Positions 1 through 64,000 of a DNA stretch of 64,000 nt are shown piece after piece. The stretch is from Escherichia coli. Its GTDB lineage: Bacteria > Pseudomonadota > Gammaproteobacteria > Enterobacterales > Enterobacteriaceae. The notes beneath the pieces were generated by a model. The model did no database searches, was not told where the DNA came from, and was given only the letters and a program-made list of their open reading frames with translations. Location of the stretch: the NCBI RefSeq assembly GCF_045037415.1, contig NZ_CP173438.1, one strand, 5' to 3'. The position numbers and the translations under genes were made by a program. Numbering within the stretch: position 1 is the first letter of the stretch; the number at the start of each line of letters is the position of its first letter.

Positions 1-827
1 GCCACAATGTTGTTAGCGCCGGTATTTTGCTGCATGGAGTTGAGGAAGCTCAGGCTAAACGTGGCGGGATCTGCGCCGTTAATTGCGCCGGTGGTAATAT
101 CCTTTGTTGGATCTGAGGTCAGAACGCCATTGGCATTAAACACCAGCGTCGTTGCAGGGTTAGCTGTGCCTGTTGGATCACTGCTATCCAGGGTGTAAAC
201 ATCCCAGTTATTATCCCCGGTCTTCACAAAGTAGACGCTCATGTCATGAGCATTACCCTGACTATCGAAAACAGTCACCGAACCTTTTTTGTTATAGCTA
301 TCCGCATTGCTGGCATCAAATGCGTTAACAGAGGGAAGCGAATCACTGGAATTCAGGTTGATCTGCATCGACGCCGTGGTGGTAGTTTTCGCTGCCATCA
401 GGGTATTCGGAATCGAAATATTGGTCGGATTCGCCCCTTGCTGAATAGTCGGCGGCGTACCGGTTGCCGGGTAACCCGTCAGCTGTAAACCTTGCATATT
501 CACCAGGTTACGGTTTTCATCCAGCTTAAATTGTCCGTTACGGCTGTAGAATACCGAACCATTGCTGTCTACCAGACGGAAAAAACCGTTCTGGCTGATA
601 GCAACGTCCAGACCACGCCCGGTGTTGGTGGTCGTGCCATCGGTAAAGTCCTGAGTGATACCAGCAACTTTTACCCCCAGTCCCACTTTCGAACCGGCAA
701 ACATATCGGCAAAAGAGGCCGTGCCTGATTTAAAGCCGTAGGTGGCGGAGTTGGCGATATTGTTGCCAATAACATCGAGGTTGGTGGCGGCAGCGTTTAA
801 TCCGCTAACCGCTTGAGAAAAGGCCAT
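1..827 (-). CDS. flgE: Flagellar hook protein FlgE, N-terminal part only; gene runs off the window start
   Basis: Minus-strand ATG at 827 reads MAFSQAVSGLNAAATNLDVIGNNIANSATY, the FlgE N-terminus; lies directly downstream of flgD in the flgBCDE operon order. Confidence 0.9.
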   Translation of the reverse strand, partial: MAFSQAVSGLNAAATNLDVIGNNIANSATYGFKSGTASFADMFAGSKVGLGVKVAGITQDFTDGTTTNTGRGLDVAISQNGFFRLVDSNGSVFYSRNGQFKLDENRNLVNMQGLQLTGYPATGTPPTIQQGANPTNISIPNTLMAAKTTTTASMQINLNSSDSLPSVNAFDASNADSYNKKGSVTVFDSQGNAHDMSVYFVKTGDNNWDVYTLDSSDPTGTANPATTLVFNANGVLTSDPTKDITTGAINGADPATFSLSFLNSMQQNTGANNIV

Positions 828-851
828 GACTGACTCCTGAAATGTGAAGGC

Positions 852-1547
852 TTAAATTATCTGCCGTACTTCGTCGAGGGTAGTGGTGCCGTAAGTGCCA
901 AGATCCAGCGTATTACCGTTGTTGCCGCGGATCACCCCCTGCACCAGAGCAAACTGCAGCGGTTGGGCAACCAGTTGTGTACCACCGTTACTGGCGCTAA
1001 TCGCTACATTGTAAGAACCGTTCGGCGCAGTGCTGCCGTCAGTCAACGTACCGTCCCAGGTGAAACTGTGGACTCCGGCAGTCAGTTCACCGATATCAAT
1101 GGTACGGACGACCGCGCCGTTTTTATCGGTGATGGTGGCCGTCACTTTGTCTGCTGCCTGTTGCAACTCAACACCAAACGGCGTGGTCGTGGTCACAGCC
1201 CCTTCTTCACTGCCGGTTCCCGCAAGAACTGTGGTACCGGGGATCATCACGCCGTGACCGATAAGGTTACTGGCCTGTAACGACTGACTGTTATCAATCT
1301 GTCCGGAAATAGATCCGAGCGTGGTATTGAGTTTTTCAATCCCACTGACCGTGCTGATTTGTGCCAATTGCGACGTCAGCTCGTTGTTTTCCATTGGATT
1401 GGTCGGGTCCTGGTTTTTCAGCTGCGCCACCAACAAAGTCAGAAAACTGCTTTGTAAATCTGCGGCGTTGCTGCCCGTGAGCGAACTACTGCTGGTGGTA
1501 CTGACGCCGGTATTCGTCGGATCGGTGGTGGTTACCGCAATAGACAT
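852..1547 (-). CDS. flgD: Flagellar hook assembly/capping protein FlgD (231 aa)
   Basis: ORF-track protein MSIAVTTTDPTNTG...LDEVRQII matches FlgD; ATG confirmed at 1547; sits between flgC and flgE. Confidence 0.95.
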   Translation of the reverse strand: MSIAVTTTDPTNTGVSTTSSSSLTGSNAADLQSSFLTLLVAQLKNQDPTNPMENNELTSQLAQISTVSGIEKLNTTLGSISGQIDNSQSLQASNLIGHGVMIPGTTVLAGTGSEEGAVTTTTPFGVELQQAADKVTATITDKNGAVVRTIDIGELTAGVHSFTWDGTLTDGSTAPNGSYNVAISASNGGTQLVAQPLQFALVQGVIRGNNGNTLDLGTYGTTTLDEVRQII

Positions 1548-1558
1548 AGCTTTCTCCT

Positions 1559-1963
1559 TTATTGACCGAGCGTAAGGGTTTTCAGCATCATGCTTTTCAC
1601 CGTGTTGAGCACTTCAACATTGGCCTGATAACTGCGTGACGCCGACATGGTGTTAACCATCTCCCCGACGACATCAACGTTTGGCATTTTCACGTAGCCC
1701 TTTGCATCCGCCAGCGGATTACCCGGTTCATAAACCAGTTTGTCCGGGGCCTGACTTTCTATAACATCGGCAACCTTTACGCCGCCTGTCGCAGCACCTG
1801 GTGCAGCGTTAACCTGGAATACCACCTGTTTTGCCCGATATGGCTGTCCATCGGGACCGGTCACGCTATCAGCATTCGCCAGATTACTGGCCGCCACGTT
1901 CAGACGCTGGGACTGGGCAGTTAACGCCGACCCGGCGATATCAAAAATATTCAGCAGTGCCAT
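1559..1963 (-). CDS. flgC: Flagellar basal-body rod protein FlgC (134 aa)
   Basis: Protein [33 protein letters not shown]... is FlgC; ATG at 1963. Confidence 0.95.
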
Positions 1964-1966
1964 CCG

Positions 1967-2383
1967 TTAATTTCCGCTCTGTAAAACGTTCATCATGCCT
2001 TTAATTTGCCCGCTCAACGCGCTAAGGCTCATCTGGTATTGCAGGCTGTTATCGGCAAACTGGGTGCGTTCGCGATCCATATCGACAGTATTACCGTCAA
2101 GCGAAGGCTGGTCCGGAATACGGTATTGCAGTTCTGCGGAAGGAGGCGTCAGCGCCTGCGCCGGAATGTGTTGCGTTGAGGTCATCGTCAGAGCAACCAC
2201 ACTGGTTGCATCCCGTCCACGTTGCATGACTTTTTTAAGTTCACTGGCAAAATCGATATCGCGCGCCTGATAACCAGGGGTATCGGCATTGGCGATGTTT
2301 GCTGCCAGCACTTCCTGACGCTGGGCGCGCAGATTGAGCGCCTCTTGTTGAAAACGTAAGGCGGCGTCGAGCTTATCGAGCAT
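1967..2383 (-). CDS. flgB: Flagellar basal-body rod protein FlgB (138 aa)
   Basis: Protein [45 protein letters not shown]... is FlgB; ATG at 2383. Confidence 0.95.
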
Positions 2384-2537
2384 ATCTCCTCCGCAGGTAT
2401 CAAAATTCTGCCATCAGCTTAAATGCCTTTACGCGCGCGTTATCGGCGGAATAAACGCAAAATGGGTCGCTATTTATGCCGTTGATGGTCATTGCGGACA
2501 GGTACAATTCACGTTGTAGAAATGGCTGGGGGCGAAA
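2384..2537. promoter_or_regulatory. Divergent flgA / flgBCDE promoter region (flagellar class 2, FlhDC-dependent)
   Basis: 154-bp intergenic between divergently oriented flgB (minus) and flgA (plus). Class 2 promoter assignment is from established knowledge of the flagellar regulon; individual -35/-10 and FlhDC boxes were not mapped. Confidence 0.5.
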
Positions 2538-3197
2538 ATGCTGACAATAAAACGTAGCGTGGCGATCATCGCGATACTCTTCAGTCCGTTAAGTACGGCG
2601 AGCAATCTCACATCGCAATTGCACAACTTTTTTAGCGCCCAACTCGCGGGGGTAAGTGATGAGGTTCGTGTTTCTATTCGTACAGCGCCCAATCTGCTAC
2701 CGCCGTGCGAGCAGCCATTGCTTTCGATGAGCAATAATTCCCGCCTGTGGGGCAATGTGAATGTGTTGGCACGCTGCGGTAACGACAAACGATATTTACA
2801 GGTTAATGTACAGGCCACAGGAAATTATGTGGTTGCCGCGATGCCCATTGTGCGTGGAGGAAAGCTGGAAGCTGGCAATGTCAAACTGAAACGCGGACGG
2901 CTGGATACCTTGCCACCGCGTACGGTGCTGGATATCAATCAACTTGTTGATGCCGTTAGCCTGCGCGATCTATCACCCGATCAACCTATCCAGTTAACCC
3001 ACTTTCGCCAGGCATGGCGGGTAAAAGCGGGACAACGCGTCAACGTTATCGCCAGCGGTGATGGGTTTAGCGCCAACGCAGAAGGTCAGGCGCTGAACAA
3101 TGCAGCCGTCGCACAGAATGCGCGGGTGCGCATGATATCGGGACAAGTGGTCAGCGGCGTTGTTGATGCAGATGGGAATATTCTTATAAACCTGTAA
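2538..3197 (+). CDS. flgA: Flagellar P-ring assembly chaperone FlgA (219 aa)
   Basis: Protein MLTIKRSVAIIAILFSPLSTASNLTSQLHNFFSAQL... is FlgA; ATG at 2538. Confidence 0.95.
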   Translation: MLTIKRSVAIIAILFSPLSTASNLTSQLHNFFSAQLAGVSDEVRVSIRTAPNLLPPCEQPLLSMSNNSRLWGNVNVLARCGNDKRYLQVNVQATGNYVVAAMPIVRGGKLEAGNVKLKRGRLDTLPPRTVLDINQLVDAVSLRDLSPDQPIQLTHFRQAWRVKAGQRVNVIASGDGFSANAEGQALNNAAVAQNARVRMISGQVVSGVVDADGNILINL

Positions 3198-3202
3198 GCT
3201 GT

Positions 3203-3229
3203 TAAAGATTACCCGTCCCTTGCCGATAA
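3203..3229 (+). promoter_or_regulatory. Sigma-28 (FliA) class 3 promoter for flgMN
   Basis: TAAA (3203-3206), a 15-nt spacer, then GCCGATAA (3222-3229), matching the sigma-28 consensus TAAA-N15-GCCGATAA, about 45 bp upstream of the flgM ATG. Confidence 0.75.
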
Positions 3230-3272
3230 ATAAGCAACACATGATAAAAGCGCCCTCAATGAGGAATAAACC

Positions 3273-3566
3273 ATGAGTATTGATCGCACTTCGCCTCTGA
3301 AGCCAGTAAGCACCGTTCAACCGCGCGAAACCACTGACGCGCCGGTAACAAACACCCGAGCGGCAAAAACAACAGCCTCCACCAGCACCAGTGTGACGTT
3401 AAGCGACGCGCAAGCAAAACTGATGCAACCCGGCAGCAGTGATATCAATCTTGAACGTGTCGAAGCGTTAAAGCTGGCGATTCGTAACGGTGAACTAAAA
3501 ATGGACACTGGCAAAATTGCCGATGCGCTGATCAACGAAGCGCAGCAAGACTTGCAGAGTAATTGA
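3273..3566 (+). CDS. flgM: Anti-sigma-28 factor FlgM (97 aa)
   Basis: Protein [34 protein letters not shown]...[11 protein letters not shown] is FlgM; ATG at 3273. Confidence 0.95.
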
Positions 3567-3570
3567 TCGT

Positions 3571-3987
3571 ATGACGCGTCTTGCAGAGATCCTCGACCAG
3601 ATGTCCGCTGTGCTTAACGATCTCAAAACGGTAATGGATCAAGAGCAGCAACATCTCTCTATGGGGCAGATCAACGGCAGCCAGTTGCAATGGATTACAG
3701 AACAAAAAAGCTCACTGCTGGCGACGCTGGATTACCTCGAACAGTTACGCAGGAAAGAACCCAATACAGCAAATAGCGTTGATATTAGTCAACGCTGGCA
3801 GGAAATTGCTGTGAAAACGCAGCAACTACGCCAAATGAATCAACATAACGGCTGGTTACTGGAAGGACAGATTGAGCGCAATCAACAGGCGCTGGAAATG
3901 TTGAAACCGCATCAGGAACCGACGCTGTATGGGGCGAACGGTCAGACCTCAACCCCCTATCGCGGCAGTAAAAAGATTTCGATCTGA
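3571..3987 (+). CDS. flgN: Flagellar export chaperone FlgN (138 aa)
   Basis: Protein MTRLAEILDQMSAVLNDLKTVMDQEQQHLS... is FlgN; ATG at 3571, 5 nt after the flgM stop. Confidence 0.95.
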   Translation: MTRLAEILDQMSAVLNDLKTVMDQEQQHLSMGQINGSQLQWITEQKSSLLATLDYLEQLRRKEPNTANSVDISQRWQEIAVKTQQLRQMNQHNGWLLEGQIERNQQALEMLKPHQEPTLYGANGQTSTPYRGSKKISI

Positions 3988-3996
3988 AGATTATCT

Positions 3997-4017
3997 CCGG
4001 CCTGCACTGCAGGCCGG
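3997..4017. terminator. Near-perfect palindrome between convergent flgN and murJ (candidate bidirectional terminator)
   Basis: ccggcctgcactgcaggccgg is a near-perfect inverted repeat between the flgN stop (3987) and murJ stop (4027); no strong T-run on either side, so function is inferred from position. Confidence 0.4.
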
Positions 4018-4026
4018 AATGTATCG

Positions 4027-5649
<1,623 letters not shown>

Positions 5650-5671
5650 CTACCGCCAGATGTTACAGGGT

Positions 5672-6595
5672 TTATTCACTCATCGCATCGCGCCAGATCT
5701 TGTCAACGATACGTTGCGCCAGCACGGCCTGTTCGCCGGCTGTTTGCGGAACTGTCTGATTTTGCACGCATTCAATGAAGTGCCGCGCACAGTCGACAAA
5801 TCCACGTTGCTCAAGCGTACTCTGCCAACCAGGAATCGGTTTATGCACTACGCCCTGCCCGCGCTCCTCACGCCATTCGCGCATATCCGTAATGTCGATC
5901 AGCGCACCATCAGTCACGGCCTGCACGGTTTCACGCTGACTTCCGGCCCGGCGATGCATACAGGTGGTGATCTGCAAAGGACCAGCCGAAAAATGGTGCT
6001 CGGCAAACAGCATTTCGCCGGACTCATTGGTCAGCAACGTACCGCTTTCGAGAGTTGCATTGCCGCCAGACAACCACAGCGCGGTATCAACCACATGCAA
6101 ATAATCATCCAGCAATGTGAAATAAAGATCGTGTGGCCCGACGCTATTGGTACGATGTTTATCCATTCTTAGCGAGGACGCGGTGGCGAGTTGCGTTTTT
6201 AACTCACCGTAGAGTGGTGCGAAACGACGGTTAAAACCGACCATCAACGTCAGTTTTTTCCGCGCCGCCAGTTCCACCAGCCGTTCAGCATCGCGCAGAT
6301 TTTCTGCCAGCGGTTTATCGACACAGACATGTACCCCCGCATTGAGTAACGTACTGACCACGCCAAAGTGGCTGGCGGTGCTGGAATGCACAAAAACCGC
6401 ATCGCAACTGGCGGCAAGGCTGGATAACGAATCAGCATAAGGAATGCGCCAGCTGTCACAAATTGGCAGGGCTTTGGCGCGCGTAGGCGACCAGGCACCT
6501 TGTAACGTCCAGTCAGACGCTGCCGCCAGCACCGGTAACCACGCTTTTTGCGCGATGCCGCCTAACCCCACTACGCCGATACGTAATTTTTTCAC
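5672..6595 (-). CDS. mviM: Predicted NAD(P)-binding oxidoreductase MviM/YceM (307 aa), GTG start
   Basis: Protein (V)KKLRIGVVGLGGIAQKAWLPVLAAASDWTLQGAW... has a Gfo/Idh/MocA-type Rossmann motif; GTG at 6595 gives the expected 307 aa and abuts the yceH stop (6597). Confidence 0.85.
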   Translation of the reverse strand: MKKLRIGVVGLGGIAQKAWLPVLAAASDWTLQGAWSPTRAKALPICDSWRIPYADSLSSLAASCDAVFVHSSTASHFGVVSTLLNAGVHVCVDKPLAENLRDAERLVELAARKKLTLMVGFNRRFAPLYGELKTQLATASSLRMDKHRTNSVGPHDLYFTLLDDYLHVVDTALWLSGGNATLESGTLLTNESGEMLFAEHHFSAGPLQITTCMHRRAGSQRETVQAVTDGALIDITDMREWREERGQGVVHKPIPGWQSTLEQRGFVDCARHFIECVQNQTVPQTAGEQAVLAQRIVDKIWRDAMSE

Positions 6596-6596
6596 T

Positions 6597-7839
<1,243 letters not shown>

Positions 7840-8074
7840 TCTATACCTACTCCTTCCCGTAACGTCTTTAATACGCTGTAAGTATTACTATACCTGCGCA
7901 ACCAGACCCTGTGAAAAGTCCAGAATGCCATTTTCTGCATTATTCACATATTTGATAAAAACTCTCTATCAAAGCGACGTTTTGATAAAAAAATATTGTC
8001 CCCGAAGTGATGGGAAAAGTCTTAGCGGCAATGCAGAATAGAAAGTGCTCATCTTTTATTTCCCGGGAGGGGAA

Positions 8075-9283
8075 ATGTCCCGCGTGTCGCAGGCGAGGAA
8101 CCTGGGTAAATATTTCCTGCTCATCGATAATATGCTGGTCGTGCTGGGGTTCTTTGTTGTCTTCCCGCTGATCTCTATCCGCTTCGTTGATCAAATGGGC
8201 TGGGCCGCCGTCATGGTCGGTATTGCCCTCGGTCTACGCCAGTTTATTCAGCAAGGTCTGGGTATTTTCGGCGGCGCAATTGCCGACCGCTTTGGTGCCA
8301 AACCGATGATTGTCACCGGTATGCTGATGCGTGCCGCCGGATTCGCCACAATGGGTATCGCCCACGAACCGTGGCTACTGTGGTTTTCATGCCTGCTTTC
8401 GGGACTCGGCGGCACGTTGTTTGATCCTCCGCGTTCGGCGCTGGTGGTGAAACTAATCCGTCCACAACAGCGTGGTCGTTTTTTCTCGCTGTTGATGATG
8501 CAGGACAGTGCCGGTGCGGTCATTGGCGCATTGTTGGGGAGCTGGCTGTTGCAATACGACTTTCGCCTGGTCTGCGCCACAGGGGCAGTTTTGTTTGTGC
8601 TGTGTGCGGCGTTCAATGCGTGGTTGTTACCAGCATGGAAACTCTCCACCGTACGCACGCCCGTTCGCGAAGGCATGACCCGCGTGATGCGCGACAAGCG
8701 TTTTGTCACCTATGTCCTGACGCTGGCGGGTTACTACATGCTGGCTGTACAAGTGATGCTGATGCTGCCAATTATGGTCAACGACGTGGCTGGCGCGCCC
8801 TCTGCCGTTAAATGGATGTATGCCATTGAAGCGTGTCTGTCGTTAACGTTGCTCTACCCTATCGCCCGCTGGAGTGAAAAGCATTTTCGTCTGGAACACC
8901 GGTTAATGGCTGGGCTGTTGATAATGTCATTAAGCATGATGCCAGTGGGCATGGTCAGCGGCCTGCAACAACTTTTCACCCTGATTTGTCTGTTTTATAT
9001 CGGGTCGATCATTGCCGAGCCTGCGCGTGAAACCTTAAGTGCTTCGCTGGCAGACGCAAGAGCTCGCGGCAGCTATATGGGATTTAGCCGTCTGGGTCTG
9101 GCGATTGGCGGCGCTATTGGTTATATCGGTGGCGGCTGGCTGTTTGACCTGGGCAAATCGGCGCACCAGCCAGAGCTTCCGTGGATGATGCTGGGCATTA
9201 TTGGCATCTTCACTTTCCTTGCGCTGGGTTGGCAGTTTAGCCAGAAACGCGCCGCGCGTCGTTTGCTTGAACGCGACGCCTGA
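8075..9283 (+). CDS. mdtH: MFS multidrug efflux transporter MdtH (402 aa)
   Basis: Protein from [43 protein letters not shown]... is MdtH; ATG at 8075 (ORF-track extension trimmed). Confidence 0.93.
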
Positions 9284-9346
9284 TTTGATACTCCCCCCTG
9301 ACTCCTCCATACTGAAAGAGAACTGACAGCCAAATGGAGGAGTCAC

Positions 9347-9994
9347 GTGAAGCTATACATTTACGATCACTGCCCTTACTGCCTCAAAGCCCGCATGATT
9401 TTCGGCCTGAAAAATATCCCCGTCGAATTACATGTTCTGCTCAACGACGACGCAGAAACACCCACCCGGATGGTCGGTCAAAAACAGGTTCCCATTCTGC
9501 AAAAAGATGACAGCCGCTATATGCCAGAAAGCATGGACATCGTTCACTATGTCGATAAACTCGACGGCAAACCGTTACTGACCGGCAAACGTTCCCCTGC
9601 CATTGAAGAGTGGCTGCGCAAGGTCAATGGCTACGCCAACAAACTGCTGTTGCCGCGTTTTGCCAAATCGGCATTTGATGAGTTTTCTACTCCTGCCGCG
9701 CGCAAATATTTCGTCGACAAGAAAGAGGCCAGCGCGGGTAATTTTGCCGACCTGCTGGCCCACTCTGACGGTCTGATTAAGAATATCAGCGATGATTTAC
9801 GTGCGCTGGACAAACTGATCGTCAAACCGAACGCCGTGAATGGCGAACTTTCGGAAGATGATATTCAGCTATTTCCGCTCCTGCGTAATCTGACGCTAGT
9901 AGCCGGAATCAACTGGCCAAGCCGCGTTGCTGATTACCGCGATAATATGGCGAAACAGACACAAATCAATTTGTTATCATCAATGGCGATTTAA
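9347..9994 (+). CDS. grxB: Glutaredoxin 2 GrxB (215 aa); first codon is GTG in this sequence
   Basis: Protein (M)KLYIYDHCPYCLKARMIFGLKNIPVELHVLLNDD... is Grx2 with the CPYC active site; codon at 9347 is GTG, preceded by AGGAG. Confidence 0.9.
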   Translation: MKLYIYDHCPYCLKARMIFGLKNIPVELHVLLNDDAETPTRMVGQKQVPILQKDDSRYMPESMDIVHYVDKLDGKPLLTGKRSPAIEEWLRKVNGYANKLLLPRFAKSAFDEFSTPAARKYFVDKKEASAGNFADLLAHSDGLIKNISDDLRALDKLIVKPNAVNGELSEDDIQLFPLLRNLTLVAGINWPSRVADYRDNMAKQTQINLLSSMAI

Positions 9995-10126
9995 TCCTGA
10001 CCCGTCGCGGCAGCCTGTATTCGCGGGTTGCCGCCGTTTTCAGTTTTTTCTGCTGGCGCGTTATCGCTGGTGACACATGCTGCGTTGTGTCAGGATATTG
10101 ACGCAGATTTCATGTCGAGGACTACC

Positions 10127-10687
10127 ATGAACAAGTTTTTATTTGCCGCTGCATTGATCGTCAGTGGCCTGCTCGTTGGCTGTAATCAACTCACCCAATA
10201 CACCATCACCGAACAAGAAATTAACCAGTCGCTTGCGAAACATAATAATTTCTCAAAAGATATCGGTTTACCCGGCGTGGCTGACGCCCATATCGTTCTG
10301 ACAAACCTGACCAGCCAAATTGGTCGCGAAGAGCCGAATAAGGTTACCCTAACCGGAGACGCCAATCTGGACATGAACTCCCTGTTCGGTAGCCAGAAAG
10401 CGACCATGAAACTGAAGCTGAAAGCGCTGCCCGTGTTTGATAAAGAAAAAGGCGCGATCTTCCTGAAAGAGATGGAAGTGGTCGATGCGACGGTACAACC
10501 GGAAAAAATGCAAACGGTGATGCAAACGTTGCTTCCCTATTTAAACCAGGCATTACGCAATTACTTTAACCAGCAACCTGCTTACGTCCTGCGCGAAGAT
10601 GGCAGCCAGGGCGAAGCAATGGCGAAGAAACTGGCGAAAGGCATTGAAGTGAAGCCAGGCGAAATTGTCATTCCGTTTACTGATTAA
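10127..10687 (+). CDS. yceB: Lipoprotein YceB (186 aa)
   Basis: Protein MNKFLFAAALIVSGLLVGCNQLTQYTITEQ... has a lipobox (LVGC) signal peptide and matches YceB; ATG at 10127. Confidence 0.9.
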   Translation: MNKFLFAAALIVSGLLVGCNQLTQYTITEQEINQSLAKHNNFSKDIGLPGVADAHIVLTNLTSQIGREEPNKVTLTGDANLDMNSLFGSQKATMKLKLKALPVFDKEKGAIFLKEMEVVDATVQPEKMQTVMQTLLPYLNQALRNYFNQQPAYVLREDGSQGEAMAKKLAKGIEVKPGEIVIPFTD

Positions 10688-10692
10688 TCACG

Positions 10693-10719
10693 AGGGCGCA
10701 TTCGCGCCCTTTATTTTTC
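10693..10719 (+). terminator. Rho-independent terminator downstream of yceB
   Basis: Hairpin agggcgc-attc-gcgccct followed by ttattttt. Confidence 0.7.
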
Positions 10720-10792
10720 GTGCAAAGGAAAACGTTTCCGCTTATCCTTTGTGTCCGGCAAAAACATCCCTTCAGCCGGAGCATAGAGATTA

Positions 10793-11836
10793 ATGACTGC
10801 ACCATCCCAGGTTTTAAAGATCCGCCGCCCAGACGACTGGCACCTTCACCTCCGCGATGGCGACATGTTAAAAACTGTCGTGCCGTATACCAGCGAAATT
10901 TATGGACGGGCTATCGTAATGCCCAATCTGGCTCCGCCCGTGACCACCGTAGAGGCTGCCGTGGCGTATCGCCAGCGTATTCTTGACGCCGTACCTGCCG
11001 GGCACGATTTCACCCCGCTGATGACCTGTTATTTAACAGATTCGCTGGATCCTAATGAGCTGGAGCGCGGATTTAACGAAGGCGTGTTCACCGCTGCAAA
11101 ACTTTATCCGGCAAATGCAACCACTAACTCCAGCCACGGCGTTACGTCAGTTGACGCAATCATGCCGGTACTTGAGCGCATGGAAAAAATCGGTATGCCG
11201 CTACTGGTGCATGGTGAAGTAACACATGCAGATATCGACATTTTTGATCGTGAAGCGCGCTTTATAGAAAGCGTGATGGAACCGCTGCGCCAGCGCCTGA
11301 CCGCGCTGAAAGTCGTTTTTGAGCATATCACCACCAAAGACGCTGCCGACTATGTCCGTGACGGAAATGAACGGCTGGCTGCCACCATCACTCCGCAGCA
11401 TCTGATGTTTAACCGCAACCATATGCTGGTTGGTGGTGTGCGTCCGCACCTGTATTGTCTACCCATCCTCAAACGCAATATCCACCAACAGGCATTGCGT
11501 GAACTGGTCGCCAGCGGTTTTAATCGTGTATTCCTCGGAACGGATTCTGCGCCACATGCACGTCATCGCAAAGAGAGCAGCTGCGGCTGCGCGGGCTGTT
11601 TCAACGCCCCAACCGCGCTGGGCAGTTACGCTACCGTCTTTGAAGAGATGAATGCTTTGCAGCACTTTGAAGCATTCTGTTCTGTAAACGGCCCGCAGTT
11701 CTATGGCTTGCCGGTCAACGACACATTCATCGAACTGGTACGTGAAGAGCAACAGGTTGCTGAAAGCATCGCACTGACTGATGACACGCTGGTGCCATTC
11801 CTCGCCGGAGAAACGGTACGCTGGTCCGTTAAATAA
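10793..11836 (+). CDS. pyrC: Dihydroorotase PyrC
   Basis: Protein [46 protein letters not shown]... is class II dihydroorotase with the HxH metal motif; ATG at 10793. Confidence 0.95.
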
Positions 11837-11875
11837 TAAAAATCGTAGCTTCCTGTTGTCATTAGGTTATTTTAC

Positions 11876-11891
11876 CTGTATAAATAACCAG
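11876..11891 (+). promoter_or_regulatory. LexA (SOS) box upstream of dinI
   Basis: ctgtataaataaccag matches the CTGT-N8-ACAG LexA consensus (CCAG variant), about 25 bp upstream of the dinI ATG. Confidence 0.7.
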
Positions 11892-11912
11892 TATATTCAA
11901 CAGGGGGCTATT

Positions 11913-12158
11913 ATGCGAATTGAAGTCACCATAGCGAAAACTTCTCCATTGCCAGCTGGGGCTATTGACGCCCTGGCTGGCGAACTTTCCCGCCGTATTC
12001 AGTATGCGTTTCCTGATAATGAAGGCCACGTATCGGTACGTTATGCCGCAGCAAATAATTTATCGGTTATTGGCGCGACAAAAGAAGATAAACAGCGCAT
12101 TAGCGAAATTCTCCAGGAGACGTGGGAAAGCGCCGATGACTGGTTTGTCAGCGAATAA
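11913..12158 (+). CDS. dinI: DNA damage-inducible protein DinI (81 aa)
   Basis: Protein MRIEVTIAKTSPLPAGAIDALAGELSRRIQYAFPDNEGHVSVRYAAANN... is DinI; ATG at 11913. Confidence 0.93.
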   Translation: MRIEVTIAKTSPLPAGAIDALAGELSRRIQYAFPDNEGHVSVRYAAANNLSVIGATKEDKQRISEILQETWESADDWFVSE

Positions 12159-12179
12159 TATGCAGTGATTTTTGTTTTT

Positions 12180-12206
12180 GCCGGGTCGCCCCGGCTTTTT
12201 TATTTT
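12180..12206 (+). terminator. Rho-independent terminator downstream of dinI
   Basis: Hairpin gccggg-tcgc-cccggc followed by ttttttatttt. Confidence 0.8.
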
Positions 12207-12446
12207 ACTTGCGAATTGTGAGTACAAAATTTCTACACTTACTCAAAATAATTGCACAATATGCTAAAAAAATATGAATGACATGCTGTTTTATTGTTCA
12301 TATAAATCTTAAAAGCAGAAATTTATCTGTTCCCCCTTTAAAAATTCGGTGAATACCCTTACTTATTGGTATACTGAAGTTGCTTCAGATAAAAACGCAT
12401 TGAACCTCGAATAACGTTGTCTAGTAACACGAATTAGGGGGCCATG

Positions 12447-12701
12447 ATGGAAAAAAATAATGAAGTCATTCAGACTCATCCGCTCGTAGGGTGGGACATC
12501 AGCACCGTTGATAGCTATGATGCGCTGATGTTGCGTTTGCACTACCAGACCCCAAATAAGTCCGAGCAGGAAGGGACTGAAGTTGGTCAGACGCTCTGGT
12601 TAACCACTGATGTTGCCAGACAATTTATTTCGATATTAGAAGCAGGAATCGCCAAAATTGAATCCGGTGATTTCCAGGTAAACGAGTATCGGCGTCATTA
12701 A
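12447..12701 (+). CDS. bssS: Biofilm regulator BssS (84 aa)
   Basis: Protein MEKNNEVIQTHPLVGWDISTVDSYDALMLRLHYQTPNKSEQEG... is BssS; tandem ATGs at 12444 and 12447, second chosen to give 84 aa. Confidence 0.88.
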   Translation: MEKNNEVIQTHPLVGWDISTVDSYDALMLRLHYQTPNKSEQEGTEVGQTLWLTTDVARQFISILEAGIAKIESGDFQVNEYRRH

Positions 12702-12815
12702 CATGACATGACCATCCACCCAAAAGGCACCTCACCGGTGCCTTTACCATTTCTGGGTTGTATATCTGCATTCAGTTAATTACTCTGCTTAAACCATGAG
12801 AGCAGAGAGAAAAAA

Positions 12816-13934
12816 ATGAAATACGATCTCATCATTATTGGCAGCGGTTCCGTAGGCGCTGCCGCCGGGTATTATGCAACCCGCGCCGGTTTAAACGTGC
12901 TAATGACCGACGCCCATATGCCACCGCATCAACACGGCAGCCACCACGGCGATACGCGATTAATTCGCCATGCTTATGGTGAAGGCGAAAAGTATGTCCC
13001 GCTGGTCCTCCACGCGCAAATGCTGTGGGATGAACTTTCCCGCCACAACGAAGATGATCCCATTTTTGTACGCTCTGGTGTCATTAACCTCGGTCCGGCT
13101 GACTCCGCATTTCTCGCCAACGTCGCCCACAGCGCCGACCAGTGGCAACTCAACGTTGAAAAGCTCGACGCGCAAGGGATTATGGCCCGCTGGCCAGAAA
13201 TACGCGTCCCGGACAACTACATCGGTTTATTTGAAACTGATTCCGGTTTTTTGCGCAGCGAACTGGCGATTAAAACCTGGATCCAACTGGCGAAGGAAGC
13301 GGGCTGTGCGCAGCTGTTCAACTGCCCGGTCACCGCAATTCGTCATGACGATGATGGCGTAACTATTGAAACGGCAGACGGTGAGTATCAGGCGAAAAAA
13401 GCGATTGTCTGCGCGGGAACATGGGTAAAAGACCTACTCCCGGAGCTGCCTGTCCAGCCCGTACGCAAAGTATTTGCCTGGTATCAGGCCGATGGCCGCT
13501 ATAGCGTGAAGAATAAATTCCCGGCATTTACCGGTGAGCTGCCCAATGGCGATCAATATTATGGTTTTCCGGCAGAAAACGACGCGTTGAAGATTGGCAA
13601 ACATAACGGAGGCCAGGTTATCCATTCAGCGGATGAACGTGTTCCGTTTGCGGAAGTGGCCAGCGATGGTTCGGAAGCCTTCCCGTTCTTGCGCAATGTG
13701 TTGCCGGGTATCGGTTGCTGCCTGTACGGCGCTGCCTGCACCTATGATAATTCGCCTGACGAAGATTTTATTATCGATACCCTACCCGGCCACGATAATA
13801 CACTGCTCATTACCGGCCTGAGTGGGCACGGTTTTAAATTTGCGTCAGTTTTAGGGGAAATAGCTGCCGATTTTGCGCAAGACAAAAAAAGCGATTTTGA
13901 TTTGACGCCATTCAGGCTTTCCCGCTTCCAATAA
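12816..13934 (+). CDS. solA: N-methyl-L-tryptophan oxidase SolA (372 aa)
   Basis: Protein [34 protein letters not shown]... has an FAD GxGxxG motif and matches SolA (MTOX); ATG at 12816. Confidence 0.95.
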
Positions 13935-13942
13935 TCATCATT

Positions 13943-13968
13943 ACGGCCTCCAGAATGAGGCCGTTTTT
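13943..13968 (+). terminator. Rho-independent terminator downstream of solA
   Basis: Hairpin acggcctc-cagaat-gaggccgt followed by ttttt; begins 9 bp after the solA stop. Confidence 0.7.
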
Positions 13969-14095
13969 ACAGGAGTATTTAATGCGTCGACTGTTGCACT
14001 ATCTCATCAATAATATTCGCGAGCATCTGATGCTTTATCTTTTTCTCTGGGGATTGTTGGCAATTATGGATCTGATCTATGTGTTTTATTTTTAG
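13955..14095 (+). CDS. yceO: Small protein YceO (46 aa)
   Basis: Short ORF (below the track's size cut-off) read by hand: [46 protein letters not shown]. The ATG at 13955 lies in the loop of the solA terminator hairpin; an internal ATG at 13982 would give 37 aa. Confidence 0.6.
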
Positions 14096-14355
14096 TTTTC
14101 CGCACTGACATAAACTGACAAATATTTAATCTCCCTTTCATTTAGCGTGAAAAATTGAATGAGATTCTTCCTGCCTCTACAGCACTCACTAGACCTTCCA
14201 GATGCTTAACCCACTAAACTTATGAAGATTCTTTCATTATTAATTCAAAATTATTGAAATAAAAATAAATATCATTCAATTTGTTATTTTTGTGTTGCAA
14301 TTCATTCTCCGACACGCCATTTTCTTTCTCTCGCAAATTCGTTTTGGATGTACTT

Positions 14356-14922
14356 ATGTCATTCACAAATACCCCTGAACGCTATGGTGTTATATCTGCG
14401 GCCTTACATTGGCTAAGCGCAATTATTGTCTACGGCATGTTTGCTTTAGGTCTGTGGATGGTCACGCTCAGTTATTACGATGGCTGGTATCACAAAGCAC
14501 CCGAACTGCATAAAAGCATCGGTATTTTGTTAATGATGGGGCTGGTTATTCGCGTTCTGTGGCGTGTCATATCTCCACCGCCGGGTCCGCTGCCGAGTTA
14601 TTCGCCCATGACTCGTCTTGCAGCAAAAGCTGGACATCTCGCATTGTACCTATTGCTGTTCGCCATCGGCATCAGCGGCTATCTGATCTCAACTGCCGAT
14701 GGTAAACCGATCAGCGTTTTTGGCTGGTTTGACGTCCCCGCGACCCTCTCCGACGCTGGCGCACAGGCTGACTTTGCCGGTGCCCTGCATTTTTGGCTCG
14801 CGTGGAGCGTTGTAGTACTGTCCGTTATGCACGGATTTATGGCCCTGAAGCATCATTTCATCGATAAAGACGACACTCTGAAGCGCATGCTGGGAAAGTC
14901 GTCATCTGACTATGGAGTATAA
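14356..14922 (+). CDS. yceJ: Cytochrome b561 family protein YceJ (188 aa)
   Basis: Protein MSFTNTPERYGVISAALHWLSAIIVYGMFALGLWMVTLSYYDG... is YceJ; ATG at 14356. Confidence 0.92.
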   Translation: MSFTNTPERYGVISAALHWLSAIIVYGMFALGLWMVTLSYYDGWYHKAPELHKSIGILLMMGLVIRVLWRVISPPPGPLPSYSPMTRLAAKAGHLALYLLLFAIGISGYLISTADGKPISVFGWFDVPATLSDAGAQADFAGALHFWLAWSVVVLSVMHGFMALKHHFIDKDDTLKRMLGKSSSDYGV

Positions 14923-14925
14923 AAA

Positions 14926-15501
14926 ATGAAAAAAAGCCTGCTTGGTTTAACCTTCGCTTCCTTGATGTTCTCTGCCGGTTCAGCGGTTGCCGCCGATTAC
15001 AAAATTGACAAAGAAGGTCAGCACGCCTTTGTTAACTTCCGAATCCAGCATCTTGGCTATAGCTGGTTATATGGCACCTTCAAAGATTTCGACGGTACTT
15101 TTACCTTTGATGAAAAAAATCCAGCTGCCGATAAAGTGAATGTGACAATTAACACCACCAGCGTCGATACTAATCACGCCGAACGCGATAAACATCTTCG
15201 CAGTGCGGATTTCCTCAATACCGCAAAATATCCACAGGCAACATTCACCTCCACCAGCGTGAAGAAAGACGGTGACGAACTGGATATTACCGGCAATCTG
15301 ACGCTGAATGGTGTAACCAAGCCCGTCACACTGGAAGCGAAATTAATTGGTCAGGGTGACGACCCGTGGGGCGGTAAACGTGCAGGCTTTGAGGCCGAAG
15401 GCAAAATTAAGCTCAAAGACTTCAATATCAAGACAGATTTAGGTCCAGCGTCTCAGGAAGTGGATCTGATTATTTCAGTGGAAGGCGTACAGCAGAAGTA
15501 A
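14926..15501 (+). CDS. yceI: Periplasmic polyisoprenoid-binding protein YceI (191 aa)
   Basis: Protein [38 protein letters not shown]... has a signal peptide and matches YceI; ATG at 14926, 4 nt after the yceJ stop. Confidence 0.93.
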
Positions 15502-15511
15502 GAGTGAAATG

Positions 15512-15535
15512 TTGCCGGATGGCACGCATCCGGCA
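15512..15535. terminator. Shared hairpin between convergent yceI and yceA
   Basis: ttgccggatg-gcac-gcatccggcaa inverted repeat between the yceI stop (15501) and yceA stop (15543). Confidence 0.6.
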
Positions 15536-15542
15536 ATGATAT

Positions 15543-16595
15543 TTATTCTGTTGGATCAGGAATGCCCAGTGTTGTATTCAGACGTCCACGAGACTTATTA
15601 AAGATCTTATTGCCATTTTCACGTCCTGCCCGACGGCGTCGCTGTTCCTCTGGCGGTAACGCGCTTTCTTCGCAGCAAATCTCACTACAACAACCTTTGT
15701 ATTTTTCCGCACATACTGGACACTGAATAAACAGCAGATGGCAGCCATCATTTTTACAGTTGGTATGGCTGTCGCACGGCGCACCGCACTGGTGGCAGTG
15801 CGCGATAATCTCATCAGATATACGTTCGCCCATCCGCTCGTCAAAAACAAAATTTTTGCCAATAAAACGCACCGGCAAGCCCTGCTCGCGCGCCTTACGG
15901 GCGTATTCAATAATTCCGCCCTCGATATGCCAGACTTTGTTGAATCCGTTATGTTTCATCCAGGCACTGGCCTTTTCACAACGAATGCCGCCGGTGCAGT
16001 ACATGACGATTTTTTTATCTTTATGTGCCTGCATCATCTCAACTGCTTTTGGCAGCTGCTCACGGAAGGTATCTGCCGGTATTTCCAGCGCGTTTTCAAA
16101 GTGCCCCACTTCATACTCATAGTGGTTACGCATGTCGATAAACAATGCATCGGGATCGTCAAGCATGGCGTTCACTTCCGCCGCTTGCAGATACTCACCA
16201 ACATTGCTGGCATCAAAGTGAGGATCGTCAATACCGTCGGCAACAATGCGATCGCGTACCTTCATACGCAGTACCCAGAAGGATTTCCCGTCATCATCCA
16301 ACGCGATATTCAGGCGTAAACCCTCTAAAGCCGGATCGAAGGCATAGAGCTGTGCGCGAAATGTTTCAACATTGCTCGCAGGTACGCTGATTTGCGCGTT
16401 AATGCCCTCATGCGCCAGATACACTCGCCCAAAAACATTCAGCGCGGTAAACAGTTGATATAAAGCGTCACGGGTCACCTTAGGATCGGCAATGTGGAAA
16501 TACTTATAAAACGAAATGGTGGTTCGCGGTTCGCTCTCAGCCAACATTTTGGCTTTTAACGCGTCGTTGGAAATGCGGTTGTGTAACACTGGCAT
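15543..16595 (-). CDS. yceA: Rhodanese-domain protein YceA / TrhO (350 aa)
   Basis: Protein [38 protein letters not shown]... has a rhodanese active-site cysteine context ([10 protein letters not shown]) and C-terminal Cys cluster; ATG at 16595. Confidence 0.9.
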
Positions 16596-16819
16596 GGTGT
16601 ACGGTTCCTGCGAGATGGGAAAGTAAAAATCCGCGGCATGATATAGCAATTATCGATAATTAACATCCACACATTTTACGCTACATTTTAGCATTAAAAA
16701 TTATTTGTTATTTACAAGCGCGGCAATTTCGCCCAGTCTTCAGTCACAAATTTTGGTTGCGGACGAAAAAATGCGACAATACATACAATTGCCCGTATAG
16801 GTTGAAAAACAGGATTGAT

Positions 16820-17740
16820 ATGACGAATCTACCCAAGTTCTCCACCGCACTGCTTCATCCGCGTTATTGGTTAACCTGGTTGGGTATTGGCGTACTTTGG
16901 TTGGTCGTGCAATTGCCCTACCCGGTTATCTACCGCCTCGGTTGTGGATTAGGAAAACTGGCGTTACGTTTTATGAAACGACGCGCAAAAATTGTGCATC
17001 GCAACCTGGAACTGTGCTTCCCGGAAATGAGCGAACAAGAACGCCGTAAAATGGTGGTGAAGAATTTCGAATCCGTTGGCATGGGCCTGATGGAAACCGG
17101 CATGGCGTGGTTCTGGCCGGACCGCCGAATCGCCCGCTGGACGGAAGTGATCGGCATGGAACACATTCGTGACGTGCAGGCGCAAAAACGCGGCATCCTG
17201 TTAGTTGGCATCCATTTTCTGACACTGGAGCTGGGTGCGCGGCAGTTTGGTATGCAGGAACCGGGGATTGGCGTTTACCGCCCGAACGATAATCCACTGA
17301 TTGACTGGCTACAAACCTGGGGCCGTTTGCGCTCAAATAAATCGATGCTCGACCGCAAAGATTTAAAAGGCATGATTAAAGCCCTGAAAAAAGGCGAAGT
17401 GGTCTGGTACGCACCGGATCATGATTACGGCCCGCGCTCAAGCGTTTTCGTCCCGTTGTTTGCCGTTGAGCAGGCTGCGACCACGACCGGAACCTGGATG
17501 CTGGCACGGATGTCCGGCGCATGTCTGGTGCCCTTCGTTCCACGCCGTAAGCCAGATGGCAAAGGGTATCAGTTGATTATACTGCCGCCAGAGTGTTCTC
17601 CGCCGCTGGATGATGCCGAAACTACCGCCGCGTGGATGAACAAAGTGGTCGAAAAATGCATCATGATGGCACCAGAGCAGTATATGTGGTTACACCGTCG
17701 CTTTAAAACACGCCCGGAAGGCGTTCCTTCACGCTATTAA
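16820..17740 (+). CDS. lpxL: Lipid A lauroyl acyltransferase LpxL (HtrB), 306 aa
   Basis: Protein [41 protein letters not shown]... is LpxL; ATG at 16820. Confidence 0.93.
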
Positions 17741-17911
17741 ATCTTCCATGCTGGATGCTTCAGAATGGCATCCGGCATTACCACAGAAAATCCCCCTGAT
17801 TTAGCGATAAAAGCTCTCTGGATTGCGCCCCCTGGAAGTCGGGCGCATAATTAGTGTGCTTATCTTTTCTTCTTATGTTCACCGCGCCTGGCGCACCAAC
17901 AGCGGATTGCT

Positions 17912-19138
17912 ATGTCACCCTGTGAAAATGACACCCCTATAAACTGGAAACGAAACCTGATCGTCGCCTGGCTAGGCTGTTTTCTTACCGGTGCCGCCTT
18001 CAGCCTGGTAATGCCCTTCTTACCCCTCTACGTTGAGCAGCTTGGCGTTACCGGCCACTCCGCCCTGAATATGTGGTCCGGTATTGTCTTCAGCATTACA
18101 TTTTTATTTTCGGCCATCGCCTCACCGTTTTGGGGTGGACTCGCCGATCGTAAAGGCCGAAAACTCATGCTATTACGCTCTGCTCTCGGCATGGGCATCG
18201 TGATGGTGTTGATGGGACTGGCACAAAATATCTGGCAGTTTTTGATCCTGCGGGCGCTTCTTGGTTTACTTGGCGGATTTGTCCCCAACGCTAATGCTCT
18301 TATCGCCACACAAGTACCGCGTAATAAAAGCGGCTGGGCGCTGGGTACGCTCTCCACAGGCGGCGTTAGCGGCGCGTTGCTCGGCCCAATGGCTGGCGGT
18401 TTGCTCGCCGATAGCTACGGCTTACGTCCGGTATTCTTTATTACCGCCAGTGTGCTCATACTCTGCTTTTTCGTCACCCTGTTTTGCATCAGAGAAAAAT
18501 TCCAGCCGGTCAGCAAAAAAGAGATGCTGCACATGCGGGAAGTGGTGACATCACTTAAAAACCCGAAACTGGTACTCAGCCTGTTTGTCACCACGTTAAT
18601 CATCCAGGTGGCGACGGGCTCAATTGCCCCCATTCTGACGCTGTATGTCCGCGAACTGGCGGGTAACGTCAGTAACGTCGCCTTTATCAGTGGCATGATC
18701 GCCTCGGTGCCAGGCGTGGCGGCTCTGCTAAGTGCACCACGACTCGGCAAACTTGGCGATCGAATCGGACCCGAAAAGATCCTGATTACGGCGCTGATCT
18801 TTTCTGTACTGCTGTTGATCCCAATGTCTTACGTTCAGACGCCATTGCAACTTGGGATTTTACGTTTTTTGCTCGGTGCCGCCGATGGTGCACTACTCCC
18901 CGCCGTACAGACACTATTAGTTTATAACTCGAGCAACCAGATCGCCGGGCGTATCTTCAGCTATAACCAATCGTTTCGTGATATTGGCAACGTTACCGGA
19001 CCATTGATGGGAGCAGCGATTTCAGCGAACTACGGTTTTAGGGCGGTATTTCTCGTCACCGCTGGCGTAGTGTTATTCAACGCAGTCTATTCATGGAACA
19101 GTCTACGTCGTCGTCGAATCCCCCAGATATCGAACTGA
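17912..19138 (+). CDS. mdtG: MFS multidrug efflux transporter MdtG (408 aa)
   Basis: Protein [45 protein letters not shown]... is MdtG; ATG at 17912. Confidence 0.93.
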
Positions 19139-19220
19139 TTTTTCGCCTTTCATACTTGCAAAAGCGGAGAATCAGCTATCCTTTTCCCTGAAACCTCATC
19201 AACTCAAAGGGAGAATCGTG

Positions 19221-19595
19221 ATGACCATGTACGCAACGCTTGAAGAAGCCATTGACGCTGCACGCGAAGAATTTCTTGCAGACAACCCCGGCATCGACGC
19301 CGAAAACGCGAATGTGCAACAGTTCAATGCCCAAAAATACGTTTTGCAGGACGGCGACATCATGTGGCAAGTTGAGTTTTTTGCCGACGAAGGGGAAGAA
19401 GGTGAATGTTTACCCATGCTTAGCGGTGAAGCTGCGCAAAGTGTCTTTGACGGCGACTATGATGAGATAGAGATCCGCCAGGAGTGGCAAGATGAGAATA
19501 CATTACATGAATGGGACGAGGGGGAATTTCAGCTTGAGCCACCGCTGGATACCGAGGAAGGACGCACAGCAGCTGATGAGTGGGATGAACGTTAA
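19221..19595 (+). CDS. msyB: Acidic protein MsyB (124 aa)
   Basis: Protein MTMYATLEEAIDAAREEFLADNPGIDAENANVQQFN..., strongly acidic, is MsyB; ATG at 19221 (an in-frame GTG sits at 19218). Confidence 0.9.
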   Translation: MTMYATLEEAIDAAREEFLADNPGIDAENANVQQFNAQKYVLQDGDIMWQVEFFADEGEEGECLPMLSGEAAQSVFDGDYDEIEIRQEWQDENTLHEWDEGEFQLEPPLDTEEGRTAADEWDER

Positions 19596-19823
19596 TCACT
19601 CATACGGGCCATGATGAATGTCGATCGGCAGCAGTAAGGTATCGAAAACCAGGGAGAATGGCAGATCAAGGATCGTGACGTAACGCCAGGCGGAGTCACG
19701 CACGTCCCATTGCACACCGGGATAATATTGGTTGCCATGCCCCTGCCCCGGTATAGTGCGACTAATGATGCTGCCACAGCCACTCAGCAAGGTCACCATT
19801 ATGCTCACCACAATTAAACGCAT
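19596..19823 (-). CDS. yceK: Lipoprotein YceK (75 aa)
   Basis: Protein MRLIVVSIMVTLLSGCGSIISRTIPGQGHGNQYYPGVQWD... has a lipobox (LSGC); ATG at 19823. Confidence 0.85.
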   Translation of the reverse strand: MRLIVVSIMVTLLSGCGSIISRTIPGQGHGNQYYPGVQWDVRDSAWRYVTILDLPFSLVFDTLLLPIDIHHGPYE

Positions 19824-19886
19824 TTGATACCTCTTCCGTAAAAAATACCGGCATAACGCCGGTATTTTTATTGGCTCGTTGTTTTT

Positions 19887-19994
19887 GCCGGATGCGGCGT
19901 GAACGCCTTGCCAGACCCACAAAATCTTGCAAAATCAATAAATTGCAGGAACGATGTAGGCCTGATAAGCGTAGCGCATCAGGCAACTACGTTT

Positions 19995-20016
<22 letters not shown>
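19887..20016. repeat. Cluster of REP (repetitive extragenic palindromic) units
   Basis: Copies of the gccggatgcggcgtgaacgcc... / gtaggcctgataagcgtagcgcatcagg family between opgH and yceK; the last unit overlaps the opgH 3' end. Confidence 0.8.
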
Positions 20017-24177
<4,161 letters not shown>

Positions 24178-24459
24178 TCAGCACACTGGCTCATGGATTA
24201 AGCACCTGATTGCAACCGTTTTCACTTTCCGTGCTTCTCCTAAAGACAGAAGCATCGACTTCGTGTAGGGTTTGCCAGCAAATTTATTTATCAACCGTCT
24301 TACAGACGCTTCCATTCTGGTTAGTGGTAGCGATGATGCTATGCATAAAAACCTTGAAGCCTGCGCCTGGCGCGGTCAGGTCGGTGTCACTATGGCAACA
24401 AGCCTAAAGGCATAACCCGACAGGGATAAGACGAAAAATCTGAGATCAGTTAACCATAT

Positions 24460-25617
24460 ATGAATCCAGTACCCGCGCAACGTGAATATTTCCTCGACTC
24501 CATCCGCGCCTGGCTGATGTTGTTAGGGATCCCTTTTCATATTTCTTTAATCTATTCGAGCCATACATGGCATGTGAATAGCGCCGAGCCGTCATTGTGG
24601 CTGACCCTTTTTAATGACTTCATCCACTCGTTCCGCATGCAGGTGTTTTTCGTTATATCCGGGTACTTTTCCTACATGCTTTTTTTACGCTATCCCTTGA
24701 AAAAATGGTGGAAAGTACGTGTCGAACGTGTAGGTATCCCGATGTTAACAGCCATCCCCTTACTGACATTGCCGCAATTTATTATGCTGCAATACGTCAA
24801 AGGCAAAGCGGAAAGTTGGCCTGGGCTGTCATTGTATGACAAATATAATACGTTGGCCTGGGAATTAATATCACACCTGTGGTTTTTACTGGTGTTAGTG
24901 GTCATGACGACGCTGTGCGTATGGATATTTAAACGCATCAGAAATAATTTAGAAAATTCTGATAAAACGAATAAAAAATTCTCGATGGTAAAATTATCGG
25001 TGATTTTTTTGTGCCTCGGCATCGGTTATGCGGTAATAAGAAGAACGATTTTTATTGTGTATCCACCCATTCTGAGTAACGGCATGTTCAATTTTATTGT
25101 CATGCAAACGTTATTTTATTTGCCGTTCTTTATCCTCGGCGCACTGGCTTTCATTTTCCCTCATCTTAAAGCCTTGTTTACCACGCCTTCTCGTGGCTGT
25201 ACCCTTGCAGCAGCATTGGCGTTTGTCGCTTATTTACTCAACCTGCGCTATGGCAGTGGCGATGCCTGGATGTATGAAACCGAGTCGGTGATCACCATGG
25301 TCCTCGGTCTGTGGATGGTGAATGTGGTCTTCTCCTTTGGCCACCGTTTGCTTAACTTCCAGTCAGCGCGGGTGACTTATTTTGTTAACGCATCGCTGTT
25401 TATCTATCTGGTTCACCACCCGTTAACGCTGTTTTTCGGCGCATACATTACACCACACATCACCTCCAACTGGCTTGGTTTTCTCTGTGGCCTGATATTC
25501 GTAGTAGGGATTGCGATAATTCTGTATGAAATTCATTTACGCATCCCATTATTGAAGTTTTTGTTCTCTGGTAAACCGGTTGTTAAGCGTGAGAACGATA
25601 AAGCACCTGCCCGTTAA
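24460..25617 (+). CDS. opgC: OPG succinyltransferase OpgC (MdoC), 385 aa
   Basis: Protein [40 protein letters not shown]... is the acyltransferase-3 family membrane protein OpgC; ATG at 24460, divergent from opgGH. Confidence 0.93.
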
Positions 25618-25624
25618 GCCGCGT

Positions 25625-27046
25625 TTACAATAACCATTCCACGGGCAATATCGACGCCAGTTTGACCATAACCCGCTTCCAGAAACTGGTGGCGGGTTCT
25701 TTTTTGAGAATAATCTCTTTCTTTGCATGACGATCAACCCAGTTGATCCGTCCCCACCTGTCCAGACGGAGCTGCCAGGCCGCATCATACTGGCTCTGAA
25801 TAAAGCGTTTATCAATTAACTGTGCCAGCGTTTCGCTCTCTATCACGAAGCCCATTTCAGTATTGAGCAATGTTGAACGCGGATCGAAATTGAAAGAGCC
25901 AATAAACACCGTTTTACCATCGATGCTAAAGGTTTTAGCATGCAGGCTGGCACCGGAATTACCGGTTATACCGCGATCGTGTAATGTACTACTTTGTTCA
26001 CGCGTCGGCTTGAGTTCATATAATTCCACCCCATAGCGAAGCAATTTTTTGCGCCAGCGCGCGTATCCGGCATGGACGACAGCAACATCGTTAGCGGCAA
26101 GAGAATTGGTTAGGATCGCAATCTTTACCCCTTTTCTCACCATCCGTAAGAGTTGCGCCACACCTGCACGTGTCGGTACAAAATAGGAAGAGATAATATC
26201 GATGCGTTCACTGGGTGAGCCCATGATATCGAACAGGCGCTGCGGTAACAGTGAATGCCGTTTTGCCTTGCCCTCCCCTTTCGCCGGATCATCACTTAAT
26301 AAACATGTTTTCGCCCAGATAAGCGGCAACGTTCCATCAACCAGATGATGTATAAACGGACTGGATTCCATTTTGCGTAAGTAACGATGCGTCATGACAT
26401 CGTTATGCCAGGAGGCGGGTAACTCGATGTGATCCGCCATTTCACCTTCCGGGACATCCAGCACCTGCTGTAAGGGGGAAACCGATTTGCAATACCAGTA
26501 GCGGGCGAAATCATCGGCAACGTCCTCTACCACGGGTCCTATTGCCATGACATCTAAATCCGAAAAAAGTGGCTCTTCCCCTGCCCCAAAATAGGCATCA
26601 CCAATATTTCGTCCTCCCACCAGCGTCACCACGCCATCGACAGTGAAACTTTTATTGTGCATACGGCGATTGAGACGGGAAAAGTCGGTGATATAACCAA
26701 GCGGACGTAGCAAACGAAACGAGAAAGGATTAAAAAGCCGGACTTCAATGCGTGGATGGCTGTCAAGCAAGCGTAAAATGTCATCAAGTCCGGGCGTATT
26801 GTTGTCGTCCAGCAACAAACGGACGCGAACGCCACGCTTTGCTGCGGCTAACAGGGCGGAAAACAGTAACCGACCCGACATATCGTCCTGCCAGATGTAA
26901 TACTGAACATCCAGCGTATGCTCTGCCATTTCAGCCAGACGATACCGGGCGGCAAACGCATCCAGACTTTTCTCCAGAGGAAAAAGTCCACACTGACCGG
27001 GATGTTGCGAACACAGTGGCAGCACCGCGCTCGCCAGCCGAGGCAA
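25625..27046 (-). CDS. clsC: Cardiolipin synthase C ClsC (YmdC); start codon uncertain
   Basis: Protein ...LPRLASAVLPLCSQHPGQCGLFPLEKSLDAFAARYRLAE... has two phospholipase-D HKD-type regions. TTG at 27046 directly follows the ymdB stop and gives 473 aa; an in-frame ATG at 27055 (476 aa) would overlap ymdB. Confidence 0.85.
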   Translation of the reverse strand: MPRLASAVLPLCSQHPGQCGLFPLEKSLDAFAARYRLAEMAEHTLDVQYYIWQDDMSGRLLFSALLAAAKRGVRVRLLLDDNNTPGLDDILRLLDSHPRIEVRLFNPFSFRLLRPLGYITDFSRLNRRMHNKSFTVDGVVTLVGGRNIGDAYFGAGEEPLFSDLDVMAIGPVVEDVADDFARYWYCKSVSPLQQVLDVPEGEMADHIELPASWHNDVMTHRYLRKMESSPFIHHLVDGTLPLIWAKTCLLSDDPAKGEGKAKRHSLLPQRLFDIMGSPSERIDIISSYFVPTRAGVAQLLRMVRKGVKIAILTNSLAANDVAVVHAGYARWRKKLLRYGVELYELKPTREQSSTLHDRGITGNSGASLHAKTFSIDGKTVFIGSFNFDPRSTLLNTEMGFVIESETLAQLIDKRFIQSQYDAAWQLRLDRWGRINWVDRHAKKEIILKKEPATSFWKRVMVKLASILPVEWLL

Positions 27047-27047
27047 A

Positions 27048-27581
27048 TCATTCATCTCCTTGTTGGGTAAGGAGTCTTTCGTAGAGGTGGGCGTTTTCTT
27101 CATCATAACAGACAAAGTATACCTGTTCGGGTAAAGCGTGACGGGTAATAAATTCTGAAACGGTTTTTACTGCGATTTCAGCCGCTGCCGCACGGGGATA
27201 ACCATAAACCCCAGTACTGATTGCAGGAAAAGCCACTGACGTATAGCTGTTTGCCGCCACCAGTCGTAGGCTATTGAGATAGGCATCCTGCAAAAGCTGG
27301 TCTTCGTTTTGTTCACCACCACGCCAGACTGGCCCGACGGTGTGCACTACGGCTTTAGCGGGAAGATCGCCTGCAAGCGTAATAACGGCATGCCCCGTAG
27401 GGCAATCGCCCTGCTGCTGCCTGACTTTTAAACAGGCATCCAGCAGGGCCGGACCCGCTGCGCGATGAATGGCCCCATCGACGCCGCCGCCTCCCATTAA
27501 TGACGGATTAGCCGCATTCACAATCACATCAACGGCCAGTTTGGTAATATCACCCTGCACAACATGAATACGCGTTTTCAT
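27048..27581 (-). CDS. ymdB: Macrodomain protein YmdB (O-acetyl-ADP-ribose deacetylase), 177 aa
   Basis: Protein [43 protein letters not shown]... is a macro domain; ATG at 27581. Confidence 0.95.
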
Positions 27582-27675
27582 AACGCCTCCTTACACCTTC
27601 TTGTTTCCTAAGTGTACAGCAGGCTTTTTAGTTAAATCGCATTTTTCTGCTTAGCAACGTGAGTTGTTCAGAAAC

Positions 27676-28078
<403 letters not shown>

Positions 28079-28079
28079 G

Positions 28080-28440
<361 letters not shown>

Positions 28441-28451
28441 ATTCTTCTCCC

Positions 28452-28480
28452 GAAAAAAAAACAGGGCTTACGCCCTGTTT
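28452..28480 (-). terminator. Rho-independent terminator after csgA (csgBA transcript end)
   Basis: On the minus strand: hairpin aaacagggcg-taag-ccctgttt followed by a run of about 9 T, between the csgA stop and csgC start. Confidence 0.8.
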
Positions 28481-28499
28481 CTTTCATACAGATGATGTA

Positions 28500-28958
28500 T
28501 TAGTACTGATGAGCGGTCGCGTTGTTACCAAAGCCAACCTGAGTGACGTTAACGCTGGAGTTAGATGCAGTCTGGTCAACAGCAGCACCGTTACCGCCAC
28601 CGAACTGTTTAACAGTCATAGTAGAATCTTTACCATTCCACTGATCAAGAGTAGCGCTGTTGCCGAAACCACGCTGAGTCAGATCGATTGAGCTGTCATC
28701 AGAACCTTGGCCAACATCTGCACCATTACCGCCGCCGTGCTGGGTAATGGTCAGATCAGAGTTGCGGGCGTCAGCTTGCAGAGCAAGAGCAGAGTTACCG
28801 CCACCGTACTGGTAAATATTCAGCTCTGAATTCGGGCCGCTGTTATTACCGCCACCACCGTGGTTGCCGCCACCGCCGCCGTACTGAGGAACAACACCTG
28901 CCAGAGCGCTACCGGAGAATACGATTGCTGCAATTGCTGCTACTTTTAAAAGTTTCAT
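28500..28958 (-). CDS. csgA: Major curlin subunit CsgA (152 aa here)
   Basis: Protein MKLLKVAAIAAIVFSGSALAGVVPQYGGGGGNHGGGGNNSGPNSELNIYQYGGGNSALALQ... with five imperfect amyloid repeats; ATG at 28958. Confidence 0.95.
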   Translation of the reverse strand: MKLLKVAAIAAIVFSGSALAGVVPQYGGGGGNHGGGGNNSGPNSELNIYQYGGGNSALALQADARNSDLTITQHGGGNGADVGQGSDDSSIDLTQRGFGNSATLDQWNGKDSTMTVKQFGGGNGAAVDQTASNSSVNVTQVGFGNNATAHQY

Positions 28959-28998
28959 GTAAAACCCCCATCGGATTGATTTAAAAGTCGAATGGAAA

Positions 28999-29454
28999 TT
29001 AACGTTGTGTCACGCGAATAGCCATTTGCGACTGTCTCTGCACTACAATTGCCGTTTTTTGAGTACCATACTGTGTAATATTTGCTTTATTACCAGAACC
29101 TTTCTGGATAATCATCGCAGTATTACCATAAGCACCTTGCGAAATACTGGCATCGTTGGCACTGCCCGCCTGATCAATATATGCAAGGTTATAATCTCCT
29201 GTCTGGTCAATCTTTGCCCGGTTGCTACTACCTTCTTGCGCAACAACCGCCAAAAGTTTTGAGCCTCCCTGCCGTAACTGAGCACTATTATTAGTCCCAG
29301 CTTGACCAATTATGGCTGCCTGATTAAATGAAGACTTACTCAATTCATTTACCGCAAAGTTATATTCTGAATTAGCTAAATCATAACCTGCTGCGGCTGC
29401 AATCCCAGGCGCACCCAGTATTGTTAACATCATAAATAACAATTTGTTTTTCAT
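28999..29454 (-). CDS. csgB: Minor curlin / nucleator CsgB (151 aa)
   Basis: Protein MKNKLLFMMLTILGAPGIAAAAGYDLANSEYNFAVNELSKSS... is CsgB; ATG at 29454. Confidence 0.93.
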   Translation of the reverse strand: MKNKLLFMMLTILGAPGIAAAAGYDLANSEYNFAVNELSKSSFNQAAIIGQAGTNNSAQLRQGGSKLLAVVAQEGSSNRAKIDQTGDYNLAYIDQAGSANDASISQGAYGNTAMIIQKGSGNKANITQYGTQKTAIVVQRQSQMAIRVTQR

Positions 29455-30206
29455 GTTGTCACCCTGGACCTGGTCGTACATTTAAGAAATTAAATCATTT
29501 CAACTTGGTTGTTAACGCAACCCGTATTTTGTTAACGCTGCGTTACGATGGAAAGTATGTCTGCGGAAATATTTTTAATAACTCACCCGCGCGTTGTATT
29601 TTTCTTTTTTTGTTCATACCAAAGTATTAAAACCCACGTAAATACGCTGTTATCTACGCAAAAAATATTTTGTTTTCTTTTAAATCTCCGTTTTCCGCTA
29701 TCAAAAATCACCAGACAGTCATTCTTCTTGCCCGTCGCTGATTGCTGCGATATGTCTTGCGCACAAGCCGTGACAAACCTCGTCTTTTTGCAGTAAAAAA
29801 TTGTCCACGGTGGTATGGAGAAAAAACAAGAACGTTTTACATGACGAAAGGACTACAGCGAAATATTTTTTATATGCATTATTAGTAAGTTAGCACCATT
29901 TGTATGATTTTTTAAAATTGTGCAATAAAAACCAAATGTACAACTTTTCTATCATTTCTAAACTTAATAAAACCTTAAGATTAACATTTTAATATAACGA
30001 GTTACATTTAGTTACATGTTTAACACTTGATTTAAGATTTGTAATGGCTAGATTGAAATCAGATGTAATCCATTAGTTTTATATTTTACCCATTTAGGGC
30101 TGATTTATTACTACACACAGCAGTGCAACATCTGTCAGTACTTCTGGTGCTTCTATTTTAGAGGCAGCTGTCAGGTGTGCGAACAATAAAAAAGCGGGGT
30201 TTCATC
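29455..30206. promoter_or_regulatory. csgBAC / csgDEFG divergent intergenic control region, including the csgD promoter and long 5' UTR
   Basis: 752-bp, visibly AT-rich non-coding block between divergent csgB and csgD. Known to integrate many regulators and small RNAs; individual sites were not mapped here. Confidence 0.8.
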
Positions 30207-30857
<651 letters not shown>

Positions 30858-30861
30858 AGCC

Positions 30862-31251
30862 ATGAAACGTTATTTACGCTGGATTGTGGCGGCAGAATTT
30901 CTGTTCGCCGCAGGGAATCTTCATGCCGTTGAGGTAGAAGTCCCGGGATTGTTAACTGACCATACTGTTTCATCTATTGGCCATGATTTTTACCGAGCCT
31001 TTAGTGATAAATGGGAAAGTGACTATACGGGTAACTTAACGATTAATGAAAGGCCCAGTGCACGATGGGGAAGTTGGATCACTATAACGGTCAATCAGGA
31101 CGTTATTTTCCAGACTTTTTTATTTCCGTTGAAAAGAGACTTCGAGAAAACTGTCGTCTTTGCACTGATTCAAACTGAAGAAGCACTAAATCGTCGCCAG
31201 ATAAACCAGGCGTTATTAAGTACGGGCGATTTGGCGCATGATGAATTTTAA
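30862..31251 (+). CDS. csgE: Curli secretion specificity factor CsgE (129 aa)
   Basis: Protein [47 protein letters not shown]... is CsgE; ATG at 30862. Confidence 0.95.
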
Positions 31252-31275
31252 ATAATAAATTGTTCGGAGGCTGCA

Positions 31276-31692
31276 ATGCGTGTCAAACATGCAGTAGTTC
31301 TACTCATGCTTATTTCGCCATTAAGTTGGGCTGGATCCATGACTTTCCAGTTCCGTAATCCAAACTTTGGTGGTAACCCAAATAATGGCGCTTTTTTGTT
31401 AAATAGCGCTCAGGCACAAAACTCTTATAAAGATCCGAGCTATAACGATGACTTTGGTATTGAAACGCCATCAGCGTTAGATAACTTTACTCAGGCCATC
31501 CAGTCACAAATTTTGGGTGGGCTACTGTCGAATATTAATACCGGTAAACCGGGCCGCATGGTGACCAACGATTATATTGTTGATATTGCTAACCGCGATG
31601 GTCAATTGCAGTTGAACGTGACAGATCGTAAAACCGGACAAACCTCGACCATCCAGGTTTCGGGTTTACAAAATAACTCAACCGATTTTTAA
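31276..31692 (+). CDS. csgF: Curli assembly component CsgF (138 aa)
   Basis: Protein [48 protein letters not shown]... is CsgF; ATG at 31276. Confidence 0.95.
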
Positions 31693-31718
31693 GCCCCAGC
31701 TTCATAAGGAAAATAATC

Positions 31719-32552
31719 ATGCAGCGCTTATTTCTTTTGGTTGCCGTCATGTTACTGAGCGGATGCTTAACCGCCCCGCCTAAAGAAGCCGCCAGACCGA
31801 CATTAATGCCTCGTGCTCAGAGCTACAAAGATTTGACCCATCTGCCAGCGCCGACGGGTAAGATCTTTGTTTCGGTATACAACATTCAGGACGAAACCGG
31901 ACAATTTAAACCCTACCCGGCAAGTAACTTCTCCACTGCTGTTCCGCAAAGCGCCACGGCAATGCTGGTCACGGCACTGAAAGATTCTCGCTGGTTTATA
32001 CCGCTGGAGCGCCAGGGCTTACAAAATCTGCTTAACGAGCGCAAGATTATTCGTGCGGCACAAGAAAACGGCACAGTTGCCATTAATAACCGAATCCCGC
32101 TGCAATCTTTAACGGCGGCAAATATCATGGTTGAAGGTTCGATTATCGGTTATGAAAGCAACGTTAAATCGGGCGGTGTTGGGGCAAGATATTTTGGGAT
32201 CGGTGCAGACACGCAATACCAGCTTGATCAGATTGCCGTGAACCTGCGTGTCGTCAATGTGAGTACCGGTGAGATCCTCTCCTCGGTGAACACCAGTAAG
32301 ACGATACTTTCCTATGAAGTTCAGGCGGGGGTCTTCCGCTTTATTGACTACCAGCGCTTGCTGGAAGGGGAAGTAGGTTACACCTCGAACGAACCCGTTA
32401 TGCTGTGCCTGATGTCGGCTATCGAAACAGGCGTCATTTTCCTGATTAATGATGGTATCGACCGCGGCCTTTGGGATTTGCAAAATAAAACAGAACGGCA
32501 GAATGACATTCTGGTGAAATACCGCCATATGTCGGTTCCACCGGAATCCTGA
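31719..32552 (+). CDS. csgG: Curli outer-membrane secretion channel lipoprotein CsgG (277 aa)
   Basis: Protein MQRLFLLVAVMLLSGCLTAPPKEAARPTLMPRAQSYKDLTHLP... has a lipobox (LSGC); ATG at 31719. Confidence 0.95.
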   Translation: MQRLFLLVAVMLLSGCLTAPPKEAARPTLMPRAQSYKDLTHLPAPTGKIFVSVYNIQDETGQFKPYPASNFSTAVPQSATAMLVTALKDSRWFIPLERQGLQNLLNERKIIRAAQENGTVAINNRIPLQSLTAANIMVEGSIIGYESNVKSGGVGARYFGIGADTQYQLDQIAVNLRVVNVSTGEILSSVNTSKTILSYEVQAGVFRFIDYQRLLEGEVGYTSNEPVMLCLMSAIETGVIFLINDGIDRGLWDLQNKTERQNDILVKYRHMSVPPES

Positions 32553-32563
32553 TAGATAAAAAC

Positions 32564-32587
32564 GCCGGAATTAATAATCCGGCATTT
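32564..32587. terminator. Bidirectional rho-independent terminator between csgG and ycdZ
   Basis: Hairpin gccgga-attaataa-tccggc with T-rich runs on both strands, between the csgG stop (32552) and ycdZ stop (32617). Confidence 0.7.
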
Positions 32588-32616
32588 TACTGTTTAAGCG
32601 AAAGCGTGAGTGCCCC

Positions 32617-33108
32617 TCACGCTTTATTTTTGATTTGCTGCTCACGGTGAGCGGTCTTCGTACTACGCGCCGCCAGCCACAGGCCGCTGTTTTTCATTGC
32701 GTAACCAAATACCAGTCCAAGCGCCAGCGAAGGTAACACCAGTTTCCAGTCCCCCTGCCCGGCAAACGTCGCGCATGCGCCTATAAACGTCCCCGGAACA
32801 AATGAAAGCAGCAGCTGTTTGGCCTGAATACACATCAGAAACGCGACAATACCGGTTATTACATAACCGAGAATTTCCAGATGTGGTGCCAGTGCACTAC
32901 CGTAAATAATGACCATCGCCCACACCACGCCACTAAGCAGGGTTGCAGCGGAGATCGCCAGCCCTTTCAGCCCACCTTGCGGGCAGGCAAAGTAGGCCGT
33001 ACAGCCCAGGAAGCCCGCCCAGCTTAGTAAGCCCAGGGAAACAGCCACCCATCCCCAGATACCGGAGAGAATGCCTGTTGTGATTGCAATAGAGAGAAGT
33101 ATGTTCAT
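32617..33108 (-). CDS. ycdZ: Inner membrane protein YcdZ (DUF1097), 163 aa
   Basis: Protein MNILLSIAITTGILSGIWGWVAVSLGLLSWAGFLGCTAYFA..., polytopic and hydrophobic; ATG at 33108. Confidence 0.88.
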   Translation of the reverse strand: MNILLSIAITTGILSGIWGWVAVSLGLLSWAGFLGCTAYFACPQGGLKGLAISAATLLSGVVWAMVIIYGSALAPHLEILGYVITGIVAFLMCIQAKQLLLSFVPGTFIGACATFAGQGDWKLVLPSLALGLVFGYAMKNSGLWLAARSTKTAHREQQIKNKA

Positions 33109-33209
33109 GCCGCGCATGATAGCAGAAAACGCGGCCATGAATGAGATCGAGCACACATTTTATGCAACAACAAATTATCAGTTGCAGTTATGAGTGATGC
33201 AGATCACAT

Positions 33210-33764
33210 TTACTCTTCAGAATCTTCTTCCAGCTCGTCCCACATTGCACTAATAGCATCGCGGGTTAGCGGTGCCATGGTGCGCCAGAAAGGCGTAGTT
33301 GCATGGGCCTCCACTTTGCCAAGGAACGCACCACACCAGGGTAACAGATACTCACTGAACAGTGTTTCCAGTGCTTCGCTCTCATCTTCCGTTGACTGAT
33401 CTTCCAGCCAGGAAGCCGCAAGCAGCAATGTGCCGATGTGATCGGCTGGCGTATCCGCTAGTGGCATCCCTCGTTCGGAAAGAAAAGCGCGCACTTCCGC
33501 TTCCGTTGCGCCCTCAACCCATGCGCTACGATATGGCGGCACAGCACATTCATCGCCGATAAACAACGCATTGTAATCGGCAGAGACTTGCGTCATATCA
33601 CAGCTTTTCTGTAAACGCGTCAGTAACTCATCCTGCTCCAGTGGCCAGTTCGCAGCCAGTTTCCCCTCACGAATCAGGGTAAACAACGGCACCAGTAAAG
33701 GATCTTGCGGTTGGCGGTAATAGAGCGAACCCAGCACACGACAGAGGATAGAAAACTCGTTCAT
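33210..33764 (-). CDS. ycdY: TorD-like chaperone YcdY (184 aa)
   Basis: Protein MNEFSILCRVLGSLYYRQPQDPLLVPLFTLIREGKLAANWPLEQ... is YcdY; ATG at 33764. Confidence 0.92.
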   Translation of the reverse strand: MNEFSILCRVLGSLYYRQPQDPLLVPLFTLIREGKLAANWPLEQDELLTRLQKSCDMTQVSADYNALFIGDECAVPPYRSAWVEGATEAEVRAFLSERGMPLADTPADHIGTLLLAASWLEDQSTEDESEALETLFSEYLLPWCGAFLGKVEAHATTPFWRTMAPLTRDAISAMWDELEEDSEE

Positions 33765-33787
33765 TAATATATTTCCATTACTAGTAA

Positions 33788-34525
33788 TTAAAGGTCTGCA
33801 AATTCCGCAATCGGTGCCATACCGCGAGATTCAAGGAAGTTCAGTAAGCGGCGCGGAGAAACATTCAAAATGCGTTCTGGCGGAAAATCTACCGCGTCGA
33901 GGATTTTAAGACACTCTTCAAATTCCCCCATGGTAAATGCAGTGTGAGAATCCGAGCCTAATGCCACCCAACCTCCAGCGTCACGTACCGCTGCAGCTAC
34001 CGCACGACAGTTGTCTTCACTGCCCTTACGTGAGTGTAAAAATGAGGAATTATTGATTTCCAGCGCCACCTGATATTTCGCGGCTGCTTCAGCAACGGCT
34101 TTAACATCTATCTCATATTTCGGATTTCCGGGATGGCTTATTATATGCACATTGCCGCTGGCGATAGTGGCGATCATCGCTTGTGTATTGGTTGCTTTGT
34201 CATGTGGCGCAAAAACCGGCTCATGAAAACCGGCAATAATCAGATCCAGCGAATCAAACATTTTGCCGCTGCAATCAATTTCACCATCAACATTTTTAAT
34301 GTTAGCTTCGATGCCGCGCAGGATCCCTACCCCATCAACCACTCGCGGCCAGATACGCATGTTAATGAAGTGCCAGTGATGCGGCGCATCTTCCATATCC
34401 GGGCCATGATCGGTGATCGCAAAAAGTTTAATGCCCTTTTGTTTGGCCTGGGCAATGTAATCACTCAATGTGCTATATGCATGCGTGCTGGCAACGGTAT
34501 GCATATGAAGGTCGACGGGATACAT
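33788..34525 (-). CDS. ycdX: PHP-domain zinc phosphatase YcdX (245 aa)
   Basis: Protein [44 protein letters not shown]... has the PHP His motifs; ATG at 34525. Confidence 0.93.
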
Positions 34526-34579
34526 AACTCTCTCCTGTATTCAATTCCCGCCAAGGATAGCAGGAAACCTGATGCTTTA

Positions 34580-35557
<978 letters not shown>

Positions 35558-35751
35558 TTATCGTTATGATCTACAAAGGCCACCAGCATAACAAATCCGT
35601 GGTCGGTGACAAAAAAAGCAAATTTCGCTTATTAAAACTACATATTGATTGAAGTTTGAATAATCGAGCGATTTTTTAAAAAAGTTTGTTGACCTCAGGT
35701 CATGATTTCCCTAAATTAGCGCCCGTTCCAGCAAGACAGGAACGACAATTT

Positions 35752-35839
35752 GGTGAGGTGTCCGAGTGGCTGAAGGAGCACGCCTGGAAAGTGTGTATAC
35801 GGCAACGTATCGGGGGTTCGAATCCCCCCCTCACCGCCA
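35752..35839 (+). tRNA. serX: tRNA-Ser (anticodon GGA)
   Basis: GGTGAGGTGTCCGAGTGGCTGAAGGAGCACGCCTGGAAAGTGTGTATACGGCAACGTATCGGGGGTTCGAATCCCCCCCTCACCGCCA: acceptor stem pairs with the 3' end, long variable arm typical of class II Ser tRNA, GGA anticodon, encoded CCA. Confidence 0.93.
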
Positions 35840-35848
35840 TATTTAAAG

Positions 35849-35880
35849 AAGAGCTCGTACGAAAGTACGAGCTTTTTTTT
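35849..35880 (+). terminator. Rho-independent terminator of serX
   Basis: Hairpin gagctcgtac-gaaa-gtacgagc followed by 8 T. Confidence 0.85.
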
Positions 35881-35943
35881 CGTATATTGCATACACCGGG
35901 GGGATGAGAAGCCCCAGGCGGAGGTTGACAACTAGCGACAGAC

Positions 35944-37311
35944 TCATTCATCATCCTTGCGGTTGATAAGAATTTCTGCCTCTTTTACTACCACCTTATT
36001 ACGCCCGGTCTCTTTCGCCTCGTAAAGTGCGTTATCAGCCAGTTGATAGATCTCCTTAGGGTTTAACTCATTTTTCTGCGTTACAACAGCGCCAATACTA
36101 ATCGTCACTTTTTGTGGTATGGCGTATTCAGGATTATCGCCAGTTAAACGTTCAACATTTTCCCGAATCCTTTCCGCTAAAGCTTTCGCACATTCAGTAT
36201 CGATCTCCGTCAGCAAGACGCCAAACTCTTCGCCGCCAACGCGCGCTAAAAGGTCATCTGGTCGTATGCTTTTCCCAATGATATTCACCACTGTCTTTAT
36301 CACTTGATCGCCAACCGGATGTCCCCAGGTGTCGTTGACTTTTTTGAAGTGGTCAATATCCATAATCATGACGCAATAAGGTGTTTTTTTGGCCGATGCT
36401 GATTGAACCGTCAGTTCATTAAAAAAATAATTTCTGTTGAATATATTGGTTAAGGGATCGCGATGTGCAATGTCCTTTGTTACTCGTAGCGCACTGAATA
36501 TATGGCACATAAAAATTACCAAAACGGTTAACTTACTGACTACTTCAATAGTGCGACTAATATACCAAATGGACACGCTATACCTGCTCATAAATAACAG
36601 AGAGATATTGTACAGCACGGCACAAAAAGCAATCACCGACACCCCGTTCCAGATATCACAGCGTAAACCATTAAAGTATAGATTAACCGAAAGCAAGGTT
36701 AACCACATGAAAATCATTATGGTAACATATGAGGCTTTCCAAACCACCTGACCATTTTCATTGGTTAACTCGGCAATGTGTAAATCGTAGCTCTCATAAT
36801 GGCTAGAAAATATGTGAGCAACTATCGGCCCCCCAAGAACAAAAAACAAACTTATGCACAAAGTCACTTTTTTGGAAAATAAATTGCGCTGTTTTGTGTT
36901 TTCACTAACTTTATTTATCAATGCCAGAAATATTAACATGCACAAACTCATCTGACGAAACAAATAATAAATTGCAATGTCATTTTGAACAACACTGCTT
37001 GTCAAACGCCCCTCAATAATTTGCTGAATGATAATGACGGTTTTAACAAAGTAAATCAAACAACTTAGAAAAGCCAAACTAAGTATACAGTTTGAAAATT
37101 GCCTACGGTCATAAATGAAATACAACTGCATAAAAATAAATGCAACAGTATCGATAAAAAATAAAGCAATCATAACCATCAGATAGGTTGATCGTGGAAC
37201 AACTTCCTCAACGGTTGGCTGATTGAACCAACTATTAACCAAAACCAATGCAAGCCCAAACAATAAGCTCACTAATACAGTACTACTAATTCCCAAATAG
37301 TCTTTTTCCAT
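35944..37311 (-). CDS. dgcT: Membrane-anchored diguanylate cyclase DgcT (YcdT); about 455 aa from this ATG
   Basis: Protein from MEKDYLGISSTVLVSLLFGLALV... has multiple N-terminal TM helices and a C-terminal GGDEF domain (RVGGEEFGVLL); ATG at 37311. The track extension to 37434 starts on TTG right after a stop and was trimmed. Confidence 0.88.
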   Translation of the reverse strand: MEKDYLGISSTVLVSLLFGLALVLVNSWFNQPTVEEVVPRSTYLMVMIALFFIDTVAFIFMQLYFIYDRRQFSNCILSLAFLSCLIYFVKTVIIIQQIIEGRLTSSVVQNDIAIYYLFRQMSLCMLIFLALINKVSENTKQRNLFSKKVTLCISLFFVLGGPIVAHIFSSHYESYDLHIAELTNENGQVVWKASYVTIMIFMWLTLLSVNLYFNGLRCDIWNGVSVIAFCAVLYNISLLFMSRYSVSIWYISRTIEVVSKLTVLVIFMCHIFSALRVTKDIAHRDPLTNIFNRNYFFNELTVQSASAKKTPYCVMIMDIDHFKKVNDTWGHPVGDQVIKTVVNIIGKSIRPDDLLARVGGEEFGVLLTEIDTECAKALAERIRENVERLTGDNPEYAIPQKVTISIGAVVTQKNELNPKEIYQLADNALYEAKETGRNKVVVKEAEILINRKDDE

Positions 37312-37434
37312 AAAGCTACACCAACCTGTAGGTTGTAGATCCCTTTTTATTATTAATAGATATAAGAACTGTACTGTTGTCAATATGAAAATCCACCCAC
37401 AAACAATACCGATGATGATAGTTGCAGAATGCAA

Positions 37435-37896
37435 TTATTATCACTTTAATGCTTTATACATTTTTTGCTGCAAGGCAGGCGCAAATACTTATAAAAGATT
37501 ATAATAAAATCCTTATAAAGCATTAATTAATAGATACATTAGGAATAACAATTAAATCCGTGAGTGCAGTAGCGCTGCCTTTCATCAGGACTTTCGAAAA
37601 ATCCGAAATCATGCATCGGAATTTACTGATTTAATTATTTTAATCCTAATTTATTTTGAAAAAGGTATTGGGATTTATGCCGTATTCCTGAAGATCCTCA
37701 TCATTGGAATGGATTTTCGGGCGAGAAAAGGATTTTATATGGACACTCTGCTCATCATTTCTTCTTCTCATCATCAACAATTCACGTCTCTCTTCCGCGT
37801 TTAATAACGGATTATGAGATGCAAAAATATCTTTCTTTTCAGTTACCTGTAATTAGATACAGAGAGAGATTTTGGCAATACATGGAGTAATACAGG
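37435..37896 (+). promoter_or_regulatory. ycdT / pgaA divergent intergenic region with the long pgaA leader (CsrA-regulated)
   Basis: 462-bp AT-rich non-coding block with several GGA motifs, including caggatg overlapping the pgaA Shine-Dalgarno and ATG. CsrA repression of pgaA via leader GGA sites is established; exact sites were not mapped. Confidence 0.7.
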
Positions 37897-40320
37897 ATGT
37901 ATTCAAGTAGCAGAAAAAGGTGCCCGAAAACCAAATGGGCTTTGAAAATTCTTACTGCTGCATTTTTAGCAGCGAGTCCCGCGGCGAAGAGTGCTGTTAA
38001 TAACGCCTATGATGCATTGATTATTGAAGCTCGCAAAGGAAATACTCAGCCAGCTTTGTCATGGTTTGCACAAAAATCAACACTCAGTAATAACCAAATT
38101 GCTGACTGGTTACAGATTGCCTTATGGGCCGGGCAAGATAAACAGGTTATTACCGTTTACAACCGCTATCGTCATCAGCAATTACCAGCGCGTGGTTATG
38201 CAGCTGTCGCCGTCGCTTATCGTAACCTGCAACAATGGCAAAACTCGCTTACACTGTGGCAAAAGGCGCTCTCTCTGGAGCCGCAAAATAAGGATTATCA
38301 ACGGGGACAAATTTTAACCCTGGCAGATGCGGGTCACTATGATACTGCGCTGTTTAAACTTAAGCAGCTTAAATCTGGAGCACCGGACAAAGCCAATTTA
38401 CTCGCAGAAGCCTATATCTATAAACTGACGGGGCGTTATCAGGATGAATTACGGGCGATGACAGAGTCATTACCTGAAAATGCATCTAAGCAACAATATC
38501 CCACAGAATACGTGCTGGCATTACGTAATAATCAACTAGCTGCCGCGATTGACGATGCCAATTTAACGCCAGATATTCGCGCTGATATTCATGCCGAACT
38601 GGTCAGACTGTCGTTTATGCCTACGCGCAGTGAAAATGAACGTTATGCCATTGCCGATCGCGCCCTCGCCCAATACGCTGCATTAGAAATTCTGTGGCAC
38701 GATAACCCAGACCGCACTGCCCAGTACCAGCGTATTCAGGTTGATCATCTTGGCGCGTTATTAACTCGCGATCGTTATAGAGACGTTATTTCTCACTATC
38801 AGCGTTTAAAAAAGACGGGGCAAATTATTCCGCCCTGGGCGCTATATTGGGTTGCGTCGGCTTATCTCAAAGATCAGCAGCCGAAAAAAGCACAGTCAAT
38901 AATGACCGAGCTCTTTTATAACAAGGAAACCATTGCCACGGATTTATCCGATGAAGAACTTGCGGATCTCTTTTACAGCCACCTGGAGAGTGAAAATTAT
39001 CCCGGCGCGCTAACTGTCACCAAACATACCATTAATACTTCGCCGCCTTTCCTTCGGCTAATGGGCACGCCTACGAGCATCCCGAATGATACCTGGTTAC
39101 AGGGGCATTCGTTTCTCTCAACCGTAGCAAAATATAGTAATGATCTTCCTCAAGCTGAAATAACAACCAGAGAACTTGCTTATAACGCACCAGGAAATCA
39201 GGGACTGCGCATCGATTACGCGAGTGTGTTACAAGCCCGCGGTTGGCCTCGTGCGGCAGAAAATGAATTAAAAAAAGCAGAAGTGATCGAGCCACGTAAT
39301 ATTAATCTGGAGGTTGAACAAGCCTGGACAGCATTAACGTTACAAGAATGGCAGCAGGCAGCTGTCTTAACCCACGATGTTGTCGAACGTGAACCGCAAG
39401 ATCCCGGCGTTGTACGATTAAAACGTGCGGTTGATGTACATAATCTTGCAGAGCTTCGTATCGCTGGCTCAACAGGAATTGATGCCGAAGGTCCAGATAG
39501 TGGCAAACATGATGTCGACTTAACCACCATCGTTTATTCACCACCGCTGAATGATAACTGGCGCGGTTTTGCTGGATTCGGTTATGCCGATGGACAATTT
39601 AGCGAAGGAAAAGGGATTGTTCGCGACTGGCTGGCAGGTGTTGAGTGGCGGTCACGTAATATCTGGCTCGAGGCGGAGTACGCTGAACGCTTTTTCAATC
39701 ATGAGCATAAACCCGGCGCGCGCCTGTCTGGCTGGTATGATTTTAATGATAACTGGCGTATTGGTTCGCAACTGGAACGCCTCTCTCACCGCGTTCCATT
39801 ACGGGCAATGAAAAATGGTGTTACAGGCAACAGCGCACAGGCTTATGTTCGCTGGTATCAAAATGAGCGGCGTAAGTACGGTGTCTCCTGGGCTTTCACT
39901 GATTTTTCCGACAGTAACCAGCGTCATGAAGTCTCAATTGAGGGTCAAGAACGCATCTGGTCTTCACCATATTTGATTGTCGATTTCCTACCCAATCTGT
40001 ATTACGAACAAAATACAGAACACGACACCCCATACTACAACCCTATAAAAATGTTCGATATTGTTCCGGCATTTGAGGCAAGTCATTTGTTATGGCGAAG
40101 CTATGAAAATAGCTGGGAGCAAATATTCAGCGCAGGTGTTGGTGCCTCCTGGCAAAAACATTATGGCACGGATGTCGTCACCCAACTCGGCTACGGGCAA
40201 CGTATTAGCTGGAATGACGTGATTGATGCTGGCGCAACGCTACGCTGGGAAAAACGACCTTATGACGGTGACAGAGAACACAACTTATACGTTGAATTCG
40301 ATATGACATTCAGATTTTAA
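37897..40320 (+). CDS. pgaA: Poly-beta-1,6-N-acetylglucosamine (PGA) outer membrane export porin PgaA (807 aa)
   Basis: Protein MYSSSRKRCPKTKWALKILTAAFLAASPAAKSAVNNAYDALIIEARKGN..., TPR-like N-terminus and beta-barrel C-terminus; ATG at 37897. Confidence 0.95.
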   Translation: MYSSSRKRCPKTKWALKILTAAFLAASPAAKSAVNNAYDALIIEARKGNTQPALSWFAQKSTLSNNQIADWLQIALWAGQDKQVITVYNRYRHQQLPARGYAAVAVAYRNLQQWQNSLTLWQKALSLEPQNKDYQRGQILTLADAGHYDTALFKLKQLKSGAPDKANLLAEAYIYKLTGRYQDELRAMTESLPENASKQQYPTEYVLALRNNQLAAAIDDANLTPDIRADIHAELVRLSFMPTRSENERYAIADRALAQYAALEILWHDNPDRTAQYQRIQVDHLGALLTRDRYRDVISHYQRLKKTGQIIPPWALYWVASAYLKDQQPKKAQSIMTELFYNKETIATDLSDEELADLFYSHLESENYPGALTVTKHTINTSPPFLRLMGTPTSIPNDTWLQGHSFLSTVAKYSNDLPQAEITTRELAYNAPGNQGLRIDYASVLQARGWPRAAENELKKAEVIEPRNINLEVEQAWTALTLQEWQQAAVLTHDVVEREPQDPGVVRLKRAVDVHNLAELRIAGSTGIDAEGPDSGKHDVDLTTIVYSPPLNDNWRGFAGFGYADGQFSEGKGIVRDWLAGVEWRSRNIWLEAEYAERFFNHEHKPGARLSGWYDFNDNWRIGSQLERLSHRVPLRAMKNGVTGNSAQAYVRWYQNERRKYGVSWAFTDFSDSNQRHEVSIEGQERIWSSPYLIVDFLPNLYYEQNTEHDTPYYNPIKMFDIVPAFEASHLLWRSYENSWEQIFSAGVGASWQKHYGTDVVTQLGYGQRISWNDVIDAGATLRWEKRPYDGDREHNLYVEFDMTFRF

Positions 40321-40328
40321 GGATAAAT

Positions 40329-42347
40329 ATGTTACGTAATGGAAATAAATATCTCCTGATGCTGGTGAGTATAATTATGCTCACCGCGTGCATTAGCCAG
40401 TCAAGAACATCATTTATACCGCCACAGGATCGCGAATCTTTACTCGCCGAGCAACCGTGGCCACATAATGGTTTTGTGGTGATTTCATGGCATAACGTTG
40501 AAGACGAAGCTGCCGACCAGCGTTTTATGTCAGTGCGAACATCAGCACTGCGTGAACAATTTGCCTGGCTGCGCGAGAACGGTTATCAACCGGTCAGTAT
40601 TGCTCAAATTCGTGAAGCACATCGAGGAGGAAAACCGCTACCGGAAAAAGCAGTAGTGCTGACTTTTGATGACGGCTACCAGAGTTTTTATACCCGTGTC
40701 TTCCCAATTCTTCAGGCCTTCCAGTGGCCGGCTGTATGGGCTCCCGTCGGCAGTTGGGTCGATACTCCAGCGGATAAACAAGTGAAATTTGGCGATGAGA
40801 TGGTCAGTCGAGAATATTTTGCCACGTGGCAACAAGTGCGAGAAGTTGCGCGTTCCCGGCTCGTTGAGGTCGCTTCTCATACATGGGATTCTCACTACGG
40901 TATTCAGGCTAATGCCACCGGCAGCTTATTGCCTGCATATGTAAATCGTGCATATTTTACTGACCACGCACGGTATGAAACCGCAGCAGAATACCGGGAA
41001 AGAATTCGCCTGGATGCTGTAAAAATGACGGAATACCTGCGTACAAAGGCTGAGGTAAATCCACACGTTTTTGTTTGGCCTTATGGCGAAGCGAATGGCA
41101 TAGCAATAGCGGAATTAAAAAAACTCGGTTATGACATGTTCTTCACCCTTGAATCAGGTTTGGCAAATGCGTCGCAATTAGATTCCATTCCGCGAGTATT
41201 AATCGCCAATAATCCCTCATTAAAAGAGTTTGCCCAGCAAATTATTACCGTACAGGAAAAACCACTACAACGGGTAATGCATATCGATCTTGATTACGTT
41301 TATGACGAAAACCGCCAGCAAATGGATCGCAATATTGATGTGCTAATTCAGCGGGTAAAAGATATGCAAATATCTACCGTGTATTTGCAAGCATTTGCTG
41401 ATCCCGATGGTGATGGGCTGGTTAAAGAGGTCTGGTTTCCAAATCGTTTGCTACCAATGAAAGCAGATATTTTTAGTCGGGTTGCCTGGCAATTGCGTAC
41501 CCGCTCAGGTGTAAACATCTATGCGTGGATGCCGGTATTAAGCTGGGATTTAGATCCCACATTAACGCGAGTAAAATACTTACCAACTGGGGAGAAAAAA
41601 GCACAAATTCATCCTGAACAATACCGCCGTCTCTCTCCTTTCGATGACAGGGTCAGAGCACAAGTTGGTATGTTATATGATGATCTTGCCGGACATGCTG
41701 CTTTTGATGGCATATTGTTCCACGATGATGCTTTGCTTTCAGATTATGAAGATGCCAGTGCAGCGGCTATCGCGGCTTATCAGCAAGCTGGCTTTAGCGG
41801 GAGTCTGAGCGAAATTCGACAAAACCCGGAGCAATTTAAACAGTGGACCCGCTTTAAAAGTCGTGCGTTAGCTGACTTCACTTTAGAACTTAGTGCGCGC
41901 GTAAAAGCCATTCGTGGTCCACATGTTAAAACTGCACGAAATATTTTTGCACTTCCGGTAATACAACCTGAAAGTGAAGCCTGGTTTGCACAGAATTATG
42001 CTGATTTCCTAAAAAGCTATGACTGGACCGCTATTATGGCTATGCCTTATATGGAAGGCGTCACAGAAAAATCGGCTGATCAATGGTTAATACAATTGAC
42101 CAATCAGATGAAAAGCATCCCGCAGGCTAAAGACAAATCAATTTTAGAATTACAGGCACAAAACTGGCAGAAAAATGGTCAGCATCAGGCTATTTCTTCA
42201 CAACAACTCGCTCACTGGATGAGCCTATTACAACTGAATGGAGTGAAAAATTATGGTTATTATCCCGACAATTTTCTGCATAACCAACCTGAAATAGACG
42301 TTATTCGTCCTGAGTTTTCAACAGCCTGGTATCCGAAAAATGATTAA
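40329..42347 (+). CDS. pgaB: PGA N-deacetylase lipoprotein PgaB (672 aa)
   Basis: Protein [44 protein letters not shown]... has a lipobox and polysaccharide deacetylase domain; ATG at 40329. Confidence 0.95.
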
Positions 42348-43665
42348 TCGCATCGTATCGTTTTTTATATTATGTCTGGTGTTATGCATACCCCTATGCG
42401 TAGCGTACTTTCACTCTGGTGAACTGATGATGAGGTTCGTTTTCTTCTGGCCGTTTTTTATGTCCATTATGTGGATTATTGGCGGCGTCTATTTCTGGGT
42501 CTATCGTGAACGCCACTGGCCGTGGGGAGAAAACGCACCAGCCCCCCAGTTGAAAGATAATCCATCTATCTCCATTATCATTCCCTGTTTTAATGAGGAG
42601 AAAAACGTTGAAGAAACCATACATGCCGCTTTAGCACAGCGTTATGAGAACATTGAAGTTATTGCCGTAAATGATGGTTCAACAGACAAAACCCGTGCCA
42701 TCCTGGATCGCATGGCTGCACAAATTCCCCGTCTGCGGGTCATTCATCTGGCGCAAAACCAGGGGAAAGCCATTGCGCTTAAAACCGGAGCTGCCGCGGC
42801 GAAAAGTGAATATCTGGTGTGCATTGATGGCGACGCGTTATTAGACCGCGATGCAGCGGCATATATTGTGGAACCGATGTTGTACAACCCGCGTGTGGGT
42901 GCCGTAACCGGTAATCCTCGTATTCGCACACGTTCTACCCTGGTGGGTAAAATTCAGGTTGGCGAGTATTCCTCAATTATTGGTTTGATCAAGCGGACCC
43001 AGCGTATCTATGGAAACGTATTTACCGTTTCCGGTGTTATTGCCGCATTTCGTCGCAGCGCCCTGGCAGAAGTGGGTTACTGGAGTGACGATATGATCAC
43101 CGAAGATATTGATATTAGCTGGAAGCTGCAGTTGAATCAGTGGACGATTTTTTACGAGCCACGGGCGCTGTGCTGGATATTAATGCCTGAAACGTTAAAA
43201 GGGCTGTGGAATCAGCGCCTGCGCTGGGCTCAGGGCGGTGCAGAAGTATTCCTCAAAAATATGACAAGGTTGTGGCGCAAAGAAAACTTTCGAATGTGGC
43301 CACTGTTTTTTGAATACTGTCTGACGACAATATGGGCCTTTACCTGCCTGGTCGGTTTCATTATTTACGCAGCCCAACTTGCAGGTGTACCGTTAAATAT
43401 TGAATTGACACATATCGCAGCGACACATACTGCCGGAATATTATTGTGTACGTTATGTTTACTGCAATTTATTGTCAGTCTGGTGATTGAGAATCGCTAT
43501 GAGCACAATCTGGCTTCATCGCTTTTCTGGATTATTTGGTTCCCGGTTATTTTCTGGATGCTAAGCCTGGCAACGACGTTGGTATCATTTACACGAGTCA
43601 TGTTGATGCCTAAAAAACAACGCGCTCGTTGGGTAAGTCCCGATCGTGGGATTCTGAGAGGTTAA
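42340..43665 (+). CDS. pgaC: PGA synthase glycosyltransferase PgaC (GT2), 441 aa
   Basis: Protein [41 protein letters not shown]... with GT2 D,D,D and QRLRW motifs; ATG at 42340 overlaps the pgaB stop by 8 nt. Confidence 0.95.
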
Positions 43666-43666
43666 T

Positions 43667-44080
43667 ATGAACAATCTAATTATTACGACCCGACAATCGC
43701 CAGTACGTTTACTGGTTGATTATGTTGCCACAACTATCTTGTGGACATTATTTGCTTTATTCATATTCTTATTCGCCATTGATCTGCTGACGGGTTATTT
43801 CTGGCAAAGCGAGGCCAGAAGCCGACTTCAGTTCTATTTTTTGCTGGCAGTGGTGAATGCCGTCGTGTTAATCGTCTGGGCGTTGTACAATAAGCTGCGT
43901 TTTCAAAAACAGCAGCATCATGCAGCATACCAATATACGCCGCAAGAATATGCAGAGAGCTTAGCAATACCTGATGAGCTTTATCAGCAACTACAAAAAA
44001 GCCACAGGATGAGCGTACATTTCACCAGCCAGGGACAAATAAAAATGGTGGTTTCAGAAAAAACGCTAGTCCGGGTATAA
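43667..44080 (+). CDS. pgaD: PGA synthase accessory subunit PgaD (137 aa)
   Basis: Protein [47 protein letters not shown]... is PgaD; ATG at 43667, 1 nt after the pgaC stop. Confidence 0.93.
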
Positions 44081-44093
44081 ACACCCAAAACAA

Positions 44094-44112
44094 AGCCCGG
44101 TTCGCCCGGGCT
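44094..44112. terminator. Hairpin between convergent pgaD and phoH (candidate terminator)
   Basis: agcccgg-ttcg-cccgggct inverted repeat between the pgaD stop (44080) and phoH stop (44130). Confidence 0.5.
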
Positions 44113-44129
44113 CTGCACCGATAATACAC

Positions 44130-45194
44130 TTAACTGTATGCATGTAGCGTACGTTGGCAAAGTGCCGAACGTACGCAATCCTCTTTACCGAATCGGACGA
44201 TCCCGACCATTTCATCCTCTTCGAAACGTTCCAGCGCGTCACTTAATCCGGAGCGCACGCCGCGAGGCAAATCGCATTGCGTGATATCACCGTTGACGAT
44301 AACCGTCACGTTCTCCCCGAGGCGGGTTAAAAACATTTTCATTTGCGCGGCAGTCACATTCTGCGCCTCGTCAAGAATGACGACTGCATTTTCAAAGGTA
44401 CGTCCACGCATATAGGCGAACGGCGCAATTTCCACCTTCCCTATTTCCGGTCGCAGGCAGTACTGCATAAAGGAAGCCCCTAAGCGACGGACCAGCACGT
44501 CGTAGACCGGGCGAAAATAGGGAGCAAACTTTTCTGCGATATCACCAGGTAAGAAACCAAGATCTTCATCGGCTTGCAGAACTGGACGGGTGACGATAAT
44601 CCTGTCAACATCCTTATGTATCAGGGCCTCTGCCGCTTTTGCTGCGCTGATCCAGGTTTTTCCGCACCCGGCTTCACCCGTGGCAAATATCAGCTGCTTA
44701 CTCTCAATAGCCTTCAGATAGTGCAATTGCGCTTCATTTCGCGCGAGGATGGGCGAGGTATCGCGACTGTCGCGGGCCATACCAATGGCTTCTACGCCGC
44801 TCATTTGCACAAGCGAGGTGACCGATTCTTCTTCACGCTGCTTATGGCTGCGCGAATCCCGTCTCAGCACACGTTTTGCCTCGCGACGAGCTTTGATCAC
44901 TGCTTTTTGTCTTCCCATGGAGAGCACCTTGAGTTGTTTGTATTCATCACACGCGCCGTTGGCAGCGCGATTATGCGCACGAACATCAGAGGGTTGGCTT
45001 CCTTGTAAGCCATAGTTTGCTTTTGGATAAAATGCCGAAAAACGGCTACGCGCACCGTTTACGGCGTCGGTAACACATGAAAAGAAAGGATGAGGTTGAA
45101 AATACAAAGTGACGAGATGACTACCGGAGGAGAAATCTCCGCGAGTGGTGGCGCGCTGATTCTCTAAAACATGTCCAGTACAGGACGTTACCAT
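44130..45194 (-). CDS. phoH: PhoH, phosphate starvation-inducible ATPase (354 aa)
   Basis: Protein MVTSCTGHVLENQRATTRGDFSSGSHLVTLYF... with Walker A GEAGCGKT; ATG at 45194. Confidence 0.93.
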   Translation of the reverse strand: MVTSCTGHVLENQRATTRGDFSSGSHLVTLYFQPHPFFSCVTDAVNGARSRFSAFYPKANYGLQGSQPSDVRAHNRAANGACDEYKQLKVLSMGRQKAVIKARREAKRVLRRDSRSHKQREEESVTSLVQMSGVEAIGMARDSRDTSPILARNEAQLHYLKAIESKQLIFATGEAGCGKTWISAAKAAEALIHKDVDRIIVTRPVLQADEDLGFLPGDIAEKFAPYFRPVYDVLVRRLGASFMQYCLRPEIGKVEIAPFAYMRGRTFENAVVILDEAQNVTAAQMKMFLTRLGENVTVIVNGDITQCDLPRGVRSGLSDALERFEEDEMVGIVRFGKEDCVRSALCQRTLHAYS

Positions 45195-45343
45195 CCGCGA
45201 TCTCCATAGTGACTGACTATCACTGCCGGGAACTTCCGCTGCTACTTAATAAGTACAACAGATTTCGCATTCATTGCAACAATATATTCACTTATATTTA
45301 ACCATAAAACACCATTTCAGTGACATTAGTTTCTACTGGAAAG

Positions 45344-45362
45344 ATGACAGAGTGATGACAGT
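45344..45362 (-). promoter_or_regulatory. Pho box (PhoB binding site) upstream of phoH
   Basis: Minus strand reads CTGTCATCACTCTGTCATC: two CTGTCAT direct repeats 11 bp apart, matching the Pho box consensus, about 150 bp upstream of the phoH ATG. Confidence 0.7.
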
Positions 45363-45410
45363 GATGAAAAAAGCTGTGTGCTTTCAGCAGGATTCGCGGT
45401 ACTGGTAAAA

Positions 45411-45540
45411 GCTTGCCGGATGCGGCGTGAACGCCTTATCCGGCCTACCGACCCGCACCGATTGTAGGCATGATAAGACGCGCAAGCGTCGCATCAGCGC
45501 ACGAACGCCTGGTGCGGCGTAAACGCCTTATACGCCTAAA
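45411..45540. repeat. Cluster of REP (repetitive extragenic palindromic) units
   Basis: gcttgccggatgcggcgtgaacgccttatccggcctac, gtaggcatgataagacgcgcaagcgtcgcatcagcgc and cgcctggtgcggcgtaaacgccttatacgcc between phoH and efeB. Confidence 0.8.
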
Positions 45541-45544
45541 AACA

Positions 45545-46816
45545 TTAAACCCGCAATAATGCGCTTCCGAGATAATCGTTCGCGTCCTTCACACCCGGCA
45601 GCGCAAAGAAATAGCCGCCACCGATAGGTTTGACATATTCCTCCAGCGCCTCGCCATTCAACCTTTTTTGTACTGTCAGGAAGCCCTTTTCCAGATCGTG
45701 TTGGTAGCAGACAAACAGTAGCCCCATATCGAGTTGCCCGGAATTGGTGACGCCCAACGAATAACTGTAGCCACGACGCAGCATCAGGCTGGACTCGCTC
45801 TCCGCCGTGCGGGGATTCGCCAGCCGGATATGGCTGTCCAGCGCAATCACCTTCCCTTCCGGATCGCTAGCGTAATCGGGAACATCATGCTCATGCTGCA
45901 TGCCCAGCGGCGCACCGGTTTGCTTATCACGACCAAATATCGTCTGCTGCTCTTTCAGCGGCGTTCTGTCCCAAAATTCCACTCGAAACTGAATCAAGCG
46001 TACTGCCTGATAGCTGCCACCGATTGTCCACGCAGGCTCCTGCTGATCTGCCGTCACCCACACCACTTTTTGCATCAACTTCGCATTCTGGCTATCGGGA
46101 TTGGCGGTGCCGTCTTTAAAGCCCAGCAAATTTATCGGCGTCTCTTTGCCTTTACTACGCGCTGCGTGGTCGGAAATAAACCCTTCCCGCTTCCAGCGCA
46201 CGCTGAGCAAATCCGGCGTGTGTTTGATGATATCGCGCAGCGCATGGATCACCGTGTCCTGGGTGTTGGCGCAAATTTGTAGCAACACATCACCATGACA
46301 TAACGCCGCATCCAGCGAGTCGTTGGGGAAACGCGTCATCTTCTGCAACTTTTTTGGCATCTGTGGCGCAAGGCCAAAGCGCTCATCAAACAATGAGTGA
46401 CCCACCGATAACGTGATGGTGAGATTATCGGGCGCAATGTAGCCGCCAAGAATGCCGGAATCGAGTGGTGGCAGGCGCGGATTTGGCGTTTCTGGTGCCG
46501 CTCCGCCCTGAGTCAGAAAAGCAAAACGCTGAGTCAACAAGCGAAACAACCGTTCAAGATCGGCTTTATCGCTGGCAAGCACATCAAACGCCACCAGCAT
46601 CATTGCAGCCTGTTGTGGTGTCAGGATCCCTGCCTGATGCTCACCATAAAACGGCTGTTTCTCATTGCGTGCATCCGGTGAAAGCGTACCCGGCGCACTT
46701 TGCGTTTTTTGTGCATGAGCAACCGGACAACTTCCCGCCAGCGCCAGCGCACCAATCCCTTTCAGTAAACGTCGGCGTGACGGTTCATTCACGCCGTTTT
46801 CATCTTCATACTGCAT
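45545..46816 (-). CDS. efeB: Tat-exported Dyp-type haem peroxidase EfeB (YcdB), 423 aa
   Basis: Protein [36 protein letters not shown]... has a twin-arginine signal (SRRRLLKG); ATG at 46816. Confidence 0.95.
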
Positions 46817-46821
46817 AACGC

Positions 46822-47949
46822 TTAGTCCAGCCCCAGCACACCACGAAGTTGCGCCAGATCTTCCGCCAGCGCAGTAATCGGTCCTTTCAGTGCGTTCCGG
46901 TCGGCATCGGTCAGTTTGTCGTAATTTTCAAAACCCTCTTTAGTGCGGTATTTCGCCAGAATGGTATCGACCTTTTTGAAGTTGGCATCGACTTTTGCCA
47001 ACAGTTCCGGATTCGCTTTTTGTAGTTGTGGACGCAGCAGATCGACAATTTTCTGCGAGCCTTCAACGTTAGCCTGGAAATCCCACAGATCGGTGTGGCT
47101 GTAGCGATCTTCTTCACCGCTGATTTTGCTGGCCGCCACTTCCTCAATCAGTCCGGCTGCACCGCCGACCACTTTTGAAGGAGGGAAAGCCAGTTCACTG
47201 ATGCGTTTTTGCAAATCGACCACATCGGTATAAAGCTGGTCAGCATACTTATCCATCCCTTTGGTGGTGTTATCGCCAAACAATGCTTTTTCCAGACGGT
47301 GGAAACCGGTGAATTTTGGATCGGCGGCTTTTTGCTCGTAATCATCTTCACGGGCGTCAATGCTGCCATCCAGATCGGAGAACAGTTCAGCAATCGGTTC
47401 GATGCGCTCATAGTGCTGCCGCGTCGGCGCATACAGTGCTTTCGCTTTTTCGATATCGCCTGCTTTAATAGCGTCGGTAAAGGCTTTGGTGTCGGTCACC
47501 AGTTGCGTGGTTTCCGCCATGACATACGCTTTATATGCAGTAATTGCACCACCAAGACTTAACAGCGCATCACTTTGCGCCGCATCCGCCGTTGCTTCAC
47601 CTTTGACGATCAACTTCCCTTTCGGGTTAGTCAGCAGACCGCAGGTCATATCGTATTCGCCAGGCTGTAAATTCGCCGTCATTTTCTGGCTAAAACCAGG
47701 GGCGATATTTTCCCGCTCTTCCACCACCATCACGCCTTTGAGGATCTCCCACTCCAGCGCCTTCTGGCTGTGGTTCTGAATAATGAACTGTGTTTTCCCG
47801 GCGTTAACCGTAATGGTCATCGGCTCGCACTGCTTATCTGTCACAGTGACTTTGACTTGCGGAATATCGGCGGCGTTAGCCATAAAAGCAGAAGAGAACA
47901 GCGCAGCCACGCTCAACTGCAATGCGTTACGACGGAAGTTAATGGTCAT
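46822..47949 (-). CDS. efeO: Periplasmic iron-uptake component EfeO (YcdO), 375 aa
   Basis: Protein [44 protein letters not shown]... is EfeO; ATG at 47949. Confidence 0.95.
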
Positions 47950-48006
47950 GACGAGACTATCCCTTTAAAGTATGTTGTAACTAAGCAAGAGTTTGCGTCG
48001 TATTTG

Positions 48007-48837
48007 CTACACGGAGCGGGACGCAGTCGCCCCTGCGCGTGGTGGCAGAACAAATGCCACCAGCGCCGGGATGAGATAAATAAACCAGACGGCGACTTCG
48101 CTGACGCTCGGTGCTTCCTGATAGCCAAAAATCCCTTCCATCAGTGTGCCAAACAGCGAGTGAGTTGAGAGCACCGCGCTCATATCGAAGGCGATTTCCT
48201 GAAAGTGGTTCCACAATCCGGCTTCATGAAATGCGCGAATGGCACCAGCTGCCAGCCCTGCGGCGACGAAGAGAATAAACAGACTGGTCCATTTAAAAAA
48301 TGCACCAAGATTGAGGCGAATACCGCCCCAGTAGAGCAGGAAGCCAAGCACCACGGCTGTAGCAAGACCGAGCATTGCACCCAGCGGCGGCCAGACCCCG
48401 ACATCTTGTTGAAATGCCGCCAGCAGGAAAAAGACCGACTCCAGCCCTTCCCTTGCAACGGCAAAAAAGACCATCATCACCAGCGCCCAGCCATGATGAT
48501 TTCCACGCTGCAATGCGCTATCGACCGCCTGCTCCAGTTGTACTTTGACGTTGCGCGACACTTTGCGCATCCAGAAAACCATCCAGGTAAGGATCACCAC
48601 GGCGATCACCGCCACAATGCCTTCAAACAGTTCCTGTTCTTTTTGCGGAAATTCGCCGGTGGTTTCGTTAATGAAGATACCCAAGCCCAGGCACAACGCA
48701 GCGGCAAGCAACACGCCAATCCACATTACACCAATCCATCGGCCTCGCTGGGTACGCTTAAGATAGCTGGCAATCAAACTGACAATCAGCGCGGCTTCAA
48801 GTCCTTCGCGCAACATAATGAGAAACGGAACAAACAT
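48007..48837 (-). CDS. efeU: Ferrous iron permease EfeU (Ftr1 family), 276 aa, intact reading frame
   Basis: Protein MFVPFLIMLREGLEAALIVSLIASYLKRTQRGRWIGVMW... with REGLE motifs; uninterrupted frame from ATG at 48837 to the stop at 48007. Confidence 0.92.
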   Translation of the reverse strand: MFVPFLIMLREGLEAALIVSLIASYLKRTQRGRWIGVMWIGVLLAAALCLGLGIFINETTGEFPQKEQELFEGIVAVIAVVILTWMVFWMRKVSRNVKVQLEQAVDSALQRGNHHGWALVMMVFFAVAREGLESVFFLLAAFQQDVGVWPPLGAMLGLATAVVLGFLLYWGGIRLNLGAFFKWTSLFILFVAAGLAAGAIRAFHEAGLWNHFQEIAFDMSAVLSTHSLFGTLMEGIFGYQEAPSVSEVAVWFIYLIPALVAFVLPPRAGATASRSV

Positions 48838-49056
48838 GCCACCCACCCTTAAACGTTTTTCTTAGTCAATCTATGCAAAGAAAAGTAAATCGCAGTGATA
48901 GCGATTATCATTACGATGAAGAAAAATACAAGTGAAATGTAGTGATAATGATGAGAAGATGTAAAAATATTTTGAGAAAAAACGCAGAGGGCAATCACTG
49001 ATTGCCCTCTGCCTGCTTCCTGTTATGACGTGAAATTTTCGGTAAAACGCCTTCCC

Positions 49057-50565
<1,509 letters not shown>

Positions 50566-50751
50566 CTAAAGTCTCCAAAAAATTATTATCGGCAATGTCG
50601 AAACTTGCCGTTATATCTGCCACCGGAACGGGGTAACAGAGTTTATGTTTTACCAGGGCGACCGTATCCTGCCGGAAGCGCTGGTTATTCACAATCGATT
50701 TAACACACCATTTACATTAAATTTTAGTGCTCAGCGACACTATTTTTCATC

Positions 50752-50961
50752 AGGTTGCACTCTCTCACATTTTTTGCGGTTGCACCTTTCAAAAATGTTA
50801 ACTGCCGCAGAGAAAAAGTCTGAGTTATTTTTTTAATCCCTGTCATATCGATTTCGTTTATTAACATTTCATTCATTTTTAAGCTTGCTACGCAGGTCAC
50901 ATTTAACATGGTTGCACAAAGTTGCAACATCATGGATATTTCACGATAACGTTAAGTTGCA
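50752..50961. promoter_or_regulatory. put control region: five GTTGCA PutA operator motifs between divergent putP and putA
   Basis: GTTGCA at 50752, 50779, 50911, 50921 and 50956; the 50921 copy is part of the palindrome gttgcaac. PutA autorepression through GTTGCA operators is established. Confidence 0.75.
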
Positions 50962-50987
50962 CCTTTCAGAACAACAGGAGTAATGGC

Positions 50988-53900
50988 ATGGGAACCACCA
51001 CCATGGGGGTTAAGCTGGACGACGCGACGCGTGAGCGTATTAAGTCTGCTGCGACACGTATCGATCGCACACCACACTGGTTAATTAAACAGGCGATTTT
51101 TTCTTATCTTGAACAACTGGAAAACAGCGATACTCTCCCGGAGCTACCTGCGCTGCTTTCTGGCGCGGCCAATGAGAGCGATGAAGCACCGACTCCGGCA
51201 GAGGAACCACACCAGCCTTTCCTCGACTTTGCCGAACAAATATTGCCCCAGTCGGTTTCCCGCGCCGCGATCACCGCGGCCTATCGCCGCCCGGAAACCG
51301 AAGCGGTTTCTATGCTGCTGGAACAAGCTCGCCTGCCGCAGCCAGTTGCTGAACAGGCGCACAAACTGGCGTATCAACTGGCCGATAAACTGCGTAATCA
51401 AAAAAACGCCAGTGGTCGCGCAGGTATGGTTCAGGGGTTATTGCAGGAGTTTTCGTTGTCATCGCAGGAAGGCGTGGCGCTGATGTGTCTGGCGGAAGCG
51501 TTGTTGCGTATTCCCGACAAAGCCACCCGTGACGCGTTAATTCGCGACAAAATCAGTAACGGTAACTGGCAGTCACACATTGGTCGTAGCCCGTCCCTGT
51601 TTGTTAATGCCGCTACCTGGGGGCTGCTGTTTACCGGCAAACTGGTTTCCACCCATAACGAAGCCAGCCTCTCCCGCTCGCTGAACCGCATTATCGGTAA
51701 GAGCGGTGAACCGCTGATCCGCAAAGGTGTGGATATGGCGATGCGCCTGATGGGCGAGCAGTTCGTCACGGGCGAAACCATCGCGGAAGCGTTAGCCAAT
51801 GCCCGCAAACTGGAAGAGAAAGGTTTCCGTTACTCTTACGATATGCTGGGCGAAGCCGCACTGACTGCCGCAGACGCACAGGCGTATATGGTTTCCTATC
51901 AGCAGGCGATTCACGCCATTGGTAAAGCGTCTAACGGTCGTGGCATCTATGAAGGTCCGGGCATTTCAATCAAGCTGTCGGCGCTACATCCGCGTTATAG
52001 CCGCGCCCAGTATGACCGGGTAATGGAAGAGCTTTACCCGCGTCTGAAATCACTCACCCTGCTGGCGCGTCAGTACGATATTGGTATTAACATCGATGCC
52101 GAAGAGGCCGATCGCCTGGAGATCTCCCTCGATCTGCTGGAAAAACTCTGTTTCGAGCCTGAACTGGCAGGCTGGAACGGCATCGGTTTTGTTATTCAGG
52201 CTTATCAAAAACGCTGCCCGTTGGTGATCGATTACCTGATTGATCTCGCCACCCGCAGCCGTCGCCGTCTGATGATTCGCCTGGTGAAAGGCGCGTACTG
52301 GGATAGTGAAATCAAGCGTGCACAGATGGACGGCCTTGAAGGTTATCCGGTTTATACCCGCAAGGTGTATACCGACGTTTCTTATCTTGCCTGTGCGAAA
52401 AAACTGCTGGCGGTGCCAAATCTAATCTACCCGCAGTTCGCGACGCACAACGCCCATACGCTGGCGGCAATTTATCAACTGGCGGGTCAAAACTACTACC
52501 CGGGTCAGTACGAGTTCCAGTGCCTGCATGGTATGGGCGAGCCACTGTATGAGCAGGTCACCGGGAAAGTTGCCGACGGCAAACTTAACCGTCCGTGTCG
52601 TATTTATGCTCCGGTCGGTACACATGAAACGCTGCTGGCATATCTGGTGCGCCGCCTGCTGGAAAACGGTGCTAACACCTCGTTTGTTAACCGTATTGCC
52701 GACACCTCTTTGCCACTGGATGAACTGGTCGCCGATCCAGTCACTGCTGTAGAAAAACTGGCGCAACAGGAAGGGCAAACTGGATTACCGCATCCGAAAA
52801 TTCCCCTGCCGCGCGATCTTTACGGTCACGGGCGCGACAACTCGGCAGGGCTGGATCTCGCTAACGAACACCGTCTGGCCTCGCTCTCTTCAGCCCTGCT
52901 CAATAGTGCACTGCAAAAATGGCAGTCCTTGCCAATGCTGGAACAACCGGTAGCGGCAGGTGAGATGTCGCCCGTTATTAACCCTGCGGAACCGAAAGAT
53001 ATTGTGGGCTATGTGCGTGAAGCCACGCCGCGTGAAGTAGAACAGGCGCTGGAAAGTGCGGTTAATAACGCGCCAATCTGGTTTGCCACTCCTCCGGCTG
53101 AACGCGCGGCAATTTTGCATCGCGCTGCCGTGCTAATGGAAAGCCAGATGCAGCAACTGATTGGTATTCTGGTGCGTGAAGCCGGAAAAACCTTCAGTAA
53201 CGCCATTGCCGAAGTGCGCGAAGCGGTCGATTTTCTCCACTACTATGCCGGACAGGTGCGGGATGATTTCGCTAACGAAACCCACCGTCCATTAGGGCCT
53301 GTGGTATGTATCAGTCCGTGGAACTTCCCGCTGGCTATTTTCACCGGACAGATCGCTGCCGCACTGGCGGCAGGTAACAGCGTGCTGGCAAAACCGGCAG
53401 AACAAACGCCGCTGATTGCCGCGCAAGGGATCGCCATTTTGCTGGAAGCGGGTGTACCGCCAGGCGTGGTGCAATTGCTGCCAGGTCGGGGTGAAACCGT
53501 GGGCGCGCAACTGACGGGTGATGATCGCGTGCGCGGGGTGATGTTTACCGGTTCAACCGAAGTCGCTACGTTACTGCAGCGCAATATCGCCAGCCGCCTG
53601 GACGCTCAGGGTCGCCCTATTCCGCTCATCGCTGAAACCGGCGGCATGAACGCGATGATTGTCGATTCTTCAGCACTGACCGAACAAGTCGTAATAGATG
53701 TGCTGGCCTCGGCGTTCGACAGTGCAGGTCAGCGTTGTTCGGCACTGCGCGTGCTGTGCCTGCAAGATGAGATTGCCGACCACACGCTGAAAATGCTGCG
53801 CGGCGCAATGGCCGAATGCCGGATGGGTAATCCGGGTCGCCTGACCACCGATATCGGTCCGGTGATTGATAGCGAAGCGAAAGCCAATATCGAGCGTCAT

Positions 53901-54950
53901 ATTCAGACCATGCGTAGTAAAGGCCGTCAGGTGTTCCAGGCGGTGCGGGAAAACAGCGAAGATGCCCGTGAATGGCAAAGCGGCACCTTTGTCGCTCCGA
54001 CGCTGATCGAACTGGATGACTTTGCCGAATTACAAAAAGAGGTCTTTGGTCCGGTGTTGCATGTGGTGCGTTACAACCGTAACCAGCTCCCAGAGCTGAT
54101 CGAGCAGATTAACGCTTCCGGTTATGGTCTGACGCTTGGCGTCCATACGCGCATTGATGAAACCATCGCCCAGGTCACTGGCTCGGCGCATGTCGGTAAT
54201 CTGTACGTTAACCGTAATATGGTGGGCGCAGTGGTTGGGGTGCAACCGTTCGGCGGCGAAGGATTGTCCGGCACCGGGCCGAAAGCAGGCGGTCCGCTCT
54301 ATCTCTACCGTCTGCTGGCGAATCGCCCGGAAAGTGCGCTGGCGGTGACGCTCGCGCGTCAGGATGCGGAGTATCCGGTCGATGCGCAGTTGAAAGCCGC
54401 ATTGACTCAGCCGCTAAATGCACTGCGGGAATGGGCGGCAAACCGTCCAGAATTGCAGGCGTTATGTACGCAATATGGCGAGTTGGCGCAGGCAGGAACA
54501 CAACGATTGTTGCCAGGGCCGACGGGTGAACGCAACACCTGGACGCTGCTGCCGCGTGAGCGCGTGTTGTGTATTGCGGATGATGAACAGGATGCGCTGA
54601 CTCAGCTCGCCGCCGTGCTGGCGGTGGGTAGCCAGGTGCTGTGGCCGGATAATGCGCTGCATCGTCAGTTAGTGAAGGCATTGCCATCGGCAGTCAGCGA
54701 ACGTATTCAACTGGCGAAAGCGGAAAATATAACCGCTCAACCATTTGATGCGGTGATCTTCCACGGTGATTCGGATCAGCTTCGCGCATTGTGTGAAGCC
54801 GTTGCCGCGCGGGATGGTGCAATTGTTTCGGTGCAGGGTTTTGCCCGTGGCGAAAGCAATATCCTTCTGGAACGGCTGTATATCGAGCGTTCGCTGAGTG
54901 TGAATACCGCTGCCGCTGGCGGTAACGCCAGTTTAATGACGATCGGTTAA
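50988..54950 (+). CDS. putA: Bifunctional proline dehydrogenase / P5C dehydrogenase and transcriptional repressor PutA (1320 aa)
   Basis: Protein MGTTTMGVKLDDATRERIKSAATRIDRTPHWLIKQAIFSYLEQLE... (N-terminal ribbon-helix-helix DNA-binding domain) through to an aldehyde dehydrogenase domain; ATG at 50988. Confidence 0.95.
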   Translation: MGTTTMGVKLDDATRERIKSAATRIDRTPHWLIKQAIFSYLEQLENSDTLPELPALLSGAANESDEAPTPAEEPHQPFLDFAEQILPQSVSRAAITAAYRRPETEAVSMLLEQARLPQPVAEQAHKLAYQLADKLRNQKNASGRAGMVQGLLQEFSLSSQEGVALMCLAEALLRIPDKATRDALIRDKISNGNWQSHIGRSPSLFVNAATWGLLFTGKLVSTHNEASLSRSLNRIIGKSGEPLIRKGVDMAMRLMGEQFVTGETIAEALANARKLEEKGFRYSYDMLGEAALTAADAQAYMVSYQQAIHAIGKASNGRGIYEGPGISIKLSALHPRYSRAQYDRVMEELYPRLKSLTLLARQYDIGINIDAEEADRLEISLDLLEKLCFEPELAGWNGIGFVIQAYQKRCPLVIDYLIDLATRSRRRLMIRLVKGAYWDSEIKRAQMDGLEGYPVYTRKVYTDVSYLACAKKLLAVPNLIYPQFATHNAHTLAAIYQLAGQNYYPGQYEFQCLHGMGEPLYEQVTGKVADGKLNRPCRIYAPVGTHETLLAYLVRRLLENGANTSFVNRIADTSLPLDELVADPVTAVEKLAQQEGQTGLPHPKIPLPRDLYGHGRDNSAGLDLANEHRLASLSSALLNSALQKWQSLPMLEQPVAAGEMSPVINPAEPKDIVGYVREATPREVEQALESAVNNAPIWFATPPAERAAILHRAAVLMESQMQQLIGILVREAGKTFSNAIAEVREAVDFLHYYAGQVRDDFANETHRPLGPVVCISPWNFPLAIFTGQIAAALAAGNSVLAKPAEQTPLIAAQGIAILLEAGVPPGVVQLLPGRGETVGAQLTGDDRVRGVMFTGSTEVATLLQRNIASRLDAQGRPIPLIAETGGMNAMIVDSSALTEQVVIDVLASAFDSAGQRCSALRVLCLQDEIADHTLKMLRGAMAECRMGNPGRLTTDIGPVIDSEAKANIERHIQTMRSKGRQVFQAVRENSEDAREWQSGTFVAPTLIELDDFAELQKEVFGPVLHVVRYNRNQLPELIEQINASGYGLTLGVHTRIDETIAQVTGSAHVGNLYVNRNMVGAVVGVQPFGGEGLSGTGPKAGGPLYLYRLLANRPESALAVTLARQDAEYPVDAQLKAALTQPLNALREWAANRPELQALCTQYGELAQAGTQRLLPGPTGERNTWTLLPRERVLCIADDEQDALTQLAAVLAVGSQVLWPDNALHRQLVKALPSAVSERIQLAKAENITAQPFDAVIFHGDSDQLRALCEAVAARDGAIVSVQGFARGESNILLERLYIERSLSVNTAAAGGNASLMTIG

Positions 54951-54958
54951 ACAGGTAG

Positions 54959-54986
54959 CCGGAGGATGTTACACCTTCCTCCGGCA
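54959..54986. terminator. Shared hairpin between convergent putA and rutR
   Basis: gccggagga-(loop)-tcctccggc inverted repeat between the putA stop (54950) and rutR stop (54990); no strong T-run. Confidence 0.45.
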
Positions 54987-54989
54987 CCA

Positions 54990-55628
54990 TTAGCGTGGTC
55001 GAATCCCCTCAATAATAATCCGCTGCACGTTTTCAACCGTTTGATTGAAAAATACCTCATCGCGCAACGTCGCGCCTGTCACCGCCTCCACCTGAGGGGC
55101 AAAATCGGCGTAATGTTGAGTGGAAGCCCAAATCATAAAAATCAAATGCTGCGGATCAATCGGCGCGAGTTTGCCGCTTTTAACCCAACCGGCAATCAGC
55201 GCCGATTTCTCATCAATTAATGCCTTCAAATCGCCCGTCAGTTCATCCATTAACAGCGGTGCACCTGCCAGCATCTCCATACAGAACAGGCGCGAAGCCT
55301 GCGGATAATCGCGGGAAACTTCCAGCTTCAGACGGATGTACTCTTTGATCGCCGCCAGCGGGGCGAAATCTTCTCGAAACGCTTTTAACGGTGCCAGCCA
55401 GATATCGAGAATCTGCCGCAGTACGGCTATATACAGCGCCTCTTTTGACGGAAAGTAATACAGCAGATTGGTTTTTGAAACACCCGCCAACTCCGCGATC
55501 TGCTCCAGCCTTGTGCCGTGAAAACCGAATTGTGAAAAAGTGTCCAGTGCTGCGCTAAGAATCGCTTTTTTCTTCGCGCTCACTGCGCGCGAACGTTTAC
55601 CCGTTGTTTTCACTGCGCCTTGCGTCAT
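54990..55628 (-). CDS. rutR: TetR-family pyrimidine utilisation regulator RutR (212 aa)
   Basis: Protein MTQGAVKTTGKRSRAVSAKKKAILSAALDTFSQFGFHGTRLEQIAELAGVSKTNLLYYF... with TetR HTH; ATG at 55628. Confidence 0.93.
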   Translation of the reverse strand: MTQGAVKTTGKRSRAVSAKKKAILSAALDTFSQFGFHGTRLEQIAELAGVSKTNLLYYFPSKEALYIAVLRQILDIWLAPLKAFREDFAPLAAIKEYIRLKLEVSRDYPQASRLFCMEMLAGAPLLMDELTGDLKALIDEKSALIAGWVKSGKLAPIDPQHLIFMIWASTQHYADFAPQVEAVTGATLRDEVFFNQTVENVQRIIIEGIRPR

Positions 55629-55814
55629 GCGCTCTCCCCTCTTGTAGATTGGCAACAGGATAGCAAAACCCCCGCCCGGCCTCGACCTTCTGCACTCTCA
55701 TCGCGCACGAATGCATGTTTTATGTGCAACTGTTTTGACCGTTTAGTCCACTTTTTTTCAGGCATTTTAGACAACTTAACATTAACACATTAATAACATT
55801 CACTTTTTAAAAAC

Positions 55815-55830
55815 TGGCATCCGCTTTGCA
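55815..55830 (+). promoter_or_regulatory. Sigma-54 (-24/-12) promoter of rutA
   Basis: TGGCAT-ccgct-TTGCA matches the sigma-54 consensus TGGCAC-N5-TTGCA, about 30 bp upstream of the rutA ATG. NtrC dependence of rut is established knowledge. Confidence 0.75.
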
Positions 55831-55858
55831 AACAAGCCATTACGCGGCTGAAAAGGAT

Positions 55859-57699
<1,841 letters not shown>

Positions 57700-57710
57700 G
57701 GAGTTTAACG

Positions 57711-58097
57711 ATGCCAAAATCCGTAATTATTCCTGCTGGCAGCAGCGCACCGCTGGCCCCCTTCGTTCCCGGCACGCTGGCTGATGGCGTGGTGTATGTC
57801 TCCGGTACGCTGGCTTTTGATCAACATAACAACGTGCTGTTTGCCGATGACCCAAAGGCGCAAACCCGCCACGTTCTGGAAACCATCCGCAAGGTCATCG
57901 AGACGGCGGGTGGCACGATGGCGGATGTGACTTTCAACAGCATCTTTATTACCGACTGGAAAAATTACGCCGCGATTAACGAAATCTACGCCGAGTTTTT
58001 CCCGGGTGACAAACCGGCGCGATTCTGCATTCAGTGCGGACTGGTAAAACCTGACGCGCTGGTGGAAATCGCCACAATTGCGCATATCGCCAAGTGA
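57711..58097 (+). CDS. rutC: RidA/YjgF-family protein RutC (128 aa)
   Basis: Protein [44 protein letters not shown]... ; ATG at 57711. Confidence 0.93.
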
Positions 58098-58104
58098 GGC
58101 CGCG

Positions 58105-58905
58105 ATGAAACTTTCACTCTCACCTCCCCCTTATGCTGATGCGCCCGTAGTGGTGTTGATTTCGGGTCTTGGCGGTAGCGGCAGTTACTGGTTACCGCAA
58201 CTGGCGGTGCTGGATCAGGAGTATCAGGTAGTCTGTTACGACCAGCGCGGCACCGGCAATAATCCCGACACGCTGGCAGAAGATTACAGTATCGCCCAGA
58301 TGGCAGCGGAACTGCATCAGGCGCTGGTAGCCGCAGGGATTGAGCGTTACGCGGTGGTCGGCCATGCGCTCGGTGCGCTGGTGGGAATGCAGCTGGCGCT
58401 GGATTATCCCGCGTCGGTAACTGTGCTGGTCAGCGTTAACGGCTGGCTACGAATAAACACCCATACGCGCCGCTGTTTTCAGGTTCGCGAACAGTTACTA
58501 CATAGCGGCGGCGCGCAGGCATGGGTGGAAGCGCAGCCGTTGTTCCTCTATCCCGCCGACTGGATGGCGGCCCGCGCACCTCGCCTTGAGGCAGAAGATG
58601 CGCTGGCACTGGCGCATTTTCAGGGCAAAAATAATTTACTGCGTCGACTTAACGCCCTCAAACGCGCTGACTTTAGTCACCATGCGGATCGTATCCGCTG
58701 CCCGGTGCAAATCATCTGCGCCAGTGACGATCTGCTGGTGCCAACAGCATGTTCCAGTGAACTTCATGCCGCCCTGCCCGATAGCCAGAAAATGGTGATG
58801 CGCTATGGCGGACACGCCTGCAACGTGACCGATCCCGAAACGTTTAATGCTCTGTTACTCAACGGGCTTGCCAGCCTGTTACATCACCGTGAAGCCGCTC
58901 TGTAA
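58105..58905 (+). CDS. rutD: Alpha/beta hydrolase RutD (266 aa)
   Basis: Protein [51 protein letters not shown]... with GHALG nucleophile elbow; ATG at 58105. Confidence 0.93.
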
Positions 58906-58914
58906 GGAATTGCT

Positions 58915-59505
58915 ATGAACGAAGCCGTTAGCCCAGGTGCGCTTAGCACCCTGTTCACCGATGCCCGCACTCACAACGGCTGGCGGGAGCCCCCCGTCAG
59001 CGATGAGACGTTACGGGAGATTTATGCCCTGATGAAATGGGGGCCGACATCAGCTAACTGTTCTCCGGCCCGGATCGTGTTTATCCGCACTGCAGAAGGA
59101 AAAGAACGTCTGCGCCCGGCGCTTTCCAGCGGCAATCTGCAAAAAACCCTGACCGCGCCCGTCACCGCTATCGTCGCCTGGGACAGTGAATTTTATGAAC
59201 GGTTACCACAGCTGTTTCCTCACGGCGATGCCCGCAGTTGGTTTACCTCCAGTCCACAACTTGCCGAAGAAACAGCGTTTCGCAACAGTTCCATGCAGGC
59301 GGCCTATCTGATCGTCGCCTGCCGTGCGCTGGGGCTGGATACCGGCCCGATGTCGGGCTTTGACCGTCAATACGTTGACGACGCCTTTTTTGCGGGCAGC
59401 ACGCTGAAGAGCGATCTGCTGATTAATATCGGCTATGGCGATTCCAGCAAACTTTTTGCGCGCCTGCCACGTCTGTCCTTTGAAGAAGCCTGCGGGCTGT
59501 TGTAA
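58915..59505 (+). CDS. rutE: Nitroreductase-family malonic semialdehyde reductase RutE (196 aa)
   Basis: Protein [56 protein letters not shown]... ; ATG at 58915. Confidence 0.93.
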
Positions 59506-59515
59506 GGAGCAAACA

Positions 59516-60010
59516 ATGAACATTGTCGATCAACAAACCTTTCGCGATGCGATGTCCTGTATGGGCGCGGCGGTCAATATCATCACTACGGACGGTCCAG
59601 CCGGGCGCGCCGGGTTCACCGCCAGCGCCGTCTGCAGCGTGACCGACACGCCGCCCACATTACTGGTGTGCCTGAATCGTGGGGCGTCCGTCTGGCCGGT
59701 ATTCAATGAAAATCGAACGCTGTGTGTAAATACACTTAGCGCCGGGCAGGAGCCGCTTTCAAACCTTTTTGGCGGCAAAACGCCCATGGAACACCGCTTT
59801 GCCGCCGCCCGCTGGCAGACTGGTGTGACCGGATGCCCGCAACTGGAAAAGGCACTGGTTTCGTTTGACTGCCGTATCAGCCAGGTGGTGAGCGTCGGCA
59901 CCCACGACATTTTGTTTTGCGCCATCGAAGCGATTCATCGTCACGCCACACCCTACGGGCTGGTGTGGTTCGATCGCAGTTATCACGCGCTGATGCGCCC
60001 TGCTTGTTAA
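59516..60010 (+). CDS. rutF: Flavin reductase RutF (164 aa)
   Basis: Protein [54 protein letters not shown]... ; ATG at 59516. Confidence 0.93.
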
Positions 60011-60030
60011 CCTCCTTAAGGAGACAGCTG

Positions 60031-61359
60031 ATGGCAATGTTCGGTTTTCCTCACTGGCAGTTAAAATCGACCTCTACAGAGAGCGGCGTGGTCGCGCCGG
60101 ACGAACGATTGCCGTTTGCTCAAACGGCAGTAATGGGCGTTCAACACGCGGTGGCGATGTTTGGCGCGACGGTGTTAATGCCGATTCTGATGGGGCTGGA
60201 TCCCAATCTTTCCATTTTAATGTCGGGGATCGGCACGTTACTGTTTTTCTTTATTACCGGCGGGCGCGTGCCCAGTTATCTCGGTTCCAGCGCGGCTTTT
60301 GTCGGCGTGGTGATTGCCGCGACGGGCTTTAATGGTCAGGGAATTAATCCGAACATCAGCATCGCGCTGGGCGGGATTATCGCCTGTGGGCTGGTTTATA
60401 CCGTCATTGGCCTGGTGGTGATGAAAATCGGTACGCGCTGGATTGAACGACTAATGCCGCCGGTTGTGACGGGTGCGGTAGTGATGGCGATTGGCCTGAA
60501 CTTAGCGCCTATCGCAGTGAAAAATGTATCGGCTTCGGCCTTTGATAGCTGGATGGCGGTAATGACGGTGCTGTGTATTGGGCTGGTGGCCGTATTTACC
60601 CGTGGCATGATCCAGCGATTATTGATTCTCGTAGGATTAATTGTCGCCTGTCTGCTGTATGGCGTGATGACCAACGTTTTAGGGCTGGGAAAAGCCGTCG
60701 ATTTTACTCTCGTCAGCCATGCTGCCTGGTTCGGTCTGCCACATTTTTCCACTCCTGCTTTTAATGGTCAGGCAATGATGCTGATTGCGCCCGTGGCGGT
60801 GATTCTGGTGGCGGAAAACTTAGGTCATCTCAAGGCGGTCGCCGGGATGACCGGACGCAATATGGACCCGTATATGGGGCGGGCATTCGTAGGCGATGGG
60901 CTGGCGACGATGCTTTCTGGCTCTGTCGGCGGTAGCGGCATAACCACCTACGCCGAGAATATCGGTGTGATGGCCGTGACAAAAGTCTACTCGACGCTGG
61001 TGTTTGTTGCCGCTGCCGTCATCGCCATGCTGTTGGGCTTTTCGCCGAAATTTGGCGCGCTGATCCATACTATTCCGGCTGCGGTGATTGGTGGTGCATC
61101 AATTGTTGTGTTCGGGCTGATTGCCGTCGCAGGCGCACGGATCTGGGTACAAAACAGTGTGGATTTAAGCCAGAACGGTAATTTGATTATGGTCGCAGTA
61201 ACCTTAGTGCTGGGTGCGGGTGATTTTGCTCTCACACTGGGCGGTTTTACGTTGGGAGGGATCGGTACAGCCACCTTTGGCGCGATTTTACTCAATGCGT
61301 TGTTAAGCAGAAGGTTGGTTGACGTTCCACCGCCAGAAGTTGTTCATCAGAAGCCATAA
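60031..61359 (+). CDS. rutG: Pyrimidine permease RutG (NCS2 family), 442 aa
   Basis: Protein MAMFGFPHWQLKSTSTESGVVAPDERLPFAQTAVMGVQHAVAMFGATVLMP... ; ATG at 60031. Confidence 0.93.
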   Translation: MAMFGFPHWQLKSTSTESGVVAPDERLPFAQTAVMGVQHAVAMFGATVLMPILMGLDPNLSILMSGIGTLLFFFITGGRVPSYLGSSAAFVGVVIAATGFNGQGINPNISIALGGIIACGLVYTVIGLVVMKIGTRWIERLMPPVVTGAVVMAIGLNLAPIAVKNVSASAFDSWMAVMTVLCIGLVAVFTRGMIQRLLILVGLIVACLLYGVMTNVLGLGKAVDFTLVSHAAWFGLPHFSTPAFNGQAMMLIAPVAVILVAENLGHLKAVAGMTGRNMDPYMGRAFVGDGLATMLSGSVGGSGITTYAENIGVMAVTKVYSTLVFVAAAVIAMLLGFSPKFGALIHTIPAAVIGGASIVVFGLIAVAGARIWVQNSVDLSQNGNLIMVAVTLVLGAGDFALTLGGFTLGGIGTATFGAILLNALLSRRLVDVPPPEVVHQKP

Positions 61360-61376
61360 ACAGAAAACCGCCGGGG

Positions 61377-61409
61377 CTACCGGCGGTGATGGCGTTTTGA
61401 CGAGCTACA
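61377..61409 (+). terminator. Candidate rho-independent terminator after rutG
   Basis: Hairpin accgccgg-ggctac-ccggcggt, followed a few bases later by a short T-run. Confidence 0.5.
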
Positions 61410-61441
61410 GACAAAAATGCATGCGTCATTGATTAGCCCGG

Positions 61442-61615
61442 CTAGTTGTCGCTTTTACCGTGACTGCTCTTGCCACCTTTTTTACCTGCTTCAGATGCGC
61501 GCTGCGGGTCATTTTTGAAATTACCTCCGCTGTGCTGTCCACCTTTTTTACCTGCTTCTGATGCTCTTTCGCGGTCTTCTGCAAAATTGCCGGAACCGCC
61601 TCGATGGTTTGCCAT
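61442..61615 (-). CDS. ymdF: KGG-repeat stress-induced protein YmdF (57 aa)
   Basis: Protein MANHRGGSGNFAEDRERASEAGKKGGQHSGGNFKNDPQRASEAGKKGGKSSHGKSDN with two RASEAGKKGG repeats; ATG at 61615. Confidence 0.9.
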   Translation of the reverse strand: MANHRGGSGNFAEDRERASEAGKKGGQHSGGNFKNDPQRASEAGKKGGKSSHGKSDN

Positions 61616-61969
61616 TACTGACCTCCGTCTGGGTATAGACATCATATTGCATAGAATTAACGCGGCGTATGGCGGCTGCCATATTTTCGCTACGTGGAAC
61701 TAAGCTTAGTGAACTGACGCGGGCAGATCCGCGTTTGGTAATATCCTGCAACAGCTTCTTAGCGAGAATAGATATCATCTCCAATAATTATCCATAAGCC
61801 GCTCTTATGATTAAAAAAACGCGATGAGATAAAAATGTGTCATTTTGCGACAAAATTACGTGCTTGTGAAAGTTGTTATAAATCAAATAAGTGGTTGTGA
61901 AATTTGCACTCTGAAAAGGACGTCTTATCTTTAAATAAGTGGTAGCGAATCGCTACGGAATAGAGATAA

Positions 61970-62584
<615 letters not shown>

Positions 62585-62604
62585 TCTTCAACAGGAGGAT
62601 ACGC

Positions 62605-62832
62605 ATGCCAACTCAAGAAGCGAAAGCTCATCACGTCGGTGAATGGGCATCTCTGCGCAATACGTCGCCGGAAATAGCCGAGGCCATTTTCGAAGTCGCC
62701 GGGTACGACGAAAAAATGGCGGAAAAGATTTGGGAAGAAGGTAGCGATGAAGTGTTAGTCAAAGCCTTTGCTAAGACCGATAAAGATTCGCTTTTTTGGG
62801 GCGAACAGACCATCGAACGTAAAAACGTTTAA
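62605..62832 (+). CDS. yccJ: Small conserved protein YccJ (75 aa)
   Basis: Protein [46 protein letters not shown]... ; ATG at 62605 with AGGAGG upstream. Confidence 0.9.
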
Positions 62833-62839
62833 CCAGCGA

Positions 62840-62868
62840 CTCCCCCGCTTCACGCGGGGGAGTTTTCT
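62840..62868. terminator. Terminator hairpin between convergent yccJ and agp
   Basis: Hairpin ctcccccg-cttcacg-cgggggag followed by ttttctgttattt; the agp stop lies at 62870. Confidence 0.65.
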
Positions 62869-62869
62869 G

Positions 62870-64000
62870 TTATTTCACCGCTTCATTCAATACGCGATCA
62901 AACTTATCCATTGGGCAAAAACCGTTGGCATCTATCGGGCAACCGCTTAATTCCAGCGTCACGCGCTGCGCAGGTGCCTGCAGGGTTAACGCATCGGCAT
63001 TACGTAACTGTTCCGCACTCTGGTACACATATTCAATTTTCATCAAATCGCGATTGGCTTTGCTGTCATGCCAACGCTGGAAAACGATTTTGCCGCCAAT
63101 CGGCGTGCGTTCGTTCTGGTCATGCAACTGATACGGTTTGAAATCCAGCGCCGTTAACAGAGAGGCAATGTTGGAGTCGTGCCCAACTAATACCGTGATT
63201 TTCGGTGCACTGGTGCGTTCAGTGACCAGGGCTTTGTCGATATAACTGACCAGCGGTTTCGCAACATTGCGCGCCACTTCCGGTGAGGTAAACAGGCTGT
63301 CCTGGTAACCGTTTTTCAGCTTCGACAACACCTTCCACTGCTGGTCAGATTTGATTTCTCCCCAGGCCACCTGATCCATCGGAAAACCTTCGTAGTATTG
63401 CAAAGTAAACGCATCTACCAGCGAGTTGCCGACTTTCAGCGGCCCGGAAACGCCCGGTTCTTGTTGATACTTCGCGCTAAAGGTATTTTTGCCATCTACA
63501 AGCGAACATTGTTGCTTCTCTTTACACGCAGGAGAATCTTTATAGTTAACGATTTGTTCCAGTAGCTTGTAGCTGTCGGTAAGCTGGAGTTTGCTGAGCT
63601 CTTTCTCCATTGCCGCCACCGCCTGTTCACTGAATGCGGCGGAATCATCGGTGATCACTGGGTTAAAGGTGGGGTCCATAGTGCCCATTTTTTCCTGGTG
63701 ATGAACAGGAATATCACACCCCGGGAATGCGCCGGTAATGAAGAACTGTGCGGTCGCAACGGTGCGTTGCAGACTATTGGCATAGGCATAAACGGTGTCC
63801 GGTGGCGGGCATTCCCCTGATTTCACCATCCCCTGTTCTGCCAGCCATTCACGCATATAATGGCCCATATACACTTCGAGCACGCCCCCTTTAGTGGTGA
63901 GCTGCCCACCGGGGACGTCCCATTCAGGCCATTTATTCGGCGTCGACTGCTCCAGCACACTGCCATTGTTCGCCAGCGGCGCACGTAAGTTATGACGGCT
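62870..64000 (-). CDS. agp: Periplasmic glucose-1-phosphatase Agp, C-terminal part only; start lies beyond the window end
   Basis: In-window protein ...[45 protein letters not shown]...RVLNEAVK is a histidine acid phosphatase and matches Agp; frame is open to the window edge. Confidence 0.9.

What the first reader, a model, noticed from the sequence alone, without database searches (positions are those of the whole stretch)
13943..14095. yceO start codon sits inside the solA terminator hairpin
The solA terminator hairpin (13943-13964) plus T-run contains the ATG (13955) of the 46-codon yceO frame in its loop. If this start is used, the first codons of yceO would be sequestered in the terminator structure, so translation would depend on read-through or a separate promoter. 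Alternatively the real start is the internal ATG at 13982 (37 aa), or the ORF is not expressed as annotated.
Basis: partly seen in the sequence, partly recalled or inferred. Interest (0 to 1): 0.25.

Follow-up and report, generated by a model that had tools for sequence, protein, structure and literature searches.

The report
Mis-annotated yceO start after solA hairpin
The ATG inside the hairpin after solA is a chance in-frame codon from an old 46-codon annotation; the conserved small membrane protein YceO is 37 residues long and starts 27 bases further on, behind its own ribosome-binding site.

Summary
An 8-bp GC-rich hairpin (13943-13964) followed by T5 sits 8 nt after the solA stop. ATG 13955-13957 spans the loop/3'-arm junction and opens a 46-codon frame ending at 14095.

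That ATG is very unlikely to be the functional start:
- **Annotation.** NCBI's pipeline annotates 13982-14095 (37 aa). The Pfam DUF2770 profile covers only residues 10-45 of the 46-aa form.
- **Conservation.** In 80 species-level loci, the Met aligned with 13982 is ATG in 74 and GTG in 5. An ATG at -27 occurs only in 3 Escherichia loci. In 24 of 78 loci an in-frame stop rules out the extension. The hairpin-to-start distance shows no reading-frame preference.
- **Initiation signals.** ATG2 has AGGAG 6 nt upstream (-6.9 vs -1.7 kcal/mol anti-SD pairing).

The hairpin itself is real and conserved, with compensatory changes (92.9% of cells paired; 0/500 shuffles reach this). There is no room for a promoter between it and yceO. 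I therefore infer that yceO is transcribed through the hairpin, most likely by read-through from solA. This fits the very low reported YceO levels.

Verdict: an ordinary annotation artefact, already corrected in RefSeq though not in the K-12 reference record. Low interest.

The parts
12816..13934 (+). solA (N-methyl-L-tryptophan oxidase), 372 aa, stop TAA 13932-13934
   Evidence: ORF. Pfam DAO match at 1.7e-51. RefSeq annotation. Lies upstream of yceO in 80/80 related loci.
13930..13935 (+). AATAAT overlapping the solA stop: a -10-like hexamer, and only a candidate
   Evidence: NATAAT is present in 48/77 loci and 14/26 genus groups. The last solA codon is A-ending for 7 different amino acids. 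There is no usable -35 and it is not called by the promoter scan. No synonymous-site constraint in the solA 3' end.
13943..13964 (+). Conserved GC-rich hairpin (8-bp stem, loop CAGAAT), the terminator-like structure after solA
   Evidence: Fold. Consensus hairpin over 72 sequences, with all 7 predicted pairs showing compensatory changes. 92.9% of cells paired versus 78.3% in shuffles (0/500), and at most 53% when slid.
13964..13968 (+). T5 run (the U-tract of the terminator)
   Evidence: Sequence. At least 5 T in the 8 nt after the GC core in 42/72 related intergenic sequences, and at least 4 in 58/72.
13955..13957 (+). ATG1: a fortuitous in-frame ATG at the loop/3'-arm junction, and the start of the legacy 46-aa annotation
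   Evidence: An ATG at -27 occurs only in L004, L005 and L009. It is TTG in L006-L008 and absent or blocked by stops elsewhere. Anti-SD duplex -1.7 kcal/mol; opening cost 17.5 kcal/mol. NC_000913.3 still annotates this start.
13971..13975 (+). Shine-Dalgarno AGGAG, 6 nt before ATG2
   Evidence: Anti-SD duplex -6.9 kcal/mol. An SD-like element precedes the aligned start in most loci (median -4.3 versus background -2.2; 47/78 at or below -4 versus 17% background).
13982..14095 (+). yceO coding sequence as supported here: 37 aa [37 protein letters not shown] plus stop (DUF2770)
   Evidence: PGAP annotation WP_001253418.1. Pfam PF10968 at 79.1 bits covers residues 10-45 of the 46-aa form. The start is conserved in 79/80 loci as ATG or GTG. 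Family alignment.
14096..14355 (+). yceO-yceJ intergenic region, with no terminator-like site after yceO
   Evidence: The scan finds no terminator until 15510-15538, after yceI. yceJ lies downstream on the same strand in 65/80 loci, with a median gap of 262 nt.

Best explanation
yceO encodes a 37-residue DUF2770 small membrane protein. Translation starts at ATG 13982, using the AGGAG at 13971-13975.

The ATG at 13955 is an accident of the hairpin sequence. It is made of the last two loop bases plus the first G of the 3' arm. 'Residues' 2-5 of the 46-aa form (R-P-F-L) are simply the translation of the 3' arm and U-tract (AGG CCG TTT TTA).

The hairpin is a structure conserved across Enterobacteriaceae that follows solA. 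In E. coli, with its T5 tail, it most likely acts as solA's intrinsic terminator.

Only 17 nt separate the hairpin from the start codon, and 14-32 nt in most relatives, so there is no room for a promoter in between. yceO mRNA must therefore contain the hairpin. The simplest model is that yceO is made from solA transcripts that read through a leaky terminator, which would explain its very low level.

Shown: the hairpin and its covariation; conservation of ATG2 and its SD; non-conservation of ATG1; the solA-yceO synteny.

Inferred: that ATG2 is the start used in vivo; that the hairpin terminates transcription; that read-through supplies yceO.
For: - **Annotation.** PGAP places the CDS at the position equivalent to 13982-14095 in three E. 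coli genomes.
- **Family profile.** The Pfam DUF2770 profile (36 positions) aligns to residues 10-45 only. In an exhaustive HMMER search, most relatives match from query residues 9-11 onward, and they are 37-38 aa proteins starting MRR....
- **80-species comparison.** The aligned start is ATG in 74, GTG in 5 and ATA in 1. An in-frame stop lies within 27 nt upstream in 24/78. ATG at -27 occurs in only 3.
- **No coding signal in the spacer.** The hairpin-to-start distance modulo 3 is 28/22/22, so there is no frame constraint.
- **Initiation energetics.** SD pairing is -6.9 versus -1.7 kcal/mol, and the opening cost is 11.3 versus 17.5 kcal/mol, both favouring ATG2.
- **Hairpin covariation.**
- **Synteny and spacing.** solA is upstream in 80/80 loci, with a gap of 40-133 nt in 77. 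Buttiauxella has a 7-nt gap and no hairpin, which implies co-transcription.
- **No embedded promoter.** No promoter-like site is called upstream of the hairpin, and there is no synonymous-site constraint in the solA 3' end.
- **Expression level.** Chromosomal YceO-SPA is detectable but at least 10,000-fold below pBAD expression (PMC12529367).
Against: - **No direct start-site data.** I could retrieve no Ribo-RET, Onc112 or TetRP data for this gene. The TetRP supplements do not mention it.
- **No mapped 3' end.** No RNA 3' end at the hairpin appears in the Term-seq tables that are held. Those files may be truncated, or solA may be poorly expressed under those conditions.
- **Borderline terminator call.** The simple terminator scan does not call the hairpin.
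- **ATG2 not fully open.** In a 200-nt context, ATG2 is only moderately accessible (mean P(unpaired) 0.37).
- **Variable T-tail.** In Klebsiella, Raoultella and Pluralibacter the same hairpin lacks a T-rich tail on this strand. Termination of solA is therefore not its universal role.
- **The 46-aa form is still in use.** The K-12 reference record and a 2025 proteomics study use it. The N-terminal peptide was seen only from a plasmid built with the 46-codon ORF.
Confidence: 0.78

Rival explanations
1. The 46-aa protein is really made. Ribosomes initiate at ATG 13955, for example by re-initiation of ribosomes that have just terminated at the solA stop 21 nt upstream and have melted the hairpin. 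This could happen alone or alongside the 37-aa form.
For: ATG1 is the first AUG after the solA stop and is in frame, with no stop before ATG2. It is retained in E. coli, E. albertii and a divergent E. coli lineage. The 70-nt region is at least 95% identical in 5413 E. coli genomes. The K-12 reference record annotates it. The peptide [11 protein letters not shown] is detectable when the 46-codon ORF is expressed from pBAD.
Against: There is no SD (-1.7 kcal/mol) and the start lies in a stable stem-loop. ATG1 is TTG in three other Escherichia species, and the extension is impossible or different in other genera. The spacer shows no frame conservation. The Pfam profile excludes the extension. The N-terminal peptide was not seen in wild type, although neither was the internal peptide.
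Confidence: 0.07
2. yceO has its own weak promoter whose -10 element overlaps the solA stop codon (AATAAT 13930-13935). The transcript would start at about the first base of the hairpin (about 13942-13944). The hairpin would then act as a 5'-terminal stem-loop that stabilises the short yceO mRNA, rather than only as solA's terminator.
For: NATAAT is present at the solA stop in 48/77 loci and 14/26 genus groups, with the last solA codon A-ending for 7 different amino acids. The hairpin starts 5-11 nt after the stop in most genera, which is the right distance for a transcription start. In Yersinia, where yceO is about 1 kb from solA, a perfect TATAAT lies 30-35 nt upstream of the ATG and there is no hairpin.
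Against: There is no acceptable -35 or TG extension in E. coli, and the site is not called by the promoter scan. No synonymous constraint is seen in the last 60 solA codons. TAA followed by T is a generally favoured stop context, and many of the loci are closely related. In Klebsiella the hairpin is 34-37 nt from the stop. A hairpin plus U-tract at +1 to +26 would tend to terminate its own transcript. No transcription start near this position appears in the Cappable-seq tables that are held (these may be truncated).
Confidence: 0.13
3. The hairpin is not primarily a solA terminator. It would instead be a general RNA-stability or processing element, or a terminator whose strand depends on the lineage, with yceO simply co-transcribed with solA without attenuation.
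For: The stem is conserved by covariation even where the T-tail is lost. In 10 Klebsiella, Raoultella and Pluralibacter loci the T-run is on the opposite strand, and trhO converges on yceO. No 3' end was recorded at the hairpin in the Term-seq tables I could read.
Against: In Escherichia, Citrobacter, Lelliottia, Leclercia and Kosakonia the tail is T-rich on the solA strand (42/72 with at least 5 of 8 T). The stem, loop and tail geometry in E. coli fits an intrinsic terminator (d = +9.9).
Confidence: 0.12
4. yceO is not a real gene and the frame is a chance ORF after a terminator.
For: It is very short, there is no NCBIfam model hit, and its level is very low in LB.
Against: It has been conserved as a 37-38 aa ORF for the whole of Enterobacteriaceae and into Yersinia, with invariant N10, N11, R13, W23 and D30. 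The Pfam family match is 79 bits. YceO-SPA is seen on immunoblot, and YceO is listed as detected by top-down MS.
Confidence: 0.02

Closest known systems
N-terminal over-extension from the 'longest ORF' rule in legacy E. coli K-12 annotation (the kind of error corrected by homology-based pipelines and by start-site ribosome profiling such as TetRP, PMC4909307)
   Same: An in-frame upstream ATG without an SD was chosen as the start. The conserved family and NCBI's pipeline place the start at the downstream ATG that has an SD.
   Different: Here the spurious ATG is built from a hairpin's loop and stem, so part of the false extension (RPFL) is conserved at the nucleotide level for RNA-structure reasons. 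That can look like protein conservation (for example P0101).
Operon-internal intrinsic terminators or attenuators that set the ratio of upstream to downstream gene expression (for example the rplL-rpoB attenuator and the rpsU-dnaG T1 terminator; from established knowledge)
   Same: A hairpin with a U-tract lies between two co-directional genes, and the downstream gene has no room for its own promoter after the hairpin. The downstream product is present at a low level.
   Different: Partial read-through has not been measured here. The downstream gene is a 37-codon ORF starting only 17 nt after the hairpin.
5'-terminal stem-loop mRNA stabilisers (ompA type; from established knowledge)
   Same: A stable hairpin lies immediately upstream of an unstructured ribosome-binding site.
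   Different: No evidence was obtained that a transcript starts at the hairpin. This hairpin also carries a U-tract.
E. coli small inner-membrane proteins of 50 aa or fewer (the Storz-lab set; YceO-SPA strain cited in PMC12529367)
   Same: A short basic N-terminus is followed by a single hydrophobic stretch of about 22 residues (Kyte-Doolittle mean +2.05). The protein has low abundance and is detected by SPA tagging.
   Different: No partner or biochemical function is known. The only label I found is 'acid stress small protein' in a table in PMC12997748.

Membership tests
DUF2770 / YceO family (Pfam PF10968) | Significant match to the family profile over its full length | tested here: met
   79.1 bits against a cut-off of 25, E = 2.4e-22. 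Profile positions 1-36 of 36 align to residues 10-45 of the 46-aa frame, which are residues 1-36 of the 37-aa protein.
DUF2770 / YceO family (Pfam PF10968) | Protein of about 37 aa with the NN[IV]REH motif, followed by a hydrophobic C-terminal segment | tested here: met
   Alignment A1 has N10, N11, R13, W23 and D30 invariant. The Kyte-Doolittle mean is +2.05 for residues 16-37.
DUF2770 / YceO family (Pfam PF10968) | Genomic position immediately downstream of solA (my own criterion, derived from the comparison) | tested here: met
   solA lies upstream on the same strand in 80/80 loci and is adjacent (133 nt or less) in 78.
Rho-independent (intrinsic) terminator | GC-rich stem-loop | tested here: met
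   An 8-bp stem with 6 G-C pairs, -14 to -16 kcal/mol, conserved with compensatory changes.
Rho-independent (intrinsic) terminator | U-rich tract immediately 3' of the stem | tested here: inconclusive
   There is a T5 run, but the first T is paired. The rule-based scan did not call it, while the d-score is +9.9. The tail is T-rich in 42/72 relatives and T-poor in the Klebsiella group.
Rho-independent (intrinsic) terminator | An RNA 3' end mapped at the U-tract in vivo | tested here: inconclusive
   No 3' end at U00096.3 11194xx appears in the held supplementary tables of PMC7815308, although the neighbouring bssS terminator is listed. The tables may be cut, and solA may be poorly expressed.
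Start codon sequestered in a regulatory hairpin (translational control by structure) | The sequestered codon is the functional, conserved start | tested here: not met
   ATG1 is present at -27 in only 3 of 78 loci. The extension is blocked by stops in 24, and there is no frame conservation.
Operon-internal attenuating terminator | The downstream gene lacks its own promoter and depends on measured partial read-through | not testable with these tools
   The lack of space for a promoter is shown (a 17-nt gap). Read-through itself needs RNA data.

The most novel reading that the evidence does not exclude
The hairpin may be kept not merely as solA's terminator but as a built-in part of yceO expression, conserved for the whole of Enterobacteriaceae.

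One version is an attenuator whose read-through is modulated by ribosomes finishing solA only 5-11 nt upstream, which would couple YceO synthesis to solA translation. Another is a 5'-terminal stabiliser of a transcript fired from a -10-like NATAAT that overlaps the solA stop codon.

The strand flip of the T-run in Klebsiella and Raoultella, where the hairpin appears to serve convergent trhO and would make trhO's 3' UTR antisense to all of yceO, would be a further regulatory layer.
Probability: 0.18. Interest if true: 0.35.

Novelty: already known. Interest (0 to 1): 0.15.

Why it matters
The practical value is small but real. Two public annotations of the same gene disagree: 46 aa in NC_000913.3, 37 aa in PGAP/RefSeq.

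Experiments designed on the 46-aa form target sequence that the native protein probably lacks. Examples are the synthetic peptide [11 protein letters not shown] used for targeted MS in PMC12529367, and plasmids that express the 46-codon ORF.

The comparison also shows that solA-hairpin-yceO is an ancient, fixed arrangement. That gives a simple, testable explanation for YceO's extremely low abundance: it would be made only from transcripts that pass a terminator-like hairpin.

Tried and rejected
- **Literature search for direct evidence.** I searched the full text for yceO. I then looked in the supplements of the TetRP start-site paper, the Term-seq paper, Cappable-seq and SMRT-Cappable-seq, and in several papers whose supplements are not held. 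None gave a start-site, transcription-start or 3'-end record for yceO or the solA terminator. Hemm 2008, Hemm 2010 and the EcoSal review are not held.
- **Rfam scan.** A scan of 12000-16000 at E <= 1 found nothing.
- **NCBIfam.** No model hit.
- **Promoter embedded in solA.** A test of third-position entropy across 78 orthologues showed no constraint in the last 60 codons. I rejected a conserved -35 or upstream element there.
- **Terminator scoring with a fixed 6-bp core stem.** This undervalues all the hairpins (d > 0 in only 12/72), so I did not use it as a classifier. I report simple T counts and the best-hairpin scores instead.
- **An anti-SD-like CUCC in the 5' arm pairing with the yceO SD as a switch.** Rejected, because the 5' arm is paired to its own 3' arm before the SD is transcribed, and the alternative is only 4 bp.
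- **dN/dS on the 9-codon extension within Escherichia.** There are too few substitutions to be meaningful.

Full report
**What the window holds.** The region is 100% identical to E. coli strain SK1144 and 98.6% identical to K-12. The gene order on the + strand is bssS, solA, yceO, yceJ, yceI. solA runs from 12816 to 13934.

Eight bases after its TAA stop comes ACGGCCTC-CAGAAT-GAGGCCGT (13943-13964), followed by TTTT. It folds as an 8-bp hairpin in both the MFE and centroid structures (centroid -16.3 kcal/mol). ATG 13955-13957 uses the last two loop bases and the first base of the 3' arm, and opens a 46-codon frame ending at 14095. A second in-frame ATG lies at 13982. K-12 is identical across the hairpin, both ATGs and the ribosome-binding site.

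**Two annotations exist.** The K-12 reference record NC_000913.3 annotates the 46-aa form (b1058, 1119307-1119447). NCBI's pipeline annotates 114 nt, or 37 aa, starting at the position equivalent to 13982. The product is named 'YceO family protein' in two of the genomes checked and 'DUF2770 family protein' in the third. The Pfam DUF2770 profile has 36 positions and aligns to residues 10-45 of the 46-aa sequence, exactly from the second Met.

**Comparative evidence on the start.**
- A word-indexed search found 46-aa versions only in E. coli and Shigella records. E. albertii, E. marmotae and others have 37 aa.
- An exhaustive HMMER search of 1.84 billion representatives found 37 relatives. Most align from query residues 9-11 and begin MRR....
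- From an alignment of the core I retrieved 80 species-level loci from Escherichia to Yersinia.
- The codon aligned with 13982 is ATG in 74, GTG in 5 and ATA in 1.
- An in-frame stop lies within 27 nt upstream in 24 of 78 loci, which makes a 9-codon extension impossible there.
- An ATG at -27 occurs in only three Escherichia loci. Three other Escherichia species have TTG there.
- The number of bases between the hairpin's 3' arm and the start falls into the three frames as 28/22/22. The spacer therefore evolves as non-coding DNA.
- Some gene callers in other genera also produce extensions containing 'RPFL' (for example P0101). This happens because the 3' arm plus T-run (GAGGCC-TTT-YT) happens to be read in frame, not because a peptide is conserved.

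**Initiation signals.** AGGAG (13971-13975) lies 6 nt before ATG 13982. Its pairing with the 16S 3' end is -6.9 kcal/mol, against -1.7 kcal/mol for the best site upstream of ATG1. The cost of opening -18 to +12 is 11.3 versus 17.5 kcal/mol. SD-like pairing precedes the aligned start family-wide: the median is -4.3 versus a background of -2.2 kcal/mol. I found no direct start-site data.

**The hairpin is real and old.**
- solA is upstream of yceO in all 80 loci.
- In 77 loci the gap is 40-133 nt, and it nearly always contains a strong stem-loop (median -15 kcal/mol) ending 14-32 nt before the start.
- MAFFT plus RNAalifold recover one consensus hairpin, with compensatory changes at all 7 predicted pairs.
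- With an 8-pair structure, 92.9% of cells pair versus 78.3 ± 0.9% in shuffles (0/500). There are 103 double-change cells versus 33 ± 7 in shuffles. Sliding the partner drops pairing to at most 53%.
- The tail has at least 5 T in 8 in 42 of 72 distinct sequences.

In E. coli the geometry fits an intrinsic terminator, although the simple scan misses it by one T. No RNA 3' end is recorded there in the Term-seq tables I could read, whereas the bssS terminator just upstream is. That is inconclusive.

**How yceO is transcribed (inference).**
- No promoter can fit between the hairpin and the start, so the mRNA must include the hairpin.
- No promoter-like site is called in the solA 3' end, and synonymous sites there are unconstrained.
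- Buttiauxella has solA and yceO 7 nt apart with no hairpin, which argues for co-transcription as the basic arrangement.
- I therefore favour read-through of a leaky solA terminator. This fits chromosomal YceO-SPA being at least 10,000-fold below pBAD-driven levels (PMC12529367).
- No terminator-like site follows yceO until after yceI, so read-through transcripts may continue into yceJ-yceI.

A rival is a weak promoter whose -10 is the NATAAT overlapping the solA stop. This hexamer is present in 48/77 loci, with an A-ending last codon for seven different amino acids. Yersinia, where yceO is separated from solA, has a perfect TATAAT instead of a hairpin. I rate this rival at about 0.13, because E. 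coli has no -35 and TAA-T is a favoured stop context anyway.

**The protein.** It has 37 aa: a basic N-terminal 15 residues followed by 22 hydrophobic residues (Kyte-Doolittle mean +2.05). That fits a single-pass membrane protein, which is an inference from sequence. Its function is not addressed here. One paper's table labels it an acid-stress small protein.

**Verdict.** The feature is an annotation artefact sitting on an ordinary, well-conserved terminator-like hairpin. The correction is already in RefSeq and Pfam, so the novelty is 'already known'. It still matters for users of the 46-aa sequence. The peptide [11 protein letters not shown] used for targeted MS would not exist in the native protein if this analysis is right.

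Noticed in passing
window 14102-14119, about 14243-14257, 14293-14301 and 14318-14326: The yceO-yceJ intergenic region keeps a length of about 262 nt in 65/80 loci. It contains blocks at least 90% conserved across 37 diverse Enterobacteriaceae. These include a direct repeat CACTGACATAAACTGAC 8 nt after the yceO stop, and a palindrome TTCAAAATTATTGAA. There is no Rfam match and no other exact copy in the window. Unexplained; it could be regulator binding sites for yceJ-yceI.
   Followed up: partly
L070:1455-1480 and 1600-1614 (Klebsiella grimontii); also L031, L064, L067-L069, L072, L077, L080, L082: In Klebsiella, Raoultella and Pluralibacter, yceJ-yceI are missing after yceO. In L070, trhO on the opposite strand converges on yceO and overlaps its 3' end by about 15 nt. 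The conserved hairpin upstream of yceO carries its T-run on the minus strand. It therefore looks like the trhO terminator, which would make trhO's 3' UTR antisense to the whole of yceO.
   Followed up: partly
L079:1435-1463 and L083:1455-1470 (Yersinia): In Yersinia, yceO lies about 1 kb from solA, has no upstream hairpin, and is preceded by a perfect TATAAT 30-35 nt before the ATG. In L079 there is also a TTGTTT at a 17-nt spacing. This looks like an independent promoter.
   Followed up: partly
L075 (Buttiauxella sp. A111), around 1490-1503: The solA stop and the yceO ATG are only 7 nt apart (ttcaggTGAgccgacaATG) with no hairpin. An AGGTGA SD lies inside the end of solA, which suggests direct translational or transcriptional coupling.
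   Followed up: no
window 13929-13935: The last sense codon of solA ends in A, and the base after TAA is T, in 48/77 orthologous loci. This holds although the last amino acid varies (Q, K, R, G, E, A, P), and gives a -10-like NATAAT. It could be a stop-context preference or a weak promoter element.
   Followed up: partly
window 13987-14014 (+) and 14279-14250 (-): The consensus scan reports a promoter-like site inside yceO on the + strand (TCGACT-16-AATAAT). It reports another on the minus strand in the yceO-yceJ spacer (TTGAAT-18-AATAAT) that would fire antisense into yceO. The total number of sites equals the chance expectation.
   Followed up: no
window about 12983 (U00096.3 1120419, minus strand): A supplementary table of PMC7815308 lists an RNA 3' end internal to solA, about 170 nt into the ORF (ratio 2.75, p = 2e-6). 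I take this table to be the bicyclomycin (Rho) comparison but did not verify that. If the 3' end is Rho-dependent, little transcription would reach the hairpin and yceO.
   Followed up: no
yceO coding region, window about 14030-14095; proteins P0024, P0030, P0036, P0052, P0085-P0098: Public E. coli protein sets contain many yceO variants. Some have frameshifted C-termini (for example ...[13 protein letters not shown]...), and some have in-frame LY repeat expansions (LYLYLYLF). These suggest slippage in the T-rich or repeat stretch, or sequencing errors.
   Followed up: no
PMC12529367 (literature): The targeted-MS assay for YceO used the peptide [11 protein letters not shown] and a pBAD construct of the 46-codon ORF. 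If the native protein is 37 aa, that peptide cannot be found in wild type and the plasmid makes a non-native protein. The second peptide, [10 protein letters not shown], remains valid.
   Followed up: partly

Follow-up and report, generated by a model that had tools for sequence, protein, structure and literature searches.

On balance, the best explanation of the ymdB-clsC region is that the reading frame of clsC starts inside ymdB, at an ancestral ATG, and that TTG27046, one base past the ymdB stop, is a probable second start site in Escherichia. This explanation builds on four observations: the anatomy of the junction, the conservation of the internal ATG, the avoidance of stop codons in the clsC frame, and the constraint on synonymous sites of ymdB. 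According to this explanation, clsC would be the last gene of a ymdA-ymdB-clsC operon, with its frame starting within ymdB. The family-wide ancestral start would be an ATG in ymdB codons Tyr159-Asp160-Glu161, which is present as a tandem pair at 27106/27103 in E. coli and would give a ClsC protein of 492-493 residues. The first ~20 residues of ClsC would come from the +1 frame of the codons that specify the last strand and helix of YmdB. This N-terminal tail would be a disordered linker with a conserved length and a free sequence, so it could tolerate being dictated by ymdB. In Escherichia, a rare GGA codon in ymdB would have created an AAGGAG sequence 8-9 nt before TTG27046, and the TTG could be reached by ribosomes unwinding or finishing ymdB. 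E. coli may make two forms of ClsC (~55.9 and 53.6 kDa) containing the same folded enzyme. The matter is a start-site annotation question in a known operon and not a new kind of element.

The ymdB and clsC genes and their junction

Both genes are on the minus strand of the window, the 64,000-nucleotide stretch of E. coli DNA analysed here; the first-pass annotation had given no strand. The ymdB coding sequence spans 27048..27581 in both the list of open reading frames and the RefSeq annotation, and encodes 177 residues. Its product matches Pfam Macro (1.5e-45) and, over residues 1-177, the curated equivalog NCBIfam NF001660 with 376 bits (cutoff 271). Judged from these matches, the ymdB product is a Macro-domain O-acetyl-ADP-ribose deacetylase. 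The longest conserved form of clsC, as annotated in RefSeq, spans 25625..27106 (493 residues plus stop) and shares 59 nt with ymdB, read in the +1 frame. Pfam PLDc_2 is found in two stretches of ClsC (1.4e-40), together with the PLDc active-site (HKD) motif. We took a PLD-type ClsC to contain two PLD-like domains with the catalytic motif HxK(x)4D in each, and both domains and both motifs are present, with H150-N-K152 and H389-A-K391 unchanged across 48 homologues. By sequence, the clsC product is a two-domain PLD-type enzyme, and it is 99% identical to the K-12 protein. E. coli has three cardiolipin synthases, ClsC among them. The K-12 ClsC makes cardiolipin from phosphatidylethanolamine and phosphatidylglycerol, according to later summaries of Tan et al. 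2012. ymdB and clsC are same-strand neighbors with zero intergenic gap, and ymdAB-clsC is named as an operon in published literature; the gene identities given in the first-pass annotation hold. An Rfam search of 25400-28200 found nothing real, and no solved structure was found that is close enough to ClsC to define a construct boundary.

No stop interrupts the clsC frame up to 27115, and it contains TTG27115, ATG27106, and ATG27103 inside ymdB, as well as GTG27025 downstream of the junction. The tandem ATG ATG (27101..27106) is the proposed ancestral and conserved clsC start. RefSeq/PGAP places the start at ATG27106 in strain SK1144, a 100% identity match to a 701-bp query (window 26700-27400), and in four further E. 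coli genomes that we checked. The annotated length of ClsC across genera is mostly 493-495 residues, and the curated MG1655 (K-12) record starts clsC at TTG27046. The internal ATGs in E. coli have no usable Shine-Dalgarno sequence, and only CAGGUA, with a duplex energy of -3.8 kcal/mol, was found 13-16 nt away. Under the proposed explanation, E. coli ribosomes would initiate at the internal ATG even though no good Shine-Dalgarno sequence precedes it. Every candidate start codon is retained in the E. coli population variants inspected, which do not tell the starts apart. TTG27115 was rejected as a start, as it is unconserved and is TCG in C. freundii, Lelliottia, and LSJC7.

The layout of the junction is as the first-pass annotation described it, with a clsC start that either follows or overlaps the ymdB stop. 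The 3′ end of ymdB reads GAT GAA TGA, with the TGA at 27050-27048, and the clsC frame at the junction reads ATG (27055-27053), AAT, GAT, TTG (27046-27044), CCT, CGG. TTG27046 (27044..27046, minus strand), the curated K-12 start, follows the ymdB stop after one spacer base (T, 27047) and would give 473 residues. ATG27055 (27053..27055, minus strand) would give 476 residues with an 8-nt overlap with ymdB. It falls out of the ymdB codons GAT|GAA (Asp-Glu) as a by-product, and the TTG27046/ATG27055 pair is not beyond chance. The same by-product ATG is present in Citrobacter. The position of TTG27046 is occupied by ATG in Citrobacter (TGA-T-ATG), by TTA in E. albertii, and by CTG in Salmonella.

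A Shine-Dalgarno sequence, AAGGAG, is located at 27056..27061 (minus strand) within ymdB codons Gln-Gly-Asp, and the duplex of AAGGAG (AAGGAGA) with the 3′ end of 16S rRNA has an energy of -8.5 kcal/mol. The Gly codon is GGA at this site, and the sequence is found only in E. coli and E. fergusonii; the codon is GGC in Salmonella, Citrobacter, and E. albertii. TTG27046 has a spacer of 8 nt (8-9), the out-of-frame ATG27051 one of 3 nt, and ATG27055 one of 0 nt, and a Shine-Dalgarno sequence inside the upstream gene is at a working distance for TTG27046 and not for ATG27055. TTG27046 is a credible second start in Escherichia because the Shine-Dalgarno sequence is 8-9 nt 5′ of it, and ATG27055 is the least likely of the candidate clsC starts because the Shine-Dalgarno sequence abuts it with no spacer. 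An inverted repeat may form an mRNA hairpin, CUCCUU(ACCCAAC)AAGGAG (27056..27074, minus strand), that pairs the Shine-Dalgarno sequence with upstream ymdB coding sequence. The calculated energy of this hairpin is -6.2 kcal/mol, with 74% of the ensemble and a z of -1.2 against shuffles (not significant), and we do not rely on it because its stability is no greater than that of the shuffles.

Conservation of the internal ATG and codon choice in ymdB

We compared 22 ymdB-clsC loci from ~17 enterobacterial genera. In all of them, clsC is read in the +1 frame of ymdB, the ATG at ymdB codons 159-161 is present in 22/22 loci, and there are no stops from this ATG to the ClsC motif TRLxRA. The distance from the ymdB start to this motif is 547 nt in 12 loci (10 genera, genome-collection set), even though the ymdB stop shifts (174-180 residues); Escherichia has 541 nt and Citrobacter FP75 has 544 nt. 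Escherichia, Citrobacter, Cedecea, and Buttiauxella have a junction start codon, and in the last three it is an ATG or GTG one base past the ymdB stop. Salmonella, Leclercia, Lelliottia, Enterobacter, Cronobacter, Atlantibacter, Siccibacter, and LSJC7 lack any ATG, GTG, or TTG near the junction. A lone, unconserved in-frame GTG, a few codons 5′ of the ymdB stop, is all that is present in Pseudescherichia, the ESNIH1 isolate, Kosakonia, and one Enterobacter MAG, and a start abutting or following the ymdB stop is also absent from Kosakonia and Superficieibacter. A junction start within a few bases of the upstream stop is not conserved in the relatives. The first-pass annotation had suggested that conservation of the junction ATG versus the TTG would distinguish the two, but neither is kept across genera, while the internal ATG is. 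Its choice between TTG and ATG is a false dichotomy: a conserved ATG sits 56-59 nt inside ymdB, and most genera have no junction start. As far as sequence can tell, the internal ATG alone can serve as the clsC start in those genera, because they have no usable junction start codon.

The length of the proposed N-terminal tail matches that in relatives lacking ymdB. In Erwinia, Pantoea, and Mixta, which have no ymdB upstream, ClsC begins 16-18 residues before the motif, and in distant homologues a lipoprotein-signal Cys is located 23-26 residues before the motif in 25/43 sequences. The Met of ATG27106 is 23 residues before the motif. In Phytobacter, a remnant of the ymdB 3′ end, including the ATG, is joined to clsC, and an intact ymdB is found 185 nt upstream. 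In the AlphaFold model of ClsC, residues 1-18 have pLDDT below 50 and the first helix begins at residue 23, and the structured part of the model starts two residues past the TTG27046 codon. The extra 20 N-terminal residues are predicted to be disordered. An example peptide of this putative tail, from Salmonella, is LPGFTQDYLLSK. We also considered a programmed ymdB-to-clsC frameshift, which was suggested by Macro+PLD fusion ORFs of 651-653 residues. It was rejected because the fusions, found in a few assemblies, arise where the frame changes close to YmdB residue 120, and there is no evident slippery site.

Codon choice in ymdB avoids stop codons in the clsC frame. The Leu171 codon (CTT, 27069..27071, minus strand) is CTT (13) or CTC (3) in every species with an A-initial next codon, and it is CTG in 2 species, both with a G-initial next codon; before Thr it is always CTY. 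This choice avoids a clsC-frame stop, because CTG, TTG, CTA, or TTA would make TGA or TAA there. Tyr159 is encoded by TAT in 13/13, while other Tyr codons of ymdB vary. The lowest synonymous variation in ymdB is found at 27096..27122 (minus strand), in codons 154-162 (GTA TAC TTT GTC TGT TAT GAT GAA GAA), which span the internal ATG and ~15 nt before it and include a -10-like TATACT. The observed/expected synonymous diversity of these codons is 0.52, the gene-wide minimum (shuffle P = 0.005), and a segment preset around Tyr159 gives P = 0.0003 for low synonymous diversity. The whole overlap (codons 151-173) shows no significant synonymous difference from the rest of ymdB (P = 0.13). When synonymous ymdB codons were resampled, the probability of a frame that is stop-free and contains the ATG was 0.16-0.78 per lineage, and the product over 11 lineages is ~1e-5 if they are independent, a value that is optimistic because the lineages are not fully independent. 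Codon usage by itself predicts an ATG among the three clsC-frame codons that cover ymdB codons 159-162 ([Y/F]-D-[D/E]-E) in 68-95% of lineages, and a stop-free frame in 20-85%. YmdB residues 154-173 are strongly conserved, and part of the conservation of the internal ATG is forced by the amino-acid sequence of YmdB.

Published start-site data and alternative readings

Tetracycline ribosome profiling (TetRP, PMC4909307) called a ymdC (clsC) start at -57, which is ATG27103 (Table S2, row 99). The reads in the three samples were 0/30.1/16.1 at this ATG and 0/0/5.7 at the annotated TTG. The authors described ymdC as "not conclusive", as the site is inside the coding region of a well-expressed upstream gene, and in the same study 22 genes showed signals at the old as well as the new start. 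The main text of a retapamulin profiling paper (bioRxiv 10.1101/520783) does not mention clsC. We found no N-terminal peptide of ClsC, and the supplements of three N-terminomics or start-site papers contain no clsC or ymdB entry. A Cappable-seq supplement, the table of which may be incomplete, has no match near the internal ATG. In the literature, ClsC is given as 53.7 kDa, counted from the TTG start.

A reading that deserves consideration, although we think it rather less than probable, is that TTG27046 is the only or dominant clsC start in E. coli, that the internal ATG is an unused relic, and that translation of clsC is coupled to that of ymdB. Ribosomes translating or terminating ymdB would free AAGGAG from its pairing with CUCCUU and restart one base past the stop. 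The curated MG1655 annotation agrees with this reading, as do the strength and 8-nt spacing of the Shine-Dalgarno sequence, which results from a rare GGA codon unique to E. coli and E. fergusonii, and the hairpin that would sequester this sequence. It is also consistent with the ATG or GTG one base past the stop in Citrobacter, Cedecea, and Buttiauxella, with a structured ClsC that starts two residues past the TTG, and with the larger amount of ClsC from clones including ymdB. However, TTG is a weak start codon, its position holds TTA in E. albertii and CTG in Salmonella, its TetRP reads are below those at -57, and the hairpin is no more stable than shuffles. This reading also leaves the upstream stop avoidance and synonymous constraint unexplained, although other lineages alone could maintain both. 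Use of ATG27055 instead, by ribosomes slipping back a few bases after termination at the ymdB stop, is highly improbable. ATG is the strongest start codon, this one is retained in E. coli, E. fergusonii, and E. albertii (the last without the TTG), and 476-residue products are predicted by some gene callers. But the Shine-Dalgarno sequence leaves no spacer before it, the ymdB codons GAT|GAA produce it passively, it is missing outside Escherichia and Citrobacter, and it is the annotated start in neither RefSeq nor the curated K-12 record.

The low synonymous variation around the internal ATG could also reflect an internal promoter, in which the -10-like TATACT (a sigma-S type hexamer), 9 nt before the ATG, gives a leaderless or near-leaderless clsC transcript. 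We consider this unlikely, even though a leaderless transcript would account for why a Shine-Dalgarno sequence is missing and ATG is strictly needed. TATACT comes from ymdB codons GTA-TAC-TTT, the synonymous sites of which are unusually fixed (GTA 10/13, TAC 15/15); it is absent from Cedecea and Buttiauxella, both among the genera with a start right past the ymdB stop, and ClsC contributes in late-log and stationary phase. On the other hand, there is no -35 or extended -10 element, a promoter scan of the minus strand gave nothing at this site, 9 nt is a long gap between the -10 and the A of the ATG, the Cappable-seq supplement has no match near the site, and Citrobacter carries both TATACT and a junction ATG. 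It is more improbable still that no start exists inside ymdB, such that the open frame, the ATG, and the low variation come from ymdB's own constraints (protein, mRNA stability, or codon preference) and, in genera lacking a junction start, a rare non-canonical codon starts ClsC. The strong conservation of YmdB residues 154-173, the expectation of the ATG and of a stop-free frame from codon usage alone, and the P of 0.13 for codons 151-173 against the rest of the gene are in keeping with this idea, but it would require rare starts in at least 10 genera; Salmonella has only CTG, and Leclercia, Cronobacter, and others have none. Nor does it explain the constant 547-nt spacing despite a moving ymdB stop, the Phytobacter remnant, or the tail-length match with relatives lacking ymdB.

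Consequences and relation to known systems

Co-expression of ymdB raises ClsC output, and clones including ymdB give more ClsC, according to a 2021 review that calls the mechanism of this effect unknown. To this extent, the literature supports the reports cited in the first-pass annotation that ymdB enhances ClsC. The first-pass step from codon geometry to enhancement of ClsC activity by the YmdB protein goes further than the review does, and it also sits poorly with the title of Sawasato & Bogdanov 2024 (BBA), by which the ymdB product is unneeded for ClsC substrate specificity. Tentatively, and with more doubt than belief, we suggest that the native clsC start 56-59 nt inside ymdB makes the need of ClsC for co-expressed ymdB at least partly a cis effect that does not need the YmdB protein. 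This could be so because constructs cut at the TTG lose the native start, nearby signals, and the 20-residue tail, whereas ymdB-carrying constructs keep them. In a sharper version, clsC may be expressed from a leaderless stationary-phase transcript driven by TATACT in ymdB.

The ClsC start differs between public records, with 473 residues in the curated K-12 record versus 493 residues in RefSeq for thousands of other E. coli, and each "clsC-only" construct has one of the two choices built in. If the clsC start conserved inside ymdB is true, synonymous edits or deletions in the ymdB 3′ end would also affect clsC, knocking out ymdB may have non-obvious polar effects on clsC, and three or four point mutations would allow a clean test of the YmdB effect. 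In other respects, the matter is an ordinary one of annotation in a known operon.

In classic translationally coupled pairs, such as trpE-trpD and trpB-trpA, the stop and start codons overlap or abut. ymdB and clsC resemble these pairs in being same-strand neighbors in one operon, with a clsC Shine-Dalgarno sequence inside ymdB and a clsC start codon one base after, or 8 nt before, the ymdB stop. Unlike in these pairs, the clsC junction starts are limited to a few lineages. The conserved clsC start is also unlike simple termination-restart, because it is 56-59 nt upstream of the ymdB stop, which is too far. The region shares with same-strand out-of-frame overlaps the ~20 clsC codons in the ymdB +1 frame, the avoidance of stops, and the reduced synonymous variation, but the overprinted clsC segment is a predicted disordered linker without conserved sequence. 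Here an open frame and an ATG are kept, unlike in overlaps where a second protein sequence is constrained. clsC also resembles dual-start genes (PMC4909307; bioRxiv 10.1101/520783), as ymdC is on the TetRP list with a new upstream in-frame ATG, although the authors were undecided on ymdC. Finally, ClsC is similar to lipoprotein-type PLD homologues of beta- and gammaproteobacteria, with ~47-53% identity over the whole enzyme, a TxLGxA motif, and a ~23-residue linker before it. Unlike ClsC, these homologues have a signal peptide with an L-x-G-C lipobox and no ymdB upstream. Enterobacterial ClsC has no signal peptide and starts about where the mature protein of the lipoprotein homologues starts.

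Organization of the ymdB-clsC junction

Around the junction, the gene order is csgBAC-ymdA-ymdB-clsC, with opgC convergent. The minus-strand gene ymdB (27581..27048, 177 aa) ends in GAT GAA TGA, with its TGA stop codon at 27050-27048. The Macro-domain protein YmdB is an O-acetyl-ADP-ribose deacetylase (376 bits to NCBIfam NF001660, cutoff 271), and ClsC is, according to domain search, a PLD enzyme with two domains; both gene identities are solid. The 701-bp junction stretch (window 26700-27400) is 100% identical to Escherichia coli SK1144. In the clsC frame, the minus strand reads ...AAG GAG ATG(27055) AAT GAT TTG(27046) CCT CGG CTG.... The first-pass annotation had offered two clsC starts, ATG27055, overlapping ymdB by 8 nt, and TTG27046, immediately past the ymdB stop codon. 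Its coordinates and lengths are right: the sequence reads as 476 aa from ATG27055 and 473 aa from TTG27046, which lies one base 3′ of the stop codon. Its observation and gene identities stand, and its interpretation is supported in part. Its list of two start codons is incomplete, as the clsC frame stays open as far as 27115 and also contains TTG27115, a tandem ATG-ATG at 27106/27103 within ymdB, and GTG27025 downstream of the junction (all minus strand).

Two of these starts are already in public records. The curated MG1655 record begins clsC at the TTG (473 aa), and in RefSeq/PGAP the gene begins at ATG27106 (493 aa, overlapping ymdB by 59 nt), both in SK1144 and in four other E. coli genomes checked. 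The 493-aa form has thousands of database members, and annotated ClsC proteins usually have 493-495 aa in Salmonella, Citrobacter, Leclercia, Lelliottia, Cronobacter, Buttiauxella and others. The K-12 ClsC protein (NC_000913.3 b1046; locus L003, 2356-3777) carries an accession at version 2, NP_415564.2, and its sequence has therefore been revised once, presumably by a changed start site. The feature is of a known kind: two operon genes that overlap, with start sites that are uncertain or dual. The ATG inside ymdB (492-493 aa) is the best-supported candidate for the ancestral and conserved clsC start, the Escherichia-specific Shine-Dalgarno sequence with its TTG is a credible second start, and ATG27055 is the least likely.

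Conservation of the ATG inside ymdB

A single scan of a collection with one genome per species, together with six targeted look-ups, yielded 22 ymdB-clsC loci, and we read all three frames at each junction. Escherichia has ATG27055 and TTG27046, the latter replaced by TTA in E. albertii. In Citrobacter, Cedecea and Buttiauxella, one base separates the ymdB stop codon from a following ATG or GTG, which in Citrobacter aligns with the E. coli TTG. An ATG, GTG or TTG near the junction is absent from Salmonella, Leclercia, Lelliottia, Enterobacter, Cronobacter, Atlantibacter, Siccibacter, Superficieibacter and LSJC7. In Pseudescherichia, isolate ESNIH1, Kosakonia and one Enterobacter MAG, the sole such codon is an isolated in-frame GTG in the ymdB tail, which is not conserved. 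The first-pass annotation had proposed comparing the conservation of the ATG and the TTG; neither junction codon is general among enterobacterial loci, and the internal ATG is present in 22/22.

In all 22 loci, clsC is in the +1 frame relative to ymdB, and this frame has no stop codon from the ATG at ymdB codons 159-161 to TRLxRA, a conserved ClsC motif. The ymdB start and this motif are 547 nt apart in 12 genome-collection loci (10 genera), in which the position of the ymdB stop codon varies between 174 and 180 codons; the spacing is 541 nt for Escherichia and 544 nt for Citrobacter FP75.

The internal ATG and open frame are partly forced by the conservation of ymdB itself. The YmdB residues around the ATG are C-[Y/F]-D-[D/E]-E, and from codon usage alone the ATG would be expected in 68-95% of lineages, with a clsC frame free of stops in 20-85%. 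Several signals exceed this expectation. The Tyr159 codon is TAT in 13/13 sequences, compared with 10 TAC and 8 TAT at Tyr167. Leu171 is CTT or CTC in every case with an A-initial next codon, where CTG, TTG or YTA would introduce a TGA or TAA stop into the clsC frame; ahead of a G-initial codon, CTG is also seen. The joint probability of a stop-free frame with the ATG is ~1e-5 over 11 lineages, assuming independence. Synonymous diversity in ymdB reaches its gene-wide minimum at codons 154-162, right around the ATG (observed/expected 0.52, shuffle P = 0.005; P = 0.0003 for a pre-fixed window on Tyr159). A coarser test, codons 151-173 against all other ymdB codons, was not significant (P = 0.13).

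Candidate signals for initiation

At the junction, a good Shine-Dalgarno sequence, AAGGAG (27061-27056, minus strand; -8.5 kcal/mol when paired to the 16S 3′ end), lies 8 nt from TTG27046, 3 nt (3-4 nt) from the out-of-frame ATG27051 and 0 nt from ATG27055. It exists only with GGA at Gly175, in E. coli and E. fergusonii; the codon is GGC in Salmonella, Citrobacter and E. albertii. An upstream ymdB coding stretch can pair with the Shine-Dalgarno sequence in the small hairpin CUCCUU(ACCCAAC)AAGGAG (27056-27074, minus strand; -6.2 kcal/mol), which could link clsC translation to that of ymdB, but the hairpin is no better than in shuffled sequence (z = -1.2) and statistically not distinctive.

Upstream of the internal ATGs there is only CAGGUA, 13-16 nt distant. 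One option for ribosome loading would be an internal promoter with a near-leaderless transcript. A stationary-phase-type -10-like hexamer, TATACT (27117-27122, minus strand; ymdB codons GTA-TAC-TTT), is located 9 nt upstream of the internal ATG, and its synonymous positions are unusually fixed. Cedecea and Buttiauxella are without TATACT, and both have a start codon just 3′ of the ymdB stop.

Nakahigashi et al. 2016 list 'ymdC, ATG, -57', which is ATG27103, with ribosome profiling reads of 0/30.1/16.1, compared with 0/0/5.7 at the annotated TTG (PMC4909307). The authors rated the site 'not conclusive' because it falls within the coding sequence of a highly expressed gene upstream (PMC4909307). 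ClsC N-terminal peptides were not found among the published N-terminomics and start-site supplements searched. Reviews note that clsC clones containing ymdB yield more ClsC 'by an unknown mechanism', flagged as an open question, and the title of a 2024 paper states that ClsC does not require the ymdB product for its substrate specificity. We hypothesize that a start region inside ymdB would explain the higher yield in cis.

The out-of-frame ATG (27049-27051, minus strand) overlaps the ymdB stop in the classic ATGA arrangement. The 67-aa ORF that it opens within clsC (27051..26848, minus strand) is probably spurious, since this frame has only 7 codons in E. fergusonii. ATG27051 could act as a decoy start.

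The N-terminal tail of ClsC

ATG27106 places its Met 23 residues ahead of the motif, and the TTG lies 3 residues ahead. Relatives without ymdB support the upstream start independently: in Erwinia, Pantoea and Mixta, ClsC starts 16-18 residues ahead of the motif, and the Mixta ATG, the sole such start inspected, has a good Shine-Dalgarno sequence upstream. Among more distant homologues, 25/43 have a lipoprotein signal peptide, with the lipobox cysteine 23-26 residues ahead of the motif. The lipobox L-x-G-C is seen upstream of the TxLGxA motif in loci among L040-L083 (e.g. L051, L056, L073). Enterobacterial ClsC is without a signal peptide and starts at about the mature N-terminus of these homologues. 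This contrast bears on which membrane side ClsC works on. In Phytobacter massiliensis (L014, 2400-2500), a remnant ymdB 3′ end (RQIYLSCYDNKNARR), ATG included, lies directly before clsC, and the intact ymdB has a different tail and ends 185 nt upstream, which suggests a past rearrangement that left the clsC 5′ end intact.

In the AlphaFold model (48 homologues, pTM 0.82), residues 1-18 of the 493-aa ClsC are disordered, and the most N-terminal helix starts at residue 23, two residues past the TTG codon. Either start would be predicted to give the same folded enzyme, in keeping with the unconstrained sequence of the tail from genus to genus.

We note that Macro + PLD fusion ORFs of 651-653 aa (proteins P0001, P0002, P0013 and P0014; locus L086) were seen in a small number of assemblies from read archives, of E. 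coli and of a Salmonella-like genome. Their reading frame changes near YmdB residue 120 to that of clsC, which is open over a long stretch, and they represent either genuine frameshift alleles of ymdB or errors in assembly.

Follow-up and report, generated by a model that had tools for sequence, protein, structure and literature searches.

Is the first glycine tract of the CsgA protein encoded in this stretch of Escherichia coli DNA really one residue longer than that of K-12 and, if so, what kind of difference is it? In the window, by which we mean the whole 64,000-base stretch that was analysed, the list of open reading frames contains only one entry that fits the original prediction, namely csgA, encoding the curli major subunit (28500..28958, minus strand; ATG start, 459 nt including the stop codon, 152 amino acids). 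We find that the tract is longer by one glycine, that the 152-residue protein is an ordinary variant which has already been catalogued, and that the difference is very probably a natural in-frame length polymorphism of a (GGY)n repeat, with the extra glycine falling in the disordered N22 linker of an old allele that would have arisen by slippage and is most likely neutral or nearly so. The original observation is correct but matters little; the allele is common and annotated.

The csgA gene and its additional glycine codon

The gene is identified as csgA by family profile, motif, repeats and locus context. Its product scores 238 bits against the CsgA equivalog profile NCBIfam NF007470 (cut-off 160), with residues 1–152 covering profile positions 1–150 of 150, and matches Pfam PF07012 (Curlin_rpt) at 97.4 bits in three stretches. 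It also matches the CsgA fibril chains of PDB entries 8enq and 8enr as well as the N22 peptide of entry 6l7c (chain S). The csgB-csgA-csgC genes lie beside the divergent csgDEFG genes, and each of the seven genes encodes a full-length protein: csgB, for the curli minor subunit or nucleator, occupies 28999..29454 (minus strand), csgC, for the periplasmic curli chaperone, 28108..28440 (minus strand), and the intact csgDEFG operon, for the regulator CsgD, CsgE, CsgF and the secretion channel CsgG, 30207..32552 (plus strand). The window CsgA is predicted to be secreted in a CsgG-dependent manner and to form Congo-red-binding fibres. A frameshift or pseudogene reading of the gene was considered and rejected, and an Rfam scan found no RNA families within csgA.

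The protein starts with MKLLKVAAIAAIVFSGSALAGVVPQYGGGGGNHGGGGNNSGPN, and its N-terminal segment reads ...AGVVPQYGGGGGNHGGGGNNSGPN. A Sec signal peptide (MKLLKVAAIAAIVFSGSALA) is encoded by codons 1–20 (28899..28958, minus strand); cleavage takes place after codon 20, as is established for CsgA, and the mature CsgA chains in the PDB begin at G21. Codons 21–26 (28881..28898, minus strand) encode GVVPQY, the N-terminal hexapeptide that binds CsgG, which is contained in the peptide chain of 6l7c. Residues 1–26, comprising the signal peptide and GVVPQY, are the same in the window and in K-12. The first glycine run then follows (28866..28880, minus strand), and after it the second, of four codons (GGT GGT GGC GGT; 28848..28859, minus strand), which does not vary across nine aligned alleles. 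Together with the hexapeptide these runs fall within the N22 targeting segment, a degenerate and disordered curlin half-repeat that has 23 residues in the window allele (28830..28898, minus strand). The remainder, codons 44–152 (28503..28829, minus strand), forms the amyloid core of repeats R1–R5.

The csgA gene of K-12 MG1655 (b1042, NP_415560.1; NC_000913 1104447-1104902) is 456 nt long and encodes 151 residues, which is the length given for it in the original prediction. In alignments of both DNA and protein, the window and K-12 alleles are separated by a single gap of 3 nt, or one residue, and this gap lies in the first glycine run. The run comprises five codons in the window (GGC GGC GGT GGC GGC, a reading backed by the alignments and by exact-probe counts, and written on the plus strand as gccgccaccgccgcc) as opposed to four in K-12 (GGC GGC GGC GGT), such that the suspected difference of one glycine is confirmed. 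The two alleles otherwise share their locus, signal peptide, hexapeptide, second glycine run, five repeats and C-terminus. The further expectation that the repeats would be unremarkable holds roughly, and at the protein level only. R1–R5 is 98% identical in protein sequence and differs by three substitutions (T61A, N110D and E112T from K-12 to the window, in K-12 numbering), but the DNA of the two genes is just 91.7% identical: they differ at a further 35 or so nucleotides, almost always synonymously and only within csgA nt 117-420, giving the core a nucleotide divergence of 9-11%.

The same allele is found in other genomes. The entire window is identical (100%, without gaps) to positions 1129792-1193791 of JJ1886 (NC_022648.1), an ST131 reference strain, and a 20-kb query from the window finds many E. 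coli genomes at 100% identity. In the RefSeq annotation of JJ1886 the gene is P423_RS05775, csgA, of 459 nt, and its product is the 152-residue 'curli major subunit CsgA' WP_000771429.1; this protein, which is also that of strain SCAID URN1-2021 (URN1), shows no difference from the window's. At the DNA level URN1 and Nissle-type csgA spell the tract differently, as GGC GGC GGC GGT GGC. The CsgA of E. coli O157:H7 (WP_000771428.1, 152 residues) likewise has five glycines and the same overall architecture, but its tract is spelled GGC GGC GGT GGC GGT, it has H for T at window residue 113 and T for S at residue 135, and its gene belongs to a third core class at about 10% DNA divergence from both of the others. 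Some sequencing technologies are error-prone in short GC-rich repeats, a general point that is not specific to this allele, and one might ask whether the extra GGY unit was miscalled during sequencing or assembly. We give this next to no credence, because the exact 71-nt stretch occurs in 639 independent complete genomes and the finished JJ1886 genome is identical over all 64 kb; moreover, about 1,366 genomes carry a five-glycine tract, the frame remains open, and the allele has a RefSeq protein accession of its own.

The K-12 protein of 151 residues is consequently not the sole wild-type form of CsgA. Roughly one in four sequenced E. coli has a CsgA of 152 residues, among them O157:H7, Nissle 1917 and the genomes identical to JJ1886. 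Since these strains have an extra glycine, their residue numbering shifts by one after Y26, and length-based quality filters, as well as structural or engineering work built on K-12 CsgA, should allow for the 152-residue form.

Tract lengths, spellings and their origin

Tract states were counted with probes of 65–74 nt over csgA nt 46–116, a stretch that is invariant in nine aligned alleles except for the tract itself. An exact match corresponds to the identity band of at least 99%, the denominator is the set of complete E. coli genomes with a match to the probe, approximately 5,352, and each exact count may be off by one due to a partial-length, high-identity match to the truncated csgA of one strain. 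Four glycines are found in approximately 3,970 of the 5,352 genomes (~74%), with 3,929 having the K-12 spelling. Five glycines are found in approximately 1,366 (25.5%), in four spellings: that of the window (639 genomes), that of the O157:H7 allele (397, mainly O157:H7), the Nissle-type spelling (298, including Nissle 1917) and GGC GGC GGC GGC GGT (6). The count for the window-spelling probe, for which there are 728 five-glycine genomes at one to three mismatches beyond the 639 exact matches, was cross-checked with the K-12-spelling probe. Three glycines (GGC GGC GGT, for example in strain VR50) occur in about 16 genomes (~0.3%). Among the ~5,352 genomes there was no full-length exact match to a probe with the five-glycine spelling GGC GGC GGC GGT GGT, nor to one with (GGC)5GGT, which was the sole six-glycine spelling tried.

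The truncated csgA is that of strain P21_SE1_04.20 (NZ_CP085074.1, approximately 3010450-3010496), where it is annotated only as 'curlin' and is matched by the probes over their first 44-47 nt. It is apparently the single extra record in the band of at least 99% identity that appears in several of the probe searches. Our literature searches found no description of the tract polymorphism, and only general CsgA protein variants were reported (PMC8767327).

The alleles differ by whole repeat units, with three, four and five glycines all being observed. The idea of a simple slippage polymorphism, as originally put forward, draws support from this series of GGY units and from the spelling GGC GGC GGC GGC GGT, which results directly from the K-12 tract when one unit is duplicated, is present in six genomes and sits on two unrelated csgA backbones (four genomes with K-12-type and two with O157-type cores). 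The three-glycine tract is the matching deletion. With this duplication product among the five-glycine spellings, a triplet-repeat slippage polymorphism is well supported. We would envisage an imperfect (GGY)n repeat that gains and loses whole units, most plausibly via replication slippage, with the allelic series of three, four and five glycines in E. coli arising from such changes.

A single slippage step in the K-12 tract does not yield the window spelling itself, for which two synonymous substitutions are required in addition, or else acquisition by recombination. The duplication spelling differs from the O157 spelling by one C>T change, and the O157 spelling from that of the window by one T>C change, such that every intermediate is observed on a path from the four-glycine tract through these two forms to the window. 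The window form could accordingly have been produced by duplication of one GGC in a four-glycine tract followed by two synonymous substitutions; it would then have become fixed in the window lineage, which is that of JJ1886, and recombination would have moved it onto other csgA backbones. The extra codon in the window is an old, lineage-fixed allele as opposed to a recent slip. The sequence difference, its frequencies in the population, the spellings and the intact csg context are direct observations, from which we infer slippage as the mutational mechanism, this order of events and the neutrality of the change.

The tract state is decoupled from the rest of csgA, because the same spellings are found on different cores and because B2-type cores occur with four glycines (E2348/69, HR12-1) as well as five. 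This would point to recurrent slippage, to recombination, or to both, and the sharing of spellings across core classes is a pattern that recombination could equally yield. It might then be asked whether slippage was involved at all, or whether short-patch recombination or gene conversion, either between diverged csgA alleles or with the second glycine run, both made and spread the five-glycine spellings. The three common spellings are indeed not one-step duplications of the four-glycine tract, the window spelling is found on its own B2-type core and on the unrelated K-12-type cores of GPEC657 and L028, some csgA alleles are visibly mosaic (HR12-1, GPEC657), and the end of the O157 spelling (GGT GGC GGT AA) is the same as the end of the second run. 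Recombination, however, moves length variants without generating a length change of 3 nt, an exchange between the two runs would shift the length by approximately 18-21 nt, and both the pure duplication product and the three-glycine allele exist, as slippage predicts. We therefore consider an origin without slippage unlikely, and favour slippage as the source of the length change.

As for the direction of change, distant outgroup genera favour four glycines or fewer as the older state: the tract of Citrobacter sp. R56 is GGC GGC GGC GGT, as in K-12, while those of Lelliottia and Pseudenterobacter have three glycines. The CsgA of Salmonella, with four, would point the same way. A scan of genome contigs with the degenerate pattern ALAGVVPQYGG, which the window sequence itself fits, found four loci (two in Citrobacter and one each in Pseudenterobacter and Lelliottia) and none in Escherichia or Shigella. 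A search for sister species using the invariant CsgB protein led to ten places, all of them in E. coli with csgB at most 0.4% from K-12, and these carry the same csgA allele classes as had already been found. Tract state is strongly lineage-structured, which fits drift and selection alike.

We also considered a phase-variable contingency locus, and rejected it. The tract consists of 4-5 imperfect units, the change is in frame, and the spelling holds steady throughout a large clone, with 586 genomes sharing at least 99% identity across 20 kb and 639 genomes having the exact tract.

Likely consequences for the N22 linker

The extra glycine is placed directly after GVVPQY and before R1, and it lengthens N22 from 22 to 23 residues. 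Residues V2-G7 of N22 lie in a crevice of CsgG, and the hexapeptide GVVPQY (N6) alone suffices for binding (PMC6957492). N22 is a degenerate half-repeat which is disordered, protease-accessible and outside the amyloid core, and its glycine repeats could not be assigned by NMR (PMC10192328, PMC11005368, PMC7217966). When N22 is removed, the conformational ensemble of CsgA changes, and so does the way in which CsgE recognises the protein (PMC7217966).

In the CsgA proteins of Citrobacter, Lelliottia and Pseudenterobacter, the hexapeptide, a GPN motif and the R1-R5 core are conserved as in the window, but the glycine-rich stretch between GVVPQY and GPN varies in both length and composition (for example GGGGNGGWPGHGDN, GGGNHGGGNGGGSNNS and GGGHGGGWGGNNS). 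Variability of this kind across genera shows low constraint on the linker. No compensating change is seen in the partner proteins: CsgE and CsgB are those of K-12, CsgG carries A258T and CsgF carries T21S. Among the strains compared, the CsgE accession is identical in those with four and with five glycines, and one CsgG accession is common to four of the six strains and to both tract lengths, with the CsgG of the window and JJ1886 and that of K-12 differing from it. The extra glycine is probably neutral or nearly so, because it lies outside both the hexapeptide and R1-R5 and because the other curli components are intact. Given the influence of N22 on the CsgA ensemble (PMC7217966), linker length may nevertheless have a subtle effect.

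An adaptive role would go further than this. The length of the linker after GVVPQY might tune the hand-over of CsgA to CsgG and CsgE, or an intramolecular chaperoning function of N22, and five glycines might have been selected in the JJ1886 lineage, O157:H7, Nissle 1917 and the like. It would be in keeping with such a role that N22 binds CsgG and influences both the CsgA ensemble and CsgE recognition, that several successful lineages carry the five-glycine form at high frequency, and that the prevalence of CsgA variants differs between haemolytic and non-haemolytic E. coli (PMC8767327). According to that same study, however, sequence variation in CsgA has yet to be linked to a functional effect, and the hexapeptide binds CsgG by itself. 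Furthermore, the length and content of the glycine-rich stretch vary freely from one genus to another, neither CsgE nor CsgG co-varies with tract length in the strains compared, and B2-type cores carry either four glycines (E2348/69) or five. Selection on linker length thus strikes us as improbable, and near-neutrality remains the reading that we prefer.

Diverged core classes and other features of the window

Compared across six strains, the part of csgA that encodes the amyloid core can be sorted into three classes: a B2-type core (the window, E2348/69 and URN1), a K-12-type core (K-12 and GPEC657) and an O157-type core (O157:H7). Nissle 1917, which was compared by its tract spelling, shares that of URN1. 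The classes are 8-11% apart in nucleotide sequence, with dS of 0.32-0.56 and dN of 0.01-0.024, compared to a dS of 0-0.03 for csgB and 0-0.026 for csgC in the same strains, in which csgA nt 1-116 is also almost invariant. The diverged region corresponds to window positions 28503-28842 (minus strand), which are csgA nt 117-456. Third-codon-position differences between the E. coli classes amount to 20-28%, roughly half as many as in comparisons with other genera (35-50%). One serine codon, AGC in the B2-type core and TCC in the K-12-type, has ACC (Thr) as its O157-type counterpart, such that the O157 form is the intermediate step.

Long-term balancing selection around residues 110-112 might account for such a pattern, as might introgression from a different species of Escherichia. 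Three core classes (dS 0.3-0.56) lying between near-invariant csgB and csgC would matter more if either process were at work at an amyloid gene. That tract length (three, four or five glycines) and the three core classes together mark functionally distinct curli types, kept by selection or introgression and not by drift, seems to us very improbable; were it true, the curli types might differ in secretion hand-over, in cross-seeding, or in recognition by hosts or phages. Our literature searches found no paper describing the synonymous divergence of csgA; recombination has been reported at csgG (PMC11853335).

Measured in 300-nt windows over the 64 kb, the mean divergence from K-12 is 2.4% (SD 1.8), and only two peaks exceed the 11.0% of the csgA core, which ranks third: one in a portion of flgE (17.7%) and one in the spacer between efeB and phoH (13%). 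The highest values, up to 17.7%, are at window positions 1-450, inside the gene for the flagellar hook protein FlgE according to the JJ1886 annotation. The second peak, of 11-13%, is at 45250-45800 and takes in the efeB-phoH spacer as well as the beginning of phoH, a gene which is annotated with 789 nt in JJ1886 and 1,065 nt in K-12.

Several smaller features were noted in the csg locus. Between csgA and csgC there is a terminator-like hairpin with an A-run and a U-run (28454..28485, minus strand; RNA folding energy of -24 kcal/mol, z = -6.1). It directly follows the csgA stop codon, and compared to K-12 its T-run has one additional base; a consensus terminator scan did not flag it, although folding shows it clearly. 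Relative to K-12, the window CsgD (30207-30857) has P for S19 and A for S110. The CsgD of JJ1886 (WP_000481500.1) is common by accession to O157:H7, E2348/69 and GPEC657, such that it is the K-12 CsgD that is the unusual allele. In the leader just upstream of csgD, at 30061-30152 (plus strand), there is an Rfam match to the ES056 sRNA (119.7 bits).

Elsewhere in the window, at 35821-35987, there are 45 bases where K-12 has approximately 3.26 kb between dgcT and a tRNA-Ser gene, the K-12 segment containing IS3D, the ymdE pseudogene, ycdU and a repeated unit. A unit of 121 nt (35821-35941) has three additional matches in K-12 about 181 nt apart, with identities of 92.6-97.5% and one of them only 80 nt long. 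The efeU gene (approximately 47900-48750) is intact in the JJ1886 annotation and a pseudogene in K-12, for which the efeU defect is known. Further Rfam matches in the window are to Ysr251 (44135-44328), the PyrC leader (10743-10792), a tRNA (35752-35836) and ES036 (19921-19963).

Follow-up and report, generated by a model that had tools for sequence, protein, structure and literature searches.

The region between csgB and csgD ranks among the most heavily regulated stretches of the Escherichia coli chromosome, where one-base changes can switch biofilm behaviour, and it is counted among the largest intergenic regions of the species (PMC12713406). From the roles described for its regulators (PMC12713406; PMC3535384; PMC12388358; PMC4894380; PMC6061853; PMC4152358; PMC3985669; PMC13304067), the right-hand ~300 bp, in the orientation used here, would form the csgD promoter, at which the activators OmpR (at D1), MlrA, IHF and RpoS-RNAP would meet competition from the repressors H-NS, CpxR, RcsB, MqsA and RcdA (spreading). 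[quoted passage not shown] The closest described counterpart is the spacer of K-12 MG1655 (NC_000913.3, 1103197-1103950; 754 bp), which has the same flanking genes in the same orientation. The csgD (agfD)-csgB region of Salmonella enterica shares the architecture (760 bp in subsp. diarizonae), and its spacings are close, with 65 bp between the OmpR and MlrA sites and 364 bp between the CsgD and MlrA boxes; its core, however, aligns no better than random sequence would, its leader differs in the first part, and the effects of H-NS and RcsB there are opposite in sign to those in E. coli (PMC12388358; PMC12713406).

Here, we analysed this region within a stretch of 64,000 nucleotides of E. coli DNA (hereafter, the window). 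The chromosome of an E. coli O25b:H4 strain (NZ_CP015085.1) matches the whole window (100% / 99.997% identical), and the window comes from an E. coli chromosome of the ST131 type (O25b:H4). The features that define the region are:

28999-29454, minus strand: coding sequence of csgB, for the curli minor subunit; bounds the spacer on the left (open reading frames and annotation)
29455-30206, no strand: csgB-csgD intergenic control region, ST131-type allele, 752 bp (open reading frames, annotation and K-12 alignment)
30207-30857, plus strand: coding sequence of csgD, for the biofilm master regulator; bounds the spacer on the right (open reading frames and annotation)

In our reading, the locus is the canonical divergent csgBAC/csgDEFG control region in its ST131 (O25b:H4) allele, with the core elements intact and with lineage-restricted states that most likely have little or no effect (probability about 0.88). 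A sequence-only reading of the same DNA had already recognized the csgD/csgB control region, and this identity is borne out by the flanking genes, by full-length homology with the K-12 spacer (98.5% identity end to end, over 752 and 754 bp, respectively) and by a match of the leader to the RNA family ES056 (see below). The locus is already known and holds nothing new in kind; it is a low-interest lineage allele, and since nearly all of its 11 differences from K-12 are common natural variants, the region is essentially ordinary.

The 752 bp between the genes are non-coding, as judged from the open reading frames and the sequence, with the csgB ATG at 29454-29452 on the minus strand and the csgD ATG at 30207; the same csgB and csgD gene ends are found in the RefSeq annotation of NZ_CP015085.1, so that the coordinates and the length given by the sequence-only reading are exact. 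That reading had also described the spacer as the longest non-coding stretch of the window, as AT-rich and as containing poly-A/T tracts. All three descriptions hold: by the NZ_CP015085.1 annotation of the 64 kb, the next-longest intergenic gaps are efeB-phoH (626 bp), pgaA-dgcT (585 bp) and mdoC-mdoG (393 bp); the spacer has a GC content of 34.4% where the window has 49.9%, and ranks at the 1.7th percentile among all 752-bp windows; and runs of at least five A or T number 16 per kb in the spacer and 4.7 per kb in the window (3.4 times denser). The lowest-GC 752-bp stretch of the window is found elsewhere, at about 36906-37657 (GC 31.5%), in the pgaA-dgcT spacer, a second long control region tied to biofilm.

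A base-by-base comparison with K-12, as recommended by the sequence-only reading, revealed 11 differences, consisting of nine substitutions and two 1-nt contractions of A-runs, which account for the 752 bp found here against the 754 bp of K-12. All were read from the alignment:

29523, minus strand: C here, T in K-12; located 69 nt before the csgB ATG (alignment and 17 alleles)
29611: T here, A in K-12
29660-29665: A6 here, A7 in K-12
29708: T here, G in K-12
29811: T here, A in K-12
29815: A here, G in K-12
29858: G here, C in K-12
29893: G here, T in K-12
29980: A here, G in K-12
30183, plus strand: A here, T in K-12 (T>A at -25 in K-12 numbering)
30188-30193, plus strand: A6 here, A7 in K-12 (-20 to -14)

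The divergence of the spacer from K-12 (1.2%) is not raised relative to the flanking genes (0.9% for csgD and 2.9% for csgG). The region is thus not identical to K-12 with every mapped site conserved, as 11 positions differ and the MqsA palindrome is broken, but the strain-specific part suggested by the sequence-only reading is small, with only three of the 11 states restricted to the lineage (see below). Among the sites which that reading had singled out, OmpR D1 and MlrA are conserved, whereas the substitution at 29980 falls at the edge of the CpxR box and inside the IHF footprint; similarly, for the sRNA-pairing segments, the leader is unchanged from +1 to +122, whereas the A-tract of Hfq site II and position -25 differ. 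[quoted passage not shown] At -353, about -401 and -450, the changes fall in the spacer core or at its csgB-side edge, outside the footprint ranges used.

The coding sequences on either side also show small differences from K-12. CsgB is identical at the protein level, its gene differing by 1 nt. CsgD is here WP_000481500.1, from which the K-12 protein differs at S19P and S110A; WP_000481500.1 is annotated in 13 of 17 sampled E. coli strains, including O157:H7, O55:H7 and APEC O1. CsgA (28500-28958), of 152 amino acids, has one extra Gly in the N-terminal G-run and three substitutions relative to K-12.

The elements of the two promoters and of the csgD leader were placed on the sequence as follows:

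29554-29559, minus strand: putative -10 element of csgBA, of sigma-S type, reading CATACT on the csgB strand (from sequence only)
29579-29589, minus strand: CsgD box in the csgBA promoter, reading CGGGTGAGTTA on the csgB strand and unchanged from K-12 (sequence and alignment)
29914-29948, no strand: MlrA palindrome, AAAATTGTGCA-N12-TGTACAACTTTT, -147 to -113, identical to K-12 (sequence and alignment)
30001-30026, plus strand: OmpR D1 activating site, GTTACATTTAGTTACATGTTTAACAC, -60 to -35, identical to K-12 (sequence and alignment)
30027-30054, plus strand: csgD P1, with TTGATT at 30027-30032 as the probable -35 and TAGATT at 30049-30054 as the probable -10 (hexamers placed by their distance from the TSS)
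30061-30206, plus strand: csgD 5' leader, 146 nt here and 147-148 nt in K-12, starting at the TSS (30061) (5' end of the ES056 match)
30061-30152, plus strand: ES056 segment, leader nucleotides 1-92, 100% identical to K-12 (Rfam match and alignment)

The palindrome at 29914-29948 is presumably the MlrA motif described at -146 to -113 by Ogasawara et al. 2010 (FEMS Microbiol Lett), and the motif at 29579-29589 is what we take to be the CsgD box of Ogasawara et al. 2011 and Zakikhany et al. 2010. The CsgD box has a conservation of 0.8-0.9 and was found, with at most two mismatches, in 70 species; 19 bp downstream of it stands the highly conserved CATACT block, which is a plausible sigma-S -10 element (29559-29554). 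On the csgD side, the TSS would be expected about 147 nt 5' of the ATG, and the 5' end of the ES056 match, at 30061, fits this expectation as well as the published leader lengths of 146-148 nt (PMC3985669; PMC6061853; PMC4152358). With 30061 as +1, the positions of the -10, the -35 and OmpR D1 fit the published ones (PMC13304067), D1 lying at about -51 (PMC13304067; PMC10002515). The csgD -35 and -10 hexamers, the TSS, OmpR D1, the MlrA palindrome, the CsgD box and the leader from +1 to +122 are all without differences from K-12; Hfq site I and the A/U-rich RNase E region fall in this part of the leader, as do the upstream sRNA sites, among which pairing sites have been described for OmrA/B, McaS, RprA and GcvB (PMC6061853; PMC4152358). 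A scan of the region for consensus sigma-70 promoters and terminators was uninformative: it returned three promoter-like sites, where chance alone would give 3.8, and the real P1 was not among them; the one terminator-like hairpin, at 29507-29522, lies in csgB upstream/leader DNA, on the wrong strand.

The ES056 match (Rfam RF02752) scored 119.7 bits, against a gathering score of 43, with model positions 1-92 of 92 aligned to 30061-30152 on the csgD strand. ES056 was described as a 92-nt RNA-seq transcript, the 5' end of which is the mapped TSS (PMC4676190). The segment spans the A/U-rich region with the RNase E and Hfq I sites (PMC6061853) and a conserved sRNA-pairing block at 30115-30150, across which the conservation profile of the family alignment stands at 0.8-0.9. 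Since ES056 is catalogued as an sRNA, and since the spacer has open reading frames of 41-82 amino acids (for example, at 29548-29796 on the plus strand), a spacer of this length might conceal an unannotated gene, for a small protein or for an independent sRNA. We find this very improbable. ES056 begins at the csgD TSS and is here not an independent gene but the first 92 nt of the csgD leader (by the coordinates of PMC4676190, with a TSS offset of +1), and at a permissive E-value it was the only real Rfam match, STnc400, BSnc120 and others being far under their gathering scores, so that no family beyond ES056 rose above noise. The 82-amino-acid frame crosses the A-run at 29660-29665, which has five, six or seven nucleotides among E. 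coli strains, and it is therefore not kept; moreover, the spacer core is near random between genera, and the RefSeq annotations have no feature inside the spacer. The weak STnc400 match itself lies outside the spacer, in the csgG-ycdZ gap (32550-32626, minus strand; 30.8 bits against a gathering score of 80, E = 0.007), and is probably due to chance.

The distribution of the 11 states was examined in complete E. coli genomes. The spacer was matched in 5371 of 5426 genomes, through 5372 records, of which 628 had at least 99% identity, and at least 80% of the spacer was retained in 5329 genomes; of 60 evenly spaced ranks across the 5372 records, the first six were 100% identical over 752 bp. We sampled 15 further alleles evenly over the identity ranking of these records, for a total of 17 E. 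coli alleles, with six other Escherichia lineages, taken from species-representative genomes, as an outgroup. Eight of the 11 states proved common to many unrelated E. coli, and at 29611, 29708 and the A-run at 29660 it is K-12 that carries the minority state among the 17 alleles. The other three, 29523 C, 30183 A and the A6 tract of the leader, were restricted, among these alleles, to that of the window and to a relative with 99.7% identity (A21). The first of them, although rare in E. coli, is present in other Escherichia species; 30183 A was found in none of the remaining sampled alleles or outgroups.

The same search brought up records in which the region is damaged or displaced. No spacer match was found in 55 of the 5426 genomes and 42 retained less than 80% of it (61 bp in S1-CAM-01-A, for instance), which suggests deletions or insertions in the control region, and six matches were on plasmid-labelled records. 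In E. coli UID2309220007, from urine, a 10-bp deletion at the equivalent of 30000-30009 removes part of OmpR D1 and, judging from its position, would be expected to abolish csgD activation. In E. coli 13P484A, from a pig, an inserted IS1A truncates csgD, which is annotated as a pseudogene.

Apart from the changes in the leader linker, 29980 is the sole mapped site altered among the 11 differences:

29971-29982, no strand: MqsA operator, AACCT TA AGGTT in K-12 and AACCT TA AGATT here, through G>A at 29980 (alignment and PMC4894380)

The perfect palindrome of K-12, at -78, is thereby made imperfect, with a right arm that reads AGATT, and the altered base also forms the distal edge of the CpxR box (-68 to -80), within the IHF (-37 to -96) and H-NS (+28 to -201) footprints (PMC4894380). 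The A at this position might remove MqsA repression of csgD and weaken that by CpxR, leaving curli less sensitive to MqsRA and to envelope stress. Binding of MqsA is known to need the right arm, an arm mutant being unbound, but that mutant changed 5 nt rather than a single base (PMC4894380), and deletion of mqsR or cpxR left csgBA reporter levels unchanged in a recent systematic study (PMC12713406). Moreover, probe counts gave A at 29980 in 2534 of the 5426 complete genomes (~47%) and G in 2172, and about half of the sampled enterobacterial species have the equivalent of A. Thus, roughly half the species has the perfect palindrome, and its absence here is not a strain-specific loss; an effect of 29980 A on MqsA and CpxR repression is possible, but on balance we think it unlikely.

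The two remaining lineage-restricted changes, 30183 A and the A6 tract, are both within the A-rich single-stranded linker that joins SL1 to the Shine-Dalgarno (SD) hairpin of the csgD leader, where GAACAAT-A6 stands here for the GATCAAT-A7 of K-12. SL1 extends from -83 to -28 and the SD hairpin from -10 to +16, with the second sites for McaS and RprA just 3' of SL1 (PMC4152358). Using a 53-nt leader probe, for which a match requires an exact shared 28-mer across 30183 and the A-tract positions, both changes were detected together in 576 of 5426 genomes (~10%), 557 of them exact and the isolates overwhelmingly human, from wastewater or named as ST131; the pair is essentially the ST131-type allele, and the counts agree with the top six sampled ranks being identical over 752 bp. 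Since the changes fall in Hfq site II, which was mapped to the linker (PMC6061853), and in the 31 nt upstream of the csgD AUG that RydC requires (PMC3985669), the ST131 leader (T>A at -25 together with A7>A6) could be a functional allele, in which Hfq site II and the SD-adjacent sequence are reshaped. Repression of CsgD translation by Hfq and sRNAs (RydC, RybB, RprA site 2) would then be altered, and the allele would be one of the causes of the weak or delayed curli/rdar phenotype seen in ST131. In line with this view, T>A gives one more predicted pair with RydC (GCGAA:UUCGC, -0.9 kcal/mol), and ST131 clade C isolates are mostly Congo-red negative or delayed in rdar formation (bioRxiv 10.1101/786350; 10.1101/2022.05.07.487787).

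Modelling of the leader argues in the other direction. With RNAfold, the leaders of K-12, of ST131 and of both single mutants share one minimum free energy (MFE) structure, and the unpaired probability over the translation initiation region shifts by at most 0.03 among them; with an identical MFE structure, the leader variants have no structural explanation. RNAduplex predictions with RydC, McaS, RprA and RybB differed by at most 2.4 kcal/mol, and were dominated by long, interrupted and unrealistic duplexes; these differences are small and model-dependent, and the predictions give no evidence of an effect on sRNA pairing. McaS site 2, in the linker, is dispensable in vivo (PMC6061853).

The sequence of the linker is itself labile, which also weighs against a functional leader allele. 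The A-tract has 4-8 nt among species, with a variable neighbourhood around -25, and within E. coli it slips independently, as FCI29 has the ST131 allele with 30183 A and A7, and 13P484A a K-12-type allele with T at 30183 and an A6 tract; in addition, homopolymer length is error-prone in sequencing. The two changes together keep four A-R-N repeats, shifted 3 nt upstream, whereas the single changes lead to five or three, but the preservation of the repeats is an observation and no evidence of selection. Finally, the Congo-red phenotype of clade C is compatible with reduced CsgD output, but other causes of the ST131 biofilm phenotype are documented, including a fimB insertion and deletions of dgcM/ydaM and ycgG (10.1101/786350; PMC10459773). 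A functional leader allele is, on this evidence, improbable, and the three lineage-restricted states most likely have no effect or a small one. Neutrality of the leader allele is nevertheless not to be assumed, since curli expression is known to respond to single-base changes in the csg region (PMC13304067; PMC11278976; PMC10459773). In the literature searched we found no described csgD-leader or promoter variant of ST131. Thus, ST131 has an intact control region with a lineage-marking leader pair and a common broken MqsA operator; the leader pair and the operator are two cheap, testable candidates for a possible role in the low curli production of ST131.

We also compared the spacer across enterobacteria, using a CsgD probe to locate the orthologous spacers in one genome per species, for 75 species. 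Its length was 733-802 bp in 73 of the 75, from Escherichia to Buttiauxella. The description of the spacer as unusually long therefore holds for the window and for E. coli generally (PMC12713406), but not as a strain-specific trait. The only short spacers sampled were those of Kosakonia pseudosacchari and K. quasisacchari, of 586-589 bp and with no match to the MlrA box. In 70 species, the intervals between the conserved elements could be compared:

csgB ATG to CsgD box: median 124 bp, SD 7.9 (n = 70 species)
CsgD box to MlrA box: 354-368 bp, SD 3.4 (n = 70 species)
MlrA box to OmpR site: 65 bp in 68 of the 70 species
OmpR site to csgD ATG: median 209 bp, SD 6.8 (n = 70 species)

The two outer segments, from the csgB ATG to the CsgD box and from the OmpR site to the csgD ATG, are shorter and better conserved than the CsgD-MlrA interval, yet more variable in length. 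Within that interval lies the least conserved part of the region:

29634-29896, no strand: central AT-rich spacer core, poorly conserved in sequence between genera, conserved in length and AT content (species alignment)
29769-29790, no strand: conserved island in the core, CGTGACAAACCTCGTCTTTTTG here (conservation profile)

The core, of ~270 bp, carries seven of the 11 differences from K-12. Against E. coli, its median global identity was 0.62, as compared with 0.58 ± 0.03 for shuffled sequences, with a GC content of 32-44%. Tighter anchors for the core were too divergent in 34 species and led to a mis-anchored core in another genome (L024; 438 bp), and the distance between the CsgD and MlrA boxes is thus the robust measure. 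As the distances between the boxes are stable around a core that is nearly random, length and AT-richness rather than sequence appear to be maintained, which is suggestive of constraint on the former. The core could then be an architectural element, constrained in length and free in sequence, that couples the two curli promoters, for example as a fixed-size loop or filament shaped by H-NS and IHF. We advance this tentatively and think it somewhat unlikely, although the reported intrinsic curvature and the interplay of H-NS and IHF fit the conservation of length (PMC12713406; PMC13304067); if it were true, selection would act on the length of the spacer, not on its sequence. The conservation of length across species is a modest lead on the coupling of the curli promoters, and the only lead of wider interest to emerge from the region. 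The island at 29769-29790 is the sole conserved one in the core; it is located at about -292 to -272 from the csgD TSS, inside the initial footprint of RcdA, and in most other genera takes the form GTSAC-N11-12-TTTTCTTAAG.

Follow-up and report, generated by a model that had tools for sequence, protein, structure and literature searches.

The locus considered here is the junction between serX and dgcT (ycdT) within a 64-kb stretch of Escherichia coli DNA, in the following referred to as the window. The sole tRNA gene found in it by ARAGORN encodes tRNA-Ser(GGA); this serX is identical to serX of MG1655 and is preceded by a promoter-like sequence at positions 35689-35717, which was identified by consensus match only. 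Upstream of serX lies the core gene ghrA, while dgcT follows on its other side after a spacer of 104 bp (35840-35943), with pgaA being the next gene and divergent from dgcT (Table 1). The start of ghrA at 35518 (312 aa) was derived from the length of the K-12 protein, within an ORF covering 34580-35557, and the start of dgcT was placed at the ATG corresponding to the K-12 start. The spacer contains no gene, and the ORFs overlapping it are mechanical short ones only. Neither an integrase fragment nor an island remnant was detected in it, and a search of the whole window for the terminal repeat of IS3, allowing up to three mismatches, gave no match. A first-pass annotation of this DNA had placed the end of serX at 35839, the end of its terminator at 35880 and the ycdT stop codon at 35944 on the opposite strand, with no ORF, IS end or integrase fragment in between; these coordinates were confirmed and the description of the spacer stands. 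The interval may be read as the serX terminator hairpin, followed by 61 bp of a truncated repeat and the stop codon of dgcT.

Table 1. Features of the serX-dgcT junction and its surroundings (window coordinates).
Feature	Position	Strand	Basis
ghrA (ycdW), core gene flanking serX upstream	34580..35518	-	collinear with annotated ghrA in MG1655 and ST131-like genomes
serX, tRNA-Ser(GGA), intact	35752..35839	+	ARAGORN; Rfam tRNA, 53.8 bits
14-nt attachment core CCCCCTCACCGCCA (serX end) for serX/serW P4-family integrase islands	35826..35839	+	single match
Predicted intrinsic terminator of serX: A-tract, GC-rich hairpin, T8	35845..35880		inverted repeat and fold
RtT-like repeat unit remnant, unit positions 61-121 of 181, cut at the dgcT junction	35881..35941	+	alignment to MG1655 units
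48 bp specific to the compact junction: dgcT stop and last 15 codons (tail KEAEILINRKDDE)	35942..35989	-	BLAST breakpoints
dgcT (ycdT), MASE4-GGDEF diguanylate cyclase, 455 aa from ATG	35944..37311	-	translation compared with MG1655 DgcT
pgaA, first gene of pgaABCD, divergent from dgcT	37897..40320	+	807-aa ORF, collinear with annotated pgaA

Six bases past the end of serX an inverted repeat begins (35845-35860 and 35865-35880), which consists of AAAGAAGAGCTCGTAC and GTACGAGCTTTTTTTT separated by gaaa. Its stem spans 35852-35873 with a GAAA loop and is flanked by a T8 run on the plus strand and by a CTTCTTTAAA tail on the minus strand, and the fold of the 104-nt spacer reaches -38.6 kcal/mol (z = -6.7 versus shuffles). 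A GC-rich stem-loop is thus immediately followed by a T-run, as is typical of an intrinsic terminator. In a consensus scan, the hairpin was recognised as a terminator-like element on the minus strand but not on the plus strand, on which the T8 run was read directly from the sequence. Transcription of serX could start from the promoter-like site mentioned above and would end at the hairpin and its T8 run. Since no other terminator-like structure follows the dgcT stop, serX and dgcT probably share this palindromic hairpin, i.e., it is predicted to act bidirectionally and to end the convergent dgcT transcript as well. A further promoter-like match on the plus strand (35925-35954) points antisense into dgcT and was rejected as a consensus match without other support. 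For the 61-bp leftover of the repeat, we found no evidence of function in the window.

The product of dgcT has database relatives carrying PF17158 and PF00990. Its stop codon occupies 35944-35946, at the end of a minus-strand ORF of 35944-37434. The frame remains open upstream of the K-12-equivalent ATG (37312-37434), back to a TTG at 37434, which would yield 496 aa; the lengths of DgcT in database entries vary between 452 and 487 aa, reflecting differences in the start codon chosen. The C-terminus reads ...GRNKVVVKEAEILINRKDDE in the window and ...GRNKVVVRDVVNFCESP in K-12, a difference which arises because the window-type 48 bp hold the stop and the last 15 codons. DgcT variants of 76-99% identity all end in KEAE..(I/L/M)N.KDD(D/E), and the tail RDVVNFCESP was found in the K-12-like DgcT cluster only. 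Two C-terminal tails of DgcT therefore exist, and the junction type of each strain sets which one is made. Apart from this, dgcT is broken by IS1 and partly missing in AVS0193, a genome close to the window (L007 26740-28057), and some further genomes close to it (among H1/H9) carry an IS200/IS605 element within the junction, so that dgcT was inactivated repeatedly in that background.

Compared to MG1655, the window shows about 97% identity with collinear flanks (pgaABCD, dgcT, serX and ghrA). The distance from the dgcT stop to serX, however, amounts to 3,330 bp in MG1655 versus 104 bp in the window, and the RefSeq annotation of MG1655 gives the order dgcT, IS3D (insE4/insF4), ymdE pseudogene, ycdU and serX. 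When the K-12 interval was compared to the window by BLAST, only 35821-35941 was matched, i.e., the repeat unit described below; this search returned neither insE/insF or IS3 as present in MG1655 nor ycdU, ymdE or other genes of the 33-kb segment introduced in the next paragraph. The homology to MG1655 breaks at 35941 on the serX side and at 35990 on the dgcT side, and the 48 bp in between have no counterpart in MG1655 or in the 33-kb segment of strain XH990. serX lies only 104 bases from dgcT because the window is without the extra DNA of K-12 and without the pathogenicity islands that other strains insert at this site. The first-pass annotation had stated that IS3, ymdE and ycdU separate ycdT from serX in K-12, and had concluded from the much shorter spacing that the DNA stems from a lineage other than MG1655. 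The RefSeq gene order and the alignment agree with both statements, the latter also being supported by an identity of 100% over 24 kb to ST131 chromosomes.

The likely source of the K-12 DNA is seen in XH990, in which 33,269 bp lie between serX and dgcT and in which DgcT has the K-12-type tail and the K-12 length. Starting from serX, this segment comprises ycdU, an intact ACP S-malonyltransferase gene (the full-length form of ymdE), a cluster of ketoacyl synthase, ACP, FabZ-like, SDR, ABC-transporter and LolA-like genes and, further on, a two-partner-secretion haemagglutinin, a chaperone-usher fimbrial operon and an EAL-domain gene adjoining dgcT. BLAST of the XH990 segment against the whole 64 kb of the window gave no match. 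In the intact segment (loci L036 409-20738 and L039 300-4788), the fatty-acid-synthase-like cluster ends in ycdU; an assignment as aryl-polyene cluster was considered, but the genes annotated there were no obvious match to it, and the more general designation was kept. The segment is joined 61 bp downstream of serX and inside the last dgcT codons. Its boundary on the serX side is equivalent to position 35900 of the window, and the partial last repeat of K-12 stops at the same point. In both K-12 and O104:H4, the same IS3 lies ten bases past dgcT and ymdE is truncated in the same way; both can therefore be regarded as carrying an IS3-truncated remnant of the large segment, in agreement with Goldstone et al., 2016 (PMC4951805). 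As judged from these alignments, the extra DNA of K-12 is a remnant of the ~33-kb segment and no tRNA-integrated island, since the segment lacks an integrase as well as the 14-nt core at its ends, and one of these ends lies inside dgcT.

Downstream of serX, MG1655 furthermore carries 3.4 tandem copies of a 181-bp unit, each of which has the final ~19 nt of the tRNA at its end, so that the tRNA 3' end occurs three more times in K-12. Positions 35821-35941 of the window align with each of the MG1655 units at 92-97% identity and correspond to the first 121 nt of the unit, with the homology starting inside serX. The window holds no full unit, as the terminal one is truncated and fused to dgcT, with ~58-61 nt being left past the terminator. 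These units resemble the Rfam family RtT (RF00391; gathering score 45), for which two MG1655 units score 46.3 and a unit of the divergent lineage L009 scores 46.9, and such units are annotated as "RtT sRNA" by PGAP in many genomes. Between 35000 and 36500 of the window, RtT gave no match at E <= 1 because the terminal unit is too short, and the tRNA was the only credible Rfam match in this range. Sub-threshold matches to MicC, Thr_leader, STnc320 and a plastid UTR (same range and E-value), all of them due to the T-arm of the tRNA or to the hairpin, were rejected, and so was sX4 at 35741-35909 with 33.7 bits versus a gathering score of 70. This weak sX4 match occurs because the T-arm of serX (35812-35829, GGGGGTTCGAATCCCCCC) and a hairpin of the remnant (35898-35915, GGGGGGATGAGAAGCCCC) are complementary (83%); this complementarity suggests that a degenerate tRNA-like arm forms part of the repeat unit.

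Strains differ in how many full units they have: the window has none, B7A two and K-12 3.4, and as many as 11 matching places occur in a single genome (repeat loci: L001 8962-9584, i.e., MG1655 1096961-1097583; L004 9281-9700; L009 11380-11760); L009 also contains a shortened 109-bp variant of the unit. On the terminal unit, different downstream modules are fused at different points, namely dgcT-pga at position 121, DUF2726-phoH at ~102 and the 33-kb ycdU segment at 80 (fusion loci: L004 ~9660-9700, L005 ~9360-9375, L006 ~9340, equivalent to 35900-35941 of the window), and the number of full repeats upstream varies independently of the fusion point, from 0 to at least 3. It is conceivable, albeit rather unlikely, that the RtT-like repeat represents a recombination hotspot that anchors alternative downstream modules. 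Should the repeat itself promote such exchanges, accessory DNA would have a second route of entry at serX that does not depend on the integrase.

The other candidate entry point is serX itself. No second copy of the attachment core was found in the 64-kb window with up to two mismatches allowed, the sole match being the one in serX, and the tRNA 3' end GGTTCGAATCC has one exact match in the window, again inside serX. A match to GGTTCGAATCC with one mismatch at 35015, inside ghrA, is within chance expectation and was rejected as an attachment scar. As the 14-nt core is present only once, the serX site is unoccupied and free of scars. This is what the first-pass annotation had proposed in calling the window an unoccupied version of the junction, and the direct repeat of the tRNA 3' end, which it had suggested to search for as a trace of a recent excision, does not occur beyond serX. 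As a test for scars, such a repeat is misleading, as the additional tRNA 3' ends of K-12 are, according to the unit alignment, tandem RtT-like units and no attachment scars. Copies of the tRNA 3' end past serX should therefore not be read as island scars in K-12-like strains. Conversely, a precise integrase-mediated excision leaves no scar.

The further remark that ser tRNA genes are recurrent integration sites fits well with P4-type integrase islands found at serX in other genomes, flanked by the 14-nt core. In 02E060, island DNA with CP4-like cbtA/yeeU starts right after the CCA-proximal end of serX, whereas the integrase end was read in a different genome, FDAARGOS_1295. Here, an island of more than 50 kb with sfa fimbriae and iro salmochelin genes adjoins dgcT, and the tyrosine integrase gene is followed by CCCCCTCACCGCCA and then by the window-type terminator, repeat remnant and dgcT tail (98.5% over 130 bp). 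O104:H4 carries an integrase island with iha at serX. In the more usual layout of such islands, the integrase gene is located next to the intact tRNA gene. At L003 4638-6014 and L038 21180-22752, the integrase is located at the end with the displaced 14 nt, on the dgcT or ycdU side and away from the intact tRNA. Islands listed for serX in the literature include PAI-serX of CFT073, UTI89 and RS218, OI-48 and the SRL PAI (PMC7545054, PMC3064760). By analogy, the 3' end of serX in the window is a candidate attB for P4-family integrases, and the empty serX site of ST131 could in principle receive e.g., the SRL resistance island or a ter/iha island.

Regarding its lineage, positions 30000-54000 of the window are 100% identical to O25b:H4-ST131 chromosomes, including EC958, JJ1886, JJ1887 and many others, most of which match in one unbroken alignment, and the junction marks the window as ST131-like. 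In a set of 5,426 complete E. coli genomes, the compact type, defined as at least 80% of a 601-bp junction query in one place with joined alignment pieces allowed, was present in 1,149 (21%), a few of which have an IS or one to two additional repeats within the junction (H1, H9). In the same set, ycdU was present in 2,663 genomes (49%) and at least one full repeat-unit spacer in 3,362 (62%), at 1 to 11 places per genome. Strains B7A and JX21CE35 are devoid of pga-dgcT, and their serX is followed by a DUF2726 gene and phoH; variable presence of the pga genes and their neighbours in phylogroup A is described in PMC4951805.

The window junction (...GCGACAG / A...dgcT tail) and the alternative DgcT tail recur in four other settings. 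One is the lineage L009, filed as E. coli with 83-90% nucleotide identity, which is collinear over csg-ghrA-serX-dgcT-pga, has two extra repeat units and is the only clearly divergent chromosomal outgroup recovered. A second E. coli lineage, L040, shows 95.6% identity and the same gene order over 8 kb, and its ghrA-dgcT gap measures 423 bp versus 425 bp in the window. The junction is also found on plasmid-like pga-dgcT contigs (L041, L042), which are homologous to the window from 35871 on, and at the far end of the sfa/iro island integrated at serX, on its dgcT side. L009, L040, L041/L042 and L003 all have the 48 bp. Since these 48 bp have no counterpart in K-12 or XH990 and the junction appears in four other settings, the compact form is most likely ancestral and the K-12 form derived. 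We therefore regard the interval, with high though not full confidence, as the native and unoccupied serX-dgcT junction of the ST131 lineage. The polarity was inferred by parsimony from a small set of lineages and not from a tree, and the compact allele may have moved from one lineage to another by recombination.

Lineages were collected in two ways. A contig scan with DgcT returned one close relative, the other 26 loci being unrelated GGDEF proteins or a 214-base fragment, and further lineages were obtained via the protein database and contig look-ups. Locus L043 (63% identity in DgcT) was discarded as junction evidence, as it has a CadC-like gene instead of serX downstream and its homology stops before the dgcT tail. 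Contigs L041 and L042 are filed under Salmonella enterica, with pgaAB-dgcT being ~91% identical to the window (dgcT at 4001-5464); they also encode TraG_N, Rep3_N and a phage-type integrase, which makes them look like a plasmid-borne copy, and by retaining the sequence from 35871 on they keep half of the serX terminator together with the repeat remnant.

The opposite polarity would imply that the ancestor of ST131 possessed the 33-kb ycdU segment, or a K-12-like remnant of it, and lost this DNA by deletion. Such a scenario would match the known instability of the region, including the variable pga genes and neighbours reported in PMC4951805, the lack of pga-dgcT in B7A and JX21CE35 and the presence of ycdU in 49% of genomes. 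A simple deletion of the segment, however, cannot yield the compact form because the 48 bp at 35942-35989 are absent from the segments of K-12 and XH990, and unit positions 81-121 are likewise absent from the 33-kb form at this place. The identical junction and DgcT tail in the 83-90% lineage, the 95.6% lineage and the plasmid-like contigs also speak against it, so that a derived origin of the compact junction is largely refuted and appears highly improbable. Even less weight can be given to an assembly artefact, in which the 181-bp tandem repeats or an island would have been collapsed or dropped. Tandem repeats of this kind are present at the locus in other strains and could collapse in short-read assemblies, but at least 40 complete RefSeq chromosomes among the matches listed, including EC958 and JJ1886, are 100% identical over 24 kb in one unbroken alignment that spans the junction, by which an artefact is ruled out for practical purposes.

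A further option is that a recent B2 ancestor carried a PAI-serX-like island which was emptied by precise integrase excision, restoring the attachment site. Other B2 strains do carry such islands, as PAI-serX of 62-113 kb is described for CFT073, UTI89, RS218, IHE3034 and UM146 (PMC7545054), and the island of FDAARGOS_1295 adjoins the same compact junction. The SRL PAI and OI-43/48 are documented to excise precisely between their 14-bp repeats in an int-dependent manner (PMC3064760, PMC7545054). Nothing in the sequence requires such an event, however, given the single core copy and the lack of an island remnant or integrase fragment, although a precise excision is traceless and would be indistinguishable from a site that was never occupied. 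Altogether, we consider a recently emptied island unlikely, and a native, unoccupied junction remains the preferred reading.

On the K-12 side, three steps may be proposed, in an order that we infer from the comparison of present-day junctions. At first, the ~33-kb segment (ycdU, the fatty-acid-synthase-like cluster, haemagglutinin, fimbriae and EAL gene) would have been inserted, replacing 89 bp including the DgcT tail. An IS3-associated deletion could then have left only ymdE' and ycdU, and the 181-bp repeat might finally have been amplified to 3.4 copies.

The compact junction is an ordinary, known allele of a well-known variable locus. Heterogeneity from pgaD to ycdU and the IS3-truncated ymdE are already published (PMC4951805, PMC5635171), and so are the serX islands with their 14-bp repeats (PMC7545054, PMC3064760), while the tandem repeats are routinely annotated. 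Added here are the breakpoints at base level, the alternative DgcT tail, outgroup evidence on the polarity and the caution concerning repeats and scars in K-12. Beyond correct annotation the importance is small; K-12, however, most likely represents the derived state at this locus.

One of the closest known systems is the MG1655 interval, which agrees with the window in its flanking genes, in the terminator of serX and in nucleotides 1-121 of the repeat unit, and differs from it by IS3D, ymdE', ycdU, the 3.4 repeat copies and a DgcT tail of RDVVNFCESP instead of KEAEILINRKDDE. The same locus is the variable pgaD-to-ycdU region, or genome island between phoH and ghrA, of Goldstone et al., 2016 (PMC4951805) and Cimdins et al., 2017 (PMC5635171), where strains differ in their content of ycdT, pga, IS3, ymdE and ycdU; the passages devoted to it contain no base-level breakpoints, alternative DgcT tail or outgroup comparison. 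RtT (RF00391) comprises tandem repeats past tyrT, each ending in a tRNA 3' end, and its gathering score is reached by the serX units of K-12, B7A and L009, although these follow serX and not tyrT and the window has only a truncated remnant. Finally, the window shares the intact tRNA-Ser(GGA) gene and the 14-nt core with the SRL PAI of Shigella, OI-43/OI-48 (SpLE1) of O157:H7 and PAI-serX, and unlike these serX/serW islands it has no island, integrase or second copy of the core. In OI-43/OI-48 and the SRL PAI, the identical 14-bp direct repeats correspond to the last 14 bp of serW or serX (PMC3064760), and in occupied genomes, the stretch behind the displaced copy of the 14 nt is exactly the one that lies past serX in the window (PMC3064760, PMC7545054).

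Follow-up and report, generated by a model that had tools for sequence, protein, structure and literature searches.

The dgcT-pgaABCD biofilm module of Escherichia coli: an AT-rich accessory segment beside serX, probably of old horizontal origin

The analyzed stretch of DNA (hereafter, the window) comprises 64 kb of Escherichia coli sequence and contains, at positions 35944-44080, a block consisting of dgcT (ycdT) on the minus strand, a 585-bp intergenic region and pgaABCD on the plus strand. Within the operon, pgaA (37897..40320, +) encodes the outer-membrane PGA export porin with TPR and beta-barrel regions (NF007468 equivalog, 1438 bits against a cut-off of 1043 bits), pgaB (40329..42347, +) the PGA N-deacetylase/hydrolase lipoprotein (NF011177 equivalog, 1345 against 923 bits), pgaC (42340..43665, +) the GT2 poly-beta-1,6-GlcNAc synthase (TIGR03937, 645 against 422 bits), and pgaD (43667..44080, +) the small inner-membrane partner of PgaC in the PgaCD complex (NF011180, 292 against 191 bits; Pfam PgaD). 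The four reading frames overlap or adjoin one another in the order A-B-C-D and all score above the curated NCBIfam cut-offs, which identifies them as a PgaABCD system. The flanking GhrA and PhoH are likewise identified by NCBIfam equivalog matches above cut-off, and the gene identities agree with the RefSeq annotation of strain A42, which is 99.8% identical. PgaC and PgaD are 98.6% and 97.1% identical to their counterparts in K-12, where c-di-GMP-dependent activation of PgaC-PgaD is known (Steiner et al., 2013, as cited in PMC4287979). According to the literature, PgaCD would act as the synthase, PgaB as the deacetylase and PgaA as the export porin for poly-beta-1,6-N-acetylglucosamine, and c-di-GMP would stabilize and activate the PgaC-PgaD complex.

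The divergent gene dgcT (35944..37311, -) is assigned to a membrane diguanylate cyclase of 455 amino acids by RefSeq, Pfam and its motifs. DgcT comprises a Pfam MASE4 domain (residues 41-274, 1.2e-69) followed by a GGDEF domain (residues 282-439, 6.2e-51); the A-site GGEEF (359-363) and, five residues upstream, the I-site RPDD (RxxD; 350-353) are both intact, and to judge from its sequence the protein is predicted to be an active MASE4-GGDEF diguanylate cyclase. The main cyclase feeding PgaCD in K-12 is DgcZ rather than DgcT. Cyclase activity of YcdT has been reported as verified (PMC3484386) and YcdT has been described as promoting PGA synthesis (PMC3634460), while dgcT expression is reported to be very weak (PMC4287979); the literature search found no direct test of signaling from DgcT to PgaCD. 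The earlier note on this DNA had presented DgcT as a GGDEF cyclase transcribed divergently from pgaABCD in an established arrangement, which annotation and the literature bear out (PMC4287979, PMC3634460): a divergent cyclase gene beside pgaABCD is already known, as a textbook arrangement.

From position 37533 onward the region upstream of pgaA is 97-99% identical to K-12, with 99% identity over most of the pgaA leader. This leader, the CsrA/Rho control region, is reported by Wang et al. (2005) to be 234 nt in length and would thus occupy 37663..37896 (+). It contains eight GGA motifs, compared with 2.5 +/- 1.4 in shuffled sequences (P about 0.001), the final two of which overlie the Shine-Dalgarno sequence (GGAG) and the start codon (CAGGATG). 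With multiple GGA motifs that include sites at the Shine-Dalgarno sequence and the start codon, the leader appears to be of the CsrA-repressed type. The CsrA/Rho mechanism at this leader has been described (PMC12360218, PMC3634460). Following the literature, CsrA would repress the pgaA leader through GGA sites over the Shine-Dalgarno sequence and ATG and through Rho-dependent attenuation, and would also repress dgcT, and NhaR would activate the pgaA promoter.

Sliding-window GC and codon analyses substantiate the impression in the earlier note that ycdT-pgaABCD is more AT-rich than its flanks. The GC content is 0.435 in 35944-44080 vs. 0.508 across the remainder of the window, and none of 1118 sliding windows of 8137 bp is equally low (the minimum starts at 35951). 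Values for the individual genes are 0.383 (dgcT), 0.466 (pgaA), 0.445 (pgaB), 0.465 (pgaC) and 0.423 (pgaD), as against 0.515, 0.526 and 0.540 for ghrA, phoH and efeB in the flanks. Compared with the 56 other genes of the window, the five block genes have a lower GC3 (0.429 vs. 0.536; Mann-Whitney p = 0.005), more rare codons (6.4% vs. 3.7%; p = 0.002) and fewer optimal codons (Fop 0.456 vs. 0.550; p = 0.003), and when pooled they reach a GC3 of 0.419, whereas the eight flanking genes closest to the block have 0.543 (chi-square 72.6, p = 1.6e-17); GC1, GC2 and GC3 are all shifted. Since these contrasts are significant, the block is compositionally distinguishable from its neighbors. By Karlin's codon-bias distance, a measure confounded by gene length, it is not separated from the other genes of the window (p = 0.87). 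The AT-richness is also uneven: dgcT has 38% GC and the intergenic region 33%, and pgaA-D are only moderately low (42-47%). The amino-acid composition of membrane proteins (DgcT, PgaC and PgaD), together with AT-rich regulatory DNA, could account for the low GC in part.

The most AT-rich portion of the block is its divergent control region. The intergenic region between dgcT and pgaA (37312..37896; 585 bp) has a GC content of 0.33, and the profile stays at 0.33-0.36 across 36500-38000. In a 200-bp sliding scan, no other tract of 65% AT or more in the window is as long as a 1.1-kb core (36741..37840; 66.6% AT) that covers the 5' half of dgcT and the divergent promoter region; it is the only long tract of this kind in the block, and an AT level typical of H-NS targets is confined to it within the block, with pgaA-D at 53-58% AT. 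This core, which comprises the region for the DgcT sensor domain and the divergent promoters, is plausibly conserved as a feature of the module and is a candidate H-NS target.

The K-12 locus ycdT(dgcT)-pgaABCD (b1021-b1025) has the same genes, order and divergent orientation, is 96-98% identical to the window in nucleotides across the block, is likewise flanked by phoH and, at the opposite end, by serX-ghrA and has a similarly low GC content (dgcT 0.386, pgaA-D 0.460). It differs in that ymdE-ycdU and IS3D lie between dgcT and serX, where the window has 104 bp, and in that DgcT has 452 amino acids and a slightly different C-terminus. The dN/dS relative to K-12 is about 0.22 in dgcT, pgaA and pgaB vs. 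0-0.14 in the flanking genes. Within the window, the block is not unique in composition: the curli genes csgBAC/csgDEF (28.1-31.7 kb) have a GC3 of 0.415, which equals the block level (p = 0.86). The csgDEFG/csgBAC locus (28.1-32.6 kb) resembles the block further in that it too is divergent, serves the biofilm matrix and has an AT-rich intergenic region (GC 0.34); its c-di-GMP-dependent regulation has been reported (PMC4287979). However, the curli genes are present in all of the fetched E. coli loci that reach them (A42, K-12, GPEC856 and cS33a), whereas the pga block is missing from approximately 19% of E. coli genomes and also occurs in ectopic copies.

Both ends of the block coincide with sharp breakpoints in the E. 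coli pan-genome. On the left lies serX (35752..35839, +), encoding tRNA-Ser(GGA) (ARAGORN; Rfam tRNA, 53.8 bits; RefSeq), with its 3' end directed toward the block; it is followed, at 35840..35941 (+), by a terminator-like hairpin (35852-35873) and a partial copy of a serX-downstream unit whose full length is about 181 bp. This interval is shared with block-less strains, and the 181-bp unit is present in tandem in one of the compared loci (L002). The pga-less strains align to approximately 35941 and then break, which places the left breakpoint at about 35941-35943, at the dgcT stop codon, 104 bp from serX. The right breakpoint (44081-44086) lies 6 bp past the pgaD stop codon, in the gap that separates pgaD from the convergent phoH; the pga-less strains align again from 44087 on, and a hairpin common to those strains (GCCCGG-TTCG-CCCGGGC) extends the junction to 44111. 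A segment of 8.15 kb (about 35942-44086) is therefore wedged between the serX flank, approximately 100 bp beyond the serX 3' end, and phoH. In E. coli, serX is a known site of island integration, PAI-CFT073-serX being cited as an example in PMC3855560, and its 3' flank behaves as a hotspot for alternative cargo, namely ymdE-ycdU with IS3 in K-12 and pdeT in EDL933 (PMC4287979).

The block shares with tRNA-associated islands such as PAI-CFT073-serX its atypical composition and codon usage, a proven tRNA 3' site, variable presence among strains with sharp boundaries, and alternative cargo. It differs from them in its size of just 8 kb, in consisting of a single functional module, in occupying the same site across Escherichia clades, and in lacking the mobility apparatus: dgcT and pgaABCD are the only genes between the breakpoints of the window copy, which has no integrase or other mobility gene, the serX 3' end is not matched a second time in the window at up to three mismatches, and no meaningful direct repeats flank this copy, although such repeats are present in pga-less strains. 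Because integrase, IS and direct repeats are absent from the window copy, any acquisition in this lineage must be old, and "old islet" or "replaceable accessory segment" suits the block better than "active island".

Among 5426 complete E. coli genomes, pgaABCD was found in 4408 and dgcT in 4237, and 1051 (about 19%) carry at the same site a 1.2-kb segment encoding a DUF2726 protein; the pga-less state is a replacement by another AT-rich gene rather than a clean deletion. Integrases and IS elements adjoin copies of the block in other strains only. In strain NT1N31 the native site is occupied by DUF2726, and dgcT-pgaABCD is carried on an ileX island, next to an integrase and IS1; strains MLI023K1 and 210205630 have IS-bounded copies of dgcT-pgaABCD accompanied by phoH or a phoH fragment, and strain 2017.10.01CC has an 11.5-kb import that begins exactly at serX. 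Some of these ectopic contexts could stem from intragenomic rearrangement between homologous islands instead of transfer. In a divergent Escherichia lineage (L007), whose flanks are 90-94% identical in nucleotides, the block is found at the same position between ghrA-serX and phoH, so it is not a recent arrival.

Beyond Escherichia, hmsHFRS of Yersinia and the pga loci of Klebsiella, Citrobacter and Cedecea encode homologous PgaA/B/C machinery in the same operon order. The Hms system of Yersinia depends on c-di-GMP, and its cyclase gene hmsT is not linked to hmsHFRS. In another enterobacterium, a DgcT of 63% identity is encoded divergently beside pgaA, adjoining cadC, with the same AT profile (dgcT approximately 0.38 GC, intergenic region approximately 0.31). 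By contrast, the loci of Klebsiella, Cedecea, C. youngae and Citrobacter sp. have other flanks and a GC content at or near the local level, and no GGDEF gene was found within about 5.5-10 kb of pga in those sampled. PgaA/B/C of Klebsiella, Cedecea and C. youngae are approximately 42/53/66% identical to those of E. coli (the range over the Klebsiella-type operons being 42-67%), and those of Cupriavidus/Comamonas, at 34-37/50-54/61%, are barely more distant. The GC content of pga in Klebsiella, Cedecea and C. youngae is 0.51-0.64, compared with 0.42-0.47 for the pga genes of the window, and equals or exceeds that of the respective locus, except for pgaB of Cedecea and K. indica (0.53-0.57). In every other genus sampled the pga context differs and lacks phoH, ghrA and serX; a contig scan by exact peptide words returned few Enterobacteriaceae and does not speak to absence from other species.

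A regional or random fluctuation, irrelevant to the history or regulation of these genes, is an extremely improbable explanation of the low GC. The window does contain further AT-rich patches (the curli genes and several intergenic regions) and Karlin's distance does not set the block apart, but the block is the extreme among windows of equal length, its pooled GC3 departs strongly from that of the immediate flanks, diverged copies elsewhere show the same profile, and the compositional step meets the pan-genome breakpoints at both ends within a few bases; because the two kinds of boundary coincide, this explanation is largely refuted. A second possibility, which we regard as rather doubtful, is that xenogeneic silencing by H-NS dominates, such that filaments nucleate on the 1.1-kb core and hold both promoters silent until a factor such as NhaR acts as counter-silencer. 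The position of the core exactly over the divergent promoters would suit such a role, and a comparable AT tract between csgB and csgD covers the csgD promoter region, which is regulated by H-NS. H-NS represses pga in Actinobacillus pleuropneumoniae and Acinetobacter. H-NS is mentioned together with pgaABCD in papers on A. pleuropneumoniae and in one Acinetobacter title, NhaR is reported to overcome H-NS at nhaA and to activate pgaA, and the very weak expression reported for dgcT (PMC4287979) is in keeping with silencing. However, the known repression is post-transcriptional, via CsrA and Rho (PMC3634460, PMC12360218), pgaA-D are just mildly AT-rich, the H-NS high-affinity motif shows no clear enrichment (13 matches vs. 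9.9 expected, all but one with two mismatches), and the literature searched yielded no H-NS binding or hns-mutant results for E. coli pga/dgcT.

A third possibility is vertical inheritance with differential loss, in which pgaABCD and dgcT were present in the enterobacterial ancestor and were lost repeatedly (in Salmonella and in about 19% of E. coli), and in which AT-richness reflects functional constraint (membrane proteins and regulatory DNA) and weak translational selection on genes of low expression instead of transfer. The published Pga and PhoH trees broadly agree with one another and with that of the species, patchiness being ascribed to losses (Echeverz et al., 2017; PMC5464674), and the shared site in the divergent Escherichia clade, the lack of mobility genes and repeats in the window copy and the reportedly very weak expression of dgcT (PMC4287979) agree with such descent; moreover, retention of the AT profile in the cadC-linked copy suggests constraint rather than an un-ameliorated relic. 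Nevertheless, this account seems unlikely: pga has other neighbors in each further genus sampled, the distance of E. coli Pga proteins from those of Klebsiella is nearly as great as from betaproteobacterial ones, the pga-less site holds another AT-rich gene, copies of the whole unit lie in islands or are bounded by IS elements, one of them in a strain with a pga-less native site, and GC3, on which amino-acid sequence places no constraint, is depressed as much as GC1 and GC2. The proposal in the earlier note of a horizontally acquired module holds in part. Its term "H-NS-prone" is a prediction from AT content that would suit the 1.1-kb core, and its "built-in second-messenger source" would fit an intact DgcT co-inherited with pga, although expression of dgcT is reportedly very weak. 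Horizontal exchange is supported, given the accessory status of the block and the ectopic whole-unit copies, together with serX adjacency and non-synteny in other genera; acquisition itself is opposed by the published preference for vertical descent with loss (PMC5464674) and by the absence of mobility genes from the window copy.

On balance, the block is the known PGA biofilm module with a divergent dgcT, an accessory segment whose history is most probably one of old horizontal entry followed by exchange, loss and re-acquisition. It would have entered the Escherichia lineage long ago by horizontal transfer, given that a divergent Escherichia clade carries it at the same site and that no mobility genes are left in the window; later exchange, replacement, loss and re-acquisition may have come about through homologous recombination and through carriage on neighboring islands and IS elements, dgcT moving together with pga. 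This co-travel may indirectly support a functional coupling of the two.

One point that looks new is the existence in E. coli of at least 3-4 deeply divergent dgcT/pgaA/pgaB haplotypes, which differ by approximately 25-30% in nucleotides, the differences being restricted to the DgcT sensor and promoter region, to pgaB and to the C-terminal two-thirds of pgaA. It is tempting to speculate, tentatively, that dgcT-pgaABCD is a self-contained biofilm cassette circulating horizontally in Escherichia and its close relatives, whose haplotypes are maintained and shuffled and which pga-negative strains regain via islands or IS elements. Haplotypes that are both kept and shuffled would point to diversifying or balancing selection, exerted by phage or host immunity, on the PGA exporter and the sensor. 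For the most part, the finding confirms known biology, namely a divergent cyclase beside pgaABCD, a c-di-GMP-activated PgaCD and control by CsrA and NhaR, and its additions are modest: the exact limits of the replaceable unit between serX and phoH, the co-travel of dgcT with pga, and the deep allelic divergence of PgaA, PgaB and DgcT. PGA is a major biofilm adhesin and a vaccine target, and pga presence, haplotype and the mobility of the module bear on biofilm and colonization phenotypes. If the divergence reflects selection on a surface-exposed exporter, it would be relevant to PNAG-directed interventions and to studies of phage-host interaction.

The stretch between window positions 35944 and 44080, which comprises dgcT (ycdT), the dgcT-pgaA intergenic region and pgaABCD (the PGA exopolysaccharide machinery), has a GC content of 0.435, compared with 0.508 in the remainder of the window, and is the lowest in GC among 1118 sliding windows of equal length across the 64 kb. 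By gene, the GC content is 0.383 for dgcT and 0.42-0.47 for pgaA-D, as against 0.515 for ghrA, 0.526 for phoH and 0.540 for efeB. All three codon positions are depressed (GC1/GC2/GC3 of 0.515/0.369/0.429 in the block vs. 0.581/0.420/0.536 elsewhere), rare codons are more common (6.4% vs. 3.7%, p = 0.002) and the fraction of optimal codons (Fop) is lower (0.456 vs. 0.550, p = 0.003). When the block is compared with its eight nearest flanking genes, pooled GC3 is 0.419 vs. 0.543 (chi-square 72.6, p = 1.6e-17). Thus, GC content and codon usage clearly distinguish the block from its flanks, and the AT-richness that the earlier note had seen by eye is confirmed. The Karlin codon-bias distance does not separate the block from the other genes of the window because this measure depends on gene length; GC3, the rare-codon fraction and Fop were taken in its place.

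The AT signal is heterogeneous. An AT content of 65% or more is sustained over a long distance at only one place in the block, namely from the 5′ half of dgcT through the intergenic region (36741-37840), and no tract of this kind elsewhere in the window is longer; the GC content of pgaA-D is depressed only moderately. An H-NS-like composition is likewise restricted to this 1.1-kb core, and the high-affinity H-NS motif has 13 matches vs. 9.9 expected, which is not a clear enrichment. For H-NS acting on pga/dgcT in E. coli, the literature searched offered no direct evidence, binding or hns-mutant results. As judged from base composition, the block, described in the earlier note as H-NS-prone, may be an H-NS target. 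The curli genes csgBAC/csgDEF (28108-31692), located 6 kb away, have a GC3 of 0.415 that matches the block (p = 0.86). Among the window's tracts with 65% AT or more, the csgB-csgD intergenic region (29455-30206; 752 bp, GC 0.34) ranks second in length.

The window is E. coli chromosome, with 99.8% identity to strain A42 over the 9 kb queried, and runs in reverse orientation relative to K-12, in the order flg...mdoGH-csgBAC/csgDEFG-ycdZYX-ghrA-serX-dgcT-pgaABCD-phoH-efeBOU-putPA-rut. Around the block lie ghrA (34580-35518, minus strand), the tRNA-Ser(GGA) gene serX (35752-35839, plus strand) and phoH (44130-44918, minus strand); within it, dgcT (35944-37311, minus strand, 455 aa) is separated by a 585-bp intergenic region (37312-37896) from pgaA (37897-40320), pgaB (40329-42347), pgaC (42340-43665) and pgaD (43667-44080), all on the plus strand. 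The identities assigned to PgaA, PgaB, PgaC, PgaD, GhrA and PhoH are borne out by NCBIfam equivalog matches above curated cut-offs. Three candidate features were discarded: a 496-aa TTG-start ORF for dgcT, overextended relative to the annotation (455 aa); an 84-aa ORF (35700-35954) that overlaps serX, has no family match and was judged spurious; and pyrC, which is intact and shorter by one codon.

In DgcT, residues 41-274 form an N-terminal MASE4 membrane domain and residues 282-439 a GGDEF domain, which has an intact A-site (GGEEF, 359-363) and a canonical I-site (RPDD) five residues upstream. DgcT may plausibly serve as a built-in source of c-di-GMP for the Pga machinery, which is a direct target of this messenger (PMC4287979), but ycdT expression is very weak (PMC4287979). 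The main cyclase serving PGA in K-12 is DgcZ. CsrA represses pgaABCD together with the cyclase genes ycdT and ydeH, both of whose products promote PGA synthesis (PMC3634460); a Rho site in the pgaA leader is exposed through CsrA remodelling (PMC12360218), and the pgaA promoter is activated by NhaR (PMC6307784). A consensus promoter scan yielded 20 matches vs. 18.9 in shuffled sequences, which is no better than chance. With the start site published for K-12 (Wang et al. 2005), the pgaA leader measures 234 nt. Eight GGA motifs occur in it where 2.5 would be expected (P about 0.001); of the final two, one falls within the Shine-Dalgarno sequence and the other spans the ATG. From 37533 onward, which is most of the leader, the sequence shares 97-99% identity with K-12. 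The divergent dgcT/pgaABCD layout, along with a suggested link to PGA, has been described explicitly (PMC4287979), so that the arrangement is already known and established rather than new, as the earlier note had held.

In the pan-genome, the block behaves as an accessory unit. Of 5426 complete E. coli genomes, 4408 carry pgaABCD and 4237 carry dgcT. In the pga-less strains GPEC856 and cS33a, the genes of the serX-phoH interval are replaced by about 1.2 kb (GC 0.41) consisting of a DUF2726 gene and an AT-rich spacer; the encoded protein has 228 aa (minus strand, 4791-5477 in the GPEC856 locus and 4291-4977 in the cS33a locus), and the segment occurs in 1051 of the 5426 genomes. The alleles of this segment also differ markedly from one another: in 694 genomes, identity to the query is only 90-95%. 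Alignment with the pga-less strains puts the left breakpoint immediately ahead of the dgcT stop codon (about 35941-35943) and the right one immediately behind that of pgaD (44081-44086), so that the block coordinates match a replacement unit of about 8.15 kb.

On its left, this unit adjoins serX at the 3′ flank, a place known to harbour islands (PAI-CFT073-serX; PMC3855560) and a local hotspot: K-12 has ymdE-ycdU plus IS3D between serX and dgcT, and EDL933 has pdeT there (PMC4287979). The pga-less strains carry tandem 181-bp units 3′ of serX, each with the last 19 nt of serX; GPEC856 has about 2.5 copies (4320-4785 of its locus), composed of the tRNA end, a terminator and about 100 further bases, and the window has only a truncated first copy (35840-35941). 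The 181-bp unit resembles the tyrT/rtT repeats, and in some strains NCBI annotates an "RtT sRNA" there; an RtT-like sRNA 3′ of serX was rejected for the window, where Rfam gave no RtT match and merely weak sub-threshold matches. The copy of the block in the window has no integrase, IS element or duplicated tRNA end, and neither a search for a second serX 3′ end nor a general repeat scan of the window detected meaningful att-like flanking repeats.

The unit also occurs away from its native site. In the pig isolate NT1N31, that site reads serX island-integrase-DUF2726-phoH without pga, and a complete dgcT-pgaABCD resides between nfeF and tRNA-Ile/mug, inside an ileX-associated CP4-like island that measures about 41 kb. 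This ectopic copy is flanked on one side by the same integrase allele as the native site and a serX-downstream fragment, and on the other by IS1 and a type I restriction system. In MLI023K1, a frameshifted dgcT, pgaABCD and a 150-nt phoH fragment lie between IS remnants adjoining fecDE, and 210205630 carries IS5-dgcT-pgaABCD-phoH-IS3 next to raf-like genes. Since the genomes with pgaABCD (4408) and with the DUF2726 segment (1051) together exceed 5426, at least 33 genomes must carry both states. Plasmid carriage was not counted as evidence: the 11 PLSDB matches, 10 of them "non-mobilizable", span 160 kb to 4.8 Mb, and records such as NZ_OL790696.1 (4.8 Mb) and CP099174.1 (1.3 Mb) look like pieces of chromosome labelled as plasmid.

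Outside E. coli, pga genes occur in other surroundings. A metagenome contig (ENA ERZ27280404) from an enterobacterium with cad genes that share 85% nucleotide identity with E. coli carries dgcT divergent to pgaAB beside cadC-cadB (DgcT 63%, PgaA 77% and PgaB 80% identical to the window proteins), with the same AT profile (intergenic region GC 0.31, dgcT 0.38). Its DgcT homologue belongs to a cluster of 161 members; remoter MASE4-GGDEF homologues (42-46% identity) do not adjoin pga. In Citrobacter sp. Awk4/NCU1, an E. coli-type pgaABCD without dgcT is flanked by a chemoreceptor gene on one side and a TRAP transporter on the other (PgaA-C 73-89%, PgaD only 53-56% identical). In K. pneumoniae, K. 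indica, Cedecea davisae and C. youngae, pga is at or near the local GC content, has different neighbours in each and has no GGDEF gene nearby in the sampled loci. The K. pneumoniae ATCC 13883 operon, about 2.5 kb downstream of tRNA-Phe (3069-3144 of its locus), is also near a tRNA gene.

These patterns bear on whether pga descended vertically in the Enterobacteriaceae and was differentially lost, as favoured by Echeverz et al. 2017 (PMC5464674), who found Pga trees broadly congruent with phoH. Such descent from a common enterobacterial locus, at least in simple form, is opposed by the non-syntenic contexts among the sampled genera and by a compressed identity scale: PgaA/B/C of the Klebsiella, Cedecea davisae and C. 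youngae loci are about 42/53/66% identical to those of E. coli, hardly closer than the Cupriavidus/Comamonas proteins (34-37/50-54/61%). The sampling of genera is thin because the PgaC scan of the genome collection required exact matches of peptide words; only about 15 of the loci that it found are genuine pga loci, the others being GT2 genes of no relation, and it cannot settle the presence or absence of pga in E. albertii, E. fergusonii or Salmonella. On account of this thin sampling, vertical descent keeps some weight as an unlikely explanation. The horizontally exchanged character of the block, in line with the horizontal acquisition that the earlier note had proposed, is supported by the replacement at serX-phoH, the ectopic copies and the non-synteny in other genera.

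Within the block, deeply divergent haplotypes form a mosaic. L007 is a locus from a divergent Escherichia lineage that carries the block at the same site; its pgaC, its pgaD, the initial third of its pgaA and its flanks share 89-94% identity with the window (dS about 0.34). By contrast, identity falls to 0.67-0.73 in the MASE4 region of dgcT and the intergenic region (36636-37830) and to about 0.75 in pgaB and the last two-thirds of pgaA (38880-42030), giving 67-77% over these divergent segments, with dS of 0.85-1.3. The L007-type pgaA-3′/pgaB segment (at least 95% identity) is present in 106 of the 5426 genomes, many of them pig isolates, and a third type, about 82% identical to that of L007, in 14; the Citrobacter sp. 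version is about equally distant from the window type and the L007 type. Besides L007, the loci underlying this observation are those of NT1N31 (L083), MLI023K1, 2017.10.01CC and 210205630, and locus L088. In 2017.10.01CC, the sequence on the left side is that of K-12 as far as serX. The next 11.5 kb or so, which begin exactly at the 3′ end of serX and reach into efeO (equivalent to window 35804-47300), are 98-100% identical to L007, which indicates a recombinational import from the divergent Escherichia lineage. Between the window and K-12, dN/dS is about 0.22 for dgcT, pgaA and pgaB vs. 0-0.14 in the flanks. No description of mosaic haplotypes was found in the literature searched, and this mosaic is the only part of the picture that might be new. 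The haplotypes and the mobility of the unit together constitute a modest lead.
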